Assembly (NCBI GenBank): GCA_963675595.2 | Contig: CAXXLZ010000002.1 | Span: 2,688,001-2,752,000, forward strand | Origin: Thermodesulfobacteriota bacterium | GTDB lineage: Bacteria; Desulfobacterota; Desulfarculia; JACQYL01 | Reading direction: 5' to 3' | Length of the DNA: 64,000 nt | Part shown: in pieces, positions 1 to 64,000 of the stretch | Numbering within the stretch: the first letter of the stretch is position 1 | How the letters are laid out: each line of letters begins with the position of its first letter | Made by a program: the position numbers and the translations under genes | The notes under the pieces: generated by a model | What the model saw: only the letters and a program-made list of their open reading frames with translations | Database searches by the model: none | What the model was told of the DNA's origin: nothing

Positions 1-625
1 GAGGCCGACTTGCCGCAGGTGGTGTTTTCCGCTCTTGTTGTAACCCCTTGCCGCCAAATCGGAACCGGTCTTGGTGGCCATGTAGGTGAAATAGTTGGTG
101 GTGTCGAACAGCACGGTGTCGGGGTTCTGCCGGCGACCCGTCCAGAGCCTTTGGAGGAAAAGCCGACCGGCCTTCTCAACCTGTTCCCTGGAAACGCGAT
201 CCCACTTCTCCCAGTAGCGCTCGGAGGTCAGTTGAGTCAAATCCACTGGACGAATCTGTTGGACGGCGGTCTTTCGGTACCATTCCTCAAGGGAGCGCTT
301 GCTCTTGGGAGCGATCATTCGGTTGGCCCAGGCGTAGTAGAAATACTCGCCCACCGTGGGGCCGGTTTCGTTACGCCCTCTTGGGACAACACTGTCGATG
401 ATGCCGATCGTATCCAGTTCTTGTTCCAGGGCATGAGCCACGAAGAGGGCCCCAAAGGACTCTGTTTTAAGTCTGGACGGCTTGCCCGAAGTCTCGGCTT
501 CTTGGAGTTTGGCGAGGATGGTTTCCGGGGTTCCGAGATACTTTTGCCACTTCACTTGGACCTTCCCGCCGACGCGGTGGACCTCACGAAGATACCAGTA
601 GGTTCTACCCTTGAAGGTCTTCTTA

Positions 626-2175
626 CTAGAGTTTAGAGTCTGGCGACCCTTGGTATAGGAAAAATGCGAATAAAGACAACAAAGTACTTGACATTGCCGC
701 GCGGATGCGCGGCCGCCTTTGGCGGCCCTTTAAGGAAAGAAACCTTTCCTTGGGGGTCAACCAATGGATTCGACGGCTCAAGCACTTATGCTCCTATCGC
801 AGTGGATTTCCTTTCTATTTCAGGCCGTTCCGTGCAGAATAGCTCCGACTCTTCTGGAACTCCTGATGGGATGTATGGTCTGCCGCGGCGGCCATATTTC
901 TTCCGCGCTTCTGGCCGTTCGGCCCCAGTTGTCCTGGACCGCCTATTACAAGGCCATCGAAAAGGGCCGATTCCAATGGCTTGCGCTAGCCCGGCAATGG
1001 ATGCGCCTGATCCTGAAACGGATTCCAAACCGATCCATCGAGTTCGCCATAGACGACTTCCCTTTGCCCAGATCGTCCAAGAAAGCTCCCTGCGCCGGTT
1101 GGCATTACGATCACGCGCACCGGCCCAACCGCCCCAAATTCCTGTGGGGACAGCTTCGGGTTTCTCTGGCTGTCATCTGCCGCCACAAGGGCCGGGTAGC
1201 CGCGTTTCCCCTCTTGTTTCGGCTCATCCGCAAAAAAGGGAACACCACCAAACTGGACGCGGCGCGGCTCTTGATGTCCGTTCTCATGACTTGGCTGCCG
1301 GATCGCTTTCTCATTATTCTGCTGCTCGATGCCTGGTATATGAAAAGCTCCCTGGTGGTTCCCCTGATTCGCGATGGTGTGACGGTCATCGGCCAAGTCC
1401 GCAAAGATACCGCCCTGTTTTTGCCTCCGGACAATCCGCCTCGGAAGAAACGGGGCAGACCCAGAAAGTATGGGGAAAAACTCACGTTGGAAAACATCGG
1501 ACGATTCTGTCGTCCGGTGGAGAAAACCCTCTTTGCCTACGGCTCGGAACGAGTTTTCCAGTTCTACCAAACCAAAGCCAAAGTCCGCTTCCTGGACGGC
1601 CGGTTGTGCAAGATCGTGTGGTGCCGGTTTATGTCCGACAACCCCTCTTGGTCCGATTGGCATCTTCTGATCAGTACCGATCCCGACATGGACGGCGCGG
1701 AAGTGATTACACGCTATGCACGACGATGGTGGACCGAGCCCATGTTCAACGAGATCAAGCACCTGTTCGGACTGAAAAATGCTTGGCAGCAGACACGGCA
1801 GACATTGGCTCGATGGAGCATGATCTTGTGCCTGGCCTACGGCTTGCCACGGCTCTTGGCGCTCTGCCTGGGTCCCAACGCGGCCTATACGATGTTTCCA
1901 ATCCCTTGGAGAAAGAACAGGCCCGCCACCGCCGGCTGGATGGCCGCAGCCATCGGTCGTCTTTTCGGCAACTTAAACGTGCGAGCCATGTGGAACCGGA
2001 AATCCAAAAAATTCCAACCGGAATTCACCGATTCTCCGGAAGACTTGGGGCGCGCTGCCTGATATCCGTGTTCAGTCAATCATCTCAAAGCCTTACGTCA
2101 ACGGTATTCAACCCGTCTTGGAGAACTATGCTCTTCTATACAAACTTGGCTGCCCCGCATGGCTCTAAACTCTAG
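626..2175 (+). mobile_element. Complete insertion sequence (IS701/IS4-like DDE) with 15-bp terminal inverted repeats and 8-bp target-site duplication TCTTCTTA
   Basis: Left end CTAGAGTTTAGAGTC (626-640); the right end reverse-complements to CTAGAGTTTAGAGCC (2161-2175); direct repeats at 618-625 and 2176-2183. Confidence 0.93.
764..2062 (+). CDS. DDE transposase (IS701/IS4-like)
   Basis: 432 aa; FAIDD, LLDAWY, KRGRPRKYG and YARRWWTEPMFNEIK motifs; lies between the inverted repeats. Confidence 0.9.
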   Translation: MDSTAQALMLLSQWISFLFQAVPCRIAPTLLELLMGCMVCRGGHISSALLAVRPQLSWTAYYKAIEKGRFQWLALARQWMRLILKRIPNRSIEFAIDDFPLPRSSKKAPCAGWHYDHAHRPNRPKFLWGQLRVSLAVICRHKGRVAAFPLLFRLIRKKGNTTKLDAARLLMSVLMTWLPDRFLIILLLDAWYMKSSLVVPLIRDGVTVIGQVRKDTALFLPPDNPPRKKRGRPRKYGEKLTLENIGRFCRPVEKTLFAYGSERVFQFYQTKAKVRFLDGRLCKIVWCRFMSDNPSWSDWHLLISTDPDMDGAEVITRYARRWWTEPMFNEIKHLFGLKNAWQQTRQTLARWSMILCLAYGLPRLLALCLGPNAAYTMFPIPWRKNRPATAGWMAAAIGRLFGNLNVRAMWNRKSKKFQPEFTDSPEDLGRAA

Positions 2176-2203
2176 TCTTCTTATACAAATGCGGCATAAT
2201 CGA

Positions 2204-2231
2204 ATTATGCCTAATAGGTTCTACATGTCAA
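2204..2231 (-). promoter_or_regulatory. Sigma70-like promoter of the IS1634 transposase (probably leaderless)
   Basis: Minus strand TTGACA-16 nt-CATAAT ending 7 nt before the ATG at 2197; overlapped by the palindrome GGCATAAT-cga-ATTATGCC (2193-2211). Confidence 0.6.
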
Positions 2232-2400
2232 GAGGAAAATCGATTGTCGTTGAAAAATAAGGCGCTTAGATCAGGATATCCGGGGCGGGAAGGTAGGTTC
2301 TACGTATCATCGAGAGGTAACTACCCGAAACTATTATTGAATTTGCCGTTACAAAAGATTATCCCTGAAACTCCTGTCTAACGGTTTCGCAGGAGTTGAT

Positions 2401-3906
2401 ATGCGAACAAATGTCGAAATAGACCCCCTAACTCGCATCGAGGGGCATCTGGCGATACGGCTGGACGTACAGTCGGGAAAGGTTGTTCAGGCTTACAGCT
2501 CCGGAGAGATGTTTCGCGGTTTTGAAGCGATTCTCAAAGGACGTCACCCCATGGATGCCCAGCAGATCACGCAGCGAATCTGCGGAGTCTGCCCCATATC
2601 GCACGGGCTGGCCTCCATTGGAGCGCAGGAGGAAGCTTACGGCGTCAGACCGCCGGAAAACGGACGTCTGGCCCGCAACCTTATCCTCGGAACCAATTAC
2701 ATCCAATCTCACATCGTTCACTTCTACCAGTTATCGGCCCTGGATTTCATCGATATCACCGCCATATTAAAATACTCGGGAGTCGATCCCCTGCTGAACG
2801 GGCTCAAATCCTGGGTCAAATCCCAACTGGATTCGAACGGCATTTTTCCCGCGGCGCCCTTTTTGCCGAGATATGAAGGCCGGTATGTGGAGGACCCCGA
2901 GATCAACATCGGCGCCGTCCGCCACTATCTCGATGCGCTGGAATTTCGGGCTCTGGCCCAGGAAGCCCTGGCCGTGTACGGCGGCAAGGCCCCTCATGCC
3001 ACCGCCCTGATCCCGGGCGGTATTACCGAAAGGATCACCGCCGCCAATATCTCCAAGGTCGCCTCCATCGTAAACAGCCTCCAGGCGTTCGTGGAAACCG
3101 TCTATCTGCCCGATGTGGTGACCGTGGCCAAGTCCTTCCCGGATTACTTCGAGATCGGACGTGGTTGCGGCAATTTTCTCGCCTTTGGAGTTTTTCCCGG
3201 GTCGGACGGGTCCAAATTGCTTCCCGGCGGTCGACTGGCTCAGGGGAAGAAGGCGGATTTCGACCCCGGAAAAATCACCGAGGACACGGCCAGATCCAAG
3301 TTTTCGTCGCCCTCCGGTCTGCACCCCTATGAAGGACGGACCGAACCCGCCCCGGACAAAGCCGAAGCCTACTCATGGCTCAAAGCTCCCCGTTACGACG
3401 GCAAGCCTCACGAGGTCGGCCCTCTGGCCCGGATCCTGGTCGCCTACACCAACGGAGACACCCGGATCAAGAAACTGGTCGATGGTGTTTTACAGAACCT
3501 TTCCCTACCTGTTTCGGCCCTGGATTCGGTCATGGGACGACACGCGGCCCGTGCCTTGGAATGCAAAATCGTGGCCGATCAATGCGGGCATTGGGTTCAG
3601 GAGCTCAAAGCCGGCGAACCCGCCTTTACCGACTTCGAAATCCCCGCCTCGGGCAGAGGCGCCGGACTGACCGAAGCGCCTCGCGGAGCCTTAGGCCACT
3701 GGCTGGAAATCAGGAACCACAGGATATCCAATTATCAATGCGTGGTGCCTTCCACCTGGAATTGTTCCCCCAGAGACGCGGCCGGGGTACCCGGGCCTGT
3801 GGAGACGGCTCTGGAAGGCACTCCGGTGGCCGATCCGAAAAACCCGATCGAGGCGGCCCGCGTCGTCCGATCTTTCGATCCCTGCTTGGCTTGCGCCGTC
3901 CATTGA
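2401..3906 (+). CDS. [NiFe]-hydrogenase large subunit, no C-terminal extension
   Basis: DPLTRIEGH, L1 QRICGVCPISH, EAPRGALGHW, L2 RSFDPCLACAVH directly followed by stop; RBS AGGAG at 2391. Confidence 0.96.
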   Translation: MRTNVEIDPLTRIEGHLAIRLDVQSGKVVQAYSSGEMFRGFEAILKGRHPMDAQQITQRICGVCPISHGLASIGAQEEAYGVRPPENGRLARNLILGTNYIQSHIVHFYQLSALDFIDITAILKYSGVDPLLNGLKSWVKSQLDSNGIFPAAPFLPRYEGRYVEDPEINIGAVRHYLDALEFRALAQEALAVYGGKAPHATALIPGGITERITAANISKVASIVNSLQAFVETVYLPDVVTVAKSFPDYFEIGRGCGNFLAFGVFPGSDGSKLLPGGRLAQGKKADFDPGKITEDTARSKFSSPSGLHPYEGRTEPAPDKAEAYSWLKAPRYDGKPHEVGPLARILVAYTNGDTRIKKLVDGVLQNLSLPVSALDSVMGRHAARALECKIVADQCGHWVQELKAGEPAFTDFEIPASGRGAGLTEAPRGALGHWLEIRNHRISNYQCVVPSTWNCSPRDAAGVPGPVETALEGTPVADPKNPIEAARVVRSFDPCLACAVH

Positions 3907-3920
3907 TTAAGGAGACGCGG

Positions 3921-4844
3921 ATGTCGGATATCAGCCGTCGTGATTTCATAAGGATGGGGGTCACTCTGACCGCGGCATTGGGTCTGAGTACCACCCTGGT
4001 GCCCCGTGTGGCCGAAGCTCTGGAGGAGTTGGCTTCCGGGCAGGCCCCCGTGCTTTGGCTCCAGGGACAAAGCTGCTCCGGATGTTCGGTCTCGTTCCTC
4101 AATTCCGAGCACCCCTCCCCGGCCGAGGTCTTGACCGGATACATTTCCCTCCTGTTCCATCAGACCATCTCCGCAGCCACCGGCCATACGGCCGTAGACA
4201 TCGTCAATCGCTCCATTGAAAAAGGCGGGTACTACCTCGTCGTCGAAGGGGCCATGCCTTTGGGCATGCCTCAAGCCTGTCTCATGGGCCACGAACCCGT
4301 GATCGACCAGGTCGCTCGCGCCGCGGCCAAGTCCGCGGCCGTGATCGCAGTCGGTTCGTGCGCCGCCACGGGAGGCATTCCGGCGGCCGAGAACAATCCC
4401 ACCGGAGCGGTTAGCGTGCCTGAATTCCTGAAGAAGAAGGGAATCAGCAAACCGGTGATCACCCTTCCGGGGTGTCCCGCTCACCCTGACTGGCTGATCG
4501 GAACCATTGTCCACGTACTCAAATTCGGCCTGCCGGCCTTGGACGCCCTCGGGCGCCCCAAGGTCTTCTACGGCCGCCTGATCCATGAGCAATGTCCCCG
4601 ATTCGCCGACTACGAGCGTGAGAATTTCGCAAGAAGTTTCTCCGATGAGGGCTGTCTCTTCAAACTCGGGTGCCTGGGTCCCATCACCCATGCCGATTGC
4701 ACCGTCCGTCACTGGAATCGGGGAGCCAACACGTGCATCAAAGCCGGCGCTCCCTGCATCGGGTGCGCAGCCCCGGACTTCGCCCGCTCGGCCGCACTGC
4801 CGTTCTACCGCAAGGGTGAACCTTCACGTGAGAAGGAGGCCTAA
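3921..4844 (+). CDS. [NiFe]-hydrogenase small subunit with Tat signal peptide
   Basis: [12 protein letters not shown] twin-Arg motif; CSGCS, GSCA, PGCP, HEQC...CLFKLGC, C...[11 protein letters not shown]; no C-terminal TM anchor; start reassigned to ATG 3921 behind AAGGAG. Confidence 0.95.
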
Positions 4845-4845
4845 G

Positions 4846-6435
4846 TTGAAGCTGAACGCCAAGCTGATCCTCTCCCTGGTCGTGGTGCTCATGGTAACCG
4901 TGGTCGGCGCCCAAGCCGTTCAATACTTTTGGACCGTAAGCCTGGTCTCCAAAATCAACGAACACAATCTCAACCTGATCAGGGACGGCCAAGAACAGCA
5001 GGCCGCCAATCTATCCGTTTCCGTGATGCGCGGCATCGAAGGTTCCCTGGTCAGGGGAGAAATGGAGAAATTCACCCGTCTGCTGCAATCCCTCAACGGC
5101 GTGGAAGGCCTTCAAGAAGTCTCCCTCTTCGACGCCGGAGGCAAGGTCACCCACTCCTCCAAACCCGAATTCATCGACCGACAAATTCCGGGCGACATCC
5201 AGGCCGACGTGTTCGGCCATGCCGAAGAATACAAACGCGAGACGGCGGAATCCCTCGAGATATACCACCCTCATCTGGTGATCCCCGATTGCATCCGGTG
5301 CCACACTTCCTGGAAAAACAACAAAATTCGCGGAGCCACCATGCTCCGCTTTTCCAAGGAAGCCCTGGTCAAGGCGCAAGGCGAAGCCGAACACGCGCTG
5401 GCCGTCGCCAAGTCGAATTCCATGTGGTCCGCCGTCATGGCGGTGGCCGCGGTGGTGATCATTTTCGTTGTGGGAATGCTGATCACGGTCAGTAAATTCG
5501 TCGGCCGACCCATGGGCAAATTGGTGGAGATGTTGGAGCAATACGATGTGGATCTAACCCTTGAGATGCCCATCCAGTCCAAAGACGAGATCGGAACGGC
5601 TGCCCGACTGTTGAATCGATTCGTCAACAAACTCAATCAGGTCATCGGCCAAGCCCAGAAAGCGGCCACGGCGGTGGGCGAACACGTGGGCGGCCAAGCC
5701 GCGGCCATTGAACAACTGGCCTCTTCCTCCGCCATTATCGCCCGAACCACCAAAGTCAACTCCGACAACTCCCGTCAGGCTGCCGATCTGATGAACCAGG
5801 TCAGCGATAAGGTCGGACGGGCCAACACCACTATCGCTTCCCTGAGCGAGGCCATGATCGGATTGTCCGATGCCGGTAAGCGCGTCGCCGAAATCATGAG
5901 AGTCATAGACGACATCGCCTTCCAAACGAACCTGTTGGCTTTGAACGCGGCTGTGGAAGCGGCGAGAGCGGGAGAGGCCGGGGCCGGTTTCGCGGTCGTT
6001 GCCGACGAGGTACGCGCCCTCGCCCAGAGATCCGCCGAGGCCGCGGGAAACACCTCCGAACTCATGGAAGCGACTCTTGAACGAATCGAACACAGCAACG
6101 GCATGGTCGCCTCCACCAATGAGATGTTCGATGAAATCACTCGGCAGATCGACGCGGCAAACAAGCTCATGGCCGATATTGCCGAAGGTTCCACCGAGCA
6201 GGCCGAGGGCGTGGATCAGATCAACAGCACGCTCAATGAGGTGGACCGGACCACTCAGATCAATTCCGCCCAGGCGGCGGGTCTATCGGAGACCATGTCT
6301 ACGTTTCAGACTTCTTACTCCAAGACGGCATTTCCCGGGGGCCGCACCGGCGGCGGGCGCAAGGCCATCGAGTACAAGCCGAACGCGCCGGCATCCAAAG
6401 AATCCATGCTCCTTGATTCCAATACGGAATTCTAA
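4846..6435 (+). CDS. Methyl-accepting chemotaxis protein with periplasmic c-type heme (CxxCH) sensor domain
   Basis: TTG start 1 nt after the small-subunit stop, RBS AGGAGG; TM1, CIRCH, TM2, HAMP (SKDEIG), signalling hairpin [34 protein letters not shown]. Confidence 0.93.
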
Positions 6436-6436
6436 A

Positions 6437-6561
6437 AGGTTTATGAAAAACGCGATCTGCGGCGCGCGTTGCGCTTCACCCCTCGTCACCAGGGCGTACC
6501 CTATGTACGCCTCCTTCCTCGGGACTTTCGCGCCGTACATCTCATCGTTTTTCATAAGCCT
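6437..6561. repeat. Palindromic MITE-like intergenic repeat, copy 1
   Basis: Terminal IR AGGTTTATGAAAAACG / CGTTTTTCATAAGCCT; internal GGCGTAC-cctat-GTACGCC hairpin; homologous to 39549-39706 and 61260-61305. Confidence 0.85.
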
Positions 6562-6788
6562 GCGCGAAGGGAACATCTTCAACGGGGGGTTGGGGCGCCG
6601 TTGAGGGAATTCTCTAGTTCCGAGGCCAAGCAATGGACCGGCAAACGACTCCGAGCCCTCTCCCGATTCACCCCGACGGCTTTCAGACCACCGACCAAGG
6701 AAAGGAAGTGCCCACGGCATGCTCGCCCCGGGCGGACTCCCGTGGGATGATTACGCATCATAGATTTCAGACAAGGAAAGGAGAACTC

Positions 6789-7211
6789 GTGCAATCCAAA
6801 ACCATCTCTCAAGGAAGTCCCGGCGAAAAATTCATCACCGAATCCAAGACCATCACCGAAGCGGAGGAAGCCGACTTCTGCCGGATCACGGCCAATACGC
6901 TTCCGATTTTCCTCTCAGACGAAGCCGCGCAAGCCAAAGGCTGGCCGCGTCGGCTGGTCCCCGGCGTAATGACCATGTCATGCAGTATCGGGCTGCTCGA
7001 ACAGGCGGGATTTCTCGACGACGTCGTCGCTTTCATGGGTGCGGATAAGCTGCGGTATCTGGCGCCGGTATACATCGGCGACACCCTGCACGTGGAAGTG
7101 GAATTTATAGAGAAACGCCCCATCAAAGACGGCAGCCGCCATGTGATCATCTATGATTTCAAGACGTACAATCAAGACGGGGTCGCGGTGCTCGCAGCTC
7201 AGAACAGGTGA
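6789..7211 (+). CDS. MaoC/hot-dog fold dehydratase-like protein (possible Sec read-through to 7220)
   Basis: GTG start after GGAG; SKTITEAE...NTLPIFLSDEAA...LVPG...YLAPVYIGDTL...YNQDG typical of MaoC; ends in TGA-ATG-TGC-TGA. Confidence 0.85.
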   Translation: MQSKTISQGSPGEKFITESKTITEAEEADFCRITANTLPIFLSDEAAQAKGWPRRLVPGVMTMSCSIGLLEQAGFLDDVVAFMGADKLRYLAPVYIGDTLHVEVEFIEKRPIKDGSRHVIIYDFKTYNQDGVAVLAAQNR

Positions 7212-7433
7212 ATGTGCTGATCTCCTGTTTCCGGTCGGAAACAATTGGATTACAGCCGATGGGTCCTTCCCAAGTTGAAAGAGTTGGGGGAACCCTCCCC
7301 AAGACTTTTGGTATTTAACTACGTTGCACGGTGGCATGCCGCTCATTTTGCGAATCGCGTGCGCGATTCGCAAAAGCGCAATCGGGTTCTTGGGGGCCAT
7401 CGCTCCCCCGGCGGAAAGGCCGGCCCACAATTT

Positions 7434-7793
7434 TTATCGCTCTTTCAGCCTCCGCTCTCCCCTGCGGGATCGAAATACCACGACGCTTCCATAGGCAAAA
7501 TACAGTCCGGCCAGGCCCCTAAAAACACGAGTCGGCCATGCGGCGGGAATGAGGGTCGAAATCAGTACATTGCCGATCCCTGAAAGAAGCATGAGCCCCG
7601 AAAGAATCACCAAAGCGGCTTTGGACCCGCGAAAAGCAAACACCGCAAGCGCGGCGTAGATCACCACGGACGACCAGAGCAGGATCTGGAGATGCGGCGG
7701 TTCCATGGGGTGGGTAATCGAATGGATGCATTTCATCACCGGAATCAGGGTATAGAGTACAATCACGGTCTTGCGGTGAAAAAGCGCATTCAT
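7434..7793 (-). CDS. Small multi-pass membrane protein of unknown function
   Basis: ATG after AAGAGG; three to four hydrophobic segments; basic C-terminus. Confidence 0.55.
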   Translation of the reverse strand: MNALFHRKTVIVLYTLIPVMKCIHSITHPMEPPHLQILLWSSVVIYAALAVFAFRGSKAALVILSGLMLLSGIGNVLISTLIPAAWPTRVFRGLAGLYFAYGSVVVFRSRRGERRLKER

Positions 7794-8057
7794 GGACCTC
7801 TTGATCCGGATCGGCATGACCATGGCAAGATTACTCCACATCTCTTATACTCACGGTTCTTTGTTTCGATTCCAATCCCCAAGCATATCCCCCTCGTTCC
7901 CCCGTACATGAGGCCTCCTCCTTTTTTCAAGCATTTCAGAGGTGACACGGCGACTCGGGAGCCAATACGACCAAACCGCATCGTCGATCTTCCCCACTGA
8001 TTCCGATACCCGCGGTCCGACACGGCAAATCAACCTTTCCCTTGCGGATCATTGGCT

Positions 8058-8087
8058 TTGACATGGTCCCCGACCCTTTGATAGATT
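8058..8087 (+). promoter_or_regulatory. Putative sigma70 promoter for the PTS IIA-Hsp20 pair
   Basis: TTGACA-18 nt-TAGATT with an extended -10 TG. Confidence 0.45.
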
Positions 8088-8218
8088 TAGTATGACTTTT
8101 TTCGTTCCGATGCGGTGTTCGGAGTGATCCGATGGTCGAGCATGAACGCTCGGGGAGACGCGGAGCTCCCGTATGGGGAAGAATCCGGTGGTGAGTGTGA
8201 TGGGTGGGTGCAACGGTC

Positions 8219-8686
8219 ATGGACCTCTTTGAAGCACTTCCGGAAGAGCTTATTTTGCTCGATGTCGACTCCGAGGATAAGGAAAGCCTGTTCGTCAAGG
8301 TTGCGGTTCAACTGAAGAGTCTCGGATATATTCAAGACGAATACGAACTGGTTGAAAGTCTGAAGTACCGGGAAGAAATCATGTCCACGGGCATCGGCGA
8401 CGGGGTGGCTTTCCCGCACGCCGAACTCAGCGACCTCAAAGAACGCATCGTGGTCGTGGCCAGGCTGAAGAAGGCGGTTAAGTTCGAGGCGTTGGACCGG
8501 AAGCCCGTGGATCTCGCTTTCGTGCTCATTACCCCCAAGGGAAGGCACGACCACGTTTTGGACATCCTGGAGACTTTGGCCAGAATGATCCGAGACACGG
8601 ATCTCCTCGCAAGGATTCGTCGGGCCGCGGACGAAAAAGAAGTGCAGTTCGCTTTGAAGATGAGTAAGGATTGCGTCTTCGGCTGA
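8219..8686 (+). CDS. PTS IIA (fructose/nitrogen-regulatory type) domain protein
   Basis: REEIMSTGIGDGVAFPHA (phospho-His motif), FEALDRKPVDLAFVL. Confidence 0.9.
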   Translation: MDLFEALPEELILLDVDSEDKESLFVKVAVQLKSLGYIQDEYELVESLKYREEIMSTGIGDGVAFPHAELSDLKERIVVVARLKKAVKFEALDRKPVDLAFVLITPKGRHDHVLDILETLARMIRDTDLLARIRRAADEKEVQFALKMSKDCVFG

Positions 8687-8746
8687 TATCAATCAGAGAT
8701 TTTTTGTACTGAAACCGAAGGGAGCCCTTCAAGGAGGCGTCTGAAG

Positions 8747-9190
8747 ATGTTTAGAATGCCCTCGAAAAAGTTCATGGACCCTATTTCCATTTCCAACGAG
8801 ATTGAAGAAATGTTCGACGGGTTCGTGAAAAAATACTGTGCCCCTGGAACATCTTTTCGTCCTGAATGGTCCCCCCCGGTGGATGTATCGCAGAAAGGGG
8901 ACGTGGCCGTGGTCAGAATCGAGCTACCCGGCGTGGATCCTCAGGAGTTGAATATTTCCCTGCGGGGAGACGTCCTCGATATCGCCGGTCTGAAACCAAA
9001 AGCCGGTACCGAGTGTGACGAGAATTTCCATCAGACGGAATGCGGGTGCGGCGGGTTTCATCGCTCCATCCGGTTGCCCTTCGCAGTCCAAGGCGACCAG
9101 GCTGAGGCCGTGTATGATCGCGGCATTTTGACCATCACCCTGCCTCGCTACCGAAATCCCGAGGGCAAGGTGGTCGTAAACGTGCAGTAA
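8747..9190 (+). CDS. Hsp20/alpha-crystallin small heat shock protein
   Basis: WSPPVDV, IELPGVDP, AVYDRGILTITLP; RBS AGGAGG. Confidence 0.9.
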   Translation: MFRMPSKKFMDPISISNEIEEMFDGFVKKYCAPGTSFRPEWSPPVDVSQKGDVAVVRIELPGVDPQELNISLRGDVLDIAGLKPKAGTECDENFHQTECGCGGFHRSIRLPFAVQGDQAEAVYDRGILTITLPRYRNPEGKVVVNVQ

Positions 9191-9208
9191 GCGCCCGCTC
9201 CCGCCGAC

Positions 9209-10453
9209 TTACGGGCGGTGGAATGCCATGGCTGCATAAGATACAAAGGAACCCCGCCCGTCCACAATGGAGTGATCCAAAGTCAGCAGCTCCCCTCTCG
9301 CCTCGGGAAGCGCTCCCATGAGTGTATAGATGGGGGAGAAACCACAAATTCTCTTCCTGTGGTTGTCCCTGTGAACCCCATGAAGGAATGCCGCCCGGTT
9401 TCCATCCGAAACCATCTTCAATAAGACGCGGTCCTCTTCCAAAGAATCTTCCACCAGCTTTTCATCCGGTTGAAAATCATCTCCGTACCGGGGCCCGATA
9501 TGGTCCAGGTCCACGCTGGCCACCATGCAGATCCTGCCGTTCCTCGCCCCCACGAGTTCCCGCAAACGATTCGTGAAACGTTCGATCAGGTCCGCGTACA
9601 CTTCCAGCTCTTGTGCAACCAGGAAATGGGGATCGAAAGAACACAAAACGGGTACGATTTTGAAGTCGTGGTTGCCGCCGAACAGGTGTTGCAGGAAAAT
9701 GACCTGGAATTCGATGACGTGTTCGGTCCGGTGCGCCTGCTCTTCTTCCAAGAGATCCACAGGCACCCCGTCGTTTAAGGCGTCCACGAAAGCCCCGTCG
9801 GTTTCCACGGACCCGAAAGGAGTCGTAAATGTTTTCCGCGTACAGGAGAACAAATTCGCCAGTCCCTGGTGGCCGGTACCCAGTATGACGAAAAGGTCGG
9901 GAAGCGGGTCCGTGTTCGCGAGCGCCTGGTAGGCCTTCGCGAACGCGGGGCCGCCGGAACGTACGTCGATGTGAGGAGCCACAAGCGCCACCGGCGCCGG
10001 GCCTTTCGGCAAACCGGAAGAGCCCGATTTCAAAGAAGAATCGTAGAATCCATCCAACAGGTGCGCCAGCTCCCCGGGATCGTCGGGATACCCCGCTCCG
10101 CAATGAAACGCAGGACGAATGAGGCTTTCCCTGAATTCAGCGACCATGGCATCCCAAGCCCGACGAAAGGTCGGGTTGTCGAGAAGCAGATTGCCGTCCA
10201 ATGTCTGAACGAGGCGCTCCAAGTCTTCCAGAGGAACAATGAGGCCTCCGGAAAGTCGCACGATTTCCGCTTTGATGTCCGGCAGAGAACGTTTCCCGTC
10301 AAACAACCCCAGTACGGGAGCCGCTTCCAGCGGAAGGCACAAATCGCCCGAGCAGAGATGCAGAGGATCTCGGATCAGGAGCATACGTCTGCCGTCATTG
10401 AGGGTTATGGGGACGAATTCCAGGGGACGCAGCTTGGGGCATTCCTGTTCCAT
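9209..10453 (-). CDS. amrB: AmmeMemoRadiSam system protein B (MEMO1 family) with N-terminal extension
   Basis: APHID, LGTGH, HRTEHVIEFQ, ASVDLDHIG, RICG and SFVSYAA motifs. Confidence 0.85.
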   Translation of the reverse strand: MEQECPKLRPLEFVPITLNDGRRMLLIRDPLHLCSGDLCLPLEAAPVLGLFDGKRSLPDIKAEIVRLSGGLIVPLEDLERLVQTLDGNLLLDNPTFRRAWDAMVAEFRESLIRPAFHCGAGYPDDPGELAHLLDGFYDSSLKSGSSGLPKGPAPVALVAPHIDVRSGGPAFAKAYQALANTDPLPDLFVILGTGHQGLANLFSCTRKTFTTPFGSVETDGAFVDALNDGVPVDLLEEEQAHRTEHVIEFQVIFLQHLFGGNHDFKIVPVLCSFDPHFLVAQELEVYADLIERFTNRLRELVGARNGRICMVASVDLDHIGPRYGDDFQPDEKLVEDSLEEDRVLLKMVSDGNRAAFLHGVHRDNHRKRICGFSPIYTLMGALPEARGELLTLDHSIVDGRGSFVSYAAMAFHRP

Positions 10454-10669
10454 GATTCACTTCCTTTGCGTTTGCCGCGAATCGTCCGAATTGATCCAAA
10501 GAGCCGTCCATGGGGTTTCATCAGCATTGTCCACCTTGGTTTCCCACGGCGAATGATTACTTTGAATATTCTACGTGAATTCTTCATCCGTATGCAAACA
10601 GCGGGCCGGTACACGGCGATTCGATGAAGGGCCGCCCTGAACCGCGAAGCAACGGGAGGTCCATACTTC

Positions 10670-11548
10670 ATGATCCTGGGAGCCCACGTTTCCATCGCCG
10701 GGGGCTTGGATAAGGCGCCGGCACACGGCGCATCCATCAAAGCCGAAACGGTGCAGGTGTTCACGCGAAGCCAATTGCAGTGGGGCTCCGGCCCCCTGGA
10801 AAGCGAACAAGTACGGACATTCCGGAAAGGCATTTCGGCTCACAACCTGGAACCCGTCACCGTTCACGCTTCCTATCTAATCAATCCGGCCACCGGAGAC
10901 GAAGAGCTCCTTCACAAGTCCGCGGACTGTCTTGTGGATGATTTGGGCAGAGCCCACGCCTTGGGCGCCGAGTACTTGGTGCTTCACCCCGGGTCCCACG
11001 GAGGTGACGGAGAAAAGATCGGATTGACTCGTGCGGGCAATGCCTTGCGCGGGGTCCTGGAACAAGCCGGCGACGACCGTCCGATGCTGCTCCTGGAAAA
11101 CACCGCGGGCCAGGGAAACGGGATCGGGCACCGATGGGAGCACCTGCGGGACTTGCTCGAAACCCTTCAAGATTTCGGCGGAGTCGGAATCTGCGTGGAC
11201 ACCTGCCACGCCTATGCATCGGGCTACGACCTTTCCGAAGCAACCTACGACGATTTTGTCCGCGAACTGGATCGGATCGTGGGCCTCGAAGCCGTGCGCG
11301 CATTCCACCTGAACGATTCCAAGAGACTTCGGGGAAGCAGAGTTGATCGGCATGAGCGCATCGGTGCGGGGAGCCTGGGTCTGGAGGCGTTCCGACGACT
11401 AACCACGGACCCAAGATTCGCCGGTCTGCCCGGATACCTGGAAGTGCCGGGAGGGAATCCGGCCTACCGGGAGGACCTAAGACTTCTCCGTGGGCTCCGC
11501 GCCCCTTCCCGAAACACCAACATTTCGAACCGTTCCCCCCGCGGATGA
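10670..11548 (+). CDS. nfo: Endonuclease IV
   Basis: GAHVSIAGG, VHASYLIN, LENTAGQG, DTCH, HLNDSK, DRHERIG. Confidence 0.95.
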   Translation: MILGAHVSIAGGLDKAPAHGASIKAETVQVFTRSQLQWGSGPLESEQVRTFRKGISAHNLEPVTVHASYLINPATGDEELLHKSADCLVDDLGRAHALGAEYLVLHPGSHGGDGEKIGLTRAGNALRGVLEQAGDDRPMLLLENTAGQGNGIGHRWEHLRDLLETLQDFGGVGICVDTCHAYASGYDLSEATYDDFVRELDRIVGLEAVRAFHLNDSKRLRGSRVDRHERIGAGSLGLEAFRRLTTDPRFAGLPGYLEVPGGNPAYREDLRLLRGLRAPSRNTNISNRSPRG

Positions 11549-11660
11549 CGACCCCCATTCCGTGAACCGCCGACCCCGGCGCGATTCGTGTGCCTGGATG
11601 GTTCCGAAAGATTGTGCTAAGGTCTTGCGAATCGCGAGAGCACACCGGGAGGGAGCATCC

Positions 11661-12479
11661 GTGGACCCACGGAACAACCGCAAAGCAGGCATCGAGGAGT
11701 CGAGCCGCACGAAGCCGGGTTCGCGGGAACCCGAAAGTTGCCGCATTCTCTCTTTCGAAATCCTTTCCCGCTTTCCGGGCCTCGTGCAGGGAGTATTCTC
11801 CAGACGAGGAGGAGTCAGTCCCGAACCTTATGCGGGCTTGAATCTCGGTTACGGCACCGGCGACGCTCCGGACAACGTAACGAAAAACCTGGCGATCGCG
11901 AGACGGACCGCGGGCGTGGACCGCTGGTTTCTACTCGAACAGGTTCACGGCGATGATGTGGTCGTCGTCGAAGAAGAAAAGGACATTCCGCAAGCCGATG
12001 GAGCCGTCACGGGTCTGCGGGGAACGGGCCTGTTGATCCGTCAAGCGGACTGTGCTTCGGTGATTTTATACGACCCGGTTAAGAACGTGATCGGCGCGGT
12101 GCATTCGGGCTGGAGGGGATCCGTCGAGAACATCGTTGGAAAAACCGTGGACAAGATGAGGACGGTATTCGGATGCCTTCCCCGGGATTTGTGGGCGGGC
12201 CAAGGTCCCTCCCTCGGCCCGTGCTGCGCCGAGTATCGGGATCACAGGACAATGTTCCCTTCTTTCTGGGATCGCTATCACGTAGGCGACCGCCGATTCG
12301 ATTTCTGGAGCCTCGTGGAGGACCAGCTTTCACAGGCGGGCGTACCCCTTGCCCGGATCGAGTCTTGCCGAATCTGCACGCGATGCCGAACCGGAGATTT
12401 TTATTCCTATCGTGGTGAAGGGGTGACCGGGCGTTTCGGCACCTTCATCGGAATGACGGACGGAAACCCGTCCCCTTAG
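11661..12479 (+). CDS. pgeF: PgeF/YfiH purine nucleoside phosphorylase (laccase-domain) protein; start uncertain
   Basis: RRGGVS, LNLG, QVHG, ADC, HSGWRG and FYSYR motifs. Confidence 0.9.
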   Translation: MDPRNNRKAGIEESSRTKPGSREPESCRILSFEILSRFPGLVQGVFSRRGGVSPEPYAGLNLGYGTGDAPDNVTKNLAIARRTAGVDRWFLLEQVHGDDVVVVEEEKDIPQADGAVTGLRGTGLLIRQADCASVILYDPVKNVIGAVHSGWRGSVENIVGKTVDKMRTVFGCLPRDLWAGQGPSLGPCCAEYRDHRTMFPSFWDRYHVGDRRFDFWSLVEDQLSQAGVPLARIESCRICTRCRTGDFYSYRGEGVTGRFGTFIGMTDGNPSP

Positions 12480-12547
12480 AAAGACTGAACAGGAGGCGCA
12501 AGGGCCGACCGGCCGGATTCGGCTTGTCTTCCCCACGCATTTTCGTA

Positions 12548-13330
12548 ATGTTTCAAACCCAAGCTCAAATCGTAGATCGTGTGGAATTGGAGGCGGAGTC
12601 CTATTTCCTGGACTGCCGGGCCCCGGAGATCGCCTCCACGGCCGAGCCCGGCCAGTTCGTCATGGTGCGGGTTTCCGACGGACTTGATCCGCTCCTGAGA
12701 CGCCCCTTATCCATTCACCAAGTAAGCGAGGAGCGTTTCGGGCTGCTCTTTCGAACGGCCGGTAAGGGCACGGCCTTGCTGAGTCGAAAAAGGATCGGCG
12801 CTTGGATCGACGTCGTGGGTCCCCTGGGACGCGGCTTCCGATGGTCGCCGGGTGTGGAAGAGGTTCTACTGGTGGCCGGGGGCCGAGGGGTGGCCCCGCT
12901 CCTGTTCCTGGCTCAGCGATTGGCGAAGGAGACTCCTCCTCCCAAAATGCGGCTGCTCTACGGAACACGGACCAAATCCGAAATCGTGAGAACCGAACCT
13001 TTCAAGGCCCTGGGAGTCGAGGTGCTCACCGCAACGGAAGACGGAACCGAAGGATATCACGGCATGGTCACCGATCTGCCGCCTTCTCTGATCTCGCAAG
13101 GGCGCACTGCGGTTTTTGCCTGCGGCCCCACGGCCATGTTCCGGGCACTGTCCTCCGCGATCTCCGATCCCCTGATTCCCGTTCAGGTCTCCATGGAAGC
13201 GCACATGAGTTGCGGATTGGGCGCCTGTCGAGGATGTGTGGTGAAATCCGGACACGGTTATGCGCACGTCTGCCAAGACGGCCCCGTGTTTGCCATCGAA
13301 GACCTGAACTGGGAGGAGGACGTCCATTGA
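12548..13330 (+). CDS. pyrK: Dihydroorotate dehydrogenase B electron-transfer subunit
   Basis: PGQFVM, LRRPLS, GPLGRGF, ACGP, MSCGLGACRGC...VCQDGP. Confidence 0.93.
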   Translation: MFQTQAQIVDRVELEAESYFLDCRAPEIASTAEPGQFVMVRVSDGLDPLLRRPLSIHQVSEERFGLLFRTAGKGTALLSRKRIGAWIDVVGPLGRGFRWSPGVEEVLLVAGGRGVAPLLFLAQRLAKETPPPKMRLLYGTRTKSEIVRTEPFKALGVEVLTATEDGTEGYHGMVTDLPPSLISQGRTAVFACGPTAMFRALSSAISDPLIPVQVSMEAHMSCGLGACRGCVVKSGHGYAHVCQDGPVFAIEDLNWEEDVH

Positions 13331-14253
13331 GCGAAACATCTCCTTCCCTCAGGATGGAGTTCGGCGGTCTGGTTCTGAAGAACCCCGTGATGACGGCGTC
13401 GGGGACTTTCGGCTACGGCACGGAATTCGTTCCCTTTTTGGACCTGAGTCAACTGGGAGCCTTGGTGGTCAAAGGCATATCCCTCGAACCGAGGCAGGGG
13501 AACAAACCTCCGAGAACCGCGGAGACGCCCTGTGGGATGATCAACGCCATCGGGCTGGAAAACGTGGGCCTCGACCGATTTCTGTCGGAAAAACTTCCCG
13601 CCCTGCAATCCTTCGACGTTCCCGTGGTGGTAAACATCCTGGGTGAAGAAAAGGACGAATACGTTCGGTTGGCCGAGCGTCTCGGCGAAGCGTCCGGCGT
13701 GTCCGCCATCGAATTGAATGTTTCCTGTCCCAATGTGCGCGCCGGGGGAAGGCTTTTCGGCCTGGACCCGCAGGCTCTCGAGAATCTGGTGTCGGCCGTT
13801 CGCAAGACCACTCGACTGCCCCTCTGGGTCAAACTGACCCCGCTGGTTACGGACATAACCGCCATGGGTAAGGCCGCGCGACAGGGAGGCGCCGACGCCC
13901 TTTGTATCGGGAACACGTTCCCGGCCATGGTGGTGGACGTCAAAACCCGCAGACCCAAGTTGGGAAACGTGATCGGAGGACTTTCGGGTCCTGCGATCCG
14001 CCCCATCATGGTGCGTCTGTGCCGGCTGCTTGCCGAATCTTCGGAACTCCCCATCATAGGAATCGGCGGAATCACCCGCGCCGAAGACGCCCTCGAGTAT
14101 ATCCTCGCCGGCGCGTCCGCGGTTCAGGTGGGCACCGCGAATTTCACCAACCCTCGGGCCACCATGGACATTTTGACAGGCCTCCGTACCTATTTGGAAG
14201 AGAATCGGATTCCTGGTCTTTCGAATCTGGTGGGCGGCCTGATCACGGATTAA
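13327..14253 (+). CDS. pyrD: Dihydroorotate dehydrogenase B catalytic subunit
   Basis: KNPVMTASGTFG, NAIGLEN, ELNVSCPN, VKLTP, GGLSGPAI, VQVGTA; TTG start overlaps the pyrK stop. Confidence 0.95.
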   Translation: MSETSPSLRMEFGGLVLKNPVMTASGTFGYGTEFVPFLDLSQLGALVVKGISLEPRQGNKPPRTAETPCGMINAIGLENVGLDRFLSEKLPALQSFDVPVVVNILGEEKDEYVRLAERLGEASGVSAIELNVSCPNVRAGGRLFGLDPQALENLVSAVRKTTRLPLWVKLTPLVTDITAMGKAARQGGADALCIGNTFPAMVVDVKTRRPKLGNVIGGLSGPAIRPIMVRLCRLLAESSELPIIGIGGITRAEDALEYILAGASAVQVGTANFTNPRATMDILTGLRTYLEENRIPGLSNLVGGLITD

Positions 14254-14393
14254 GGCACCGCTCGGGTGTTCGTAACATACCCTCACAAGGAGGCTCTTCG
14301 CTCCTGAAGCGAAGGAACCGTTGAAGGCGTTGAAACGAGGATGGGGTCGCTATGCGGACCCAACACGGCCTCATCCCCGAGCGATTGGGACTC

Positions 14394-15356
14394 ATGGAAC
14401 TCCATACCTCAGTGGATCAATTTCTGGCGTTCATCCGAGTTGAGCGGGGTCTCTCGGACAACACGGTGGACGCCTACAGCAGGGATCTGGCGCGTTTGGT
14501 CGATTCCCTGGTCTCCATGGGAATCGGCTCCGCCGATGAGGTGGAACCCCTGCACATCCACCGATTCCTTGTGGATTTAGAAGACCGGAAACTCGCAAAA
14601 CGGACTAAGGCGCGCATTCTCTCGGCCGTGAGAACCTACTTCAAATTCCTGTTGCGGGAACGGATCGTTCCCTCAAATCCCACTGAAAACATTGAATCTC
14701 CCAAACTGGGGAGAGCGCTCCCGCATTTTCTCACTCTCGAAGAAGTGGAGCGTCTCCTGGAGCAACCCGATACGCTGACCCCCAGGGGCGTGCGAGATCG
14801 GGCCATGCTGGAGACTCTATATGCCGCAGGGCTGAGAGTTTCCGAGTTGATCGGGCTGAAGCTGGACGATGTCAACTTCGTAGTGGGATTTGTCAAAGCG
14901 CTGGGAAAAGGAAAGAAAGAAAGAATCGTGCCTCTGGGAGAAACCGCGATCAAGTGGTTGCGACGATACCGGGAAGAGGAACGTCAACTGGTTTCGTCCC
15001 GGGCCGACACGGATCACCTCTTCATCAATCGAAGGGGAAAGCCCCTCACGCGTCAGTGGTTCTGGAAGAGAATCAAATCATACGCCCTGGCGGCGGGTAT
15101 CCACAAGGAAATCAGTCCTCATGTGTTGAGACACTCTTTCGCCACACACCTGCTGAACAACGGAGCGGACCTCCGTTCCCTGCAACTTCTTTTGGGGCAC
15201 GCCGACATTTCCACCACTCAGATTTACACGCACATCACCTTGGAACGTCTCAAAGAGGTACATCGAAAGTATCACCCGAGGGAGTACGCACCGGTGAGCG
15301 CTCACGAAATCACAAAGACCGCATTTCCCGACGGCCGGAAGCCGGAAGAAACCTGA
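14394..15356 (+). CDS. xerD: Site-specific tyrosine recombinase XerD
   Basis: ERGLSDNTVDAY, RDRAMLETLYAAGLRVSEL, HVLRHSFATHLL, LGHADISTTQIYTH. Confidence 0.93.
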   Translation: MELHTSVDQFLAFIRVERGLSDNTVDAYSRDLARLVDSLVSMGIGSADEVEPLHIHRFLVDLEDRKLAKRTKARILSAVRTYFKFLLRERIVPSNPTENIESPKLGRALPHFLTLEEVERLLEQPDTLTPRGVRDRAMLETLYAAGLRVSELIGLKLDDVNFVVGFVKALGKGKKERIVPLGETAIKWLRRYREEERQLVSSRADTDHLFINRRGKPLTRQWFWKRIKSYALAAGIHKEISPHVLRHSFATHLLNNGADLRSLQLLLGHADISTTQIYTHITLERLKEVHRKYHPREYAPVSAHEITKTAFPDGRKPEET

Positions 15357-15451
15357 GGACATCACCGTTTTGAAAAGAAGCAGCCGGCGGCCCGACAGGT
15401 ACGGCGAATAGGTCCCACTCAATCACTAGTAGAAAGAATGCGGAAAGACGG

Positions 15452-18127
15452 ATGGAAGTCATCACCACGCACTTGAACGCGGATTTCGACGCCATGGCCT
15501 CCATGGTGGCCGCGAAGAAACTCTACCCCAACGCGATCGCCGTCTTTCCCGGGTCCCAGGAAAGGAACCTGAGGAATTTCTTCGTGGAATCCATGGTGTA
15601 CGATCTGGGCCTGTCCAAGCTGAAATCGGTGCCGATGGAACAAGTTACCAGGCTGATCCTGGTGGATACTCGTCAGCGAACGCGAATCGGTCCTTTCGAG
15701 GAAATCGTGGATCGTGAAGGCCTGAGTATACACATCTACGACCACCATCCGCCCACCAAATGGGACGTTCACGGAGAAGTCGAAGTCATCAAGGAGGTGG
15801 GTTCCACCACCACGATCCTCACCCGGATGATCATCGAGCGAGGGCTGGAACTCACATCGGACGAGGCGACCATACTCGCTTTGGGGATTTACGAGGACAC
15901 GGGATCCTTCACCTTCACTTCCACGACGGAAGAAGACTATTACGCAGCCGGGTTCCTTCGGAAAAAGGGGGCAAACCTGGGCCTGGTTCAGGACATGCTC
16001 ACCCATGAACTGACGGTCGAGCAGGTGACCCTCCTCAATGACATGGTCCAGTCCGCCGAGACGCACGTGATCAACGGGGTTGAAGTGATGGTGACCAAAG
16101 TGGCGTCGGAGGAGTATGTGGGTGACTTCGCCGTCCTGGTTCACAAGCTCGTGGATATGGAAAACGTGCCCGCGGTTTTCGCTTTGGCTCAAATGGAGGA
16201 CCGAGTCTACATCGTTGGAAGGAGTCGAATTCCCGAGGTAAACGCAGCCGACGTGCTGATCCCCCTGGGAGGAGGTGGACACTCCACCGCGGCTTCCGCT
16301 TCGGTCAAGGAACTGCCCCTGAATCAGGCGGAGCAAAAACTGCTGCGGAACCTTAAAAGCAAGGTCAATGCCAGCAGGACCGCGAGAGACATCATGAGTT
16401 ATCCGGTGGTGAGCGCACGCCCCGACCAAACCCTGGCTTCCGCCGCCGAAACCTTGGTTCGGTACAGCATCAACGTGCTTCCCATCATGGAGAACGGTGC
16501 GGTTCTGGGGCTCGTCACCAGGCAGGTGGTTGAAAAGGCCGCATACCACGGCCTGAAAGACCTGCCGGTGAGTGAATACATGACTTCCGATTTCTCCACC
16601 GTGTTTCCAGATGCGGGCATCTCGGAGATTCAGGAAAAGATCGTGGCCGAGAATCAACGCATGCTTCCCGTGGTGGAAGAAGGAAAGCTGGTGGGTGTCA
16701 TCACTCGCACCGATCTTCTCAACACCCTCATGGATACGCCCCTCACCGGCCAACAGCTTTATGACGGCCGGCAAGGAAAGGAGTTCACCAGAAAGAAGAA
16801 CCTCACCAGCCTCATGAAGGAACGCCTCAACCGGGAAATCGTCGAACTCCTGAAGTCCCTGGGCAGAATCGCCGACGGAGCGGGCGTAAGCGTTTACGCG
16901 GTGGGTGGATTCGTGCGAGACCTGCTTCTCAGACGTCAAAACCTGGACATCGACGTGGTTGTGGAAGGGGACGGCATCGCATTCGCACAGAAATTCGCGC
17001 AAGAGCGTGGGAACGTCCGGGTCCGGACTCACAAGAAATTCGGAACGGCCGTTATCTTATTTCCGGACGGATTTTCCGTGGACGTGGCCACCGCCAGGCG
17101 AGAGGTCTACATCAGTCCCGCCGCCCTTCCCATCGTGGAGTCCAGTTCCATCAAGCTGGACCTGTACCGCAGGGATTTCACGATCAACACCCTGGCCCTG
17201 CAGCTCAACAATCGGTATTTCGGGACCCTCATCGACTTTTTCGGAGCTCAGAAAGATATTCGGGAACGCACGATTCGCGTTCTGCACAACTTAAGCTTCG
17301 TCGAAGACCCCACCCGCGTGTTCCGCGCCATTCGTTTCGAAAAAAGGTTCGGTTTCAGAATCGGCAAGCTCACTCGCCAACTGATCGACAACGCTCGGCG
17401 GATCGACGTGTTTAAAGGACTGAGCGGCCGCAGGCTTTTCCACGAGCTCGAACTGATGTTGAGCGAGGAGCATCCGGTGCTGAGTATCGCCCGAATGAAC
17501 GACTTCAAACTTCTGTCCGTGCTTCATCCCGCCCTTAAGTTCGATGGAAAGCTGGAGGACCTTTTTTTCCGCGTCGACGTGGTGCTGAACTGGTTCGAAC
17601 TGCTTTACCTGGACGAACGGTATTCTAAATGGAAGACCTACTTGCCGGCTTTGGGAGATCAACTGACGGGTGCGGAATTCGAGACGCTTCTGAAGCGCTT
17701 TGAGATTTCCAAGGCCATTGTCGGAGAATTGGTCAAGGCCAAGCAGGACGTCGAGCTCCTATCCAAGCGGGTTCCCCCGAGAAAGGAGCTCTTACCGGGC
17801 GAAATCCACGAACTGCTGCATGGAGTGTCCGTTGAGTGTTTGTTGTTTCTGATGGCGAAAACCGCCAAAGAGAATTTAAGAAAGGCAATCTCCACGTATT
17901 TCACAACGGTTCGGAGAGTGCATACCATCCTCCGCGGGCGAGACCTTCGGGAAATGGGCTATCCGCCGGGCCGTCATTACGGAAAAATTCTGAATACGTT
18001 GTTTATGGCCAAATTGAACGAAGAAGTGGGAACCCGGGAAGAAGAAATGACCTTTGTCCGGGAGCGGTTCCCTTTGTGCGATTTTACTCAGGGCCGTCTC
18101 GGCGTGGCGCGTCCACCGCACCGTTGA
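15452..18127 (+). CDS. DHH-CBS-tRNA nucleotidyltransferase (probably A-adding type)
   Basis: TTHLNADFD, DHH, GGGGH, CBS pair, VGGFVRD, DIDVV, DLYRRDFTIN, EDPTRVFRA. Confidence 0.92.
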   Translation: MEVITTHLNADFDAMASMVAAKKLYPNAIAVFPGSQERNLRNFFVESMVYDLGLSKLKSVPMEQVTRLILVDTRQRTRIGPFEEIVDREGLSIHIYDHHPPTKWDVHGEVEVIKEVGSTTTILTRMIIERGLELTSDEATILALGIYEDTGSFTFTSTTEEDYYAAGFLRKKGANLGLVQDMLTHELTVEQVTLLNDMVQSAETHVINGVEVMVTKVASEEYVGDFAVLVHKLVDMENVPAVFALAQMEDRVYIVGRSRIPEVNAADVLIPLGGGGHSTAASASVKELPLNQAEQKLLRNLKSKVNASRTARDIMSYPVVSARPDQTLASAAETLVRYSINVLPIMENGAVLGLVTRQVVEKAAYHGLKDLPVSEYMTSDFSTVFPDAGISEIQEKIVAENQRMLPVVEEGKLVGVITRTDLLNTLMDTPLTGQQLYDGRQGKEFTRKKNLTSLMKERLNREIVELLKSLGRIADGAGVSVYAVGGFVRDLLLRRQNLDIDVVVEGDGIAFAQKFAQERGNVRVRTHKKFGTAVILFPDGFSVDVATARREVYISPAALPIVESSSIKLDLYRRDFTINTLALQLNNRYFGTLIDFFGAQKDIRERTIRVLHNLSFVEDPTRVFRAIRFEKRFGFRIGKLTRQLIDNARRIDVFKGLSGRRLFHELELMLSEEHPVLSIARMNDFKLLSVLHPALKFDGKLEDLFFRVDVVLNWFELLYLDERYSKWKTYLPALGDQLTGAEFETLLKRFEISKAIVGELVKAKQDVELLSKRVPPRKELLPGEIHELLHGVSVECLLFLMAKTAKENLRKAISTYFTTVRRVHTILRGRDLREMGYPPGRHYGKILNTLFMAKLNEEVGTREEEMTFVRERFPLCDFTQGRLGVARPPHR

Positions 18128-18206
18128 AACATTCCGGAACGGCCTTACATCCGGTTTTGCGGTTCAATGCGCAACGGCTGAATTCGCCGTGCCTTGCCGG
18201 CAAAGC

Positions 18207-20033
18207 TCACTGCGATCTGTGGTCGATATAGTAACAACTGCCTTGGAGACTCTTGGCCTTCTTTTTCACTTCGGAGGCCACGGAAACCAGGTGGCCGTAG
18301 GAAGAAAATTTTCGGGCGCTCGTTGAAACCACCCCGATGGACACGGACAACAAGGGGAAAGTCTGTAGGCAACCCTTGCGATCGTAACTTCGGTAGTACC
18401 CCAGCCTGGCCGCATCCTCTCCGTGAAACCTTTTGATGTCGTGATCGAACCTTTCTATGACCATTTCACAGAGGGACTCGATGCCCGACGTGCGACAAAC
18501 CGCGACGAAATCGTCCCCGCCCACATGCCCGACGAAACCACGAGGGTCCCACTGAGAGAGACTCTCTTTGAGCAGGGTTCCAAAGAACCGGATCACCCGG
18601 TCCCCCTCCTCGAAGCCGAAACTGTCGTTGAACGGCTTGAAGTTGTCCAAATCAAAATACACGACCGCGAAAACCTGATTGGTGTTCAACCGGTTAAGAA
18701 TCTCCTCCTTGATCAGGTTGTTACCGGGGAGTGCGGTGAGAGGGTTGGCTTCCATGGCGAGGTTGATCTTCTGTTCCGTGATTCTCTCCAGAATATGATA
18801 AATCTTGACGACTCCGAGATAAGCTCCGTTCCGAACCACGATAACATCATCGTATACCGAGTTTTCATCCCGGGCCAATACGCGCCTGGAGACGTCCTCA
18901 AGAGGTGTGCTGAACTCGAAAATCAAGGCGTTTTCCATGATGGACCGAGTGGGTTTTCTGAAAAACAGATCGTACCCGAATCGCTGACCGAGCTGATAGA
19001 AAAGTTTGGCTTTGTGGATCACTCCCACAGGAGCGCGTTGGTTGAGCACGGGCAGCGCCGAAAGATCCGGGTCCGTTTTAAAACGCTCCGCCACCTCCGC
19101 CACGTTGGTATCAGCCTCCACCGGGTCTATAAACTGGACCAGAGAACCCACCAGGTTGCCGCTGTTCCCACTCGAATCCTTGTACCGCTGGGAGAGCGCG
19201 GCCGGGAATGAATTCTTTTCCTCTCGGGTGTAGAGCTTTTCGGACGGACGAGCCAGATAGTAACCTTGCCCCAAATCCACCTTCATAGAGGATACGATTT
19301 CGAGTTCTTCCTTGGTTTCTATGCCCTCGGCCACCACCAGGGCATTGATCTTATGGCAGAAGCAAACCATGGCCTCGAGAAGCATCATCTTTTTGGTGGA
19401 TTGGTGAATGTTCGAAATGAGAAAACGATCAATCTTCACCATGGAGGGCTCGATCTGAGCCAGCATTTTGAGCCCCGCATAGCCTGATCCCAAATCGTCG
19501 ATGGCGATTTTGAATCCTTGACGCCGATAGTAGTCCACCGTCTTGGTGAACAGCTCATTGTTCCGAATGTAGAACCGCTCGGTCAGCTCCAGCACGACGC
19601 GGTCACGCACCTCGTAGAGCTCCCTCATGGGAAACACGATTTCTCCGGCGTCGTCGTCGGGGAAGCGAAGGATCGAAGGACAAATGTTGAGGGACAAGAT
19701 GGTATCCATCCCGAGCTCCGCAGCTCGGGTCAGCGCCTTGGAACTGCAAAGCAGTTCGAGCTCCGGAGTCAGCTTGAAACGCAGGGCGGCCTGAAAAAGC
19801 CCGTCGGGACCCGAGAAGGGGGATGGCCCTTTGATCCTGCTGAGAGCTTCATAACCATAGACCTCACCTGTTTGAAGGTGGAAAATGGGTTGGAATACGG
19901 TATTTATTCGGCCATTCCCGATGATGTCCCGAAGAGCCTCATATTCCTCCTGATCCGAATCGGAAAGCGGAATTGCGGACAAACCGGGTTGACCATAATA
20001 GGCGGCAGGAATCATGCGAATGGAGGAGGTCAT
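18207..20033 (-). CDS. EAL-CBS-GGDEF c-di-GMP enzyme (RapA-like architecture)
   Basis: YEALSR, DDLGSG, KIDR, AEGIE, QGYY; CBS pair; DLDNFKPFND and GGDDF. Confidence 0.92.
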   Translation of the reverse strand: MTSSIRMIPAAYYGQPGLSAIPLSDSDQEEYEALRDIIGNGRINTVFQPIFHLQTGEVYGYEALSRIKGPSPFSGPDGLFQAALRFKLTPELELLCSSKALTRAAELGMDTILSLNICPSILRFPDDDAGEIVFPMRELYEVRDRVVLELTERFYIRNNELFTKTVDYYRRQGFKIAIDDLGSGYAGLKMLAQIEPSMVKIDRFLISNIHQSTKKMMLLEAMVCFCHKINALVVAEGIETKEELEIVSSMKVDLGQGYYLARPSEKLYTREEKNSFPAALSQRYKDSSGNSGNLVGSLVQFIDPVEADTNVAEVAERFKTDPDLSALPVLNQRAPVGVIHKAKLFYQLGQRFGYDLFFRKPTRSIMENALIFEFSTPLEDVSRRVLARDENSVYDDVIVVRNGAYLGVVKIYHILERITEQKINLAMEANPLTALPGNNLIKEEILNRLNTNQVFAVVYFDLDNFKPFNDSFGFEEGDRVIRFFGTLLKESLSQWDPRGFVGHVGGDDFVAVCRTSGIESLCEMVIERFDHDIKRFHGEDAARLGYYRSYDRKGCLQTFPLLSVSIGVVSTSARKFSSYGHLVSVASEVKKKAKSLQGSCYYIDHRSQ

Positions 20034-20138
20034 GTAACAACGCCTTTTCCTGAGATTATCCAACTTCGAATAAAAAGACCTCAGATCAGTATTATCCGAA
20101 GCCGAACAAACTCAGTAACAGAAGGATATCAATGTTGT

Positions 20139-20154
20139 GTTACGACCCTGTGAA
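20139..20154 (-). promoter_or_regulatory. Putative Pho box upstream of the EAL-CBS-GGDEF gene
   Basis: Minus strand TTCAC-n6-GTAAC, 11-bp period. Confidence 0.5.
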
Positions 20155-20160
20155 TTCTTT

Positions 20161-20205
20161 GAACCGCGTATGCCGATCGAATCGCGTATGCCGATTGAAT
20201 CGCGT
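20161..20205. repeat. 18-bp tandem repeat, 2.5 copies
   Basis: GAACCGCGTATGCCGATC / GAATCGCGTATGCCGATT / GAATCGCGT. Confidence 0.8.
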
Positions 20206-20375
20206 TCCTTCTTGAAGCAAATCCCGCAGCCCTGTATCATTAGTCGAGCAGTATCCGTGGAGAACCACCAGCAGAAAAGCGTGACACCTTCGCGGATGTA
20301 AGACGGCTCGGGCGGGTCAACGGCAAACATCGTTGACCGACCGACCGGTTCCTTTCGCAACGGGGAGAAGCTTCA

Positions 20376-20864
20376 GTGACGAAAAAACGTTGGACGGCGA
20401 ATGCACGGCTCTTTTTGGGCGCGATCACCCTGGCTCTCATGATTTCCACCACGCCTCTTTTCGCTCAATCGGGCGCTTCCGATCAGGCTCCGATGAAACC
20501 GGAACATCCGGTTCACATTTCCAGCGTCTCCCTCCAAGAAGGATACGGCAGCGATACCGTACTTCTGGTCATTTTGATGGATTCGGTCATCGAACCCAAA
20601 ATCTTCTACCTCGAAGACCCTCCCAGAGTAGTCGTGGACGTGGCCTCCGCGTATTCGCCCGATCTGCCGAGGCAAATCGTTCCCGAAAACCAAGACGTAA
20701 TCCGCGCGGTCAGAATCGGCGTGCACAAAGACAAACTTCTGACCAGATTCGTACTTGACCTGGAAACGACCCGCACCTACGAAGCTTCTTCTTTTGTATA
20801 TAGTCCCGATAGAAACGGAAGCACCGCAAAGCTGGTGGTCAAGGTAACGAGACTACCCGATTGA
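20376..20864 (+). CDS. Secreted AMIN-domain protein
   Basis: Signal peptide; FYLEDPPRVVVDV and IRAVRIG...TRFVLDL. Confidence 0.8.
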   Translation: MTKKRWTANARLFLGAITLALMISTTPLFAQSGASDQAPMKPEHPVHISSVSLQEGYGSDTVLLVILMDSVIEPKIFYLEDPPRVVVDVASAYSPDLPRQIVPENQDVIRAVRIGVHKDKLLTRFVLDLETTRTYEASSFVYSPDRNGSTAKLVVKVTRLPD

Positions 20865-20902
20865 GGCCCGTCAATTTCCGCGGATATGAGGGTGGAAAAA
20901 AA

Positions 20903-20946
20903 CGGCCCGAGCTTCCCGCCGAAAAAGGCGGGGCAAGCCGGGCCGA
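20903..20946. terminator. GC-rich hairpin between the convergent AMIN gene and serC
   Basis: CGGCCCG..CCCGCC-gaaaaa-GGCGGG..CGGGCCG preceded by an A-run (U-tail for serC). Confidence 0.6.
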
Positions 20947-20970
20947 ATGAGGACTTTCCGGTAGGGCGAA

Positions 20971-22056
20971 TCACCCGTTGGTTCGGGCGAACTCCTTCAT
21001 GAACTGCACCAGAGACTCCACCGCGTCCATACGGGTGGCATTATAGATGGAGGCTCGGCATCCGCCCACGCTCCGATGGCCCTTGAGACCGCCAAGGCCG
21101 TTCTCCAGGGCGTCGGCCACGAATTTCTTCTCCAAGTCTTCGGAAGGCAGTCTGAAGGTCACGTTCATGAGAGAACGAGAGCCTTTGTCCGCCGTACCCC
21201 GATAATAGTCGGATTCATCGATTGTGGCGTAAAGCAGTTCGGCTTTCCTCCGGTTCAATGCATCGACACCCTCAAGTCCGCCGACGGTTTCTTCGAGCCA
21301 TTTGGCTACGAGCTGGACGGCGTAGATGGCGAAACAAGGGGGTGTATTGTACATGGAATCCTTTTCCACGTAAGTCGAGTACTTGAGCATGGAAGGAAGA
21401 GACTCCGGCGTACGGGCCGTCATATCGTCGCGAATGATCACCAGCGTCACTCCGGCGGGGCCGAGGTTCTTCTGGGCACCGGCGTAAATCAAACCAAAGG
21501 GGGTCGGGTCGAAAGGACGGCTGAGAATGTCGGAAGACATGTCGGCCACCAGAGGCACACTCCCCGTATCCGGGAATCGATGCCACTGCGTGCCCTTGAT
21601 CGTGTTGTTGCTGGTGATGTGGCAATAGGCCGCTTGGGGATCCAATTTCAGTTCCTCGGGAATGTACGCGTAGTCCCGATCACCGCTGCCTGCCGCGACA
21701 TTGACGTTCTTGCCGAGGTTCTTGGCTTCCTTCAGCGCCTTGGTGGACCACGTGCCCGTGTCGACATAGTCCACTGCGGTATTCTCGGCGGCGAGATTCA
21801 TGGGTACCATGCAGAACTGCATACTGGCGCCGCCCTGGACGAAAATGATTTTGAAGTTGTCCGGTAATTTCAGGAGACGGGTGATCCTGGCTTTCGCATC
21901 CTGAACCACATCATCGAAAACCTTGGATCGATGGCTGATTTCGACGATGGACATACCCGTGCCTTTGAAGTCCAAGAATTCGGAACGGATTTCCTCCAAG
22001 ACGGGCAAAGGCAATGCCGCGGGGCCGGCGTTGAAATTAGAAATTCGGTGAACCAT
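20971..22056 (-). CDS. serC: Phosphoserine aminotransferase
   Basis: NFNAGPAALP, EISHRS, ADMSSD, YAGAQKNLGP, KGHRSVGGCRASIYNA; RBS GGAGG. Confidence 0.96.
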   Translation of the reverse strand: MVHRISNFNAGPAALPLPVLEEIRSEFLDFKGTGMSIVEISHRSKVFDDVVQDAKARITRLLKLPDNFKIIFVQGGASMQFCMVPMNLAAENTAVDYVDTGTWSTKALKEAKNLGKNVNVAAGSGDRDYAYIPEELKLDPQAAYCHITSNNTIKGTQWHRFPDTGSVPLVADMSSDILSRPFDPTPFGLIYAGAQKNLGPAGVTLVIIRDDMTARTPESLPSMLKYSTYVEKDSMYNTPPCFAIYAVQLVAKWLEETVGGLEGVDALNRRKAELLYATIDESDYYRGTADKGSRSLMNVTFRLPSEDLEKKFVADALENGLGGLKGHRSVGGCRASIYNATRMDAVESLVQFMKEFARTNG

Positions 22057-22276
22057 GGGAAACCTCCAAACCAATTCGGTATAATGAAAATAGAAACGCC
22101 GTGCCGTGCGCGCGTTTGGGAACCTTCAACGAAATGTTCCTTCCGCGTACGGCAAGGCAGGAAAAAGCTGAGCCCGGGTTTCTCCCGGGAAAGATTCATT
22201 GGAGAGCCCGGCCGGGGCCTGAAGTGTCCGGCACGCTTCACCCCGACGAAATCATGAAAATTTAAAATGAGGGATG

Positions 22277-22305
22277 AATGTAGGGGGAACGGATTGGGTT
22301 GTCAA
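22277..22305 (-). promoter_or_regulatory. Sigma70 promoter for serC
   Basis: Minus strand TTGACA-17 nt-TACATT. Confidence 0.6.
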
Positions 22306-22362
22306 CTCCAAAAAGGCTGAGAGAGGCTGCTCCACCGTAAACGGACTCAAAGACTATTGGAC

Positions 22363-22391
22363 TTGACACCCAAACGCACGGCTGGTTTTAT
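22363..22391 (+). promoter_or_regulatory. Divergent sigma70 promoter for the redoxin fusion gene
   Basis: TTGACA-17 nt-TTTTAT with an extended -10 TG. Confidence 0.5.
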
Positions 22392-22552
22392 TACTAGACA
22401 TAACTCTTTTCATATAGGTGCCCGTCCCTAAAGGAGCGAACACCTCCCACTATACGTGGAAGAGAAGCCCCCGGAGTCGGGCCCGGTCCGTTTGTCGTTT
22501 TCAAAACGGCAACGACGCCGCCGTTCACCAAGCCTTTGAAGTGGTAAGCCAC

Positions 22553-23665
22553 ATGAGAAAATCAGTCAGCATCCTTTCTATTCTTCTGATTGCGGCTCTT
22601 CTATCGACCGTCGGCGCCGCGGCGTCCTCAGACGACCCGGCCGACGCGGGGCGCGCCTTTCCCAAGATGGTTTTCCAGACACCGCAAGCCCCCGAAGACC
22701 GGGCGTACTTGGGACTCCCCGATCGTGATCGGTTCAGCATAGGTGAAGTGAAAGCGGGCTTGGTGGTGATCGAGATACTGAACGTATACTGCATCAGTTG
22801 CCAAAAGCAGGTGCCTTTGTACAACAAGCTCTTCGAGTTCATCCAAGATAATGCGGACATGAAGGACAGCATCAAAATCATGGCCGTGGCTGCGGGAAAC
22901 GACGCCTCGGAAATTCAAGAGTTCCGGCAATCCCTCGGGGTAAAATTCCCGGTGATCCCCGACCCGGATTTCACGACCTATGAGCTGCTGAATGTGGGCG
23001 AAACGCCCTATTCCCTTTTCGTCCATCCGGACCCTTTCACCGGAATGGGCACCATTGCCGGCACACATAAAGGCGCCATCTTCGGGCTGAAGAGCTTTGT
23101 GGTTAATCTCAAGAAAATGGCCGAGGCCGAAGGCCCCGTTGAAAAGAGTTCCACCGAGTCCCAAAAGGGCTCCTTCCTCACTTTCGAATCCGTGATCTCG
23201 AAGACGGAGCTCGAAAAAAAGCTCCGAACGATCTTCGAGAAGTTGGGAGACGTGACGGCGATCCGGGAGTATAAGAAGGAAACCCGGTTTCCCGTGTACT
23301 CCGCGGAGCTGAGCACGGGAGGGAAGACGCATGAATATTACGCAGTGGTGGTTTCCAGGCCCGTGCCGTGCGACTTGTGCCACGACGTGCATTTCGTCTA
23401 CGTGTTTGATGCGGACGGTATCGTCGTTGCGTTGGAACCGCTACAGCTGCGCAAGTACGGCAATGAACCGTTTTCCGAAGAGGACACGGCCAAACTGCGT
23501 TCCAGGATCGTGGGCCGACCCCTGGCGGACCTGACCAAATTCCATCCCGAGGTCGACGCCGTATCTTCAGCCACGATCACTTGTTCCGTGCTCTTCAACA
23601 GTCTGGCCAAAGGCGACGCGCTGTTTCACGCCATCAAGGACAGCGGCGGGTTCCAAGCCCCCTGA
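22553..23665 (+). CDS. Exported TlpA/redoxin-like protein fused to a CxxCH and FMN-binding-like C-terminal domain
   Basis: Signal peptide; NVYCISCQKQ and ETPY (thioredoxin fold); PCDLCHDVH; DAVSSAT. Confidence 0.8.
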   Translation: MRKSVSILSILLIAALLSTVGAAASSDDPADAGRAFPKMVFQTPQAPEDRAYLGLPDRDRFSIGEVKAGLVVIEILNVYCISCQKQVPLYNKLFEFIQDNADMKDSIKIMAVAAGNDASEIQEFRQSLGVKFPVIPDPDFTTYELLNVGETPYSLFVHPDPFTGMGTIAGTHKGAIFGLKSFVVNLKKMAEAEGPVEKSSTESQKGSFLTFESVISKTELEKKLRTIFEKLGDVTAIREYKKETRFPVYSAELSTGGKTHEYYAVVVSRPVPCDLCHDVHFVYVFDADGIVVALEPLQLRKYGNEPFSEEDTAKLRSRIVGRPLADLTKFHPEVDAVSSATITCSVLFNSLAKGDALFHAIKDSGGFQAP

Positions 23666-23732
23666 AGCACCCTTTTTCTTAAAAAACCACATAGACATCC
23701 CCACCAACCGTCGCGGGAAAACCTTTCCGTCC

Positions 23733-23770
23733 GTCATTTTTTTGTCACATTTGTGTGATAAGTTTGTAAC
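23733..23770 (+). promoter_or_regulatory. Pho box array upstream of pstS
   Basis: GTCAT, GTCAC, GTGAT, GTAAC at exact 11-bp spacing (23733, 23744, 23755, 23766). Confidence 0.8.
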
Positions 23771-23854
23771 CCTATGAGCATATCTTCGCCTTGTTCTCAG
23801 CGCTCCCAAATTAGAAGTTCAATTCAATGGAAAAACGACAAGGAGGAAAGAGTT

Positions 23855-24673
23855 ATGAGAAGTAAATGGTTGGCGGCGTTGATCTGCTTGGCGGGTTTGC
23901 TTGCCTTTACCGGCCTGGCGATCGCGGGGGAGAATTTGGTGGTGAAGGGTTCCACCACGGTTCTGCCCATCGGCCAGAAAGCCGCTGAAGTGTTCATGAA
24001 AGCCCATCCGGACGTTAACATCAGTGTATCCGGCGGCGGCAGCGGAAACGGCATCAAGGCCATCCTCGACGGCAGCTGCGACATCGCCATGGCGTCCCGA
24101 TTCGTAAAGGCTAAAGAAGTGGCGCTGGCCGCGGAAAAGAAGATTCATCTGGTCCCCCATCGCGTGGCCGTGGACTGCATCGTTCCCGTGGTTCATCCCG
24201 GCAACCCCCTCAAAGACATCACTCTTGAGATGCTCAAGAACATCTACACCGGCAAAGTAACCAATTGGAAGTCCGTCGGCGGCAATGACAAGCCCATCGT
24301 GGTGATCAGCCGCGACACGAGCTCCGGTACCTATGAAGTGTGGCACGAGAAGGTTCTCGAAAAAGAACGCGTCATGCCGGGTGCTCTGCTTCAGGCTTCC
24401 AACGGCGCCGTTGCCCAGGCCGTGGCCAAGAATCCCTACGCCATCGGCTACGTGGGTATCGGCTATGTCAACAAAGACCTCAAGGGCCTCGAAGTGAACG
24501 GCATCACGGCGTCCGCGGCTTCCGCCATGAACGGCTCCTACCCGATCTCTCGAGCTCTCTTCATGTTCACCAACGGCTGGCCCGAAGGCGTGACCATGTC
24601 CTACCTCAACTTCATTCTGAGCCCCGACGGCCAGAAAATGGTTGAAGAAGAGGGATTTGTTCCTCTGTACTAA
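23855..24673 (+). CDS. pstS: Phosphate ABC transporter substrate-binding protein
   Basis: Signal peptide; KGSTTVLP, GGGSGNG, SRDTSSGT, YPISRALF. Confidence 0.95.
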   Translation: MRSKWLAALICLAGLLAFTGLAIAGENLVVKGSTTVLPIGQKAAEVFMKAHPDVNISVSGGGSGNGIKAILDGSCDIAMASRFVKAKEVALAAEKKIHLVPHRVAVDCIVPVVHPGNPLKDITLEMLKNIYTGKVTNWKSVGGNDKPIVVISRDTSSGTYEVWHEKVLEKERVMPGALLQASNGAVAQAVAKNPYAIGYVGIGYVNKDLKGLEVNGITASAASAMNGSYPISRALFMFTNGWPEGVTMSYLNFILSPDGQKMVEEEGFVPLY

Positions 24674-24693
24674 TCTGCGCGCATAAAAGGAGC

Positions 24694-24714
24694 GAGGCCG
24701 CTCAAGGCGGCCTC
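24694..24714 (+). terminator. Stem-loop after pstS (terminator or mRNA stabiliser)
   Basis: GAGGCCGC-tcaag-GCGGCCTC followed by a C/T run. Confidence 0.55.
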
Positions 24715-24744
24715 CCCCCCCTTTTCACGCTTCATGGAAGTGGA

Positions 24745-25761
24745 ATGAAAAACGGCATATCGGCCCAAAAGACCACCGCGAAACCGATGGAGTTCTCTCC
24801 AGGCACGGCTGAAACCCGAAGTTCAAAGAAGGATTCGGCTGCACGCCGTTCCGATACCTCCCTGGACCAGGGCGGGAGTAGACGGCGGAAAGAGAAAATC
24901 ATCCGGAGCGTTTTTTTCATCACCGCCCTGGCGTCCATCACCACCCTGGGCCTTATCATGCTGTTTCTCTTCAAGGAAGGGATTCCCATCTTCAAGGTGG
25001 TCGGCGTCGGAGATTTCCTCTTCGGCCGCGAATGGTATCCCACCGACGATCCCGCCGCCTTCGGAATCTATCCCTTGATCATCGCATCACTGGCCGTCAT
25101 CGGGGTAGCGTGTATCGGAGCCATCCCGTTGGGCGTTATGACCGCCATTTTCATCGCGGAGATTGCCGGCAGGCGCACCAAAGAAATTTTGAAACCGGTC
25201 GTCGAGCTTCTGGCTTCCCTGCCCTCGGTGGTCATCGGTTTCATCGGCATGGTCATTGTGGCGCCCGCACTCCAACAACTCTTCGACATCCCCACGGGCC
25301 TCAACTTGTTCAACGCTGCATTGATGCTGTGCACCATGAGTGTTCCCACCATATGCAGTATATCGGAAGACGCCATCTATTCCGTACCCAGAGAATTGAG
25401 GGAGGCGTCTCTTGCCTTGGGCGCCACCCAGTGGGAAACTATTTATCGGGTCGTTATTCCCGCGTCTTTGTCCGGTATCGCCACCTCCATCATCCTCGGA
25501 ATCTCAAGAGCCGTCGGTGAAACCATGGTGGTGCTCATGGTGGCCGGGGGGGCGGCCATGATCCCCACGAGCATTTTCGACCCCGTACGCCCCATGCCGG
25601 CGAGTATTGCTGCGGAAATGGGAGAAGCTCCGTTTCAGAGCGAACACTATCACGCGCTTTTCGCCACTGGGATCATCCTTTTCCTAATGACTTTTGCGTT
25701 CAACATCATCGCCGACCAGATTTCCCACCGATATAAACAAGTCGGGTCCGCTACATTGTGA
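24745..25761 (+). CDS. pstC: Phosphate ABC transporter permease PstC
   Basis: ELLASLPSVV, EASLALGAT, RAVGETM. Confidence 0.95.
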   Translation: MKNGISAQKTTAKPMEFSPGTAETRSSKKDSAARRSDTSLDQGGSRRRKEKIIRSVFFITALASITTLGLIMLFLFKEGIPIFKVVGVGDFLFGREWYPTDDPAAFGIYPLIIASLAVIGVACIGAIPLGVMTAIFIAEIAGRRTKEILKPVVELLASLPSVVIGFIGMVIVAPALQQLFDIPTGLNLFNAALMLCTMSVPTICSISEDAIYSVPRELREASLALGATQWETIYRVVIPASLSGIATSIILGISRAVGETMVVLMVAGGAAMIPTSIFDPVRPMPASIAAEMGEAPFQSEHYHALFATGIILFLMTFAFNIIADQISHRYKQVGSATL

Positions 25762-25771
25762 GTTGTAAGCC

Positions 25772-26635
25772 ATGTCCGAGCTGCGAGCGAGATATATAAA
25801 ACAGAAGATCGCCTTCGGCGTGATCAAGAGCGCGGCGACTCTGATCTGTCTGGCCTTGTTTTCCATGATAGGGTTCATCATTTATGAAGGGTGGACCGCC
25901 ATCAGTTGGACATTTCTCACGGAAGTCCCGCTGGACGCCATGACCCGGGGAGGAATCTATCCCGCCATCATAGGGACCCTATACCTGACCGTGGGCGCCG
26001 TCCTCATCGCACTCCCCGTTGGAGTGGCCTCGGCCGTCTATCTGAACGAATATTCCGGCGGAGGTAAAGTGGTTCGGATCATCCGTTTGGGAATCAACAA
26101 TCTGGCCGGTGTCCCTTCCGTGGTTTTCGGCTTGTTCGGACTGGGCCTTTTCGTGGTCTTCCTCGGTTTCGGATCGTGCATTCTTGCCGGCTCCCTAACC
26201 TTGGGATTTCTGATTCTGCCCGTGATCATCGGCACCTCCGAAGAAGCGTTAAAAAGCGTCCCCGAAACCTACCGTGAGGCTTCCCTGGCTCTCGGTGCCA
26301 CCAAGTGGCAAACCATACGCAAGGTGGTCCTTCCCGCCGCATTCCCCGGCATTCTCACCGGCTCCATCCTCGGCATCGGCAGAGCCGCCGGAGAGACGGC
26401 TCCCATCATGTTCACCGCCGCCACCTTCTACACGGCACGTCTTCCCGAATCCATTTTCGATGAGGTCATGGCGTTGCCTTACCACATTTACGTATTGGCC
26501 ACCGCGGGCACTCACATCGAAAAGACCCGGCCGCTCCAGTACGGTACGGCGCTGGTTCTCATCGCACTGGTGTTGGGCGTGAGTTTCATCGCGATTCTGC
26601 TTCGCTCTCGACTGCGCAGACAAAGAAACCTGTAG
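25772..26635 (+). CDS. pstA: Phosphate ABC transporter permease PstA
   Basis: GGIYPAIIGT, NLAGVPSVVFG, RAAGETAP. Confidence 0.95.
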   Translation: MSELRARYIKQKIAFGVIKSAATLICLALFSMIGFIIYEGWTAISWTFLTEVPLDAMTRGGIYPAIIGTLYLTVGAVLIALPVGVASAVYLNEYSGGGKVVRIIRLGINNLAGVPSVVFGLFGLGLFVVFLGFGSCILAGSLTLGFLILPVIIGTSEEALKSVPETYREASLALGATKWQTIRKVVLPAAFPGILTGSILGIGRAAGETAPIMFTAATFYTARLPESIFDEVMALPYHIYVLATAGTHIEKTRPLQYGTALVLIALVLGVSFIAILLRSRLRRQRNL

Positions 26636-26747
26636 GTGGTCGTAACTCCTTTGAAGCTCTAATCGATGTTGCAGGAAGGAAGTCGAAATGTCTTTCGCGG
26701 ATTTCGGGGAGGAACTTCATCTCCGACCAACACTTGAGGGTAGACCT

Positions 26748-27431
26748 TTGGAACCAAGGCGAATATTGATAGTTGAGGACGAAGAAGACATCGCATCGTT
26801 GCTTGAATACCATTTCCAGAAGGCCGGATTTCGAACGGAAAAATCGGGAGACGGTGAATCGGCCATCAACGCCGTGACGAAACGACGGCCGGACCTTTTG
26901 GTGCTGGACCTCATGCTGCCCGGGATGGATGGACTCGAAGTCTGCAAAATGATACGAAAAGAAAAGGACACTCAGAATCTTCCCATCATCATGTTGACGG
27001 CCAAGGGAGATGAAGTCGACCGAATTGTCGGGCTCGAACTGGGTGCGGACGATTATGTGGTGAAGCCCTTCAGCCCCAGAGAGTTGATTCTGCGTGCCCG
27101 TGCGGTTCTCAAGCGTTCATCGGGCAAAGAAGACGAAACGGACCAAATCGACCTGGGCGCCGTCAAGATAGATATCGGATCTCACAAAGTGTGGGTCAAC
27201 TCAACCGACGTGTCTTTGACTTCCACTGAGTTCAACCTCTTGCTGACCCTTGTGAAACACCGGGGCAAGGTTCTCACCAGGGATCGGCTCCTGGATCTCG
27301 TTTGGGACTACCATTACGACGGATACGCCAGAACCGTGGATACCCATATCCGCAGGCTCCGTCAGAAAATGGGAGACGAGGGCTCCGCCATTGAAACGGT
27401 TTGGGGCGTCGGGTATCGTTACAAGGAATAA
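26748..27431 (+). CDS. phoB: OmpR-family response regulator PhoB
   Basis: ILIVEDE, LDLMLP, GADDYVVKPFS, RTVDTHIRRLR; lies inside the pst operon. Confidence 0.88.
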   Translation: MEPRRILIVEDEEDIASLLEYHFQKAGFRTEKSGDGESAINAVTKRRPDLLVLDLMLPGMDGLEVCKMIRKEKDTQNLPIIMLTAKGDEVDRIVGLELGADDYVVKPFSPRELILRARAVLKRSSGKEDETDQIDLGAVKIDIGSHKVWVNSTDVSLTSTEFNLLLTLVKHRGKVLTRDRLLDLVWDYHYDGYARTVDTHIRRLRQKMGDEGSAIETVWGVGYRYKE

Positions 27432-27442
27432 CGGGGTCCCCC

Positions 27443-29251
27443 GTGAGTCTCCGGACCAAGATCGTCCTCTCTTATCTGATCCTATTCGGCACGATTCTAC
27501 TGATAGCTACCTTTTATACCACCCGGTTGCTCAGGCAGAATCTCGTTGACCGACTGCAGGCCCGTATTGCCGAAGACGCCGATCTACTTGGAAACGTCCT
27601 TGACTCCAAGCTGCTTCACGGCTCCCGGATCGACGAGACCATCAAGGAATTGGGCCGAGACCTCAGCGTCAAACTCACGGTTTTTGATCCCCAGGGAACG
27701 GCGGTCGCAGACTCCGAAACTCCGGCTGAAAATATACCGTATCGGGTCACACCGGAGGAGTATCCCGAAGTATTCCAAGCCGCCGAATCCGGATTCGCCG
27801 GCAGCCGCCGGAGGTCCGCCGGCACGGGAATTGAGTGGCTGTCCGTAGCGAAGCGAATTGAAGTCCCATGGGAAACGCAAGGCTGGATGATTCTTCGCAT
27901 TTCGTCATCTTTGGACGAAGTCAACGACGAAATCACCGAAATGCTCTGGATTCTATACGGCTCCGACCTCGTTACCTTCCTCCTCCTCGTGTTCAGCAGT
28001 CTTTGGTTGGGAGGTCGAATTACCGGTCCGTTGACCAACATGACTCGTATGGCCCAACGCATGGCCGAGGGCGATTTCAGATTCCGAATCCACCATTACC
28101 CCCACGATGAAATCGGGGCTCTGGGCCGGTCCATGGATCGGATGGCCATGCAGTTGGAAAGCACCATCCAGCAGCTTAATGAGGAAACGAGCCAGCTTAG
28201 CTCCGTTTTCCGGGGAATGATCGAAGGCGTCATGGTGGTCAGCAAGGACGGCGAGATTATCATGGTCAACGAAACCCTCAAACGTTTTTTCCCTCAGGCA
28301 CACGATTTCACCGGCATGATGCCCCTCGCCGCGATCCGTAACACACAGATCACTGAAGGGATCCGTGAAGCGCTCAACGGCAAGGAAGTATTCGACCGGG
28401 AAATTACCAGGGGAAGTCCGCGAAACGAGTGTTTCCGAGCCAACATCGTTCCTTTGAGGGTCGACGGGGAAGTCAACGGGTGCATTGTGGTGTTCCATGA
28501 CGTCACCAGACTGAAAAGACTCGAGGAAGTCAGAAAAGACTTCGTGGCGAACGTTTCTCATGAAATCCGCACCCCCCTCACCACCATCAAGGGCTACGCT
28601 GAAACACTTCTTGAAGACCCGCCCGAAGACGTCAATGATCAGCGCAGGTTTCTGTCCCTGATCCTGAAGCATTCGAACCGGCTCTCCAGCCTTACCGAGG
28701 ACCTCCTCAAGCTGTCCGCCATCGACGCCGAACGATGGGAAGTCCACCGTGCCTATATTGAAGTGAATTCTCTGTTCCGCGGTCTCCAACAAAGCTTTTT
28801 CCGACAAGCCGAGGCCAAGTCCCTTTCTCTGACTTTCGACACCGAACCAAAGCCGCTCCGGCTCTATGTGGATTCCAGGTCTCTTAACCAAATCCTTTCA
28901 AACCTGGTGGAGAATGCGGTGAAGTACACGCAGGAGGGGGGAGAGATCACGGTAAGAGCAAAAGAAGAGCCCGATTCCATCCATTTCTTCGTCCGAGATA
29001 CCGGAATTGGGATTCCTCAACGAGATTTGGAGCGAATTTTTGAACGATTCTACCGAGTGGACAAGGAGCGGTCCCGGGATATCGGAGGCACTGGATTAGG
29101 CCTGGCGATCGTAAAAAATTTGGTGCAGGCCGAAGGAGGAAAGGTCTGGGCCGAAAGCAGGCTCGGTAAGGGCACCACATTTCATGTGTCCTTCCCCAAG
29201 CGAAAAGACGCCGGGCAAGAGGCCCCCTTTGAGGGCGCCCAACCAAGCTGA
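27443..29251 (+). CDS. phoR: Sensor histidine kinase PhoR (HAMP-PAS-HisKA-HATPase)
   Basis: [41 protein letters not shown]. Confidence 0.9.
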
Positions 29252-29318
29252 CTTCCATTCCATTTTGGCTGAAATAACGGACCCCAAAAACCCCGGTATC
29301 AGACCGACGAGAGATCAA

Positions 29319-30083
29319 ATGAAACCCCCGCGCATAAAAATGGTCGCCAGAAACGTGAATTTTTACTATGCCGATTTTCCGGCATTGAAGAACATTCAGC
29401 TCGAAATGAGAGATCGGCGGGTAACCGCCCTCATCGGCCCCTCGGGTTGCGGAAAAAGCACGTTCCTTAGATGCTTGAACCGAATGAACGAGACCATTCC
29501 CGGTGCGCGCATCGAAGGGGAAGTTCTTCTGGACCAGACCCCCATATACGATCCCCGAGTGGATGTTGTAGAAATCCGGCGAAGGGTGGGGATGGTCTTT
29601 CAGAAACCCAACCCGTTTCCCAAGAGCATCTTCGAGAACGTCGCGTACGGTCTACGGGTGAACGGCGTCAAGGACAAGCGCACTCTCGCGGAACGAGTCG
29701 AGGCAAGCCTAAGGGACGCGGCCATCTTCGAAGAGGTCAAGGACCGCCTGCACCAATCGGCCATGGGCTTGTCCGGCGGGCAGCAACAACGATTGTGTAT
29801 CGCTCGGGCGTTGGCCATCAAACCGGAAGTTCTGCTCATGGACGAACCCGCCTCCGCCCTGGACCCCATCGCAACCCAGAAGATTGAAGAGCTCATCGAA
29901 CGGTTGAAAGAGAAATATTGCATCGTCATTGTAACCCATAACATGCAGCAGGCCGCCAGGGTTTCCGACTATACCGCCTTCTTCTACATGGGAGAACTCG
30001 TTGAAGTGGACGATACGAACGTGCTTTTCACCAGGCCTAAGAAGGAACAGACGGAGAATTACATCACGGGCAGATTCGGTTAA
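29319..30083 (+). CDS. pstB: Phosphate ABC transporter ATPase
   Basis: [37 protein letters not shown]. Confidence 0.96.
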
Positions 30084-30092
30084 GGAGACGAC

Positions 30093-30773
30093 ATGACGGG
30101 CGAGTCTCAGTTTCACAAGAAGCTCAAAGACCTTCAAATGAACCTTTTAGAGATGGCCACTCTTGCGGAGGAAGCCCTCAAAAACGCGGTGGATGCGCTG
30201 GTCCTCAGACGGTCCGACCTTGCGGCCGCGGTCATCGACGGCGACGATGCAATCAATGATCTCGAGATCTACATAGACGAACAATGTCTGAACCTTCTGG
30301 CCCTTCGCCAGCCCATGGCCATCGACCTCAGACTGGTCACCTCGGTGATGCGGATCAATGCCGATCTCGAGAGGGTCGGTGATCTGGCCGTGAATATCGC
30401 CGAGAACGCCGTGGATCTCAACGAGCGAGCGCTGCTCCCTTTTAAGGTCGACATCGAACCCTTGGGACGCGTTGCCTTGTCCATGCTCCAAGACAGCATC
30501 ACCTCTTTTGTCAACAAGGACGTCGAACTCGCCAAGAACGTCTGCGGCAGAGACGACGAAGCGGATGACCTGGCCAAAGGAATCGTTCAGGAACTCCTCG
30601 AACACATGGTCAAAGACGCCCCGGCCATTCGCAGGGCGGTGAGCTACATCGTAGTGGATCGCTGTCTCGAACGGGTTGCCGACCTTGCCACCAACATCAG
30701 TGAAGCCGCCATCATGTACGTGGAAGGGAAGAACATCAAACACCACCAGTACGAGGGATCACAGCTCGGTTGA
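30093..30773 (+). CDS. phoU: Phosphate signalling protein PhoU
   Basis: QPMAIDLR, DLERVGDLAVNI, LERVADLATNI. Confidence 0.95.
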   Translation: MTGESQFHKKLKDLQMNLLEMATLAEEALKNAVDALVLRRSDLAAAVIDGDDAINDLEIYIDEQCLNLLALRQPMAIDLRLVTSVMRINADLERVGDLAVNIAENAVDLNERALLPFKVDIEPLGRVALSMLQDSITSFVNKDVELAKNVCGRDDEADDLAKGIVQELLEHMVKDAPAIRRAVSYIVVDRCLERVADLATNISEAAIMYVEGKNIKHHQYEGSQLG

Positions 30774-30985
30774 GGCTTCCCCGACGAATCTTCGATTTCC
30801 TCGCCTTTTGACGCTCCGAGCAGGACGGACCATGTCGACTGTCACGCAACGCCCCCTCACTTTCATTCCCTGGGTCGACGCCTTCGATCCGTCGCTTCCG
30901 GCCGGCCGAACGCCCTCATCCACCGCCCAAAGGAATGCGGGCCGAACCGGCCCATTCCGGGCCTGCGCCCGCAGTCCTCGTTCCC

Positions 30986-31023
30986 GTCACTTAACTGGCC
31001 ATTTTTTGTCACGTTTTCGTAAA
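30986..31023 (+). promoter_or_regulatory. Pho box array upstream of the porin gene
   Basis: GTCAC (30986), GTCAC (31008), GTAAA (31019) on an 11-bp register. Confidence 0.65.
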
Positions 31024-31139
31024 ACTCTAATCGATATTTAACTTGAGATGTAACCCCGCTTACGATATATGTCGCGCCGTGGAGCGCTGGGATGGAGTTT
31101 TTGGCTTACTCAGCACGCAACAAAGGAGAAGAGAACACT

Positions 31140-32303
31140 ATGAAGAAATTGACATTTGGTTTGGCCATACTGCTGACCGTCGCCTTCATGGGCTGGTCCC
31201 ATGCGAATGCGGCGGAGCGGTCTCTGGCGGACATCTTGAAGGAAAAGGGTGTCATCACCGCAGACGAGGCATCGGAGGCCAAAGTGGCCGCTCCCGAGGC
31301 CAAGCTGCCCAAGTGGGTGGAAAGCTGGGCCTTCAAAGGCGATCTGCGACTCCGTTACCAGGGTCAGGATCGGGAAGGCTCCACCTCCCGTCACCGTTAC
31401 CGCATGCGCTTCCGCGTGGGTGCCACCGCGGACATCACGGATACCTTCTCGGTGGGCTTCCGCCTGGCCAGTGGTTCCGACGATCCTCGATCCACCAACC
31501 AGACCTTTACGGACACCTTCAGCACCAAGCAGTTCAACCTCGATAAGGCTTATGTGACCTGGAAGCCGGTAAAGCAATTCAGCCTCACCGGCGGTAAAAT
31601 GGGCAACCCCATCTGGAAAACCGCCGACCTGCTCTGGGACGGCGACATCACTCCCGAAGGCGTGGCAGCCAAGGTTTGTTTCGGACCCGTGTTCATCAAC
31701 GCCGGTTGGTTCTTCCTCGAAGAACTCAGCAAAGACAGCAACGATCCCATGATGGGCTTCGCCCAAGTGGGAGCCCAGATGGATTCCGGCCCCATGGACT
31801 TCGCCGCGGCCGCTACCGGATACGTATTCAAGGACATCAAGGAAGCCCCCTTGGATCATTCCGCGGGCACCAACACCACCAACGACGAAGGTGCCCGGAT
31901 CTACGAGTACAATTCCGTGGCCGGCGATGCGGAAATCGGCTTCTCCCTGAGCAACGGCCTCCGCTTGGCCGCCCTCGGCCAAGTGATCTACAACTTCGAT
32001 CCCGACAACGACGAGTTTGGTTGGCTCGCCGGCGCCAAGTTCGGATCCAAGAAGATCAAGAAGTTGGGTAACTGGCAGGTGGTCTATATGTATCGCTACC
32101 TGGAAAAGGACGCTTGGCTGGATACCTTCCCGGATTCGGATGCCTTCGGCGGCTACACCGGAGTCAAGGGGCACGAGGTCATCCTCACGACGGGGCTTGC
32201 CCGCAATGTGACGGTGGCCGTTGACTACTACTACATGAAAGAAATCAACAACACGGACATCGACGAACACACGGTCTTCGTCGACTTCGTCTTCAAATTC
32301 TAA
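31140..32303 (+). CDS. Putative outer-membrane porin, probably induced by phosphate starvation
   Basis: Signal peptide; LKEKGVIT; GDLRLRY beta-strands; C-terminal DFVFKF (BamA signal). Confidence 0.85.
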   Translation: MKKLTFGLAILLTVAFMGWSHANAAERSLADILKEKGVITADEASEAKVAAPEAKLPKWVESWAFKGDLRLRYQGQDREGSTSRHRYRMRFRVGATADITDTFSVGFRLASGSDDPRSTNQTFTDTFSTKQFNLDKAYVTWKPVKQFSLTGGKMGNPIWKTADLLWDGDITPEGVAAKVCFGPVFINAGWFFLEELSKDSNDPMMGFAQVGAQMDSGPMDFAAAATGYVFKDIKEAPLDHSAGTNTTNDEGARIYEYNSVAGDAEIGFSLSNGLRLAALGQVIYNFDPDNDEFGWLAGAKFGSKKIKKLGNWQVVYMYRYLEKDAWLDTFPDSDAFGGYTGVKGHEVILTTGLARNVTVAVDYYYMKEINNTDIDEHTVFVDFVFKF

Positions 32304-32315
32304 GGGTTCGATCCA

Positions 32316-32348
32316 CAGGCGGGGCCGGCGACATCCCCGCCTGATTTT
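32316..32348 (+). terminator. Rho-independent terminator after the porin gene
   Basis: CAGGCGGGG...CCCCGCCTG-ATTTT. Confidence 0.65.
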
Positions 32349-32614
32349 GTGGCTCGTTTATCAAGGAATTCCAACCCGGTGGGCCTACGCCACCGGATTG
32401 AAGGATGCTGCGCCAATCCCCACGGCCCAAGCCGGCGGAACACTTCTTCCGGTGAGGTCGCGGCTCCACTCAAAAAACGAGGTCCGCTCTCTTATTCGAG
32501 AGTCGGACCTCGTTTTTCCGTCATTGCCGCGCCGCCTCAATCAAGGAACAGTTCCCGAACCTGCGCCTTTTCAGTCTCCCAAGGGCGATCATCCGGCGAG
32601 CCGGCCCGGATCAC

Positions 32615-33238
32615 TTACCAGAGAATCGCTTCCGGAGCGGCGTCACCTTCGTAGTAAGCCCCTTCCCGGCAAGCCACGCATCGATCCCCGTCATGTTCAG
32701 GATAGCACTCCCCGCACATGGGACAAACCGCAACTACTCCCTTCTTTCCCGGGCCGAGATTGTCCGCAACTTTGACCCTCAAGGCCGAAAGCATGCCTCG
32801 CCCCGCCCGCAGCATGGCTGGAAGCAGGACCTCCAGAGGGAGTTCCTTCTTGGGAACCCGTTTCAGAAACCAGTTCCAGATCTCCGGATATCGCTCCAGC
32901 TTGCCCATGTCCACCCATACCCGGACGCCTACACGGTCTTCGATGTTGTACAACGTAACGGCATATCGCCCGTAGTCCGTCACCGCGAGCCAGTTATTCC
33001 CCACGGTACACGGCGTAAATATCTGCACGGCGTCGGGAAGGCAGTAGCGTGATTCCGCCACGACATTGTAGAGAACTCCCTCCCCGATCAGCTCTTGAGC
33101 GAGATCAATCATCAAGCCGCCCAACACGATGCCCGGAGCGATACCTCCGTGAAACTCCTCGATTTTCCGGAGCGCCTCTTTTATGGGTATCCGGCTGATC
33201 TTCACATTTTCAAATTCGTCGATCACGTCGTTCCGCAT
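32615..33238 (-). CDS. FmdE-family protein with C-terminal zinc finger
   Basis: FHGGIAPG, CLPDAVQIFTPCTVGN, CPMCGE...CVAC. Confidence 0.85.
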   Translation of the reverse strand: MRNDVIDEFENVKISRIPIKEALRKIEEFHGGIAPGIVLGGLMIDLAQELIGEGVLYNVVAESRYCLPDAVQIFTPCTVGNNWLAVTDYGRYAVTLYNIEDRVGVRVWVDMGKLERYPEIWNWFLKRVPKKELPLEVLLPAMLRAGRGMLSALRVKVADNLGPGKKGVVAVCPMCGECYPEHDGDRCVACREGAYYEGDAAPEAILW

Positions 33239-33593
33239 GAATCCTCTCTCCAAAATAAACCTTAAGTCATTCCGCGGCGGCTCTTCATTCCAAGGATGCA
33301 GAAAAATGCACGAGCCGGCATCCGGGGCCGAGTCTAAAACGGCGTAGTAAGCTTTTCAACTTTTTTGGATGATCGGGTTGCGCAATATACTCCGGGCACC
33401 AAGCGCCTCCAATCACCAAAGGATTGGATTCTGCATCCCATTTATCCAACCTGCAATGCGGAATGCAACAGCAATGCTCCGCCTTCCGGTCCCCATCAAG
33501 CTCATACGGTGACCATTAAGGCAGGGAAGAACGATTCTTCAAGTTCGGCGGCCGGCATGGAAGATGCTACTGGGACGGACGGAGGATCTTTCG

Positions 33594-34004
33594 ATGCTTG
33601 CCGTGCCGGAACACCAGGGCCGCGTCTCACCGGTCTTCGATACTTGCAGGACGATTTGGGTTTTCGATCTCCGAGACGGCGGAACCCTTCCTCAGCGGAA
33701 AAAATCTTGTGAAAGCCTAAACGAAGAGGGCCGCCCTAAGCTGCTCAAGGAACTCGGCGTAAGCCTTCTCATATGCGGAGCCATCAGTGGATGGATGATT
33801 GTCCAGCTCGAAGGACTCGGAATCCGAGTGATCCCATGGCGTTCAGGCGAAGTGCGGGAAGTGGTGAAGGCTTTTCTCTCCGGTTGCCTGGAAGAGGACC
33901 GATTCGCCATGCCCGGTTGCCATCGAAGGCGGCAGTGCAAACAACGAGTACAAGGGACAAAGAATATTCAGGGTTCGGACCAGGAAGACCCGTTCGAGAA
34001 CTGA
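33594..34004 (+). CDS. NifB/NifX-family (FeMo-co binding fold) small protein
   Basis: RVSPVFD, LLICGAIS, FAMPGC. Confidence 0.8.
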   Translation: MLAVPEHQGRVSPVFDTCRTIWVFDLRDGGTLPQRKKSCESLNEEGRPKLLKELGVSLLICGAISGWMIVQLEGLGIRVIPWRSGEVREVVKAFLSGCLEEDRFAMPGCHRRRQCKQRVQGTKNIQGSDQEDPFEN

Positions 34005-34342
34005 ACGGGATGTCGCCTTCCCCGCCGCACGGATCATTTCCGCACATCCAAGATTCTTTTCTGATACGTTCGACGCCTGGAGGTTGAAACGGTCCCGTCC
34101 GACACGGTCTTCGCCCATCTCGAATGAGATGCAGGATGCGTTGACCGCCTTTCGTAAATCTTCCATCCACTGTTCTCTTCCGCGGCGCGTCTTCCCTGAA
34201 TGTTTTGCCTCTTCCAGGTAAGCGGACCACGGCTCCCCCGGGACACGGGTTGCCAGACGCCGAACGGATGATTAAAGAAGGACCCATGTTTCTTGTTTCC
34301 CCAATTGCTCGATTCCAACTGAACATATAGGAGGATAAATCA

Positions 34343-35218
34343 GTGACGGCTCAAGCGGAAGGGTGTTCACACGCCGGTGCGACCACAACGAACGACGATG
34401 ATGAGTTGAAAGCGCAGCTTGATCGTATCCGATACAAGCTGCTGGTAATGAGCGGCAAGGGCGGCGTTGGAAAAAGCAGCGTCGCGGCCTACCTCGCCGT
34501 GTCCCTGGCTCGCAAGGGATACCGGGTCGGCTTGATGGACGTGGATCTGCACGGGCCCAGCATACCGAGAATCCTGGGATTGACCGAACAACTGCAGGTG
34601 GGCGATTCGAAAAAAGGCATACCCGTCGAATTCAGCCAAAACCTTCACGTGGTTTCCATCGACAGCCTCATAGCGGATCGGGATTCCGCGATCATTTGGA
34701 GAGGCCCTCTCAAAATCGGTGTGATCAAACAATTCATCACGGACATTGAATGGGAGCCTTTGGATTTCCTAGTGGTCGATTCTCCTCCCGGGACCGGAGA
34801 TGAACCTCTGACCGTCGCTCAAACCATACCCGACGCTCAGGCGATCATTGTAACCACTCCTCAGGAAGTCTCACTTGCGGATGTACGTAAGTCCATTAAT
34901 TTCTGCAAGCAGGTCAACATGAAAATCCTTGGCGTGGTGGAAAACATGAGCGGACTCATCTGTCCCCATTGTTCCAAGGAAATCCAGCTGTTCAGTAAAG
35001 GCGGCGGCGAACGCACCGCCTTGGCATCCGGCCTTCCGTTCCTGGGTCGCCTGCCTCTGGAACCCAGCCTCGTGGTTGCGGGAGACACCGGATTGAGCAT
35101 GTTCTTGTCCGACATGAATCTGCCTTACTCCCGAGAATTTTCTCTCTTTGTGGACAAGGTGGAGGAAGGAAGTAAGACGGCCTCTTCCCCGCAGGCGGGA
35201 GAGGCTTCGCAAGACTGA
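34343..35218 (+). CDS. Mrp/NBP35 Fe-S carrier ATPase
   Basis: SGKGGVGKS, DVDLHGPS, WRGP, DSPPGTGD, ENMSGLICPHC. Confidence 0.93.
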   Translation: MTAQAEGCSHAGATTTNDDDELKAQLDRIRYKLLVMSGKGGVGKSSVAAYLAVSLARKGYRVGLMDVDLHGPSIPRILGLTEQLQVGDSKKGIPVEFSQNLHVVSIDSLIADRDSAIIWRGPLKIGVIKQFITDIEWEPLDFLVVDSPPGTGDEPLTVAQTIPDAQAIIVTTPQEVSLADVRKSINFCKQVNMKILGVVENMSGLICPHCSKEIQLFSKGGGERTALASGLPFLGRLPLEPSLVVAGDTGLSMFLSDMNLPYSREFSLFVDKVEEGSKTASSPQAGEASQD

Positions 35219-35477
35219 ACAAAGCCTCGCACGGCCCGTTCTTTCGGGCGGATGAATCTTCTTCGACATACTGCGCGGGAACGGCATTCGCCTGTTCCCG
35301 CGATGTGTTTTTCCCGCTTTCCCCTGCACAGTCCGCAAGGCCGGTTGCGAGTTTCCGCTACATGCCGCGATGCCGCCATTCTCGGCTCCGTACCGGCCTT
35401 CTTGCGCATCCTCTGGAAGAGCTTACCAGGGTATGATAGACTTTCTCCGAAGTTGATCACCCCTTCAAGGCGAGTGC

Positions 35478-36458
35478 ATGGCGGAAACAATCCTCCGACT
35501 GGAAAATATTGTAACGATCTTCGACACGGACCACGGACCACTGCGTGCCGTTGACGGAGTCTCTTTCGAAATAGAGACCGGAAGTACCGTTTGTGTGGTG
35601 GGAGAAAGCGGTTGCGGCAAGAGCGCCACCGCCTTGTCCGTGCTGCGTCTGGTCCCTCCCAATATCGGACGCATTGCGCAAGGGAGCATCTTTTTCCGCG
35701 AACGAAATTTGCTGGACCTTTCGGAAGCCGAAATGCGCGCCGTTCGTGGAAACCACATCTCCATGATCTTCCAGGAGCCCATGACCTCGTTGAACCCCGT
35801 ATTCACCGTGGGAGACCAGATCGGGGAGATGTACCGTACACACCTAGGCATGACGACTTCAGAGGCCTTGGCCAAGGCCTCTGAAGTTATGAATCTAGTG
35901 GGAATTCCCGATCCACATGTAAGAATTCGAGAGTATCCTCATCAAATGAGCGGGGGCATGCGACAAAGGGTCATCATCGCCATGGCCGTTGCGTGCGAAC
36001 CCGATCTAATGATAGCGGATGAGCCCACTACCGCACTGGACGCCACCATTCAGGCCCAGATACTTGCATTGATGAACGACCTGAAGGCCAAGAAGCGGAC
36101 CTCGATGCTGTTCATCACTCACAACCTCGCCGTGGTGCGGGAAATGGCCGATAGGGTAATCGTCATGTACGCCGGCCGGGTTTTCGAGACCGCCGACGCA
36201 GATGACTTCTTCGCCGGTCCGCTTCATCCCTACACCGAGGGCTTGTTCCGCTCTGTTCCCGTGCTCGGCCGCAATAAACCGCTTGAGCCCATTCCCGGGA
36301 TTGTGCCGGACTATTTCCACCTACCCCGCGGGTGCACTTTTTCAGATCGATGCCCCTACGCGTTTGAGCCTTGTTCCACCGAAGAGCCTCCGCTTTTCGC
36401 TGAAGATCACGGGACACACCAAGTGAGGTGCTACAGATATGACCCCCGTTGGCGATGA
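35478..36458 (+). CDS. Oligopeptide/dipeptide ABC ATPase (OppD/DppD-like)
   Basis: GESGCGKS, FQEPMTSLNP, YPHQMSGGMRQR, HPYT, GC..RC..C..C. Confidence 0.93.
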   Translation: MAETILRLENIVTIFDTDHGPLRAVDGVSFEIETGSTVCVVGESGCGKSATALSVLRLVPPNIGRIAQGSIFFRERNLLDLSEAEMRAVRGNHISMIFQEPMTSLNPVFTVGDQIGEMYRTHLGMTTSEALAKASEVMNLVGIPDPHVRIREYPHQMSGGMRQRVIIAMAVACEPDLMIADEPTTALDATIQAQILALMNDLKAKKRTSMLFITHNLAVVREMADRVIVMYAGRVFETADADDFFAGPLHPYTEGLFRSVPVLGRNKPLEPIPGIVPDYFHLPRGCTFSDRCPYAFEPCSTEEPPLFAEDHGTHQVRCYRYDPRWR

Positions 36459-37458
36459 AGCCGGGAGGATCGGTCACAATGGGTCCGACTCGAAGTCTCC
36501 TCTCGCAGCCGTCAAAAACCTCCGCAAAGTCTATTCGGTGCAAAGAGGCTTCTTCGGTCGAAAGAGTCGATACCTGAGAGCGGTGGACGGTATCAGCCTG
36601 TCCGTCTTTCCCGGAGAAACCTTCGGTCTGGTCGGAGAAAGCGGGTGCGGGAAAAGCACCCTGGCACGCCTGATTCTGCGTTTGGAAGAACCCACCGGAG
36701 GCCAGGTACTGTTCCGCGGTCAAGACCTGGAAACTCTTTCGTCTCGGGAGCTCAGAGGTCTGCGTAAGCACATGCAAATGGTTTTCCAGGACCCCTACTC
36801 TTCTCTCAATCCCGCTAAACGCGTCGGATGGCTCATTGCCGAGCCCTTGGTGATTCACGGTGTTGGAAACGGCTCCGAAATCCACGATCGCGTGGGGTCC
36901 TTAATGGAAGAAGTGGGTCTTAATCCCAAGGATCGAAACCGCTTTCCCCACCAGTTCAGCGGGGGGCAAAGACAGCGGATCGGAATCGCGAGAGCACTGG
37001 CCCTGAACCCCGATCTCATCGTAGCGGACGAACCCGTATCCGCTCTGGATGTTTCCGTTCAGGCGCAAGTCTTGCGGCTTCTCGAGAATCTTCAGAAAAA
37101 GCACAATCTCACCTACCTGATTATCGCCCACGACTTGGGAGTTGTTCATTACATCAGCGACCGAATCGGAGTCATGTACTTGGGAACCCTCATGGATATC
37201 GCCTCAAAAGAGCAGTTTCTGAATCCTCCCTTTCACCCTTACACGGAAGCGCTCCTCAAAGCCGCTCCCCGGATCGAACGCACCGGGACGGAAAGCAAAT
37301 ACGCGCCGCTCCAAGGGGACGTCCCCAGTCCTCTTTCTCCACCTCCAGGCTGTCGTTTCCACACACGATGTCCCTATGCGGACATGGTTTGCCGAAAAGA
37401 ACCTCCTTTGCTTGAAGATAAGGGAAACGGTCATTTCATGGCTTGTCATTTTCGATAG
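36439..37458 (+). CDS. Oligopeptide/dipeptide ABC ATPase (OppF/DppF-like)
   Basis: FQDPYSSLNP, FSGGQRQRIGIAR, GCRFHTRCP, ACH. Confidence 0.93.
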   Translation: MTPVGDEAGRIGHNGSDSKSPLAAVKNLRKVYSVQRGFFGRKSRYLRAVDGISLSVFPGETFGLVGESGCGKSTLARLILRLEEPTGGQVLFRGQDLETLSSRELRGLRKHMQMVFQDPYSSLNPAKRVGWLIAEPLVIHGVGNGSEIHDRVGSLMEEVGLNPKDRNRFPHQFSGGQRQRIGIARALALNPDLIVADEPVSALDVSVQAQVLRLLENLQKKHNLTYLIIAHDLGVVHYISDRIGVMYLGTLMDIASKEQFLNPPFHPYTEALLKAAPRIERTGTESKYAPLQGDVPSPLSPPPGCRFHTRCPYADMVCRKEPPLLEDKGNGHFMACHFR

Positions 37459-37526
37459 CCGAAGCTTCGGCGGAAGACTCCCGTTGCTCTTCCCCACCCA
37501 TCTTTCTCAGGATAGAAAGGGCCGAT

Positions 37527-38126
37527 ATGAAAAAGTTCCTCAAAACGTTTTTCGGAATCACAGCTTGCTTGTCGCTGTTGGTGATCGCAGTGCCCGCCCC
37601 GGCCTCAGGTCCGGAAGACGCGCTGAAACTTTTTCTGGACGCCTCTCTTGCGGGAAAACCGCTTGATGCCTATCAGCATATCTCGTCCACGGATCGAAAA
37701 GTATACGGTTTCGACGAATACTTGGGGAATCGAAGCGGCGATATAGGCATCTTCCTCGAAATCGTGGGAAGTATGACCTCATATAACATCGAGGAATTGG
37801 AGGTGGACGGCGACATCGCCAAAGCGAACGTCAAGGTCGGCGTACCCGATCTCCCGGCCATGCTCACCGACTTGGCGGGAAAAACCTTGGCCGCGGCTCT
37901 CTTTTCCGAGGACGTGGACCGGATGGCAAGAAAGTGGCTCATCGAAAAGATTCGTGGAGAAGACGTACCTCGAATCACCGTGATGCGCCCCATGACGCTC
38001 ATCAGAGAACAAGGAGAGTGGCGGGTCTACCTGGGGTGGTCAAAAGACAAGGCGACCACCGACCAGACCGAACTCCTGCAAGACTTGCTCAAGACAATTC
38101 GCGAAATAGGCACGACTGCCCCTTGA
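37527..38126 (+). CDS. Exported hypothetical protein (NTF2-like ending LIREQGEWRV)
   Basis: Signal peptide; coding-like composition. Confidence 0.7.
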   Translation: MKKFLKTFFGITACLSLLVIAVPAPASGPEDALKLFLDASLAGKPLDAYQHISSTDRKVYGFDEYLGNRSGDIGIFLEIVGSMTSYNIEELEVDGDIAKANVKVGVPDLPAMLTDLAGKTLAAALFSEDVDRMARKWLIEKIRGEDVPRITVMRPMTLIREQGEWRVYLGWSKDKATTDQTELLQDLLKTIREIGTTAP

Positions 38127-38197
38127 CGCCGCGCGACTGAGCCGATAAGGTGCTTCGGCCCGCCCAGGGAGATTGGTATTGATGGAAGGAGTGAGAC

Positions 38198-38755
38198 TTG
38201 AAGGTTATCGAGACATCGATCGAAGGCGTCCTAATTCTTGAACCTCGTGTGTTTTCCGACGATAGAGGTTTTTTCATGGAGACATACCACGAGAAGCGAT
38301 ACCGTGACTCCGGAATCAGTTGCACCTTCGTTCAGGACAACCTCTCCTTCTCAAAGAAGGGAATATTAAGGGGCATGCACTACCAGTTGCACCAGCCGCA
38401 AACCAAACTCGTCCAAGTACCGGACGGAGCGATTCTGGACGTGGCGGTGGATATCAGAAGAGGTTCCCCGACGTTCGGAAACTGGGTGGGCGTTGAACTC
38501 ACCTCCGGGAACCACCGACAATTGCTGATTCCCCAAGGCTTTGCTCATGGTTTTCGCGTGCTCTCGGAAACCGCCGTGGTCATCTATAAGTGTTCCGACT
38601 TCTACGCGCCGGAAGACGAAGGCGGATTCCTGTGGTCGGATCCCGATGTCGGAATTTCCTGGCCGGCCGGCCTCCCGGAACTCTCGGACAAAGACGCCGC
38701 CTACCCCCGACTCGGAGACATTCCGGACCATCGCCTCCCATCCGTCGGTAAATGA
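38198..38755 (+). CDS. rfbC: dTDP-4-dehydrorhamnose 3,5-epimerase
   Basis: DDRGFFMET, QDNLS, LRGMHYQ, GFAHGF, LSDKD. Confidence 0.95.
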   Translation: MKVIETSIEGVLILEPRVFSDDRGFFMETYHEKRYRDSGISCTFVQDNLSFSKKGILRGMHYQLHQPQTKLVQVPDGAILDVAVDIRRGSPTFGNWVGVELTSGNHRQLLIPQGFAHGFRVLSETAVVIYKCSDFYAPEDEGGFLWSDPDVGISWPAGLPELSDKDAAYPRLGDIPDHRLPSVGK

Positions 38756-38866
38756 ATCGGCGCCCGTCCGCGGGTCCATCAGGGGATGTGCAAAATACCC
38801 GTGGGTCCCCGGTCCGGACAAGCACCGTGAGTCAACCTTCTCGAAGGCTTTTCCGGACGCCCCAAG

Positions 38867-39364
38867 TCACTTGTATTCCTGTTTGTAGTCGGGGAACAGC
38901 AGCTTGCTTGTCTCATTGGGGGCCAGCAGGCACTCATTTAATAGTTCCTTGCCGCGCTCTTCGGAAACTTCCGGTAGAAAGAGATAGCTTCCCATCCAGA
39001 CGTAGTTGACATACACATAGTGAACTTTGTCCGCCTTTAAATTGAACTCGCCGGTTTGGTCCACCCCGCATTCTTCGCCGCCGACCCTCAAACGACGTTC
39101 CCCGGGATCTGAAAGAATGATTGAATACGAGCCGGGCGGCAGCATCCCCGCGGGGATATCGTCCAGCCGAATTTCCATGTTGCAGTCCGGATAGCCGATA
39201 CTCGGCCTGATAACATAGATCAACGAAGTGCCTCTCGGCGGTTTCACATCTTCCGCGAGCAGTTCGAGCCGGGAAGAAACGTCCGGTCGCGGTCCCATTG
39301 CGCATGAGACAAGACCCAACAAAAGACTGATCCCGACTAGCCCTTTCAGCAAAGCTGTTTTCAT
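38867..39364 (-). CDS. Lipoprotein (DUF2846-like)
   Basis: Lipobox LVSC; SLIYVIRP; LPEVSEERGKELL. Confidence 0.7.
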   Translation of the reverse strand: MKTALLKGLVGISLLLGLVSCAMGPRPDVSSRLELLAEDVKPPRGTSLIYVIRPSIGYPDCNMEIRLDDIPAGMLPPGSYSIILSDPGERRLRVGGEECGVDQTGEFNLKADKVHYVYVNYVWMGSYLFLPEVSEERGKELLNECLLAPNETSKLLFPDYKQEYK

Positions 39365-39548
39365 GCATCTGCCCATTTGAATTCTCCTTGACGATTCGAC
39401 TCGGACGGAACGTCGCTCCGCTTGCCGACCGGACCTCACCCGAAATCCGAGGCAATGCCTCGACGACCGGCGTTGTACATAGGAGCCGCCGCTCTAAAAA
39501 TCCTTGGTCCGAATAAAGGTACCCGCAGGTTTGGTCGGACTCATCGTC

Positions 39549-39706
39549 CTGGCAGGCCGTTGAAAAACGCGATCTGCGGCGTTGCGCTTCATCCCTCGTC
39601 ACTGCGACGTACTCTATGGACGTCTCATTCCTCGGGATTTGCGCGCCTTGCATGTCATCGTTTTTCATCAACCTGTGGCAACCGGCTTTTTTCAACGGGC
39701 TGCCAG
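39549..39706. repeat. Palindromic MITE-like repeat, copy 2 (with nested extra inverted repeat)
   Basis: CTGGCAGGCCGTTGAAAAA / TTTTTCAACGGGCTGCCAG; core AAAAACGCGATCTGCGGCGTTGCGCTTCATCCCTCGTCAC...CCTCGGGATTTGCGCGCC shared with copy 1. Confidence 0.85.
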
Positions 39707-40192
39707 AGTAATCATTACGGGGGGAACTTCCTGAGAAGTGTTCTCCCGTTGACCCTGCGGACAAGATCGGCTTACGGGCATTATAACCGATGCGCCGTTC
39801 GCGCGGAACTATGCTGGAAAGACGCCTTAGGATCAACCGCTTTTGCGTCGGCCTCGTGACAACTTGATTGCATTTGTGTTTCCTCGGGACGGAGCACTCC
39901 CTCCATGGATTCAAGCCCTATGGGAGGAGGCATGAGAGGCGAAGCACCATTTACCCGCGCAAAAACAAGAGGCTAAGGCACCCCACTGCTCCAGGGGATG
40001 ACCCGAGCATCGAATTCGGTAGTAACGGTTGGGATAAAATTGAATGCGGAAAGGCGAATGAACGCTTGTGATTGGAGTTCATGGATTCGGCCCCGGCAAG
40101 GCGCAACAATGTCTTGTCACTCACCGCGGCGAATTATAGACTAACCCTCACTCATTACGGAGTTGGATGGTTCCGTTATTGAAGAATCCGAC

Positions 40193-40384
40193 TCATGCAG
40201 AGCCCGGGATCTTCTCCTGCGAACGTTGGGAGGTTTCCCAATAGGCCCGGAACAGGTCGTCTTGCCCGGTAGTCCGTGTCATCCGTCCTCCGCACGAGGT
40301 ACAACTGACGGTATGATCGTCAACCCCGGCGATCCGACTTTCAGTAAGGCTACATTTTTCACAATGGTACTGGTAGAATGGCAT
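40193..40384 (-). CDS. FmdB-family zinc-ribbon protein
   Basis: MPFYQYHCEKC...CTSCGGRMTR; RBS GGGAG. Confidence 0.8.
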   Translation of the reverse strand: MPFYQYHCEKCSLTESRIAGVDDHTVSCTSCGGRMTRTTGQDDLFRAYWETSQRSQEKIPGSA

Positions 40385-40586
40385 ATCGCTCTCCCTGAAA
40401 AAAGGAAAAGTTTCTTTGATTTAAGAATAAAACAACTCACATGGAATGTCAACAATCATATCCACATCCGTTTTTCCGAGATACAACAAACCAATCCCGA
40501 TCAATAAAAATAGCTCAAAGGCTCATTCGGATGACCTCCAGGAGGCACCGAGAGCGCTCGCGGCCCATGGCCGAGAGGGGGACCTA

Positions 40587-40627
40587 TTGACGAGCGAGCA
40601 ACCGTGATATATAAGACCTTATATATC
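40587..40627 (+). promoter_or_regulatory. Sigma70 promoter of the Rrf2 gene overlapped by a perfect palindromic operator
   Basis: TTGACG-17 nt-TATAAG; GATATATAAG-ac-CTTATATATC (40606-40627). Confidence 0.7.
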
Positions 40628-40721
40628 CTCTTGACGTGACGCAAGTGCGGCGGCCCGGCCCGTCGCCCATCCAAGGACCCGGAAGACGACTCCGAACCGA
40701 GAGTCAAGGACTTAAACGCTT

Positions 40722-41147
40722 ATGAGACTCACGCGCGCTGGAGAATACGCCGTCCGTTGCGTACTTTATCTTTGCGGAAAGCCCCCCGGAGAGCTCGTCA
40801 AACGCAGAGCCGTGTCGGAGGAGATGGACGTACCCTTTGAATTCATGGGAAAGATCGCCCAAGATCTGGCAAAGAGAGGCATTCTCGAAATCGTCCAGGG
40901 ATCCAGGGGTGGATTTCGACTTCTTCGATCCCCGGAGGAGATTTCCCTGCTCGACGTTGTCGAGGCCGTTATGGGTGATATTCCTCTGAACGATTGCGTT
41001 GTGCGCCCGGATTCGTGCCGACGCAGCACCACGTGCACCGTTCACCAGGTCTGGAAAGACGCGCGGACACAGCTGCGCCGGACCCTTAAGGAAGCGACCT
41101 TTGCCAAGATGATTCGAGAAGGGACCTGTCTGAACGACGCCCACTGA
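40722..41147 (+). CDS. Rrf2-family Fe-S transcriptional regulator
   Basis: MRLTRAGEYAVR, GSRGGFRL, ISLLDVVEAV, three-Cys motif DC-x6-C-x5-C-TVH. Confidence 0.93.
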   Translation: MRLTRAGEYAVRCVLYLCGKPPGELVKRRAVSEEMDVPFEFMGKIAQDLAKRGILEIVQGSRGGFRLLRSPEEISLLDVVEAVMGDIPLNDCVVRPDSCRRSTTCTVHQVWKDARTQLRRTLKEATFAKMIREGTCLNDAH

Positions 41148-41528
41148 CCTTACTTCGCCCCCCCCTCTCCGTTCCCCAAAAATGGAGCGTTCACCTGATG
41201 GACGAAATTTGCACGACCATGTTACGCATTTAGGCTAGGCTCAAGATTGTCTTTGGCGAACGGTCATGAAGATCGGTTCGGTGCACCGGGCGAGCCGCCT
41301 GCGAGGATTCATAAACGTCCAAACAACGCTGTTCGCCCGCTTGACAGCGGTCTGAACCGGCCCTAGGGTTAAGGGTATCGGACTGCACGCAACATGGGCA
41401 AGAGCTTCCGATCCGAATACTACACATCGCGTTAACGGTTCACGCACATTCGCGGCCGATGATCGGTTACGCACATTTATTTCATCAAGAATCTCAATAT
41501 GAATCGACCAGCATGAAGGAGGAACTCA

Positions 41529-42104
41529 ATGGCTACACTTAAGGGGAGTCTCACGGAAAAGAACCTTCTCACCGCTTTTGCCGGTGAGTCTCAGGCACGA
41601 AACCGCTACACCTACTTTTCGAGCCAAGCGAGAAAGGAAGGCCTTGTCCAAATCGCCATGATTTTTGAAGAAACGGCCAACCAGGAGAAAGAACACGCCA
41701 AGAGGTTTTTCAGTCACCTTCAGGGGGGTGAGGTCGAGGTACAGGCCGGTTTTCCCGCCGGTGTAGTCGGTTCCACAGGGAACAATCTAAGAGCCGCGGC
41801 GGAAGGCGAACATTACGAATGGACCGAAATGTACCCCAACTTCGCCAAGATCGCTCATGAAGAGGGTTTCGAGCCCGTGGCCAAGATGTTCGAGTATATT
41901 TCCGTAGCCGAAAAACAGCATGAGAAGAGATATCTCGACTTATTGTCCAACGTGGAAAGCGGAAGAGTCTTCAAACGAAGTGAACCCGTTGTCTGGCGGT
42001 GCATCAATTGCGGCTATCTCCATGAAGGCCCGGAAGCACCCGCTACGTGTCCCGCTTGCGCCCATCCCCAAGCGTATTACGAGCTACTGGGAGAAAACTG
42101 GTAG
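41529..42104 (+). CDS. rbr: Rubrerythrin
   Basis: AFAGESQARNRY, EKEHA, AEKQHE, WRCINCGY...CPACAHP. Confidence 0.96.
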   Translation: MATLKGSLTEKNLLTAFAGESQARNRYTYFSSQARKEGLVQIAMIFEETANQEKEHAKRFFSHLQGGEVEVQAGFPAGVVGSTGNNLRAAAEGEHYEWTEMYPNFAKIAHEEGFEPVAKMFEYISVAEKQHEKRYLDLLSNVESGRVFKRSEPVVWRCINCGYLHEGPEAPATCPACAHPQAYYELLGENW

Positions 42105-42162
42105 AGTTCGATCAAGCGCGCAACGGCACCAAACCTAACAACGAATTGCATCGGGAGGCCAT

Positions 42163-42678
42163 ATGAAAGAGAGAACGGGTATCATTACCATGAAGGGAAA
42201 TCCTCTGACCCTGTTGGGGGACGAAATCAAGGTCGGCGAAGCTGCGCCGGATTTCGAATCCTTGAATACCGATTTGGCTCCGGTAAAGCTGTCGGACTTC
42301 CGAGGCAAGATCGTCGTGCTCTCGTCCGTTCCTTCCCTGGACACCCCGGTGTGCGATCTGGAAACCCGACGCTTCAACCAGGAAGCCGCCGACCTGAGTT
42401 CCGACGTTACGATAATCACCATCAGCATGGATCTTCCGTTCGCGCAGAAGCGCTGGTGCGGCGCTTCGGGCGTGGACAAGGTGCTTACGCTTTCGGACCA
42501 CAGGGACGCCCAATTCGGCACCCGATACGGGCTGCTGATTAAGGAGTTGAGACTGCTGGCCAGGAACGTTCTCGTCATTGATCGTGAGGGAGTGGTGCGT
42601 TATGCGCAACTAGTAAACGAGGTCACCCAAGAACCCGATTACGGCGCCGTCATCGGCGCGGTCAAAGCCCTCGGATAG
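42163..42678 (+). CDS. tpx: Thiol peroxidase
   Basis: PSLDTPVC, SMDLPFAQKRWC, EPDY. Confidence 0.95.
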   Translation: MKERTGIITMKGNPLTLLGDEIKVGEAAPDFESLNTDLAPVKLSDFRGKIVVLSSVPSLDTPVCDLETRRFNQEAADLSSDVTIITISMDLPFAQKRWCGASGVDKVLTLSDHRDAQFGTRYGLLIKELRLLARNVLVIDREGVVRYAQLVNEVTQEPDYGAVIGAVKALG

Positions 42679-42959
42679 GTTTCCGAGGCGGAGGGCTCCC
42701 TTCAGACGAAGCGGTTCGGCGTGTCTTTGAGCCCGGATTGAGCTCGCCGTTCCCTTTGAGGAGCCGACACGCGAACCGGCCCGAGGAATACCGGTTCTCC
42801 GGCGGTCCCGCGAAGAGTGCGCTGAAGTGAGACTCTGCGATTTCGAAAAAAGGAGCCTTTGACCGGCCAAACCATATTTCGATCAGAATTCAGAGTCTCA
42901 GATCGCGTTTAGACAAGGACTACCGGGTAACAGCGCCCATTCTATTAAGGAGGTATTCA

Positions 42960-43337
42960 ATGCCCGAAAAACTGGAAATCTACAAGTGTGAAGTCTGTGG
43001 GAACATCGTCGAGGTCATCCATGCCGGAGGCGGCGAATTGGTCTGCTGCGAAAAGCCCATGAAGCTTTTCAAAGAAAACACCGTGGACGCCGCCAAGGAA
43101 AAACACGTCCCCGTGATCGAAAAGGTCGAGGGCGGGATCAAAGTCAAGGTGGGCAGCGTGGCACACCCCATGGAAGAAAAACATTACATCGAGTGGATCG
43201 AGGTGGTCGACAACAAGAACAACGCGTACCGCCATTTTCTGAATCCCGGGGACGCTCCCGAGGCATTCTTCTGCATCGACCCCGAGGGCGTTGTCGCGCG
43301 GGAATACTGTAACATGCACGGCCTTTGGAAAGGATAA
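42960..43337 (+). CDS. dfx: Desulfoferrodoxin (superoxide reductase)
   Basis: CEVCGN, CC, EKHVP, HPM..KHYIEWI, YCNMHG. Confidence 0.96.
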
Positions 43338-43342
43338 AACGC

Positions 43343-43858
43343 ATGATCAGCGACAAGATGCAGGGGGCGATCAACGAACAGATCAAGTGGGAGTTTTATT
43401 CCGCCTACCTCTATCTTTCCATGGCGGCCTATTTCAAAGACAAGAATCTGCCGGGTTTCGCCAACTGGATGATGGTGCAGGCACAGGAGGAAACTACTCA
43501 CGCCATGAAGTTCTACAACTTCCTTTGTGACCGAGGAGGCAAAGTGCAGCTTCAGGCGGTGGACGGCCCTCCGGTGGAATGGTCGAGCATTCCGGCCGTG
43601 TTCGAGGAAACACTGAATCACGAACGTCACGTAACCCAAAGAATCAACGGATTGATGGATCAGGCCATTTCCGAGAACGATCACGCCACGCGTATCTTTC
43701 TCCAGTGGTTTGTGACGGAACAGGTAGAAGAAGAGGCCTCCGTTGATGAGCTTCTAAAGAAATTGAAGCTCATGGGGGACGGGGGAAATGGTTTGTTCAT
43801 GCTGGATCGGGAACTGGCGGGGCGAGTATTCAATCCTCCCGCCCCCGCCGCCCAATGA
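43343..43858 (+). CDS. ftnA: Non-heme ferritin
   Basis: [35 protein letters not shown]. Confidence 0.93.
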
Positions 43859-43864
43859 CCTCGG

Positions 43865-43892
43865 GGGGAAGGGCCGCCGCGGCCTTTCCCCT
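43865..43892 (+). terminator. GC-rich hairpin after the ferritin gene
   Basis: GGGGAAGGGCCGC-c-GCGGCCTTTCCCC inverted repeat. Confidence 0.5.
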
Positions 43893-43932
43893 TCATTTCA
43901 AGCGACTCGATGCTTGGGATATGGAGAATGCA

Positions 43933-44145
43933 ATGGCCGAGCCGGAAGAGATGTATCAATGTCAGACGGTGAATTGCGGGTTCATCTACGACCCCGACAA
44001 AGGGGTTCGAAAGACCAAGATTCCCAAGGGGACTCGTTTCCAGGACCTGCCCGATGATGAAAAGATCTGCCCTGTCTGTGGCGCGAGCAAGAAGGCGTTC
44101 CGTCCGTTGGCCGGACCAGGTTCCGTAAAGGAACAAGATCGATAG
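43933..44145 (+). CDS. Rubredoxin (Cx4C type)
   Basis: [12 protein letters not shown]...FQDLP...CPVCGA. Confidence 0.9.
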
Positions 44146-44165
44146 ACTGAAAAGAGCTCTGCGAA

Positions 44166-45815
44166 ATGTTCAAATCCGTTCTTGTCTGTTTCCTGGTTTT
44201 GGTCGGCTCGGCTATTGCCTCCGCCACGGAGCCCGTGGTCGGCGCGGACACGGACCAATGCCTCTCCTGCCATCTATCGGCCACGCCCGGAATCGTTTCG
44301 GACTGGAAAAAGAGCCGACATGCGCGGGTTTCTCCTTCCGAAGTCCGGAGACGGTCCAGGATCGAGAAAAGGGTCTCCGCCGTCACCTTTCCGGAGGAGG
44401 TGCTGGACACGGTTGTCGGGTGCGCCGAATGCCATACGCTCAACCGTGAGTCGCACCCCGACACGTTCGACCATAACGGTTTTCTCATTCATACCGTGGT
44501 ATCACCCAAAGATTGCGCCGTATGCCACCCCGTTGAGGAGTATCAATACGGATTCAATCTCATGGCGCACGCCTACGGAAACCTGATGAACAATCCTGTC
44601 TATCGGCATCTCGCCCACTCCATCAACGCCGAGGTGGAGCCGGCGCCCGATGAAGGCAAGACCCTGCTCAAACCCGAAGACCCTTTGACCAACGAGGACT
44701 CTTGTCTCGTATGCCACGGCACCGTGGTCAAAATGACCGGTCTGAGGACCGTGAACACGATACAGGGCGAGATGGACTTGCCGGTGTTGGAGGGATGGCC
44801 CAACCTGGGAACGGGAAGGATCAATCCCGACGGAAGCAAAGGAGCCTGTACCCCCTGCCATTCGAGACACCAGTTTTCCATCGAGCTCGCGAGAAAGCCT
44901 TACGCCTGCGCCAAATGTCACATCGGTCCCGATGTTCCCGTCTACAAAGTCTATTTCGCAAGCAAACACGGCAACGTGTTCGACGCTTTGGAACATAAAT
45001 GGGATTTCGATGCGGTGCCCTGGACCGTGGGTCGCGATTTCAACGCCCCCACCTGCTCGGTTTGCCACGTGAGTCTGCTGGTGAACGACGACGGAGAAGT
45101 ACTGGCCGAGCGGACTCATCAGATGAACGACCGCAAAGCCTGGCGGCTTTTCGGCCTGATTTACGCTCATCCCGAGCCCAAGTCTCCGGATACCACGGTG
45201 ATCAGAAACTCGGCGGACCTGCCTTTGCCCACGGACTTTTCAGGAGAACCCGCCTCGACTTATCTGATCTCCAAGGAGGAACAGGAAGCGCGCCGGGACC
45301 GAATGCAGCGGGTGTGCTTGGGCTGCCACGGCACCACATGGGTTTCAGGCCATTTCAAAAGACTGGACCACACCCTGGATACTACGAATGCCATGACCCT
45401 CGCGTCGACCAAAATCATGGAAAAGGCCTGGGCCGAAGGCCTTGTTTCCGGACCTGCTCGTGGGGACGGTCTTTTCAACGAGGGAATGGAGAAAAAGTGG
45501 ATGGAGCAATGGCTCTTCTACGCCAACTCCACGCGTTTCGCCTCGGCGATGATGGGAGCTGATTACGGGGTGTTCGCCGATGGCCGCTGGTCCATGAGTA
45601 AAAATGTACAGGAACTTGTCGACCAATTACGACTGAAGTCGGCTTTAGCGGCCTCTGCTCGAAAAGACGCAAAACGGGCCGCCGAACAGAGTGTGGAGGC
45701 GGCCGTTTCCCGGGATACCGAGGAAACGACGGCATCCGAATCCGGCAACAAGAAAGCCTCGGAAACGGAAGATGCCGCGGCCACGGAGAACAACACTCAG
45801 AGGAGGAAGAAGTAG
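44166..45815 (+). CDS. Octaheme cytochrome c (HAO-like)
   Basis: Signal peptide; 8 CxxCH motifs (CLSCH, CAECH, CAVCH, CLVCH, CTPCH, CAKCH, CSVCH, CLGCH); CHSRHQF, SKHG, APTC. Confidence 0.9.
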   Translation: MFKSVLVCFLVLVGSAIASATEPVVGADTDQCLSCHLSATPGIVSDWKKSRHARVSPSEVRRRSRIEKRVSAVTFPEEVLDTVVGCAECHTLNRESHPDTFDHNGFLIHTVVSPKDCAVCHPVEEYQYGFNLMAHAYGNLMNNPVYRHLAHSINAEVEPAPDEGKTLLKPEDPLTNEDSCLVCHGTVVKMTGLRTVNTIQGEMDLPVLEGWPNLGTGRINPDGSKGACTPCHSRHQFSIELARKPYACAKCHIGPDVPVYKVYFASKHGNVFDALEHKWDFDAVPWTVGRDFNAPTCSVCHVSLLVNDDGEVLAERTHQMNDRKAWRLFGLIYAHPEPKSPDTTVIRNSADLPLPTDFSGEPASTYLISKEEQEARRDRMQRVCLGCHGTTWVSGHFKRLDHTLDTTNAMTLASTKIMEKAWAEGLVSGPARGDGLFNEGMEKKWMEQWLFYANSTRFASAMMGADYGVFADGRWSMSKNVQELVDQLRLKSALAASARKDAKRAAEQSVEAAVSRDTEETTASESGNKKASETEDAAATENNTQRRKK

Positions 45816-45982
45816 TGGAAGAAAACAGCTGGAAGTGCACGAAATGCGGGTACACCTTGAAGGCCCTTCAGCCGCCTGAGGAATGCCCGGACTGCAAGGA
45901 AAAATGCGAGTTTGTGAACATCACCTGCTACGTCCCCGACTGTGGACAAACCGGCAGCGATCCGCGCCTCGGAAACAGCTGA
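45815..45982 (+). CDS. Small rubredoxin-like protein (absent from the ORF track)
   Basis: GTG after AGGAGG; WKCTKCGYTL...PEECPDCKEKCEFVNITCYVPDCG. Confidence 0.85.
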   Translation: MEENSWKCTKCGYTLKALQPPEECPDCKEKCEFVNITCYVPDCGQTGSDPRLGNS

Positions 45983-46123
45983 TCCTTGTCGACTCTTTTC
46001 TCAACCGGAGATACCGACGCGGATTCGGAATCCGAACGTCGGGTTGGAGGACCCGGAGTGCCCGTACATTTGGGTAGGCCGGCAGACGTTGAACCGACCA
46101 TGCCGTTAACCGGGAGACCGTAG

Positions 46124-46306
46124 ATGGACAAAATCAAATACCGAGTCAGGGCGGAATGTCCCGCATGTGCTTGCGGGGATGTCAGTTTTCTGGGTCCGGA
46201 GAAGCTCCGGGAGAAATTCATAGGCAAAGAAGAAGAAATCGAAGTTCTTTGTCCCATGTGCGGACACAAACACAAAGCCAAGGTGGAGGAGGACCGCTCC
46301 TCCTGA
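46124..46306 (+). CDS. Small two-CxxC metal-binding protein, paralog of 55787-55984
   Basis: KYRV..CPAC...CPMCGHKHK. Confidence 0.8.
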   Translation: MDKIKYRVRAECPACACGDVSFLGPEKLREKFIGKEEEIEVLCPMCGHKHKAKVEEDRSS

Positions 46307-46399
46307 CGAAATTCGTTCCGACGGGTCCGACAAGCCTCGGCGGTCCGTCCGCCGGAGCCGGTGGGTCCGAAATTCAACCTTATCATGGAGACTCTCCCC

Positions 46400-46849
46400 A
46401 TGTCTAAAGGGCTTATCGTCTATGTCGGCAGGACCGGGGAAACCGAAGCCATCGCCAATCTCATTGCCGAGGGCATGCGCATTTCCGGAGTGGAAACCGA
46501 AGTGCTCGACGGTACAAAGATCAAGAACGAATCGACATTTCAGGGTTATGACGCCGTCGTTTTGGGCTCACCGACCTACCATGGAGAAATGTTGCAGCCG
46601 ATGAAAACGCTTCTCTTTCTCGCGGAAAAAGCGGCACTCGAAGGCAAGGTGGGTGGAGCCTTCGGAGCGTTCGGTTGGAGTGGCGAAGCATCGCAGCGTA
46701 TCTACGACACAATGAATCACATTCTGAAGATGGAGATGGTTGGAAGCCCCTTGATGCTGAAATCCGCGGCACTCCAGGGCGGCATCCAAATGGCGCAGGA
46801 CTACGGTCGACAAATCGCCAAGGTGCTTTCGGCGAAGGCGTCGGCATAA
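46400..46849 (+). CDS. Flavodoxin-like protein
   Basis: GRTGETEAIA, GSPTYHG, GAFGAFGWSGEA. Confidence 0.9.
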   Translation: MSKGLIVYVGRTGETEAIANLIAEGMRISGVETEVLDGTKIKNESTFQGYDAVVLGSPTYHGEMLQPMKTLLFLAEKAALEGKVGGAFGAFGWSGEASQRIYDTMNHILKMEMVGSPLMLKSAALQGGIQMAQDYGRQIAKVLSAKASA

Positions 46850-46890
46850 ACACGATGGTTGCGTGAACACTTCACAGAGGAGGTAGTGCT

Positions 46891-47079
46891 ATGACTACGC
46901 CCCAACATTGTCCGGGTTTCGAACAGGTCAAGCAATTGAAATCATTCATCTGCAAATGCCCCAGTTGCGGACAGGAAAAGGAAATCTTCTCCGACGAGTT
47001 CGACAAGAGTCACACCTGTAAGAAGTGCGGGAAGCCCATCGATTTCACCCAATGCACTCTGGATGCGCAGGCGGGCTGA
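46891..47079 (+). CDS. Small Cys-rich zinc-ribbon protein
   Basis: RBS GGAGG; HCPG...CKCPSCG.EKEIFSDE...CKKCG...C. Confidence 0.85.
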   Translation: MTTPQHCPGFEQVKQLKSFICKCPSCGQEKEIFSDEFDKSHTCKKCGKPIDFTQCTLDAQAG

Positions 47080-47129
47080 GCCGCTCCTCACTAAGCGACG
47101 AGTGACCAAGGATAAAAAAGGAGACTTAG

Positions 47130-47288
47130 ATGGAAAAGTGGGTATGCGGGATCTGCGGGTATGTCTACGATCCGGAAGCCGGTGACCCCGCCAACGGAGC
47201 ACCTCCCGGGACCAAGTTCGAGGACCTGCCCGACGACTGGACCTGTCCCGTTTGCGGAGCAACGAAAGACCAGTTCGAGAAGCAATAG
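47130..47288 (+). CDS. Rubredoxin (absent from the ORF track)
   Basis: [20 protein letters not shown]...[20 protein letters not shown]. Confidence 0.96.
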
Positions 47289-47621
47289 AATACATTGCTC
47301 GGGTCGCGGTTTTCACCTTCCTCTGCAAACCCGGTGAAAGCCGCACCATTCGCGTTCTCCCCCTCTTTGGAGGGGGAGACACCCTCCGTACCGACCCTCG
47401 GAATCCGTTCGTGCGCCGTGAGCTGCGCGTCCGATGAATTCTCTTAGGGGGGGCGGCATGTTCGGTGAGACTCAAGCCCGTCGGCCTTTGGAACGAAGGT
47501 AGGCTCGAGACGGCTGATTCTCCCTTGATGTACGTGCCCCGAGTGCGGACCGCTTTCTCGACTCGATTCAGGCGCACACCACTCCAACGGCCCCGGGTTG
47601 CCCATCCTCACAGGAGCGCTC

Positions 47622-49700
47622 ATGTCATTCAACTCGGTCCAACATAAACCGAACCGACTTGCCGGTGAAAAAAGTCCGTACCTGCTTCAGCACGCCGACA
47701 ATCCCGTAGATTGGTATCCATGGGGTCAAGAAGCATTCGACAAAGCCGCTTCGGAAAACAAGCCCGTCTTTCTATCCATCGGATACGCCACTTGCCACTG
47801 GTGCCACGTCATGGCTCACGAATCTTTCGAAGACTCTCAAGTGGCCGGGCTGCTCAACGAGTTTTTCGTTTCCGTGAAGGTGGACCGGGAGGAGCGTCCC
47901 GACGTCGATCAGTTATACATGACCGTGTGTCAGGCCCTGACCCAGAGAGGGGGTTGGCCCCTTTCCATTTTCCTCTCTCCGGACGGAAAGCCTTTTTTTG
48001 CCGGCACCTATTTCCCCAAGACGGCTCGCATGGGCATGCCGGGATTTGTGGACGTCCTCAACCAACTTGCTCGGCTGTGGAAGGAGGACCGGGGACGCAT
48101 CGAGGGAATTGGAGAGGACATCACCAAAGCCGTCCGCGCCCACGCCCTGAGGCGTTCGGAAGAGAGAACTCTTGGAGAGGAGACGCTGCAGAAAGCCTAT
48201 TCCTCTCTCGCTCGAGCCTTTGATCCAAAATTCGGGGGCTTCGGCTCCGCACCCAAGTTTCCCTCGCCGCATCAATTGACCTTCCTCATGCGTCGACACG
48301 CTCGAACGCGTGAGGATCTTGCCGCGAAGATGGTCATTGAAACGCTCGATTCCATGCGTGCCGGCGGGATATTCGACCACTTGGGTTTCGGTTTCCATCG
48401 CTACTCCGTGGATGAGCGGTGGCTGGTGCCCCATTTCGAGAAGATGCTCTACGACCAAGCGATGTTGGCCCTGGCCTATACCGAGTCTTTTCTCCTGTTC
48501 GGTAAGGAACGACATCGTAAGACCGCCGAAGAGATATTCGAATACGTACTTCGGGACATGACTTCCCCCGAAGGGGGCTTCTATTCCGCCGAAGACGCGG
48601 ATAGTGAAGGCAAAGAAGGGGTATTTTACGTCTGGAAACCGGATCAGGTGCTCGAGTCTCTCGGCGAGGAAGACGGTGAACTTTTCTGCCGTTTTTACGA
48701 CATCGGGGCCCAGGGCAACTTCGAAGAAGGTTTCAGCATACCCCATATTTCCCGTGATCTCGAAACGTTTGCTCACGTCGAAAACAGGGCCCTCTCAGAA
48801 CTCGAGGAGATTCTGGAACGCTGTCGAGGCAAGTTGTTCCGTACCCGGGAAAAGCGTGAGCACCCCCTGAAGGACGACAAGATCATCTCTTCCTGGAACG
48901 GTTTGATGGTGGCGGCTCTCGCTTGTGGAGCCCGGGCGTTCGACAATCCTCATTACGCGAAGGCGGCTTGCAGAGCGGCGGACTTCATTCTTGACCGTCT
49001 GTCGACTCCCGAGGGGAGGCTGTTTCGAAGATTCCGCGACGGGGAGCCGGCCCATGCCGGCTTTGTCGACGATTATGCGTTCATGGTTTGGGGACTTATC
49101 GAGCTTTATGAAGCAGGCTTCGACATTCGATACCTCGAAGAAGCGGTCAGGCTGAACGACCTGATGCTTGGTTTGTTTCGGGACGATTCCTCGGGAGGGC
49201 TCTTCTACTCAGGCAAGGACAACGAGGTACTGGTAGCACAGACCAAGGAACTGCATGACGGAGCGATTCCATCGGCTAATTCGGTGGCCGTTTTGAACTT
49301 GATGCGACTCGGTCGGCTTACCGGCAACGCGGAATGGGAAGCGGAAGCCGAACGGATGTTCCAAGCCTTCTCCGGAGAATTGGCGGAAGCACCCATGGCC
49401 TACACCTTTTTTATGTGTGCGCTGGACTTCAGAATAGGGCCGGTTCGTGAAATCGTCATTGCAGGCGATCCCGATACGGAAGGCGTGCGGGAATTGGCCC
49501 GAGCCGTTCGGCGTCGCTTCATGCCCAACAAGGCGCTCCTCCTCCGGCCGGATGGTCCCGCGGCGGAGAAAGTCACGGCTCTGGCCCCTTATGCGGAAAA
49601 CATGACGTCTTTGGATGGCCGTCCCACGGCCTATGTATGTGAACAATATGCCTGTCGCGCCCCGGTTCGAAACGTCGACGACCTGGAAGCGCTGCTCTGA
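47622..49700 (+). CDS. YyaL/SSP411-like thioredoxin-domain protein
   Basis: [47 protein letters not shown]. Confidence 0.93.
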
Positions 49701-49806
49701 AGACCCTGTGGAGAATCCGGAGCCCCCTCCCCCCACGGACCGCGGCCGCCGGCATCATTCCCAAAGACGGAAAAATGGTTACTCTCTACCTAGGGAGGTA
49801 AAAGCC

Positions 49807-50325
49807 ATGTATAGTGAAAAGGTGATGGATCATTTCCGTACACCCCGTAACGTGGGCGAAATGAAGGATGCCGACGCCAAGGGAGAAGTGGGAAATCCCA
49901 TATGTGGGGATATGATGACCATTTATCTGAAGATTGAAGAGGACGTCATCAAGGATATCAGCTTTCTCACTTTCGGGTGCGGAGCTGCCATCGCGGTTTC
50001 AAGCATGATTACCGAGATGGCGAAGGGAAAGACCCTCGAAGAAGCGAAAAAGATTACCAACCGGTCCGTGGCCGAGGCATTGGAAGGCTTGCCGAAAAAT
50101 AAGCTACATTGCTCGAATTTGGGCGCCGATGCGCTGCATATGGCCATTAAGGCTTATGAAGACAAGAAAGCCGGCAGGGAACCCATGGTGCCGTTGCGGA
50201 TGGAAAAACATGTCCACCAGGACAAGGAAGCGGAAAAGTGCCAATGCCCTTATTGTGACGCGGATCTGAGCAAAGGACTGGTGGTCTGCACGAACTGCGG
50301 CCGAGAGGTCGATCATCACGAATGA
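49807..50325 (+). CDS. IscU/NifU-type Fe-S scaffold with C-terminal zinc ribbon
   Basis: YSEKVMDHF..PRNVG, GNPICGD, FGCGAAIA, KLHCSNL; tail CQCPYC...CTNC. Confidence 0.93.
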   Translation: MYSEKVMDHFRTPRNVGEMKDADAKGEVGNPICGDMMTIYLKIEEDVIKDISFLTFGCGAAIAVSSMITEMAKGKTLEEAKKITNRSVAEALEGLPKNKLHCSNLGADALHMAIKAYEDKKAGREPMVPLRMEKHVHQDKEAEKCQCPYCDADLSKGLVVCTNCGREVDHHE

Positions 50326-50343
50326 CCCGGGGGGGTGGTAAAT

Positions 50344-51513
50344 ATGGAATTTCTGAACTTGGACCAGATATCCGCGAATCCGCTCCTGCCCGAAGTGCAA
50401 GACGCCATGATCGAGGCCGTCCGTCGCAACTACGGTAACCCTTCAAGCCCCCACAGATTGGGGGACGAAGCGAATGACGCCTTGAGCCTGGCTAGAAGTC
50501 GGGTGGCGTGCTTGGTCAACAGCGCTCTTCCCAAGGAAGTGGTTTTCACGTCGGGAGGCACGGAGTCGGTCAACCATGCCATCAAAGGTGTGGCCGCCGC
50601 CAACTGGGAGAAGGGCAGGCACATCGTCACTTCCAACATCGAGCACAATGCCGTCCTGAGAAGCCTCAGGACCTTGAAAATGTTCGACTACAAAGTGACG
50701 TCGGTACCTGTGGACGAATATGGACGAGTGAACCCGGATGACGTCGCCAAAGCCGTCAGGGATGACACGATCCTGGTCACCATCATGCACAGTAACAATG
50801 AGATCGGCACGATCCAGCCGATCAAAGAGATCGCCGCCGTCACCAAAAAAAAGAAGGTTATTTTTCACTCCGATGCCGTCACTTCCGTGGGGGTGGTTCC
50901 CGTGGACGTGCAGGAGTTGGGAGTGGACCTTCTCAGTTTTTCCGCCAATCAGTTTTACGGCCCGGGGGGCGTGGGCGGACTTTACATTAAGAGAGGCACG
51001 AGGATCTGGCCTCTGCTGGATGGAGGCGTTCAGGAGAACAACAAGCGGGCCGGTACGGAAAACCTCATCGGCATCGTCGGCATGGGTGTCGCGGCCGACG
51101 CGGCCGTCGGAGACATGAAGTCCAGGATGGAGCATTCATTGAAGTTGAAGAAGAGGCTTCTCAATGCCTTGAATGATCATCTTACGGATTTCATTATCAA
51201 CGGTCATCCCGAGCAGGCGCTGCCCAACCTGGTGTCCGTATCCGTCAAGTATATCGAAGGAGAGAGTATCTGCCTGATGCTGGATGAGGAAGGCATTGGG
51301 GTGTCCACTCGTTCCGCATGCGCGGCCGGAGCTTTGCAGGCTTCCCACGTATTGCTTTCCATCGGCAGAGACTTTGCCGATGCTCAGGGAACCCTGGTGA
51401 TCACCTTCGGAGTCCACACCAAGGAACAAGACATCGATCGTCTGGCATCCACTTTGAAAACCGTGGTGGAGAATCTTCGGGCCATGTCGCCGCTTTATGC
51501 GAAAGCACAGTAG
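50344..51513 (+). CDS. IscS/NifS-like protein lacking the PLP Schiff-base lysine
   Basis: YGNPSS, FTSGGTES, NNEIGTIQ, RAGTEN, STRSAC; SANQFYGP in place of S-x-HK-x-YGP. Confidence 0.9.
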   Translation: MEFLNLDQISANPLLPEVQDAMIEAVRRNYGNPSSPHRLGDEANDALSLARSRVACLVNSALPKEVVFTSGGTESVNHAIKGVAAANWEKGRHIVTSNIEHNAVLRSLRTLKMFDYKVTSVPVDEYGRVNPDDVAKAVRDDTILVTIMHSNNEIGTIQPIKEIAAVTKKKKVIFHSDAVTSVGVVPVDVQELGVDLLSFSANQFYGPGGVGGLYIKRGTRIWPLLDGGVQENNKRAGTENLIGIVGMGVAADAAVGDMKSRMEHSLKLKKRLLNALNDHLTDFIINGHPEQALPNLVSVSVKYIEGESICLMLDEEGIGVSTRSACAAGALQASHVLLSIGRDFADAQGTLVITFGVHTKEQDIDRLASTLKTVVENLRAMSPLYAKAQ

Positions 51514-51666
51514 GCCCGACGATCGGGTTCCAAACGGTTCACGCCCATCCGAGGCTTCCGTCGACGAAAACCGCGGATGGCACATTTTGAGGCTTCTTGG
51601 GGAGCACGCTCCACGCAAAGCCGAGGGGCATTCCGAAGGATATGTCCGAACGGAGGAAAGAACGCC

Positions 51667-52179
51667 ATGGCATCGAAAGAACAATTGATCAAAGTCTACG
51701 AGTACGCACTGAACCAGGAGCAAACGGGCATGAGCTTCTTCAAGGCCTCACTTGCGCGCATGGGGATAGGCGCGGCGGTGGAGGCTTTTCATAAGCTCAT
51801 CAAAGAGGAGGAGCGGCACATCGCTTTCATTGAAGGCATTCTGAAAAACCTCCGCGAAGAAGGGGAAGTGGCTGTACCGGTTATCGAGAATTCCTTGAAG
51901 CTTGAGGAAACCGACTTCTTTGATCAAAGAGCGGAGGCGGAATTCCTGCAACAATGCGTGGAAGGCTCAATGATTCCCGATGTCACCGTGTTTAATACCG
52001 CATGGTTGATAGAAAAGGATTTGAGCGAGTTTTATGCTTCCATGGCCGCCGCGACCCAAGGAACCGTGAGAGAATCCTTCGAAATGCTCTCACGGTGGGA
52101 GCATGCCCACGAGGTTTTTTTTAAGAAGTTTCGAGACAAGCTGAGTGAGGAATATGCGCACATGCCATGGGGAGGATGA
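51667..52179 (+). CDS. Ferritin-like (erythrin) di-iron protein
   Basis: ALNQE, EEERH, AWLIEKD, WEHAH. Confidence 0.85.
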   Translation: MASKEQLIKVYEYALNQEQTGMSFFKASLARMGIGAAVEAFHKLIKEEERHIAFIEGILKNLREEGEVAVPVIENSLKLEETDFFDQRAEAEFLQQCVEGSMIPDVTVFNTAWLIEKDLSEFYASMAAATQGTVRESFEMLSRWEHAHEVFFKKFRDKLSEEYAHMPWGG

Positions 52180-52256
52180 GAGTAAACGTGAATCAAGAGG
52201 AGACGAGGCTATAGAGCCGAGAGCTCCGATGCTGATAAAGGTAAGGAGAGTATGTA

Positions 52257-52454
52257 ATGAAAACGATTAAAATCAAAGGAATGTCCTGCAATCACTGCGT
52301 GGCCGCAGTGACCAAGGCCCTGGGAGAAATCGACGGGATTTCCAACGTCAAGGTGAGCTTGGAGCAAGGCGAGGCCGCCTTCGAAGAAGGGAAACCCGTT
52401 GATGACGGAACCATCAAGAACGCCGTCAAGAAGGCGGGATTCGAAGTAATCTAA
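52257..52454 (+). CDS. copZ: CopZ-like heavy-metal chaperone
   Basis: GMSCNHC HMA motif; AGFEV. Confidence 0.88.
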   Translation: MKTIKIKGMSCNHCVAAVTKALGEIDGISNVKVSLEQGEAAFEEGKPVDDGTIKNAVKKAGFEVI

Positions 52455-52661
52455 AACACATGCGGGGTTCGCCGGGGCGATCCCCTGAAAACTAGTGTAA
52501 CGGCGAGCCGATAGGAAACGAAAAAATACGAGCCTCATGGTTTGCCTGAGTGAAGCCGGCAAGCGCAACGTCAAGACAAAGTAGTGACTCGAAGTTCTCC
52601 GTTTTCATCGTCTCGCCAAGAAATCGGGGCGATTTCTCTACCCCTGGGAGGAAGAGAACAA

Positions 52662-53156
52662 ATGATCTACGAATTCAGTGCGGATGAAGTACTTCAGATG
52701 GCGGTGGATGTTGAAGTAGACGGGATTGAATTTTACGGCAAGGCCGAGGAAATGGTGGACGATGTCGAACTGAAGAAGACACTCAAATTCCTCGGGGATC
52801 AGGAAGTCGCTCACAAAGAGAAGTTCCTGGAGTTGAAGAGAGCACTGTCTGCGTCCGCCAAAGAGCAGACGGTATGGGATCCGGAATCCGAACTGTGTTC
52901 CTACTTGGGAATGATGGCGGAACTTCATGTCTTCAAGTCCAAAGGGGGACCTCGGAACCTTCTGGCCAAGGTCGAAGGCGAAGAGGACGTTCTGGACATG
53001 GCAATTCGATTCGAGAAAGATTCCATCCTGTTTTTCTACTCTCTGTCGGAGATGGTGGAGGACGAGGAAGCTCGCAAGACCATCGGCGCTCTGATCAAGG
53101 AAGAACAGAACCACCTGAAGACGCTTGCGGTAAAGCTCCTTGCATTAAGGAAATGA
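52662..53156 (+). CDS. Ferritin-like (erythrin) di-iron protein
   Basis: MAVDVE..G..FY, QEVAH, AIRFEKDSILFF, EEQNH. Confidence 0.88.
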   Translation: MIYEFSADEVLQMAVDVEVDGIEFYGKAEEMVDDVELKKTLKFLGDQEVAHKEKFLELKRALSASAKEQTVWDPESELCSYLGMMAELHVFKSKGGPRNLLAKVEGEEDVLDMAIRFEKDSILFFYSLSEMVEDEEARKTIGALIKEEQNHLKTLAVKLLALRK

Positions 53157-53220
53157 TGCCGCGCCTTCCGGAAGTCTTCAAAGAGAGCAGAGGAACAAGA
53201 ATCAGCCCGGGGGAATACGC

Positions 53221-54357
53221 ATGGCGGAAACCGTCTCCGACCGCCTCGACAGACAGCACTTGGCCATACTGAAAGAGGCTGTGGACAATACGAACGAGGC
53301 TTTTGTCACCATCGATCTGAACCACCGGGTCATGTTTTTCAACAGGGCGGCGGAGCGTTTTTTCGGGTACGGCCGAGAAGAAATTCTGGGACGGGATTTG
53401 AACTTGATTCTTTCACCCATGTGTTCCCGGGATCACAAAGCGGCTGTCGATCGTTACATTCAAACCAGAGAAAAAAAGATGCTCGGCAAAGAAACCGAGT
53501 TTATGGTCACCAGGAAGAACGGGGAAACCTTTCCCGCCTCCATTTCATTTTCGGTATCCGAAATCGATCAAGAACTCTACTTTACCGGCATCGTTCGGGA
53601 TTTGACCGTAACCAAGACATTGCAGGAGCAGGTATCCAAGGCGGAACGCCTGGCCGCTCTGGGTCAGGTCGTGGCGGAAATCACCCATGAAATCAAGAAT
53701 CCACTCATGCTGATCGGTGGATTCGCAAGGCAGGTGGCAAGAAGCGTCAAAGAACAAGAGAACGCAGATAAGCTGGATATCATCAGCAGAGAGATTTCCC
53801 GCCTGGAGAACCTTTTGGCGGAGCTCCGAGAACTGTATCGTTTCGGCAAACCCTCTTTCTCGGACTTGGACGTTTCATCAGTTGTTCACGAGGTGCTGGA
53901 TCTCGTCTCGGACGAGGCTCGAGATCGGCATATCGAAATCTCCTCCCAAGGAGTTGCCTATCCGGTGCTGATCCGGGGAGATCGAGACAAGCTCAAGCAA
54001 GTCTTGATCAATCTGGTCAAGAATTCCATGGAGGCAATGGAAGAGGAGGGGAAAATCCGGGTCGAACTAGACATGAATCGCAGCATGGCGCATCTGTTGG
54101 TGGCGGACAATGGACCCGGGATTCCGGAAAAGGACCGCCAAGCCGTCTTCGATCCGTTCTTCACCACCAAGCCCCGCGGTACGGGTCTGGGTTTGGCCGT
54201 TTCCAAGAGAATCGTAGAGGACCACAACGGAACCTTCAGCCTGGAATCGGAAGAGGGAAAAGGAACCAGCATCAGAATCGACATTCCCATTTCCCAAACG
54301 GAAGAACGCGTTGATGGAGACAACATCCCGTCGGACGGGCGGCGCGCCGCATTCTGA
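53221..54357 (+). CDS. Soluble PAS sensor histidine kinase (FixL-like)
   Basis: FNRAAERFFGY..EEILG..L..IL...DH..AVDRY PAS; HEIKNPL; FDPFFTTK..GTGLGL. Confidence 0.9.
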   Translation: MAETVSDRLDRQHLAILKEAVDNTNEAFVTIDLNHRVMFFNRAAERFFGYGREEILGRDLNLILSPMCSRDHKAAVDRYIQTREKKMLGKETEFMVTRKNGETFPASISFSVSEIDQELYFTGIVRDLTVTKTLQEQVSKAERLAALGQVVAEITHEIKNPLMLIGGFARQVARSVKEQENADKLDIISREISRLENLLAELRELYRFGKPSFSDLDVSSVVHEVLDLVSDEARDRHIEISSQGVAYPVLIRGDRDKLKQVLINLVKNSMEAMEEEGKIRVELDMNRSMAHLLVADNGPGIPEKDRQAVFDPFFTTKPRGTGLGLAVSKRIVEDHNGTFSLESEEGKGTSIRIDIPISQTEERVDGDNIPSDGRRAAF

Positions 54358-54382
54358 AAGCATTGCACATGAGGGGAGAACA

Positions 54383-55573
54383 ATGAAACCGATCAAAATC
54401 ACCGAAAACATCTATTGGGTTGGAGCCATCGACTGGAACGTCCGCGACTTCCACGGCTACCTCACGAAAGAGGGCACCACCTACAACTCCTTCTTGATCA
54501 TGGACGACAAGATCACGTTGATCGATACTGTCAAGAAACCTTTTGCCAGAGAAATGCTGGCTCGCATCAGCGAAATCGTGGACCCGTCCAAAGTCGATCT
54601 TATGATCAGCAACCACACGGAACCGGACCACTCCGGGGCGCTCCCTGAAATCATGGACGCCATCGGTCGAGAAAAGCCTTTGATTTGCTCCAAGATGGGA
54701 CGGAAAAACCTGTCCGCCCATTTCCCCAACGAATGGAACTACCAGACCGTGGAGGACGGGGAACAACTCAAGCTGGGAAAACGTTCCCTCACCTTTCTCG
54801 AAACCCGCATGCTCCACTGGCCGGACAGCATGTTCAGTTATGTCAACGAAGACAAGATTCTGTTTTCCAGCGACGCTTTCGGCCAACATTACGCAGGTCC
54901 CGAGCTCTTCGACGACGAAGTCGGGGACGCCATCATGCCCCATGCGCTCAAATACTTCGCCAACATCCTGAATCTTTTCTCTCCCTTGATTCTGAAACTG
55001 GCGGAACGCGTCACCGGGATGGGACTCGAATTCAACATTATTTGTCCGGACCACGGGATCATTTGGAGAAAAGACCCTGGAAAGATCATTCAGGCCTATG
55101 TGGATTGGAGCCTTCAGAAACCCACCAAGAAGGCCGTCATCGTTTACGATACCATGTGGCACAGTACCCAGTACATGGCCGAAGCCATTGCCGAAGCTCT
55201 GCAAGAGGAAGGCATACCGACCCTGCCCATGCATCTCCGGACCTCCCACCGCAGCGACGTAATAACCCAGATCCACGAGGCCGGACTCGTCCTCGTGGGC
55301 TCTCCCACTTTGAACAACGGGATTTTTCCCACGGTCGCCGATTTCCTCACCTACATGAAGGGTCTTCGGCCACAGAACAAGATTGGAGCGGCTTTCGGTT
55401 CCTACGGCTGGAGCGGAGAAGCGGTCAAGATCATCAGCGCGGAACTCGAAGCGAGCAAGATCGAATTGGCGGATCCCGGCCTCAGGCTGTCATTCGTGCC
55501 GAATAAAGAAGGGATTGAGGCCTGCCGCGCCTTCGGCAAGAAGATGGCCAAGGCCCTTCTGGATCGTCTGTAG
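54383..55573 (+). CDS. fprA: Flavodiiron protein (rubredoxin:oxygen/NO oxidoreductase)
   Basis: GTTYNSFL, NHTEPDHSG, HWPDSM, SSDAFGQH, PDHG, flavodoxin domain. Confidence 0.95.
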   Translation: MKPIKITENIYWVGAIDWNVRDFHGYLTKEGTTYNSFLIMDDKITLIDTVKKPFAREMLARISEIVDPSKVDLMISNHTEPDHSGALPEIMDAIGREKPLICSKMGRKNLSAHFPNEWNYQTVEDGEQLKLGKRSLTFLETRMLHWPDSMFSYVNEDKILFSSDAFGQHYAGPELFDDEVGDAIMPHALKYFANILNLFSPLILKLAERVTGMGLEFNIICPDHGIIWRKDPGKIIQAYVDWSLQKPTKKAVIVYDTMWHSTQYMAEAIAEALQEEGIPTLPMHLRTSHRSDVITQIHEAGLVLVGSPTLNNGIFPTVADFLTYMKGLRPQNKIGAAFGSYGWSGEAVKIISAELEASKIELADPGLRLSFVPNKEGIEACRAFGKKMAKALLDRL

Positions 55574-55786
55574 GCCCGATCGAATTCTCGTTGAGCCTGC
55601 AAGTCGTCCCACGGAATTTCCTGAACGAAGATGCAGGCTTTCTTCGGCATGAACGAGGTCTTTTCCGTTTGAAGGTTCCCTTTTGAGTGGTAATAGAGAA
55701 AGAAAGGACCGCCTCCGGCAGTCGGCCGGAAGGCGGACTGATCAACAAACCGACTTTCTTCTCTATCCATAATGAGGTGACGTTCA

Positions 55787-55984
55787 ATGGTTAAGACGAA
55801 ATACAGAGTGGTTTCCGTGTGTCCAAACTGTGAGTTGGGAGATTTGTCCTTTTCGATCACCGGAAAGATTCGGGACAAAATGATCGGAATGATCGACGAG
55901 GTTTCCGAGGAAATGGAAGTAAACTGTCCCATCTGCGGAAAGAGGCACAAAACCAAGGTGATTGAAGTAACCGAGGAGAACTAG
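55787..55984 (+). CDS. Small two-CxxC metal-binding protein, paralog of 46124-46306
   Basis: KYRV..CPNC...CPICGKRHK; RBS GAGG. Confidence 0.8.
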   Translation: MVKTKYRVVSVCPNCELGDLSFSITGKIRDKMIGMIDEVSEEMEVNCPICGKRHKTKVIEVTEEN

Positions 55985-55989
55985 ACGCT

Positions 55990-56589
55990 ATGATGGTTGT
56001 CGGCGTTTACGGAAGTCCCAGAAAGCACGGGAATACGGATAAGCTTCTGGACCGCGCTCTGGATGGAGTGCGAGACGCGGGAGCCGAGATCGAAATGATC
56101 GTGGCTCGCGACTTGTCTCCCAGCGGCGGCTGTTTGGAATGCGGAGGTTGCGAGAAAACCGGAAAGTGCGTGGTTCGCGACGACATGGATAAGGTCTATC
56201 CCTTATTCGAGAAGGCGGATGCCGTCATTCTCTCCGCTCCCGTATTCTTCTACGGAGTTCCCGCCCAGGTCAAAGCGGTGATCGACCGTTCCCAGGCCAT
56301 GTGGTCCCAACGACTTCTGAGAAAAACGACCTCCGAAGATCGAAAGGTGTTCGATTCCGGGAAGGGGTATCTCATCGCTGTAGGGGCCACCCGCGGAAAA
56401 CAGCTCTTCGACGGAGTCATTCTCACGGCCAAGTACTTCTACGATGCTTTGGACATGGAGTACGGCGGCGAGCTGCTTTTCCGAGGCCTTGACGGCAGAA
56501 AGGATGTCGACGAACACCCTGAGATGCTCTCCGAGGCCTACGAACTGGGAAAAAGAGTTGTCTTGGAGGGAACGGGCGGCCCTGCCTGA
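55990..56589 (+). CDS. Iron-sulfur flavoprotein / NADPH-FMN reductase family
   Basis: GSPRKHGNT, CLECGGC-x5-C..DDM, PVFFYG..KAVIDR. Confidence 0.9.
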   Translation: MMVVGVYGSPRKHGNTDKLLDRALDGVRDAGAEIEMIVARDLSPSGGCLECGGCEKTGKCVVRDDMDKVYPLFEKADAVILSAPVFFYGVPAQVKAVIDRSQAMWSQRLLRKTTSEDRKVFDSGKGYLIAVGATRGKQLFDGVILTAKYFYDALDMEYGGELLFRGLDGRKDVDEHPEMLSEAYELGKRVVLEGTGGPA

Positions 56590-56684
56590 TCCTCCGTATC
56601 GAACGAACAAGCGGTCCCCAACGCTTCGGCGTAAAGGGACCGCCTCACCCGCCCTTTTGCGTCGGGGCCGTGGGAGAGCATGTT

Positions 56685-57467
56685 ATGCCGGCTCCATCAG
56701 GAAGGGTGTTGAAGACGCATGTGAGACTGCTGCTGCGGGAGGTCTCCCTGGAGGATATTCCTTCCCGACTGCTGGAATTCCCACCGGCCAAGCTCGTCGG
56801 TCCCCTTGCTGCGGAGCTCTGCAACCCCGATCCTCGGGTTCGCTGGAAGGCCGTCATAGTCCTGGGGAAAGTGACCGCGCGTTGGGCCGACGAAGACCCC
56901 GATGCCGCACGAGAAGTCATACGACGGTTTATGTGGAACTTGAACGACGAATCCGGCGGCATCGGATGGGGCGCCGCGGAAGCCATGGGCGCCGCTCTGG
57001 CGGAACATCCCGTGCTTGCGCGTGAGTACGCCCCGATCCTTCTTTCCTATATCAACGAAAAGGGAAATTTCCTGGACCACCCGGTGTTGCTCCGCGGCGC
57101 GGTTTGGGCGGTCGGCTTTCTCGCCCGGTCACGGCCCGAACTGCTCCAAGACGCTCCGGCCCTTCTGATCCCCCTGCTCGATTCCGAGGATATGGAAACC
57201 AAAGGGTCGGCCGCCTGGGCGCTGCAACCTTTTTCTTCCCCGGAGGCCGATTCTCGACTCCGCTCTCTAGTTGATATCGACGAAGAGATCCCGCTCTTCA
57301 ACGGCAGGGAAATCCGCCAAACCTCCGTCGGCCTGCTTGCTCAACAGGGATTACACCGAAACTCGGTCGAAGGAGTACCGGACGGGGAACGCACCGGACT
57401 TCCCGGCGGCGACTCATCGGCTGATGACGACTCCCATTCATGCCGCACCGTCGCACCTATCAGATGA
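56685..57467 (+). CDS. DVU0298-like HEAT-repeat protein
   Basis: RRFMWNLNDESGGIGWGAAEAMG signature. Confidence 0.85.
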   Translation: MPAPSGRVLKTHVRLLLREVSLEDIPSRLLEFPPAKLVGPLAAELCNPDPRVRWKAVIVLGKVTARWADEDPDAAREVIRRFMWNLNDESGGIGWGAAEAMGAALAEHPVLAREYAPILLSYINEKGNFLDHPVLLRGAVWAVGFLARSRPELLQDAPALLIPLLDSEDMETKGSAAWALQPFSSPEADSRLRSLVDIDEEIPLFNGREIRQTSVGLLAQQGLHRNSVEGVPDGERTGLPGGDSSADDDSHSCRTVAPIR

Positions 57468-57480
57468 AGGAGCGGTCTAG

Positions 57481-58659
57481 ATGGAACCTTTGAATCCCGA
57501 AAAAGGCTCCAAAACCCGGCCGGCCTTCGATGTTGTATTTCCCACGGTGAGTCGGCCTCCGCCCTCGAAAACAGACCGGCTCGGGCCGCCGGAAGACGCC
57601 GTCCCCCCGAGTCCCGGCCAACAATTCGTATCCGGCATATTGGACACGCCCGCGGGCCCCGTGCCTATCGTCGTTCCCCAAAAGGAGGCGGCGGATTTCC
57701 GGGGAACCTTCAGGGCACGATGGGGCGTGGGCCGCATGCGCTATGCGGTGGATCCCGGACTCTATGCCCTGAGAAAGCCCACCGAAGACTCGCCCGTGCT
57801 GGTTACGGCCAATTACAAGATGAGCTTCGACCGCCTCCGCTTCTCCCTTCAAGGCCGCAGTGCATGGATTCTCGTCTTGGACACCAAAGGAATCAACGTA
57901 TGGTGCGCCGCCGGCAAAGGGACGTTCAGTACCGAGGAACTGGTGAGACGCGTTGATTTCTGCGCTGTGGACAAGGTGGTGACCCATCGGAGGTTGATTC
58001 TTCCCCAGTTGGCCGGGCCCGGGGTGGCCGCCTACCGGGTCAAGAAACTCTGCGGGTTCGAAGTCGTCTATGGGCCCATCCGCGCCGAGGACCTGCCGGA
58101 ATTTCTCGACGCCGGCATGAAGGTCGTTCCGCGCATGAGGCATAAAACGTTTCCCATCGCCGAACGCGTGGTGCTGATTCCCGTGGAGTTGGTTGAGGCC
58201 TTCAAATGGGCCGTCTTTATTCTTCCCGCTCTTTTTTTGTTGGGCGGGCTGGGCGGTCCCGGCTCATTCCCGGAGAACGCTCTGATCCACGGGAGCTTCG
58301 CCGTTGCCGCCGCTTCACTGGGCATTTTGGCCGGAGCGGTGTTGACGCCGACGCTGCTTCCTTGGCTGCCCGGGCGGGCATTTTCCATGAAAGGGGCGGT
58401 GGCAGGCTGTCTGACCTCCATCCCATTGTTCGCCTATTACGCTTTACAGGGCCTGTCCGGCGCTCGATCGTTGGAAATTCTCTCGTGGCTGGTTCTGATT
58501 CCGGCCATCGCATCCTTCCTCGGGATGAACTTTACCGGAGCCTCTACCTACACTTCGCTTTCCGGAGTGAAGAAAGAAATGAGAATAGCGGTGCCCATCC
58601 AGATCGTTTCGGCGGCCTTGGGACTGGCCGGATGGTTGATTTCCCGATTCCTTGCATAA
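57481..58659 (+). CDS. hgcA: Mercury methylation corrinoid protein HgcA
   Basis: PGLYAL, VTANYKMSFD, cap helix TKGINVWCAAGKGTF, LILPQLA, GPIRAEDLP, TM domain, MNFTGASTYTSLSGVKKEM. Confidence 0.96.
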   Translation: MEPLNPEKGSKTRPAFDVVFPTVSRPPPSKTDRLGPPEDAVPPSPGQQFVSGILDTPAGPVPIVVPQKEAADFRGTFRARWGVGRMRYAVDPGLYALRKPTEDSPVLVTANYKMSFDRLRFSLQGRSAWILVLDTKGINVWCAAGKGTFSTEELVRRVDFCAVDKVVTHRRLILPQLAGPGVAAYRVKKLCGFEVVYGPIRAEDLPEFLDAGMKVVPRMRHKTFPIAERVVLIPVELVEAFKWAVFILPALFLLGGLGGPGSFPENALIHGSFAVAAASLGILAGAVLTPTLLPWLPGRAFSMKGAVAGCLTSIPLFAYYALQGLSGARSLEILSWLVLIPAIASFLGMNFTGASTYTSLSGVKKEMRIAVPIQIVSAALGLAGWLISRFLA

Positions 58660-58708
58660 CGACGCATCGACTGCGCCTTTGCGCCGGAAGTTAAGGAAGG
58701 AGACGAAT

Positions 58709-59017
58709 GTGGAATCCCTGGTCTATTTGAAGGACGTAACGACCCTCCACCTGACGCCGGAGAAGTGCGTGGGGTGCGGTTCGTGCATTGAGGTCTGCCC
58801 TCATGAAGTGCTTCTTCTGAACAACGGGAAGGTACGGATTCTGCAGAAAGACGCGTGCATGGAATGCGGCGCCTGTGCTCGAAACTGCCCCACGGCAGCG
58901 TTGACCGTGCAGGCCGGCGTGGGATGCGCCATGGCGGTGATCAATTCGGCCTTGGGACGCTCCGGTTCGAGTTGCTGCACGTTGCCGGGCCAAGGCGGTT
59001 GCGGTTGTTCGCTGTGA
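58709..59017 (+). CDS. hgcB: Mercury methylation ferredoxin HgcB
   Basis: CVGCGSCIEVCPH, CMECGACARNCP, GVGCA, C-terminal CC...CGC; directly after hgcA. Confidence 0.96.
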   Translation: MESLVYLKDVTTLHLTPEKCVGCGSCIEVCPHEVLLLNNGKVRILQKDACMECGACARNCPTAALTVQAGVGCAMAVINSALGRSGSSCCTLPGQGGCGCSL

Positions 59018-59039
59018 GGATTGAACTTGGATCGCGGAC

Positions 59040-59966
59040 TCAGGACGAAAAGAGCTCCGTGCTCAAGTAACGTTCCCCTGTGCTGGGCAGGACCGTCGCC
59101 AGAGTTTTCCCCTCGTTTTCAGGCCGAGCGGCCACGCGTAACAGAGCCGCCACGGCGGCGCCGGATGAAATCCCACAGAGCAGCCCTTCTTCCCGGGCCA
59201 GTCTGCGTGCCGTTTCGAAGGCCTCCTCATTGCCCACGGTAACGACTTCGTCGATGATGCTCCTATTCAGAACGGCCGGCACGAAACCCGCCCCGATCCC
59301 CTGAATCTTATGCGGACCGGGCTTGCCCCCGGACAGTATCGGAGAATCTTCCGGCTCCACGGCAACGGCCCGGAATCCGGGTTTGCGCTCCTTCAGCACT
59401 TCGGCCACTCCGGTGATCGTACCCCCGGTGCCCACTCCGGCCACAAAGACGTCCAACTCGCCGCCCGTGTCCGCCCACAGTTCCTCCGCGGTAGTACGCC
59501 GGTGCGCCTCCGCGTTGGCGGGATTGGAAAACTGGTCCGGCATGTAGGCGTCAGGGTTCGACTCGAGAATCTCGCGAGCTTTGGCCACCGCGCCCTTCAT
59601 TCCCTCGGACGCCGGGGTCAGCACGAGGTCGGCTCCCAGGTGTTTCAGGAGCTTTCGCCGTTCGACACTCATGGAATCCGGCATGGTGAGCACCAACCGA
59701 ATCTTCTTGACGGCGCAGACAAAGGCGAGAGCGATTCCCGTGTTGCCGCTGGTGGGTTCCACGATCAGCGTATCCGATCGGATCAGGCCTTGCTCCAGGC
59801 CATGTTCGATCATGGACACACCGATCCTGTCCTTCACGCTGCCCAAAGGATTCTTGAATTCGATCTTGGCCAGCAGCACCGCCCGAATGCCTCGACTCAT
59901 TGAGTGCAGACGAACCAGAGGCGTCCTCCCCACGGCAAAGGAAACGTCTTTCAGAATCCTACCCAT
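59040..59966 (-). CDS. cysK: Cysteine synthase A
   Basis: [38 protein letters not shown]. Confidence 0.95.
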
Positions 59967-59967
59967 T

Positions 59968-60954
59968 TCACGACCTCGTTTGGACCTTGACCGAAGATGA
60001 AACCGACGGACCTTTAAAAACCAGCTCAGGCTTGGCCACCGTGACTTTGGTATCCGGTGGAACGGATTCCGTAAGCCACACATTACCGCCCACCACCGAT
60101 CGAGCGCCGATTCGCGTGTCGCCCCCTAGGATGGTGGCTCCCGCGTAGATGATGACGTCGTCTTCAATGGTGGGGTGCCTTTTCTTATCCCGGTACAGGT
60201 CTCCCGCGTTCTTGGGCAAAGACAGCGCCCCCAGCGTCACTCCCTGGTACAGCCGCACACGGTCCCCGATTTCCGTGGTTTCCCCCACAACGACCCCGGT
60301 ACCGTGGTCGATGAAGAAACTCTGTCCGATGTGCGCCGCCGGATGGATGTCGATGCCTGTGAGGCTGTGCGCGTGTTCCGTCATAATCCGCGGAAGCAGA
60401 GGCACATCCAAATGGTACAACTCGTGAGCCGTCCGGTAGGCCGCAATGGCATACAACCCGGGATAACTGAAAATGATCTCGTCGACGCTCTTGGCCGCCG
60501 GGTCTCCTTCGTACCCAGCCCGCACATCGGTTCCCAGCACTCTGCGCAGCTCCGGAAGCTTGCGCAGAAACAGGATGGAACACTCCTTGGCTTTTTCCGA
60601 GCAATGAGTGCAAGCCAGATCATATCTCAGGCACTCGTGCCGGATGGCCAAAGCGGTCTGTTCGCAAAGTCGCTGGAACAACGCCGTGATTTTCTGGCCC
60701 AGATAGTACTCCAGGTTGATGGGGTCGATCCTGGCGGAGGTGAAATATCCCGGAAACAGCACCCTGAGAGTGGTCTCAAGAATTTCTATGATCGCGGCCT
60801 TGGTGGGAATGGGTTCCGGCCCCACATGATCATAGCAGTCGTCCAGACCGCACGAGTGCACCAGTTCCCGGACAATACCCGGGATTTCGGCGCGGACGTC
60901 GTCCGTGGCCGTCTGTTCCACCTTGCATGCGTCGGTCGAGGTTTCCCTCTTCAT
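59968..60954 (-). CDS. cysE: Serine O-acetyltransferase
   Basis: [40 protein letters not shown]. Confidence 0.93.
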
Positions 60955-61259
60955 ATGAAATCCCGATTTCGTGGTTTGGTGAACGATCACCCCTCGGCAT
61001 TCATTTGCGAAAGCCTTTCCGCATGAAACGTCGGGGATTCCTTGCGGAATTCTTTTTCATCTCCAGGCGTCGGAGCCCCGTCCCATCGCACTCGCGTCAC
61101 CCATTCCCGTGATTGAGGAACGGGCGGCCGGCTTCGAGAGTCACCCTCGGCTCATCACGACGGAACAACTTCGCCGATACCGTCCGAGTCTTCTCGCGAT
61201 TGATGCCCCTCGCTCCGCGGGACGCGCTATCACCACGTGCGGGAATTTTTCGGACCAAA

Positions 61260-61305
61260 GTGACGAGGGATGAAGCGCAACACCGCGGATCGCGTTTTTC
61301 AACAG
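61260..61305 (-). repeat. Half copy of the MITE-like repeat (copy 3)
   Basis: Reverse complement CTGTTGAAAAACGCGATCCGCGGTGTTGCGCTTCATCCCTCGTCAC matches the left arm of copy 2. Confidence 0.8.
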
Positions 61306-61336
61306 TCCGAGTATCGTGGGCTCATGGGGTAGTGGT

Positions 61337-61648
61337 CTAGTGCAGCGTTCGTCCCTTGGAATCCGATGCTCGGTCGCGGCTTCGAGGACGTCGCGAGGAG
61401 ATGTTGACGACCCGGGAGCCCTGTCCTCCCTGCACCCGGTGCGCCCGCCGGTAGGTGAACCAAGTGAGGAGTCCGGCGGCGGCGACTTGGAGGTAGCCGT
61501 AGTAGGAATGGAAAATCAGCTCGGGGGTGAAGAACACGGTCAGCGCCACGAGAGCGCCCAAATAGCCGAAAAACAAGGACACGGTGCGTTGGGTGCCCCA
61601 ATAGCCGTAGGTCACGCTGGTGCGCAACGGTCGTCTTTTCGCCTTCAT
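61337..61648 (-). CDS. Small two-TM membrane protein coupled to the radical SAM gene
   Basis: ATG overlaps the upstream TGA (ATGA); two hydrophobic segments. Confidence 0.6.
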   Translation of the reverse strand: MKAKRRPLRTSVTYGYWGTQRTVSLFFGYLGALVALTVFFTPELIFHSYYGYLQVAAAGLLTWFTYRRAHRVQGGQGSRVVNISSRRPRSRDRASDSKGRTLH

Positions 61649-63042
61649 GCTTCCGCCCCATCGGAAGGTTTCACGCAGTCAAAGAAGAACTGTCGCAAGG
61701 GATAATAGGGATCGGGAAAGTCGTCCATCTCCTCCCGAGAATAGAAGTTCTGTTTGTCCATCACTTCAGCCACGGACAGAAGCGCCTTGGTATCCCGGCC
61801 TCCGGTGTCGTCACGAGCGTCACAGCGCTCCACCAGATCGGCCAGCTCTCTTCCACATTCCTGCGCCAGACATCGTCTGTCACCCCTGCGATGGAAATCG
61901 AAAATGCCCTGGAGAAAAGGCGAGGTCTGCAGAATCCGGCGCAAGGGCGCATCTTTGATGTTTTCACTGCTGAAATGGACCTGGGCGCAGGGTTCGACCC
62001 ACCCCGAAGGTGTGATGTTCAGGGAAACCCCTGAAGAGGCCAGGCACCCCACCACTGCGTAATCATTGAACATGTCCGCGGATAAGACCGGATATTGCTC
62101 ACGAATTTCGTTCACGCGACGCCACAGGCGATACCTTTGATCTCCCGACAGGATGAGATCCGTTCTGGAGTAATCACCGTAGGGCTGAAACCAGAAATAC
62201 CACATGTACAGAACACCCTGATCAATCAATTCACGCACGAAGGCGTCGGAACAAACCGTGTCGATGTTCTTCGGAGTCACGGTGATGCCCACTCCGAAAG
62301 GAACCCCGTAGCGTCTGAGATTGCTCATGGCTCTCATGGCGTTCCGGTACGCGCCTTTTCCCCTGCGCCAGTCGGTTTCTTCCTCGAATCCTTCCAGGCT
62401 GATCATGGCCTGCACGTTGCCGGCGCGCTCCATATGTCGGGCCGTTTCCAGGCTGATGAGGCTTCCGTTGGTGTAAACCTGAAAATAGAAATCCGGGTAG
62501 TCGTAGAACATTCGGACGATGTCCGGGTAGATGAAGGGCTCTCCGCCGAGGAGCGTGTAATAGGTGCAGCCATATTCCCGGCCCTCGTCCAACAGCCGCT
62601 TCACCACGGCGTAGTCCAGCTCCTCATTCTTGGTCCAACCATCGGCGTAACAGCCTTTGCATCGATAATTACACCGGGTGGTCAGGCTGAGTTGAATCAA
62701 CGCGGGATAGCTCACGTTCCTCCGCAACCATTTCCGACGCGTGTTCCGCCCTCGCACAAGCCATAGGACCACCACATTCCAGAGGAATGTTCCAAACGGA
62801 TTCGGCCTCACCCGGCGAACCAATCTGCGAAGAAAGGTCAAGACCGGGGGGACGCCGGGACCGCGAACGGTGTCCGCCCAAAGGGCCATTCCTTTGCCCA
62901 GCCCGCCCGGCAGGATTTTGGAAAGGCTTCCGGCGCAAACAGCCTGGAGTCGTTGCGGCATGGCCAGAAAACCGCGTTCAACGGCATACAAAAGGTAGCT
63001 CCTCATTCGTCTGAAGAGCACGATGATTTCGTGGGTACGCAT
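61645..63042 (-). CDS. Radical SAM/SPASM-twitch protein
   Basis: CNYRCKGCYA, LLGGEPF, YTNGSLI, ISLEG, GCLASSG..NITPSGWVEPC; start reassigned to ATG 63042. Confidence 0.9.
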   Translation of the reverse strand: MRTHEIIVLFRRMRSYLLYAVERGFLAMPQRLQAVCAGSLSKILPGGLGKGMALWADTVRGPGVPPVLTFLRRLVRRVRPNPFGTFLWNVVVLWLVRGRNTRRKWLRRNVSYPALIQLSLTTRCNYRCKGCYADGWTKNEELDYAVVKRLLDEGREYGCTYYTLLGGEPFIYPDIVRMFYDYPDFYFQVYTNGSLISLETARHMERAGNVQAMISLEGFEEETDWRRGKGAYRNAMRAMSNLRRYGVPFGVGITVTPKNIDTVCSDAFVRELIDQGVLYMWYFWFQPYGDYSRTDLILSGDQRYRLWRRVNEIREQYPVLSADMFNDYAVVGCLASSGVSLNITPSGWVEPCAQVHFSSENIKDAPLRRILQTSPFLQGIFDFHRRGDRRCLAQECGRELADLVERCDARDDTGGRDTKALLSVAEVMDKQNFYSREEMDDFPDPYYPLRQFFFDCVKPSDGAEA

Positions 63043-63098
63043 ATTCTTGTAGGATATCCATTGCTCCGGCCGGAAAAAGCGTCGGGGCGTGAAAGAGT

Positions 63099-64000
63099 CT
63101 ACTGAAGCCAGTGGCCCAGGGTCAGGGCATTCATGCCCAGATGCTTTTCGGGGACGTTGTCCCTGATCCAATTCAACGTCCGCTTCTTGGCGAACATCCG
63201 AATCAGTGTTTCCTCTCCGATGTTCCCCATGCAATATTGCTTCTGATTGGCGATCAGGTGGACGTCGCCCAAGGGGTCCACTTCCATGCAGTGTTGCCTG
63301 AGATCGTAGAAGTTGCCCAGATTGGTGCTGTTGAATCCCCGCATGTAGTCCAGACAAACGGACCGGGCGCCGTGCACGGAGCCCTGGAAACGATATATCT
63401 GCCGCGTTACCTGGAGTTCCTGCTCCGGCGTGAGGGAGTACCGGTCGTCGAAACCCACATAGGGAGAATAGCAGTAGAAAGTTGCTCCCCGGTCGTACAC
63501 TTCGCGTTTGACGAAGTCGAGGTTCACCACTTCGTCGAAGTTGGCTCCGCTCACCGGGACGATCACGCCGAAAGGCTTCTTGTGGTCCTTCAGCAGGCGA
63601 ACGGCCCTGACGGCGTTCTCGTAGGCGTCGGCCCGCCGCATGCGGGCCATGGTTTCCGGTCCCCCTTCGATGGTGACGAAAAGCAAGAGATTTCTGAGGC
63701 GTGCGATCTCGTCGATGTGCTCCGGGACGAATTCGCCGTTGGTTCCGCTGATGAAGAAAAGCCGGGGGTGCTTTCGAGCCATGTCGAAAAAGTAAGGCCA
63801 CATGAGGGGTTCTCCCACGTACGATCCGATGAGGGGATACCCCAGGTGGGCGATCTCGTTCATATAACGGTCCGCATACTCGAAAGGCAGTATGTCCTCC
63901 ACGTTTTTCTTGAAATGAGACTTCTGCGGACAGATCCGGCAACGGTAGCTGCAACTGACCTGTATGGTCCAGCCCACGTGCAGGAAATAATCCAGGCCCA
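63099..64000 (-). CDS. Divergent radical SAM protein, 5' end beyond the window
   Basis: CSYRCRIC, VGEPL, GTNG, TIEG, EVDPLGDV; frame open to the window edge. Confidence 0.8.
   Translation of the reverse strand, partial: GLDYFLHVGWTIQVSCSYRCRICPQKSHFKKNVEDILPFEYADRYMNEIAHLGYPLIGSYVGEPLMWPYFFDMARKHPRLFFISGTNGEFVPEHIDEIARLRNLLLFVTIEGGPETMARMRRADAYENAVRAVRLLKDHKKPFGVIVPVSGANFDEVVNLDFVKREVYDRGATFYCYSPYVGFDDRYSLTPEQELQVTRQIYRFQGSVHGARSVCLDYMRGFNSTNLGNFYDLRQHCMEVDPLGDVHLIANQKQYCMGNIGEETLIRMFAKKRTLNWIRDNVPEKHLGMNALTLGHWLQ

Follow-up and report, generated by a model that had tools for sequence, protein, structure and literature searches.

A putative hydrogen-sensing gene trio: an exported, extension-less [NiFe] hydrogenase encoded beside a haem-c type chemoreceptor

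Why should a hydrogenase be encoded directly against a chemoreceptor? The question is raised by three genes on the forward strand of the window, by which we mean the whole stretch of 64,000 nucleotides that was analysed. The first-pass annotation had described them as a tightly packed series in the order large subunit, small subunit and methyl-accepting chemotaxis protein (MCP), and had read the exported hydrogenase and the haem-bearing MCP together as one H2-sensing unit. The open reading frame list, the raw sequence and the translations bear out this arrangement. The hydrogenase large subunit (L, 501 aa) occupies positions 2401-3906, as placed by the open reading frame list, its translation and its Pfam and NCBIfam matches. 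The small subunit (S, 307 aa; 3921-4844) runs from an ATG at 3921 to a TAA at 4842-4844 and is preceded in the raw sequence by AGGAG at 3910-3914, and the MCP (529 aa; 4846-6435) extends from a TTG start to a TAA at 6433-6435. As annotated, the MCP start codon lies 1 nt past the S stop, with the single base G 4845 intervening, and a Shine-Dalgarno-like GAGAAGGAGG, read from the sequence, is found within the 3' end of the S gene at 4830-4839, 6 nt upstream of the TTG of the MCP. The genes 3' of the cassette encode MaoC-like, PTS-EIIA, Hsp20 and Memo-like proteins and an AP-endonuclease-type TIM-barrel protein (PF01261), and these domain identities agree with the earlier remark that no cytochrome b or maturation protease gene follows the trio.

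The exported hydrogenase

The L sequence matches Pfam PF00374 (1e-160) and NCBIfam NF033181 (650.7 bits; cut-off 600) and carries both Ni-binding motifs, RICGVC at residues 59-64 (C61 and C64 being the cysteines of CGVC) and DPCLACAVH at residues 493-501. Its best PDB matches are the D. vulgaris [NiFeSe] large subunits (E 7.7e-127). Membership of the [NiFeSe] (Hys) enzymes by selenocysteine was considered and rejected: the first-Cys position of DPCxxC is encoded by TGC, and is thus Cys and not Sec, and Cys likewise occupies this position in 120/120 of the family sequences listed. The last codons of the gene specify DPCLACAVH and the TGA at 3904-3906 follows His501 directly, just as the annotation had it, and L therefore has no cleavable C-terminal extension. 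The extension is also absent in 119 of the 120 family sequences listed, and on this sequence comparison its absence characterises a large clade and is not a peculiarity of the window gene. Naturally extension-less [NiFe] enzymes are assigned to groups 2b, 2d, 4c, 4e and 4g in the available text of PMC7294309, where an engineered extension-less, Tat-exported MBH is also described as still obtaining its cofactor and being exported.

The S subunit begins with a twin-arginine signal, SRRDFIR (the SRRDFI portion at 3933-3950). The NCBIfam TAT_signal model (TIGR01409) covers residues 4-33, R6 and R7 are invariant in 63/63 sequences of the family alignment and F9 is nearly invariant, which confirms the signal noted previously. 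No hydrophobic C-terminal tail was found in the S sequence, which spans 14-303 of the 365 positions in the hydA model, and the absence of a membrane anchor from S, also part of the first reading, is upheld by both observations. The best solved-structure match of S is HysAB of D. vulgaris Hildenborough (E 1.9e-76), and C272 (the Cys of 'NTC') aligns with the extra Cys of the [NiFeSe] small subunit HysB. This residue is invariant in 63/63 family members, so the recognition of Cys in place of Pro at the medial cluster was correct. Having four Cys at the medial cluster, S is therefore expected to hold three [4Fe-4S] clusters. The predicted ligands are C52, C55, C147 and C185 for the proximal cluster, H222, C225, C245 and C251 for the distal cluster and C260, C272, C279 and C282 for the medial cluster, a sorting for which we assume the D. 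gigas numbering; all 12 of these Cys/His positions are invariant in 63/63 sequences.

Comparison with HysAB of D. vulgaris Hildenborough (PDB 2WPN, 5JSH and 5JSU) reveals a Tat-exported heterodimer, a four-Cys medial cluster and an S subunit without membrane anchor on both sides. The differences are that HysAB has Sec where the window enzyme has Cys in DPCxxC, that its genes stand in small-large instead of large-small order, that the deposited 507-residue HysA runs 15 residues past its final His whereas the window L has no extension, and that only in the window does a haem-MCP gene follow the enzyme genes. The group 1 periplasmic uptake [NiFe] hydrogenases display RxCGxC, DPCxxCxxH and a Tat signal, all of which are present in the window enzyme, whereas their endopeptidase-removed L extension, their small-large order and their adjacent cytochrome b/c partner are absent.

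A parallel with the regulatory hydrogenases HoxBC/HupUV had also been drawn in the first-pass annotation, and it holds in part. As in group 2b (HoxBC-HoxJ, HupUV-HupT), a sensor hydrogenase, in our case a proposed one, is paired with a signal-transducing protein, and in both L is made without a C-terminal extension (for group 2b, according to the available text of PMC7294309). The parallel does not extend to kinship. The group 2b enzymes are cytoplasmic, lack a Tat signal, are linked to histidine kinases and control transcription, whereas the window enzyme is Tat-exported and linked through a haem domain to an MCP. By sequence it belongs with the group-1 periplasmic enzymes; its closest solved relatives are group-1, with the [NiFeSe] enzymes first, and are respiratory periplasmic enzymes, so its likeness to HoxBC/HupUV is by analogy only. 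Regulatory hydrogenases possess Ile and Phe at two gas-channel positions, which narrows the channel. The window enzyme instead has Val63 (nearly invariant in the family alignment) and Leu111 (invariant), which we take to be the counterparts of D. fructosovorans V74 and L122, and both this mapping and the contrast with group 2b are tentative. Given such catalytic-looking active-site surroundings, a role of the enzyme in energy metabolism is also conceivable.

The chemoreceptor and its sensor domain

The MCP is composed of TM1, a periplasmic Cache-type haem domain, TM2, a HAMP domain (residues 217-265, positions 5494-5640; Pfam PF00672, E 5.5e-6) and an MCP signalling domain (residues 314-469, positions 5785-6252; Pfam PF00015, E 1.8e-40). 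Its hydrophobic stretches lie at about residues 7-25 and 191-213, and between both the translation places CIRCH (residues 149-153, positions 5290-5304), the c-type haem attachment motif with C149, C152 and H153, which is where it had been reported, between two TM helices. Among homologues the signalling domains vary in length, and many tblastn matches end near residue 330.

An AF2 model of MCP residues 1-268 (mean pLDDT 89.1) predicts a single-Cache fold for the periplasmic sensor domain (about residues 28-190, positions 4927-5415). The model contains helices at 3-70 and 172-233 and places CxxCH on a short helix (147-152) between beta strands 136-144 and 161-170. Foldseek matched the sensor model to WalK, GSU0935 (3b42, E 1.9e-5), GSU0582 (3b47, E 3e-4) and CitA, and the VIA matches were KinD (Z 12.9), WalK (Z 11.8) and Tll0287 (5b82, Z 9.8). 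This structure search supports the likeness to the Geobacter haem-c MCP sensors that had been named earlier. The sensor residues invariant in 63/63 sequences are R70, E72, M73, K75, C149, R151, C152, H153 and W156. Met73 (positions 5062-5064) sits in the invariant motif R70-G-E72-M73-x-K75 and is a candidate distal haem ligand by analogy with GSU0935, whose His144-Met60 ligation, as given in the available text of PMC8396549, matches the spacing of H153 and M73.

The window sensor shares with GSU0582, GSU0935 (PDB 3B47, 3B42) and the sCache_heme family (DUF3365/Tll0287, PF11845) a periplasmic single-Cache domain with CxxCH on a short inserted helix, and with the first two also its place in an MCP. 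Its identity to the Geobacter and sCache_heme proteins is only 19-23%, however, and its invariant RGEMxKF motif is peculiar to it. In Pfam the sensor did not match PF11845 at E<=0.01, a result that is silent on more distant homology, and its score against PF21563 was sub-threshold (16.8 bits, cut-off 27). In the sulfate reducer Desulfovibrio vulgaris, DcrA is a haem-c MCP whose periplasmic part contains CxxCH, and a role in sensing redox state or oxygen has been proposed for it. To our knowledge DcrA has no linkage to a hydrogenase.

Conservation of the trio

Gene-neighbourhood linkage of such hydrogenases to haem-c signalling proteins had been put forward as a test of the H2-sensing reading, and this linkage proved to be conserved. 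A neighbourhood survey covered the 80 most similar species-representative loci, the best 80 of 346. A homologous sensor-MCP adjoins the hydrogenase in 67 of these best 80 loci, 64 of them being ordered L-S-MCP, and the remaining 13 comprise 8 without an MCP, 4 cut by contig ends and 1 partial. Since this set is the top 80 out of 346 loci, the proportion of 67/80 is valid for close relatives only, and kinship among the genomes inflates all cassette counts. Same-class orthologues display L-S-MCP with C[IV]RCH in 7/7 cases, and the record titles of linked loci name Thermodesulfobacteriota, Verrucomicrobiota, Planctomycetota, Magnetococcales, Riflebacteria, Calditrichota and Hydrogenedentes, among others. 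Across 68 loci (the 67 plus the window) there are three recurrent gene families, present in 65, 61 and 54 loci, and the next family is found in 9; the flanks differ, and neither a fourth gene nor a cytochrome family is conserved beside the trio in this set. Likewise, no che gene adjoins the cassette, either among the neighbour genes in the window or among the recurrent families of the 68 loci. The median distance from S stop to MCP start is 4.5 nt; 56/63 gaps measure at most 40 nt, and 16 are 4-nt overlaps (one artefactual value left out).

The association also holds when the search starts from the sensor. Among the sensor matches in a sample of 401 genomes across phyla, 19 of at least 118 bits that cover most of the domain were inspected, and 14 of these have such a hydrogenase within approximately 3 kb on their own contig. 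Five sensor homologues do not adjoin a matched hydrogenase: those of G314 and G230, the second copy of G060 and two further copies of G168 (other contigs). In G338 the sensor lies on another contig than its hydrogenases, and the window's own genome has one copy only.

Two traits of the enzyme change together with the linkage. In the 401-genome sample, sensor-linked hydrogenases (45-53% identical) have the L-S order and no C-terminal extension in 10/10 cases, and unlinked relatives (45-54% identical), hand-picked among the better-scoring matches, have the S-L order and an extension of about 15 residues in 10/10. MCP linkage, gene order and extension loss thereby co-vary in 20/20 loci. A tree in which all 89 extension-less rows form one clade scored 51 lnL units above the free quick tree (p-AU 0.93), and a single origin of the extension-less enzymes is not rejected by these alignments. 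The nearest S-L relatives in the tree include a Sec enzyme in which the extension is present. Seven MCP-less loci encode extension-less L-S enzymes and are nested among the MCP-linked ones in the tree; either an adjacent receptor is dispensable for the enzyme, or the gene for the receptor is located elsewhere in these genomes.

Proposed mechanism and alternative readings

The conserved linkage, the co-variation of traits, the invariant haem site and the sensor fold support the earlier reading of the exported hydrogenase and the haem MCP as an H2-sensing unit. We consider it rather likely that the hydrogenase is a periplasmic enzyme dedicated to H2 sensing, and that it controls chemotaxis by reducing the haem of the receptor. 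The Tat signal of S would carry the folded L-S heterodimer into the periplasm, and L, being synthesised without the extension, would require no endopeptidase. There the enzyme would oxidise H2, and its three [4Fe-4S] clusters would conduct the electrons to the one c-type haem at C149/C152/H153 of the Cache domain. Reduction may alter the haem coordination, Met73 being bound when reduced and released when oxidised, as in Geobacter GSU0935, and TM2 and HAMP would pass the change on to the signalling domain of the MCP, which would control CheA and hence the swimming direction. We infer that the haem is attached, that it receives electrons from the hydrogenase and that Met73 acts as a switch, and likewise infer the behavioural output with its sign. 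Cytochrome-c assembly and HypD genes are present in the genome, and in GSU0582 and GSU0935 Met ligation switches with redox state at -156 and -251 mV (available text of PMC8396549).

The trio is kept together in bacteria labelled as many phyla and hence probably represents a hitherto undescribed means of steering by hydrogen gas, and a literature search found no published description of a hydrogenase-haem-MCP module. The [FeFe] hydrogenases of group C2 are cytoplasmic. HydDB terms them 'chemotactic (putative)', with proposed H2 sensing and signalling via methyl-accepting chemotaxis proteins, and its [NiFe] table holds no chemotaxis-linked class in the available text (PMC5037454). Group C2 thus resembles the window trio in that H2 sensing by a hydrogenase, with signalling via an MCP, is proposed for both, and the trio differs in its periplasmic [NiFe] enzyme and separate haem-Cache receptor. 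The wider proposal, for which we see the case as evenly balanced, is that Tat-exported [NiFe] hydrogenases that naturally lack the extension constitute a class of single origin in bacteria labelled as many phyla, and that this class is not respiratory but forms the H2-perceiving subunit of a three-protein chemoreceptor, in which the distal [4Fe-4S] cluster would reduce the Cache c-haem and a Met on/off switch would drive CheA. If true, a first molecular receptor would be known for bacterial hydrogen taxis and a first sensory hydrogenase for the periplasm, and the trio would illustrate how an enzyme can act, via electron transfer, as the ligand-binding partner of a chemoreceptor.

Among the alternatives, energy taxis survives best and is nonetheless unlikely. 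An ordinary respiratory uptake hydrogenase would feed the periplasmic cytochrome pool, and the receptor haem would equilibrate with this pool and report the general redox state, with H2 as one input. The catalytic-type Val63 and Leu111, the conservation of all cluster ligands and the respiratory nature of the closest solved relatives are consistent with such a role, as are the seven extension-less L-S loci without adjacent MCP and two relatives (G007 and G019) in which the cassette-type hydrogenase is the sole match to the query at E<=1e-100. A pool sensor would need no hydrogenase of its own, yet the two adjoin in 67 of the best 80 loci; no cytochrome gene is conserved beside enzyme and receptor, and the linkage follows two enzyme-specific traits, gene order and extension loss. 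The 6.79-Mb genome, moreover, keeps a separate, standard [NiFe] hydrogenase in S-L order 2.3 Mb from the cassette, adjoined by the genome's only HycI-type protease match.

It is quite improbable that a diatomic gas of the NO/CO type is the signal of the haem Cache domain, with the hydrogenase merely keeping the haem ferrous for gas binding. Signalling sCache_haem domains, which the sensor fold resembles, have been proposed as gas sensors; a HAMP-linked sCache_heme member binds NO (available text of the preprint PMC12889525), and GSU0582 and GSU0935 bind NO and CO (that of PMC8396549). The invariance of Met73 in 63/63 sequences, however, favours a six-coordinate haem for electron transfer or redox switching, the sensor does not reach PF11845 at E<=0.01, and a whole [NiFe] enzyme would be an uneconomical mere reductant. 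The word hydrogenase occurs 0 times in the available text of the preprint, which also speaks against gas sensing, and 0 times in that of PMC8396549, so that hydrogenase coupling of the Geobacter haem MCPs is not reported in either.

Slightly less probable again is an output other than motility, in which H2 would be sensed as in the preferred reading of a dedicated H2-sensing hydrogenase and the MCP would feed a chemosensory-like pathway (biofilm, pili or gene expression) instead of flagellar swimming. The 11 CheW-domain and 32 MCP matches of the genome suggest several chemosensory pathways, and the lack of a che gene beside the cassette and the variable signalling domains of the homologues point the same way. 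MCPs mostly serve taxis, however, and the genome also has 6 flagellin matches. Finally, a coincidental or purely transcriptional linkage, in which the signal perceived by the receptor is unrelated to the hydrogenase and the two merely belong to one operon, is highly improbable, as the adjacency is kept across loci titled several phyla despite differing flanks, the S and MCP genes are closely spaced, the association holds both from hydrogenase to sensor and from sensor to hydrogenase, and the co-variation with enzyme traits is perfect.

The hydrogenase-receptor cassette and its surroundings

The first-pass annotation had described three tightly packed genes in the order large subunit, small subunit and chemoreceptor, with a hydrogenase that ends without a cleavable extension and a receptor that carries a haem-binding motif. 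Every element of that observation was confirmed, because the ORF list, the raw sequence, the translations, the family searches and the neighbouring genes agree. The three genes are on the forward strand. The gene for the hydrogenase large subunit (L, 501 aa) occupies 2401-3906; its product matches PF00374 and scores 650.7 bits with the NF033181 equivalog model, against a cut-off of 600. L closes with the nine codons for DPCLACAVH, and TGA comes immediately after. The small subunit gene (S, 307 aa) runs from ATG at 3921, with AGGAG ahead of the start, to TAA at 4842-4844. The chemoreceptor gene (MCP, 529 aa) begins with TTG at 4846, separated from the S stop by one base, and ends at 6435; GAGAAGGAGG lies within the S gene, 6 nt 5' of the MCP start. 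Family searches with S matched both small-subunit domains and a Tat signal (SRRDFIR), and the absence of a membrane anchor is likewise upheld, since the match takes in only 14-303 of the 365 positions in the hydA model. The extra medial-cluster cysteine that had been read in S corresponds to a fourth cysteine, C272. The MCP matched HAMP and MCPsignal domains, and its CIRCH motif (residues 149-153, nt 5290-5304) is flanked by two hydrophobic stretches, as expected from the proposed position between two transmembrane helices.

The neighbours of the cassette in the window are unrelated genes. A DDE-type transposase ORF (PF13546, PF01609; window 664-2175, ORF 764-2062) lies approximately 340 nt upstream of L, and therefore the upstream flank of the cassette is here an insertion element. 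Genes of MaoC-like, PTS-EIIA, Hsp20, Memo-like and AP-endonuclease-type TIM-barrel (PF01261) proteins are found 3' of the cassette, in agreement with the reported absence of a downstream cytochrome b or maturation protease gene. The host genome (6.79 Mb, three contigs, 98% complete) contains HypD and cytochrome-c assembly genes and one other [NiFe] large subunit, which is encoded in the usual small-large (S-L) order with a 15-residue extension, the C-terminal peptide normally cleaved after DPCxxCxxH. The only HycI-type protease match of the genome adjoins this second hydrogenase. Among solved structures, both cassette subunits are closest to the periplasmic [NiFeSe] enzymes of Desulfovibrio vulgaris and Desulfomicrobium. 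These enzymes have the fourth medial-cluster cysteine in common with S, but carry selenocysteine (Sec) at the position where L has cysteine. Within a 63-member family alignment, neither the twin arginines nor any of the twelve cluster ligands vary.

Conservation and ancestry of the cassette

Seven of 41 related genomes, besides the host itself, carry an L orthologue of more than 60% identity, and all seven have the order L-S-MCP, an MCP homologous over its full length and the C[IV]RCH motif. A scan of one genome per species yielded 346 relatives, and the best 80 (55-82% identity to L) were examined by searching every ORF of their loci with an HMM built from the sensor region. A sensor-MCP adjoins the hydrogenase in 67 of these 80 most similar loci, which are species representatives related to one another and include many metagenome bins. 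The order is L-S-MCP in 64 of the 67 linked loci, two of which have about 700 nt between L and S, and MCP-L-S, S-MCP-L or MCP-L in the remaining three. In one further locus (L026) the contig opens with an MCP fragment immediately 5' of L, and in four the contig ends too soon to judge MCP presence. Eight loci have no such MCP, seven of these being extension-less L-S loci and the eighth (L071) a standard S-L locus with extension. Between the S stop and the MCP start the median gap is 4.5 nt; once one artefact (L032) is set aside, 56 of 63 gaps measure 40 nt or less, and 16 are overlaps of 4 nt.

Clustering of the neighbouring ORFs produced only three recurrent families, present in 65, 61 and 54 of 68 loci, and no fourth conserved gene (cytochrome, Hyp, Che or chaperone) was found among these loci. 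The next family occurs in only 9 of the 68; therefore, the flanks are not conserved and the trio acts as a self-contained unit. MCPsignal was detected in 56 of the 75 ORFs that follow the hydrogenase genes, the others being sensors cut short, genes other than sensors or ORFs picked in error, and a kinase, GGDEF or other signalling output on the same sensor was seen in none of the 75. A neighbourhood search for CxxCH-bearing MCP, kinase and GGDEF genes had been suggested in the first-pass annotation, and the MCP is the partner that it recovered. Record titles place the loci in Desulfarculia, Desulfobacterales, Syntrophobacteraceae, Verrucomicrobiota, Planctomycetota, Magnetococcales, Riflebacteria, Calditrichota and Hydrogenedentes, among others. 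The cultured Desulfocarbo indianensis SCBM is one of the carriers (L012). The bins of L025 (a 3.4-kb contig) and L061 are labelled Promethearchaeota and Bifidobacteriaceae, which are probably binning errors and not real hosts.

Individual loci depart from the common arrangement. Two tandem haem sensor-MCPs follow the hydrogenase genes in L032 (5232-6920 and 7241-8746) and in L081 (9560-11080 and 11077-12777). The L-S genes of L028 (Thermodesulfobacteriota) are followed, in the MCP's place, by hypA, hypB, hypF, hypC and hypD (9755-14571). An MCP-less, extension-less L-S pair in L090 (8526-13145) is succeeded by a DUF4405 membrane protein and a sigma-54 response regulator, with a histidine kinase and response regulator pair upstream, and these neighbours may represent an alternative partner or output.

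The association was also evaluated in 401 genomes sampled evenly across the phylum, which were searched with the sensor profile and the large subunit. Of 19 sensor matches (at least 118 bits, most of the sensor covered), 14 share a contig with a hydrogenase large subunit and are no more than about 3 kb away from it. The other five come from genomes G314 and G230, from an additional copy in G060 and from two additional copies that G168 has on other contigs; in G338, sensor and hydrogenases occupy separate contigs. No hydrogenase match at E<=1e-120 lies near the sensor homologues at G060:C1:1438439-1439179, G314:C8:49419-50207 and G230:C10:52970-53767 (125-148 bits), which may be paralogues that stand alone or may have more distant enzymes as partners. 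Ten sensor-linked enzymes were compared with ten unlinked ones, the latter picked from the better-scoring matches and both sets 45-54% identical to L. All ten linked enzymes are encoded as L-S-MCP with a stop directly after the final histidine; all ten unlinked enzymes, including L101 and the second hydrogenase of the host genome, have S-L order and an extension some 15 residues long. The L101 locus (G414:C242:957-2468; 54-55% identical to L) has an in-frame TGA in DP*LGCAIH, an extension and S-L order, and is presumably a selenocysteine [NiFeSe] hydrogenase, among the nearest S-L relatives with extension.

A tree of 101 large subunits joined L071 and L101, both S-L, with the extension-less rows in a supported 92-row group whose base is not resolved. 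When all 89 extension-less rows were constrained to group together (L088, a faulty extraction, omitted), the tree surpassed that of the quick free search by 51 log-likelihood units (p-AU 0.93); thus, one origin of the extension-less enzymes is not rejected. In the tree, the seven L-S loci without an MCP branch within MCP-linked ones, with L028 sister to the MCP-keeping L025, and this placement suggests that the receptor gene was secondarily lost or relocated.

A large protein collection contains many L homologues of 501-504 aa at 61% identity or above, and 119 of the 120 sequences listed (query included) terminate exactly at DPCxxCxxH. As judged from these sequences, the missing extension is a trait of the clade. 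Selenocysteine read-through of the TGA of L was considered and rejected, as the downstream frame overlaps the S start; in addition, ten further extension-less relatives stop right after the histidine and the sequences that follow are mutually unrelated. According to the available text of PMC7294309, naturally extension-less [NiFe] hydrogenases belong to groups 2b, 2d, 4c, 4e and 4g, none of which is a Tat-exported group-1 enzyme. The same text describes an engineered extension-less membrane-bound hydrogenase that still receives its cofactor and is still exported, and an extension-less periplasmic enzyme is therefore feasible.

The receptor sensor and its proposed coupling to H2

Residues R70, E72, M73, K75, G88, L94, C149, R151, C152, H153 and W156 are invariant in 63 aligned sensors. 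An AlphaFold2 model of MCP residues 1-268 (mean pLDDT 89.1) comprises a long N-terminal helix, a second helix and a beta sheet, with the CxxCH on a short helix (147-152) between two strands. Foldseek matched the model to WalK, CitA, GSU0935 (3b42, E 1.9e-5) and GSU0582 (3b47, E 3e-4), and VIA-align returned Cache domains at Z 10-13 and Tll0287, the founding sCache_heme structure, at Z 9.8. Because the sensor sequence did not reach PF11845 and reached PF21563 only below threshold in the family search, we regard the sensor as a distant fold-level relative of sCache_heme and not as a proven member. The accessible part of PMC8396549 gives His144 and Met60 as the haem ligands of GSU0935, the methionine being bound in the reduced state and released in the oxidised state, with midpoint potentials of -251 mV for GSU0935 and -156 mV for GSU0582. 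The spacing of H153 and the invariant M73 agrees with this His144-Met60 arrangement, and from this match we infer a His/Met redox switch.

A full set of metal ligands in an exported enzyme, an invariant haem site in the receptor's outward-facing Cache domain and gene adjacency in both directions form the basis of the mechanism we propose. Oxidation of H2 by the hydrogenase would reduce the receptor haem, and the methionine switch would move TM2 and HAMP and thereby alter CheA activity; we consider this coupling probable, with considerable room for doubt. Periplasmic acceptors would presumably re-oxidise the haem, as a dynamic signal needs. With the haem both reduced and re-oxidised, its redox state would report H2 supply relative to oxidant supply. 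Complex prediction with S 38-307 and sensor 28-195 (63-row alignments) gave a score of 0.00, which speaks neither for nor against binding.

The foremost alternative, in our view unlikely, is that the receptor reads a general periplasmic cytochrome pool supplied by a respiratory enzyme. Several observations do speak against a purely sensory role of the hydrogenase, namely the gas-channel residues Val63 and Leu111 of L, which, by a tentative mapping of positions, are of the catalytic type, the seven L-S loci without an adjacent MCP, and two relatives in which the query has no match other than this enzyme at E<=1e-100. A gas-sensing haem that the enzyme merely holds in the ferrous state is distinctly improbable. 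The host genome has 6 matches to flagellin, 11 to CheW and 32 to MCP. We assign a low probability to a receptor output other than swimming. A functionally empty linkage of hydrogenase and MCP is scarcely credible.

Known sensory systems and receptor variants

We know of no receptor that directs bacterial swimming up or down H2 gradients. Compared with known pairs of sensory hydrogenase and transducer, the location, the lineage, the partner and the proposed reduction of a receptor haem by the hydrogenase are all new. The cytoplasmic group 2b regulatory hydrogenases, one of the three nearest precedents by function, also lack the extension, but differ in location, partner and lineage. The other two are the putative HydDB class '[FeFe] group C2, chemotactic', as presented in the available portion of PMC5037454, and the Geobacter haem-c MCPs, for which the accessible part of PMC8396549 mentions no hydrogenase. 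Judged by the HydDB tables at hand, the cassette hydrogenase class is absent from the [NiFe] scheme, and it is likewise absent from the list of naturally extension-less enzymes in the available text of PMC7294309. A literature search that covered the main texts of articles found no description of a [NiFe] hydrogenase coupled to a haem MCP; in the portion available, PMC12727194 tables a cluster of 87 MCP genes among [NiFe] large-subunit neighbours without comment. The sole paper returned by a search on hydrogen taxis, PMC3817446, reports the behaviour for Methanococcus, an archaeon, and names no receptor in its accessible text.

Hydrogen is a central currency of anaerobic communities, and the cassette provides a concrete, testable candidate for an H2-taxis receptor in sulfate reducers, Verrucomicrobiota, Planctomycetota, magnetotactic bacteria and others. 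Such a receptor would account for the way in which syntrophic partners and H2 consumers find one another. The enzyme class additionally bears on the maturation of Tat-exported [NiFe] hydrogenases without a proteolytic checkpoint, and the cassette suggests a design for H2 biosensors. The receptors themselves vary among lineages. A verrucomicrobial receptor (L075:9461-11428) carries a hemerythrin domain (PF01814, E 2e-12) C-terminal to the MCP signalling domain, and the Magnetococcales receptors L049:9850-11967 and L065:9706-11847 have a longer sensor region with two CxxCH motifs, at residues 128 and 179 in the former and 131 and 182 in the latter.
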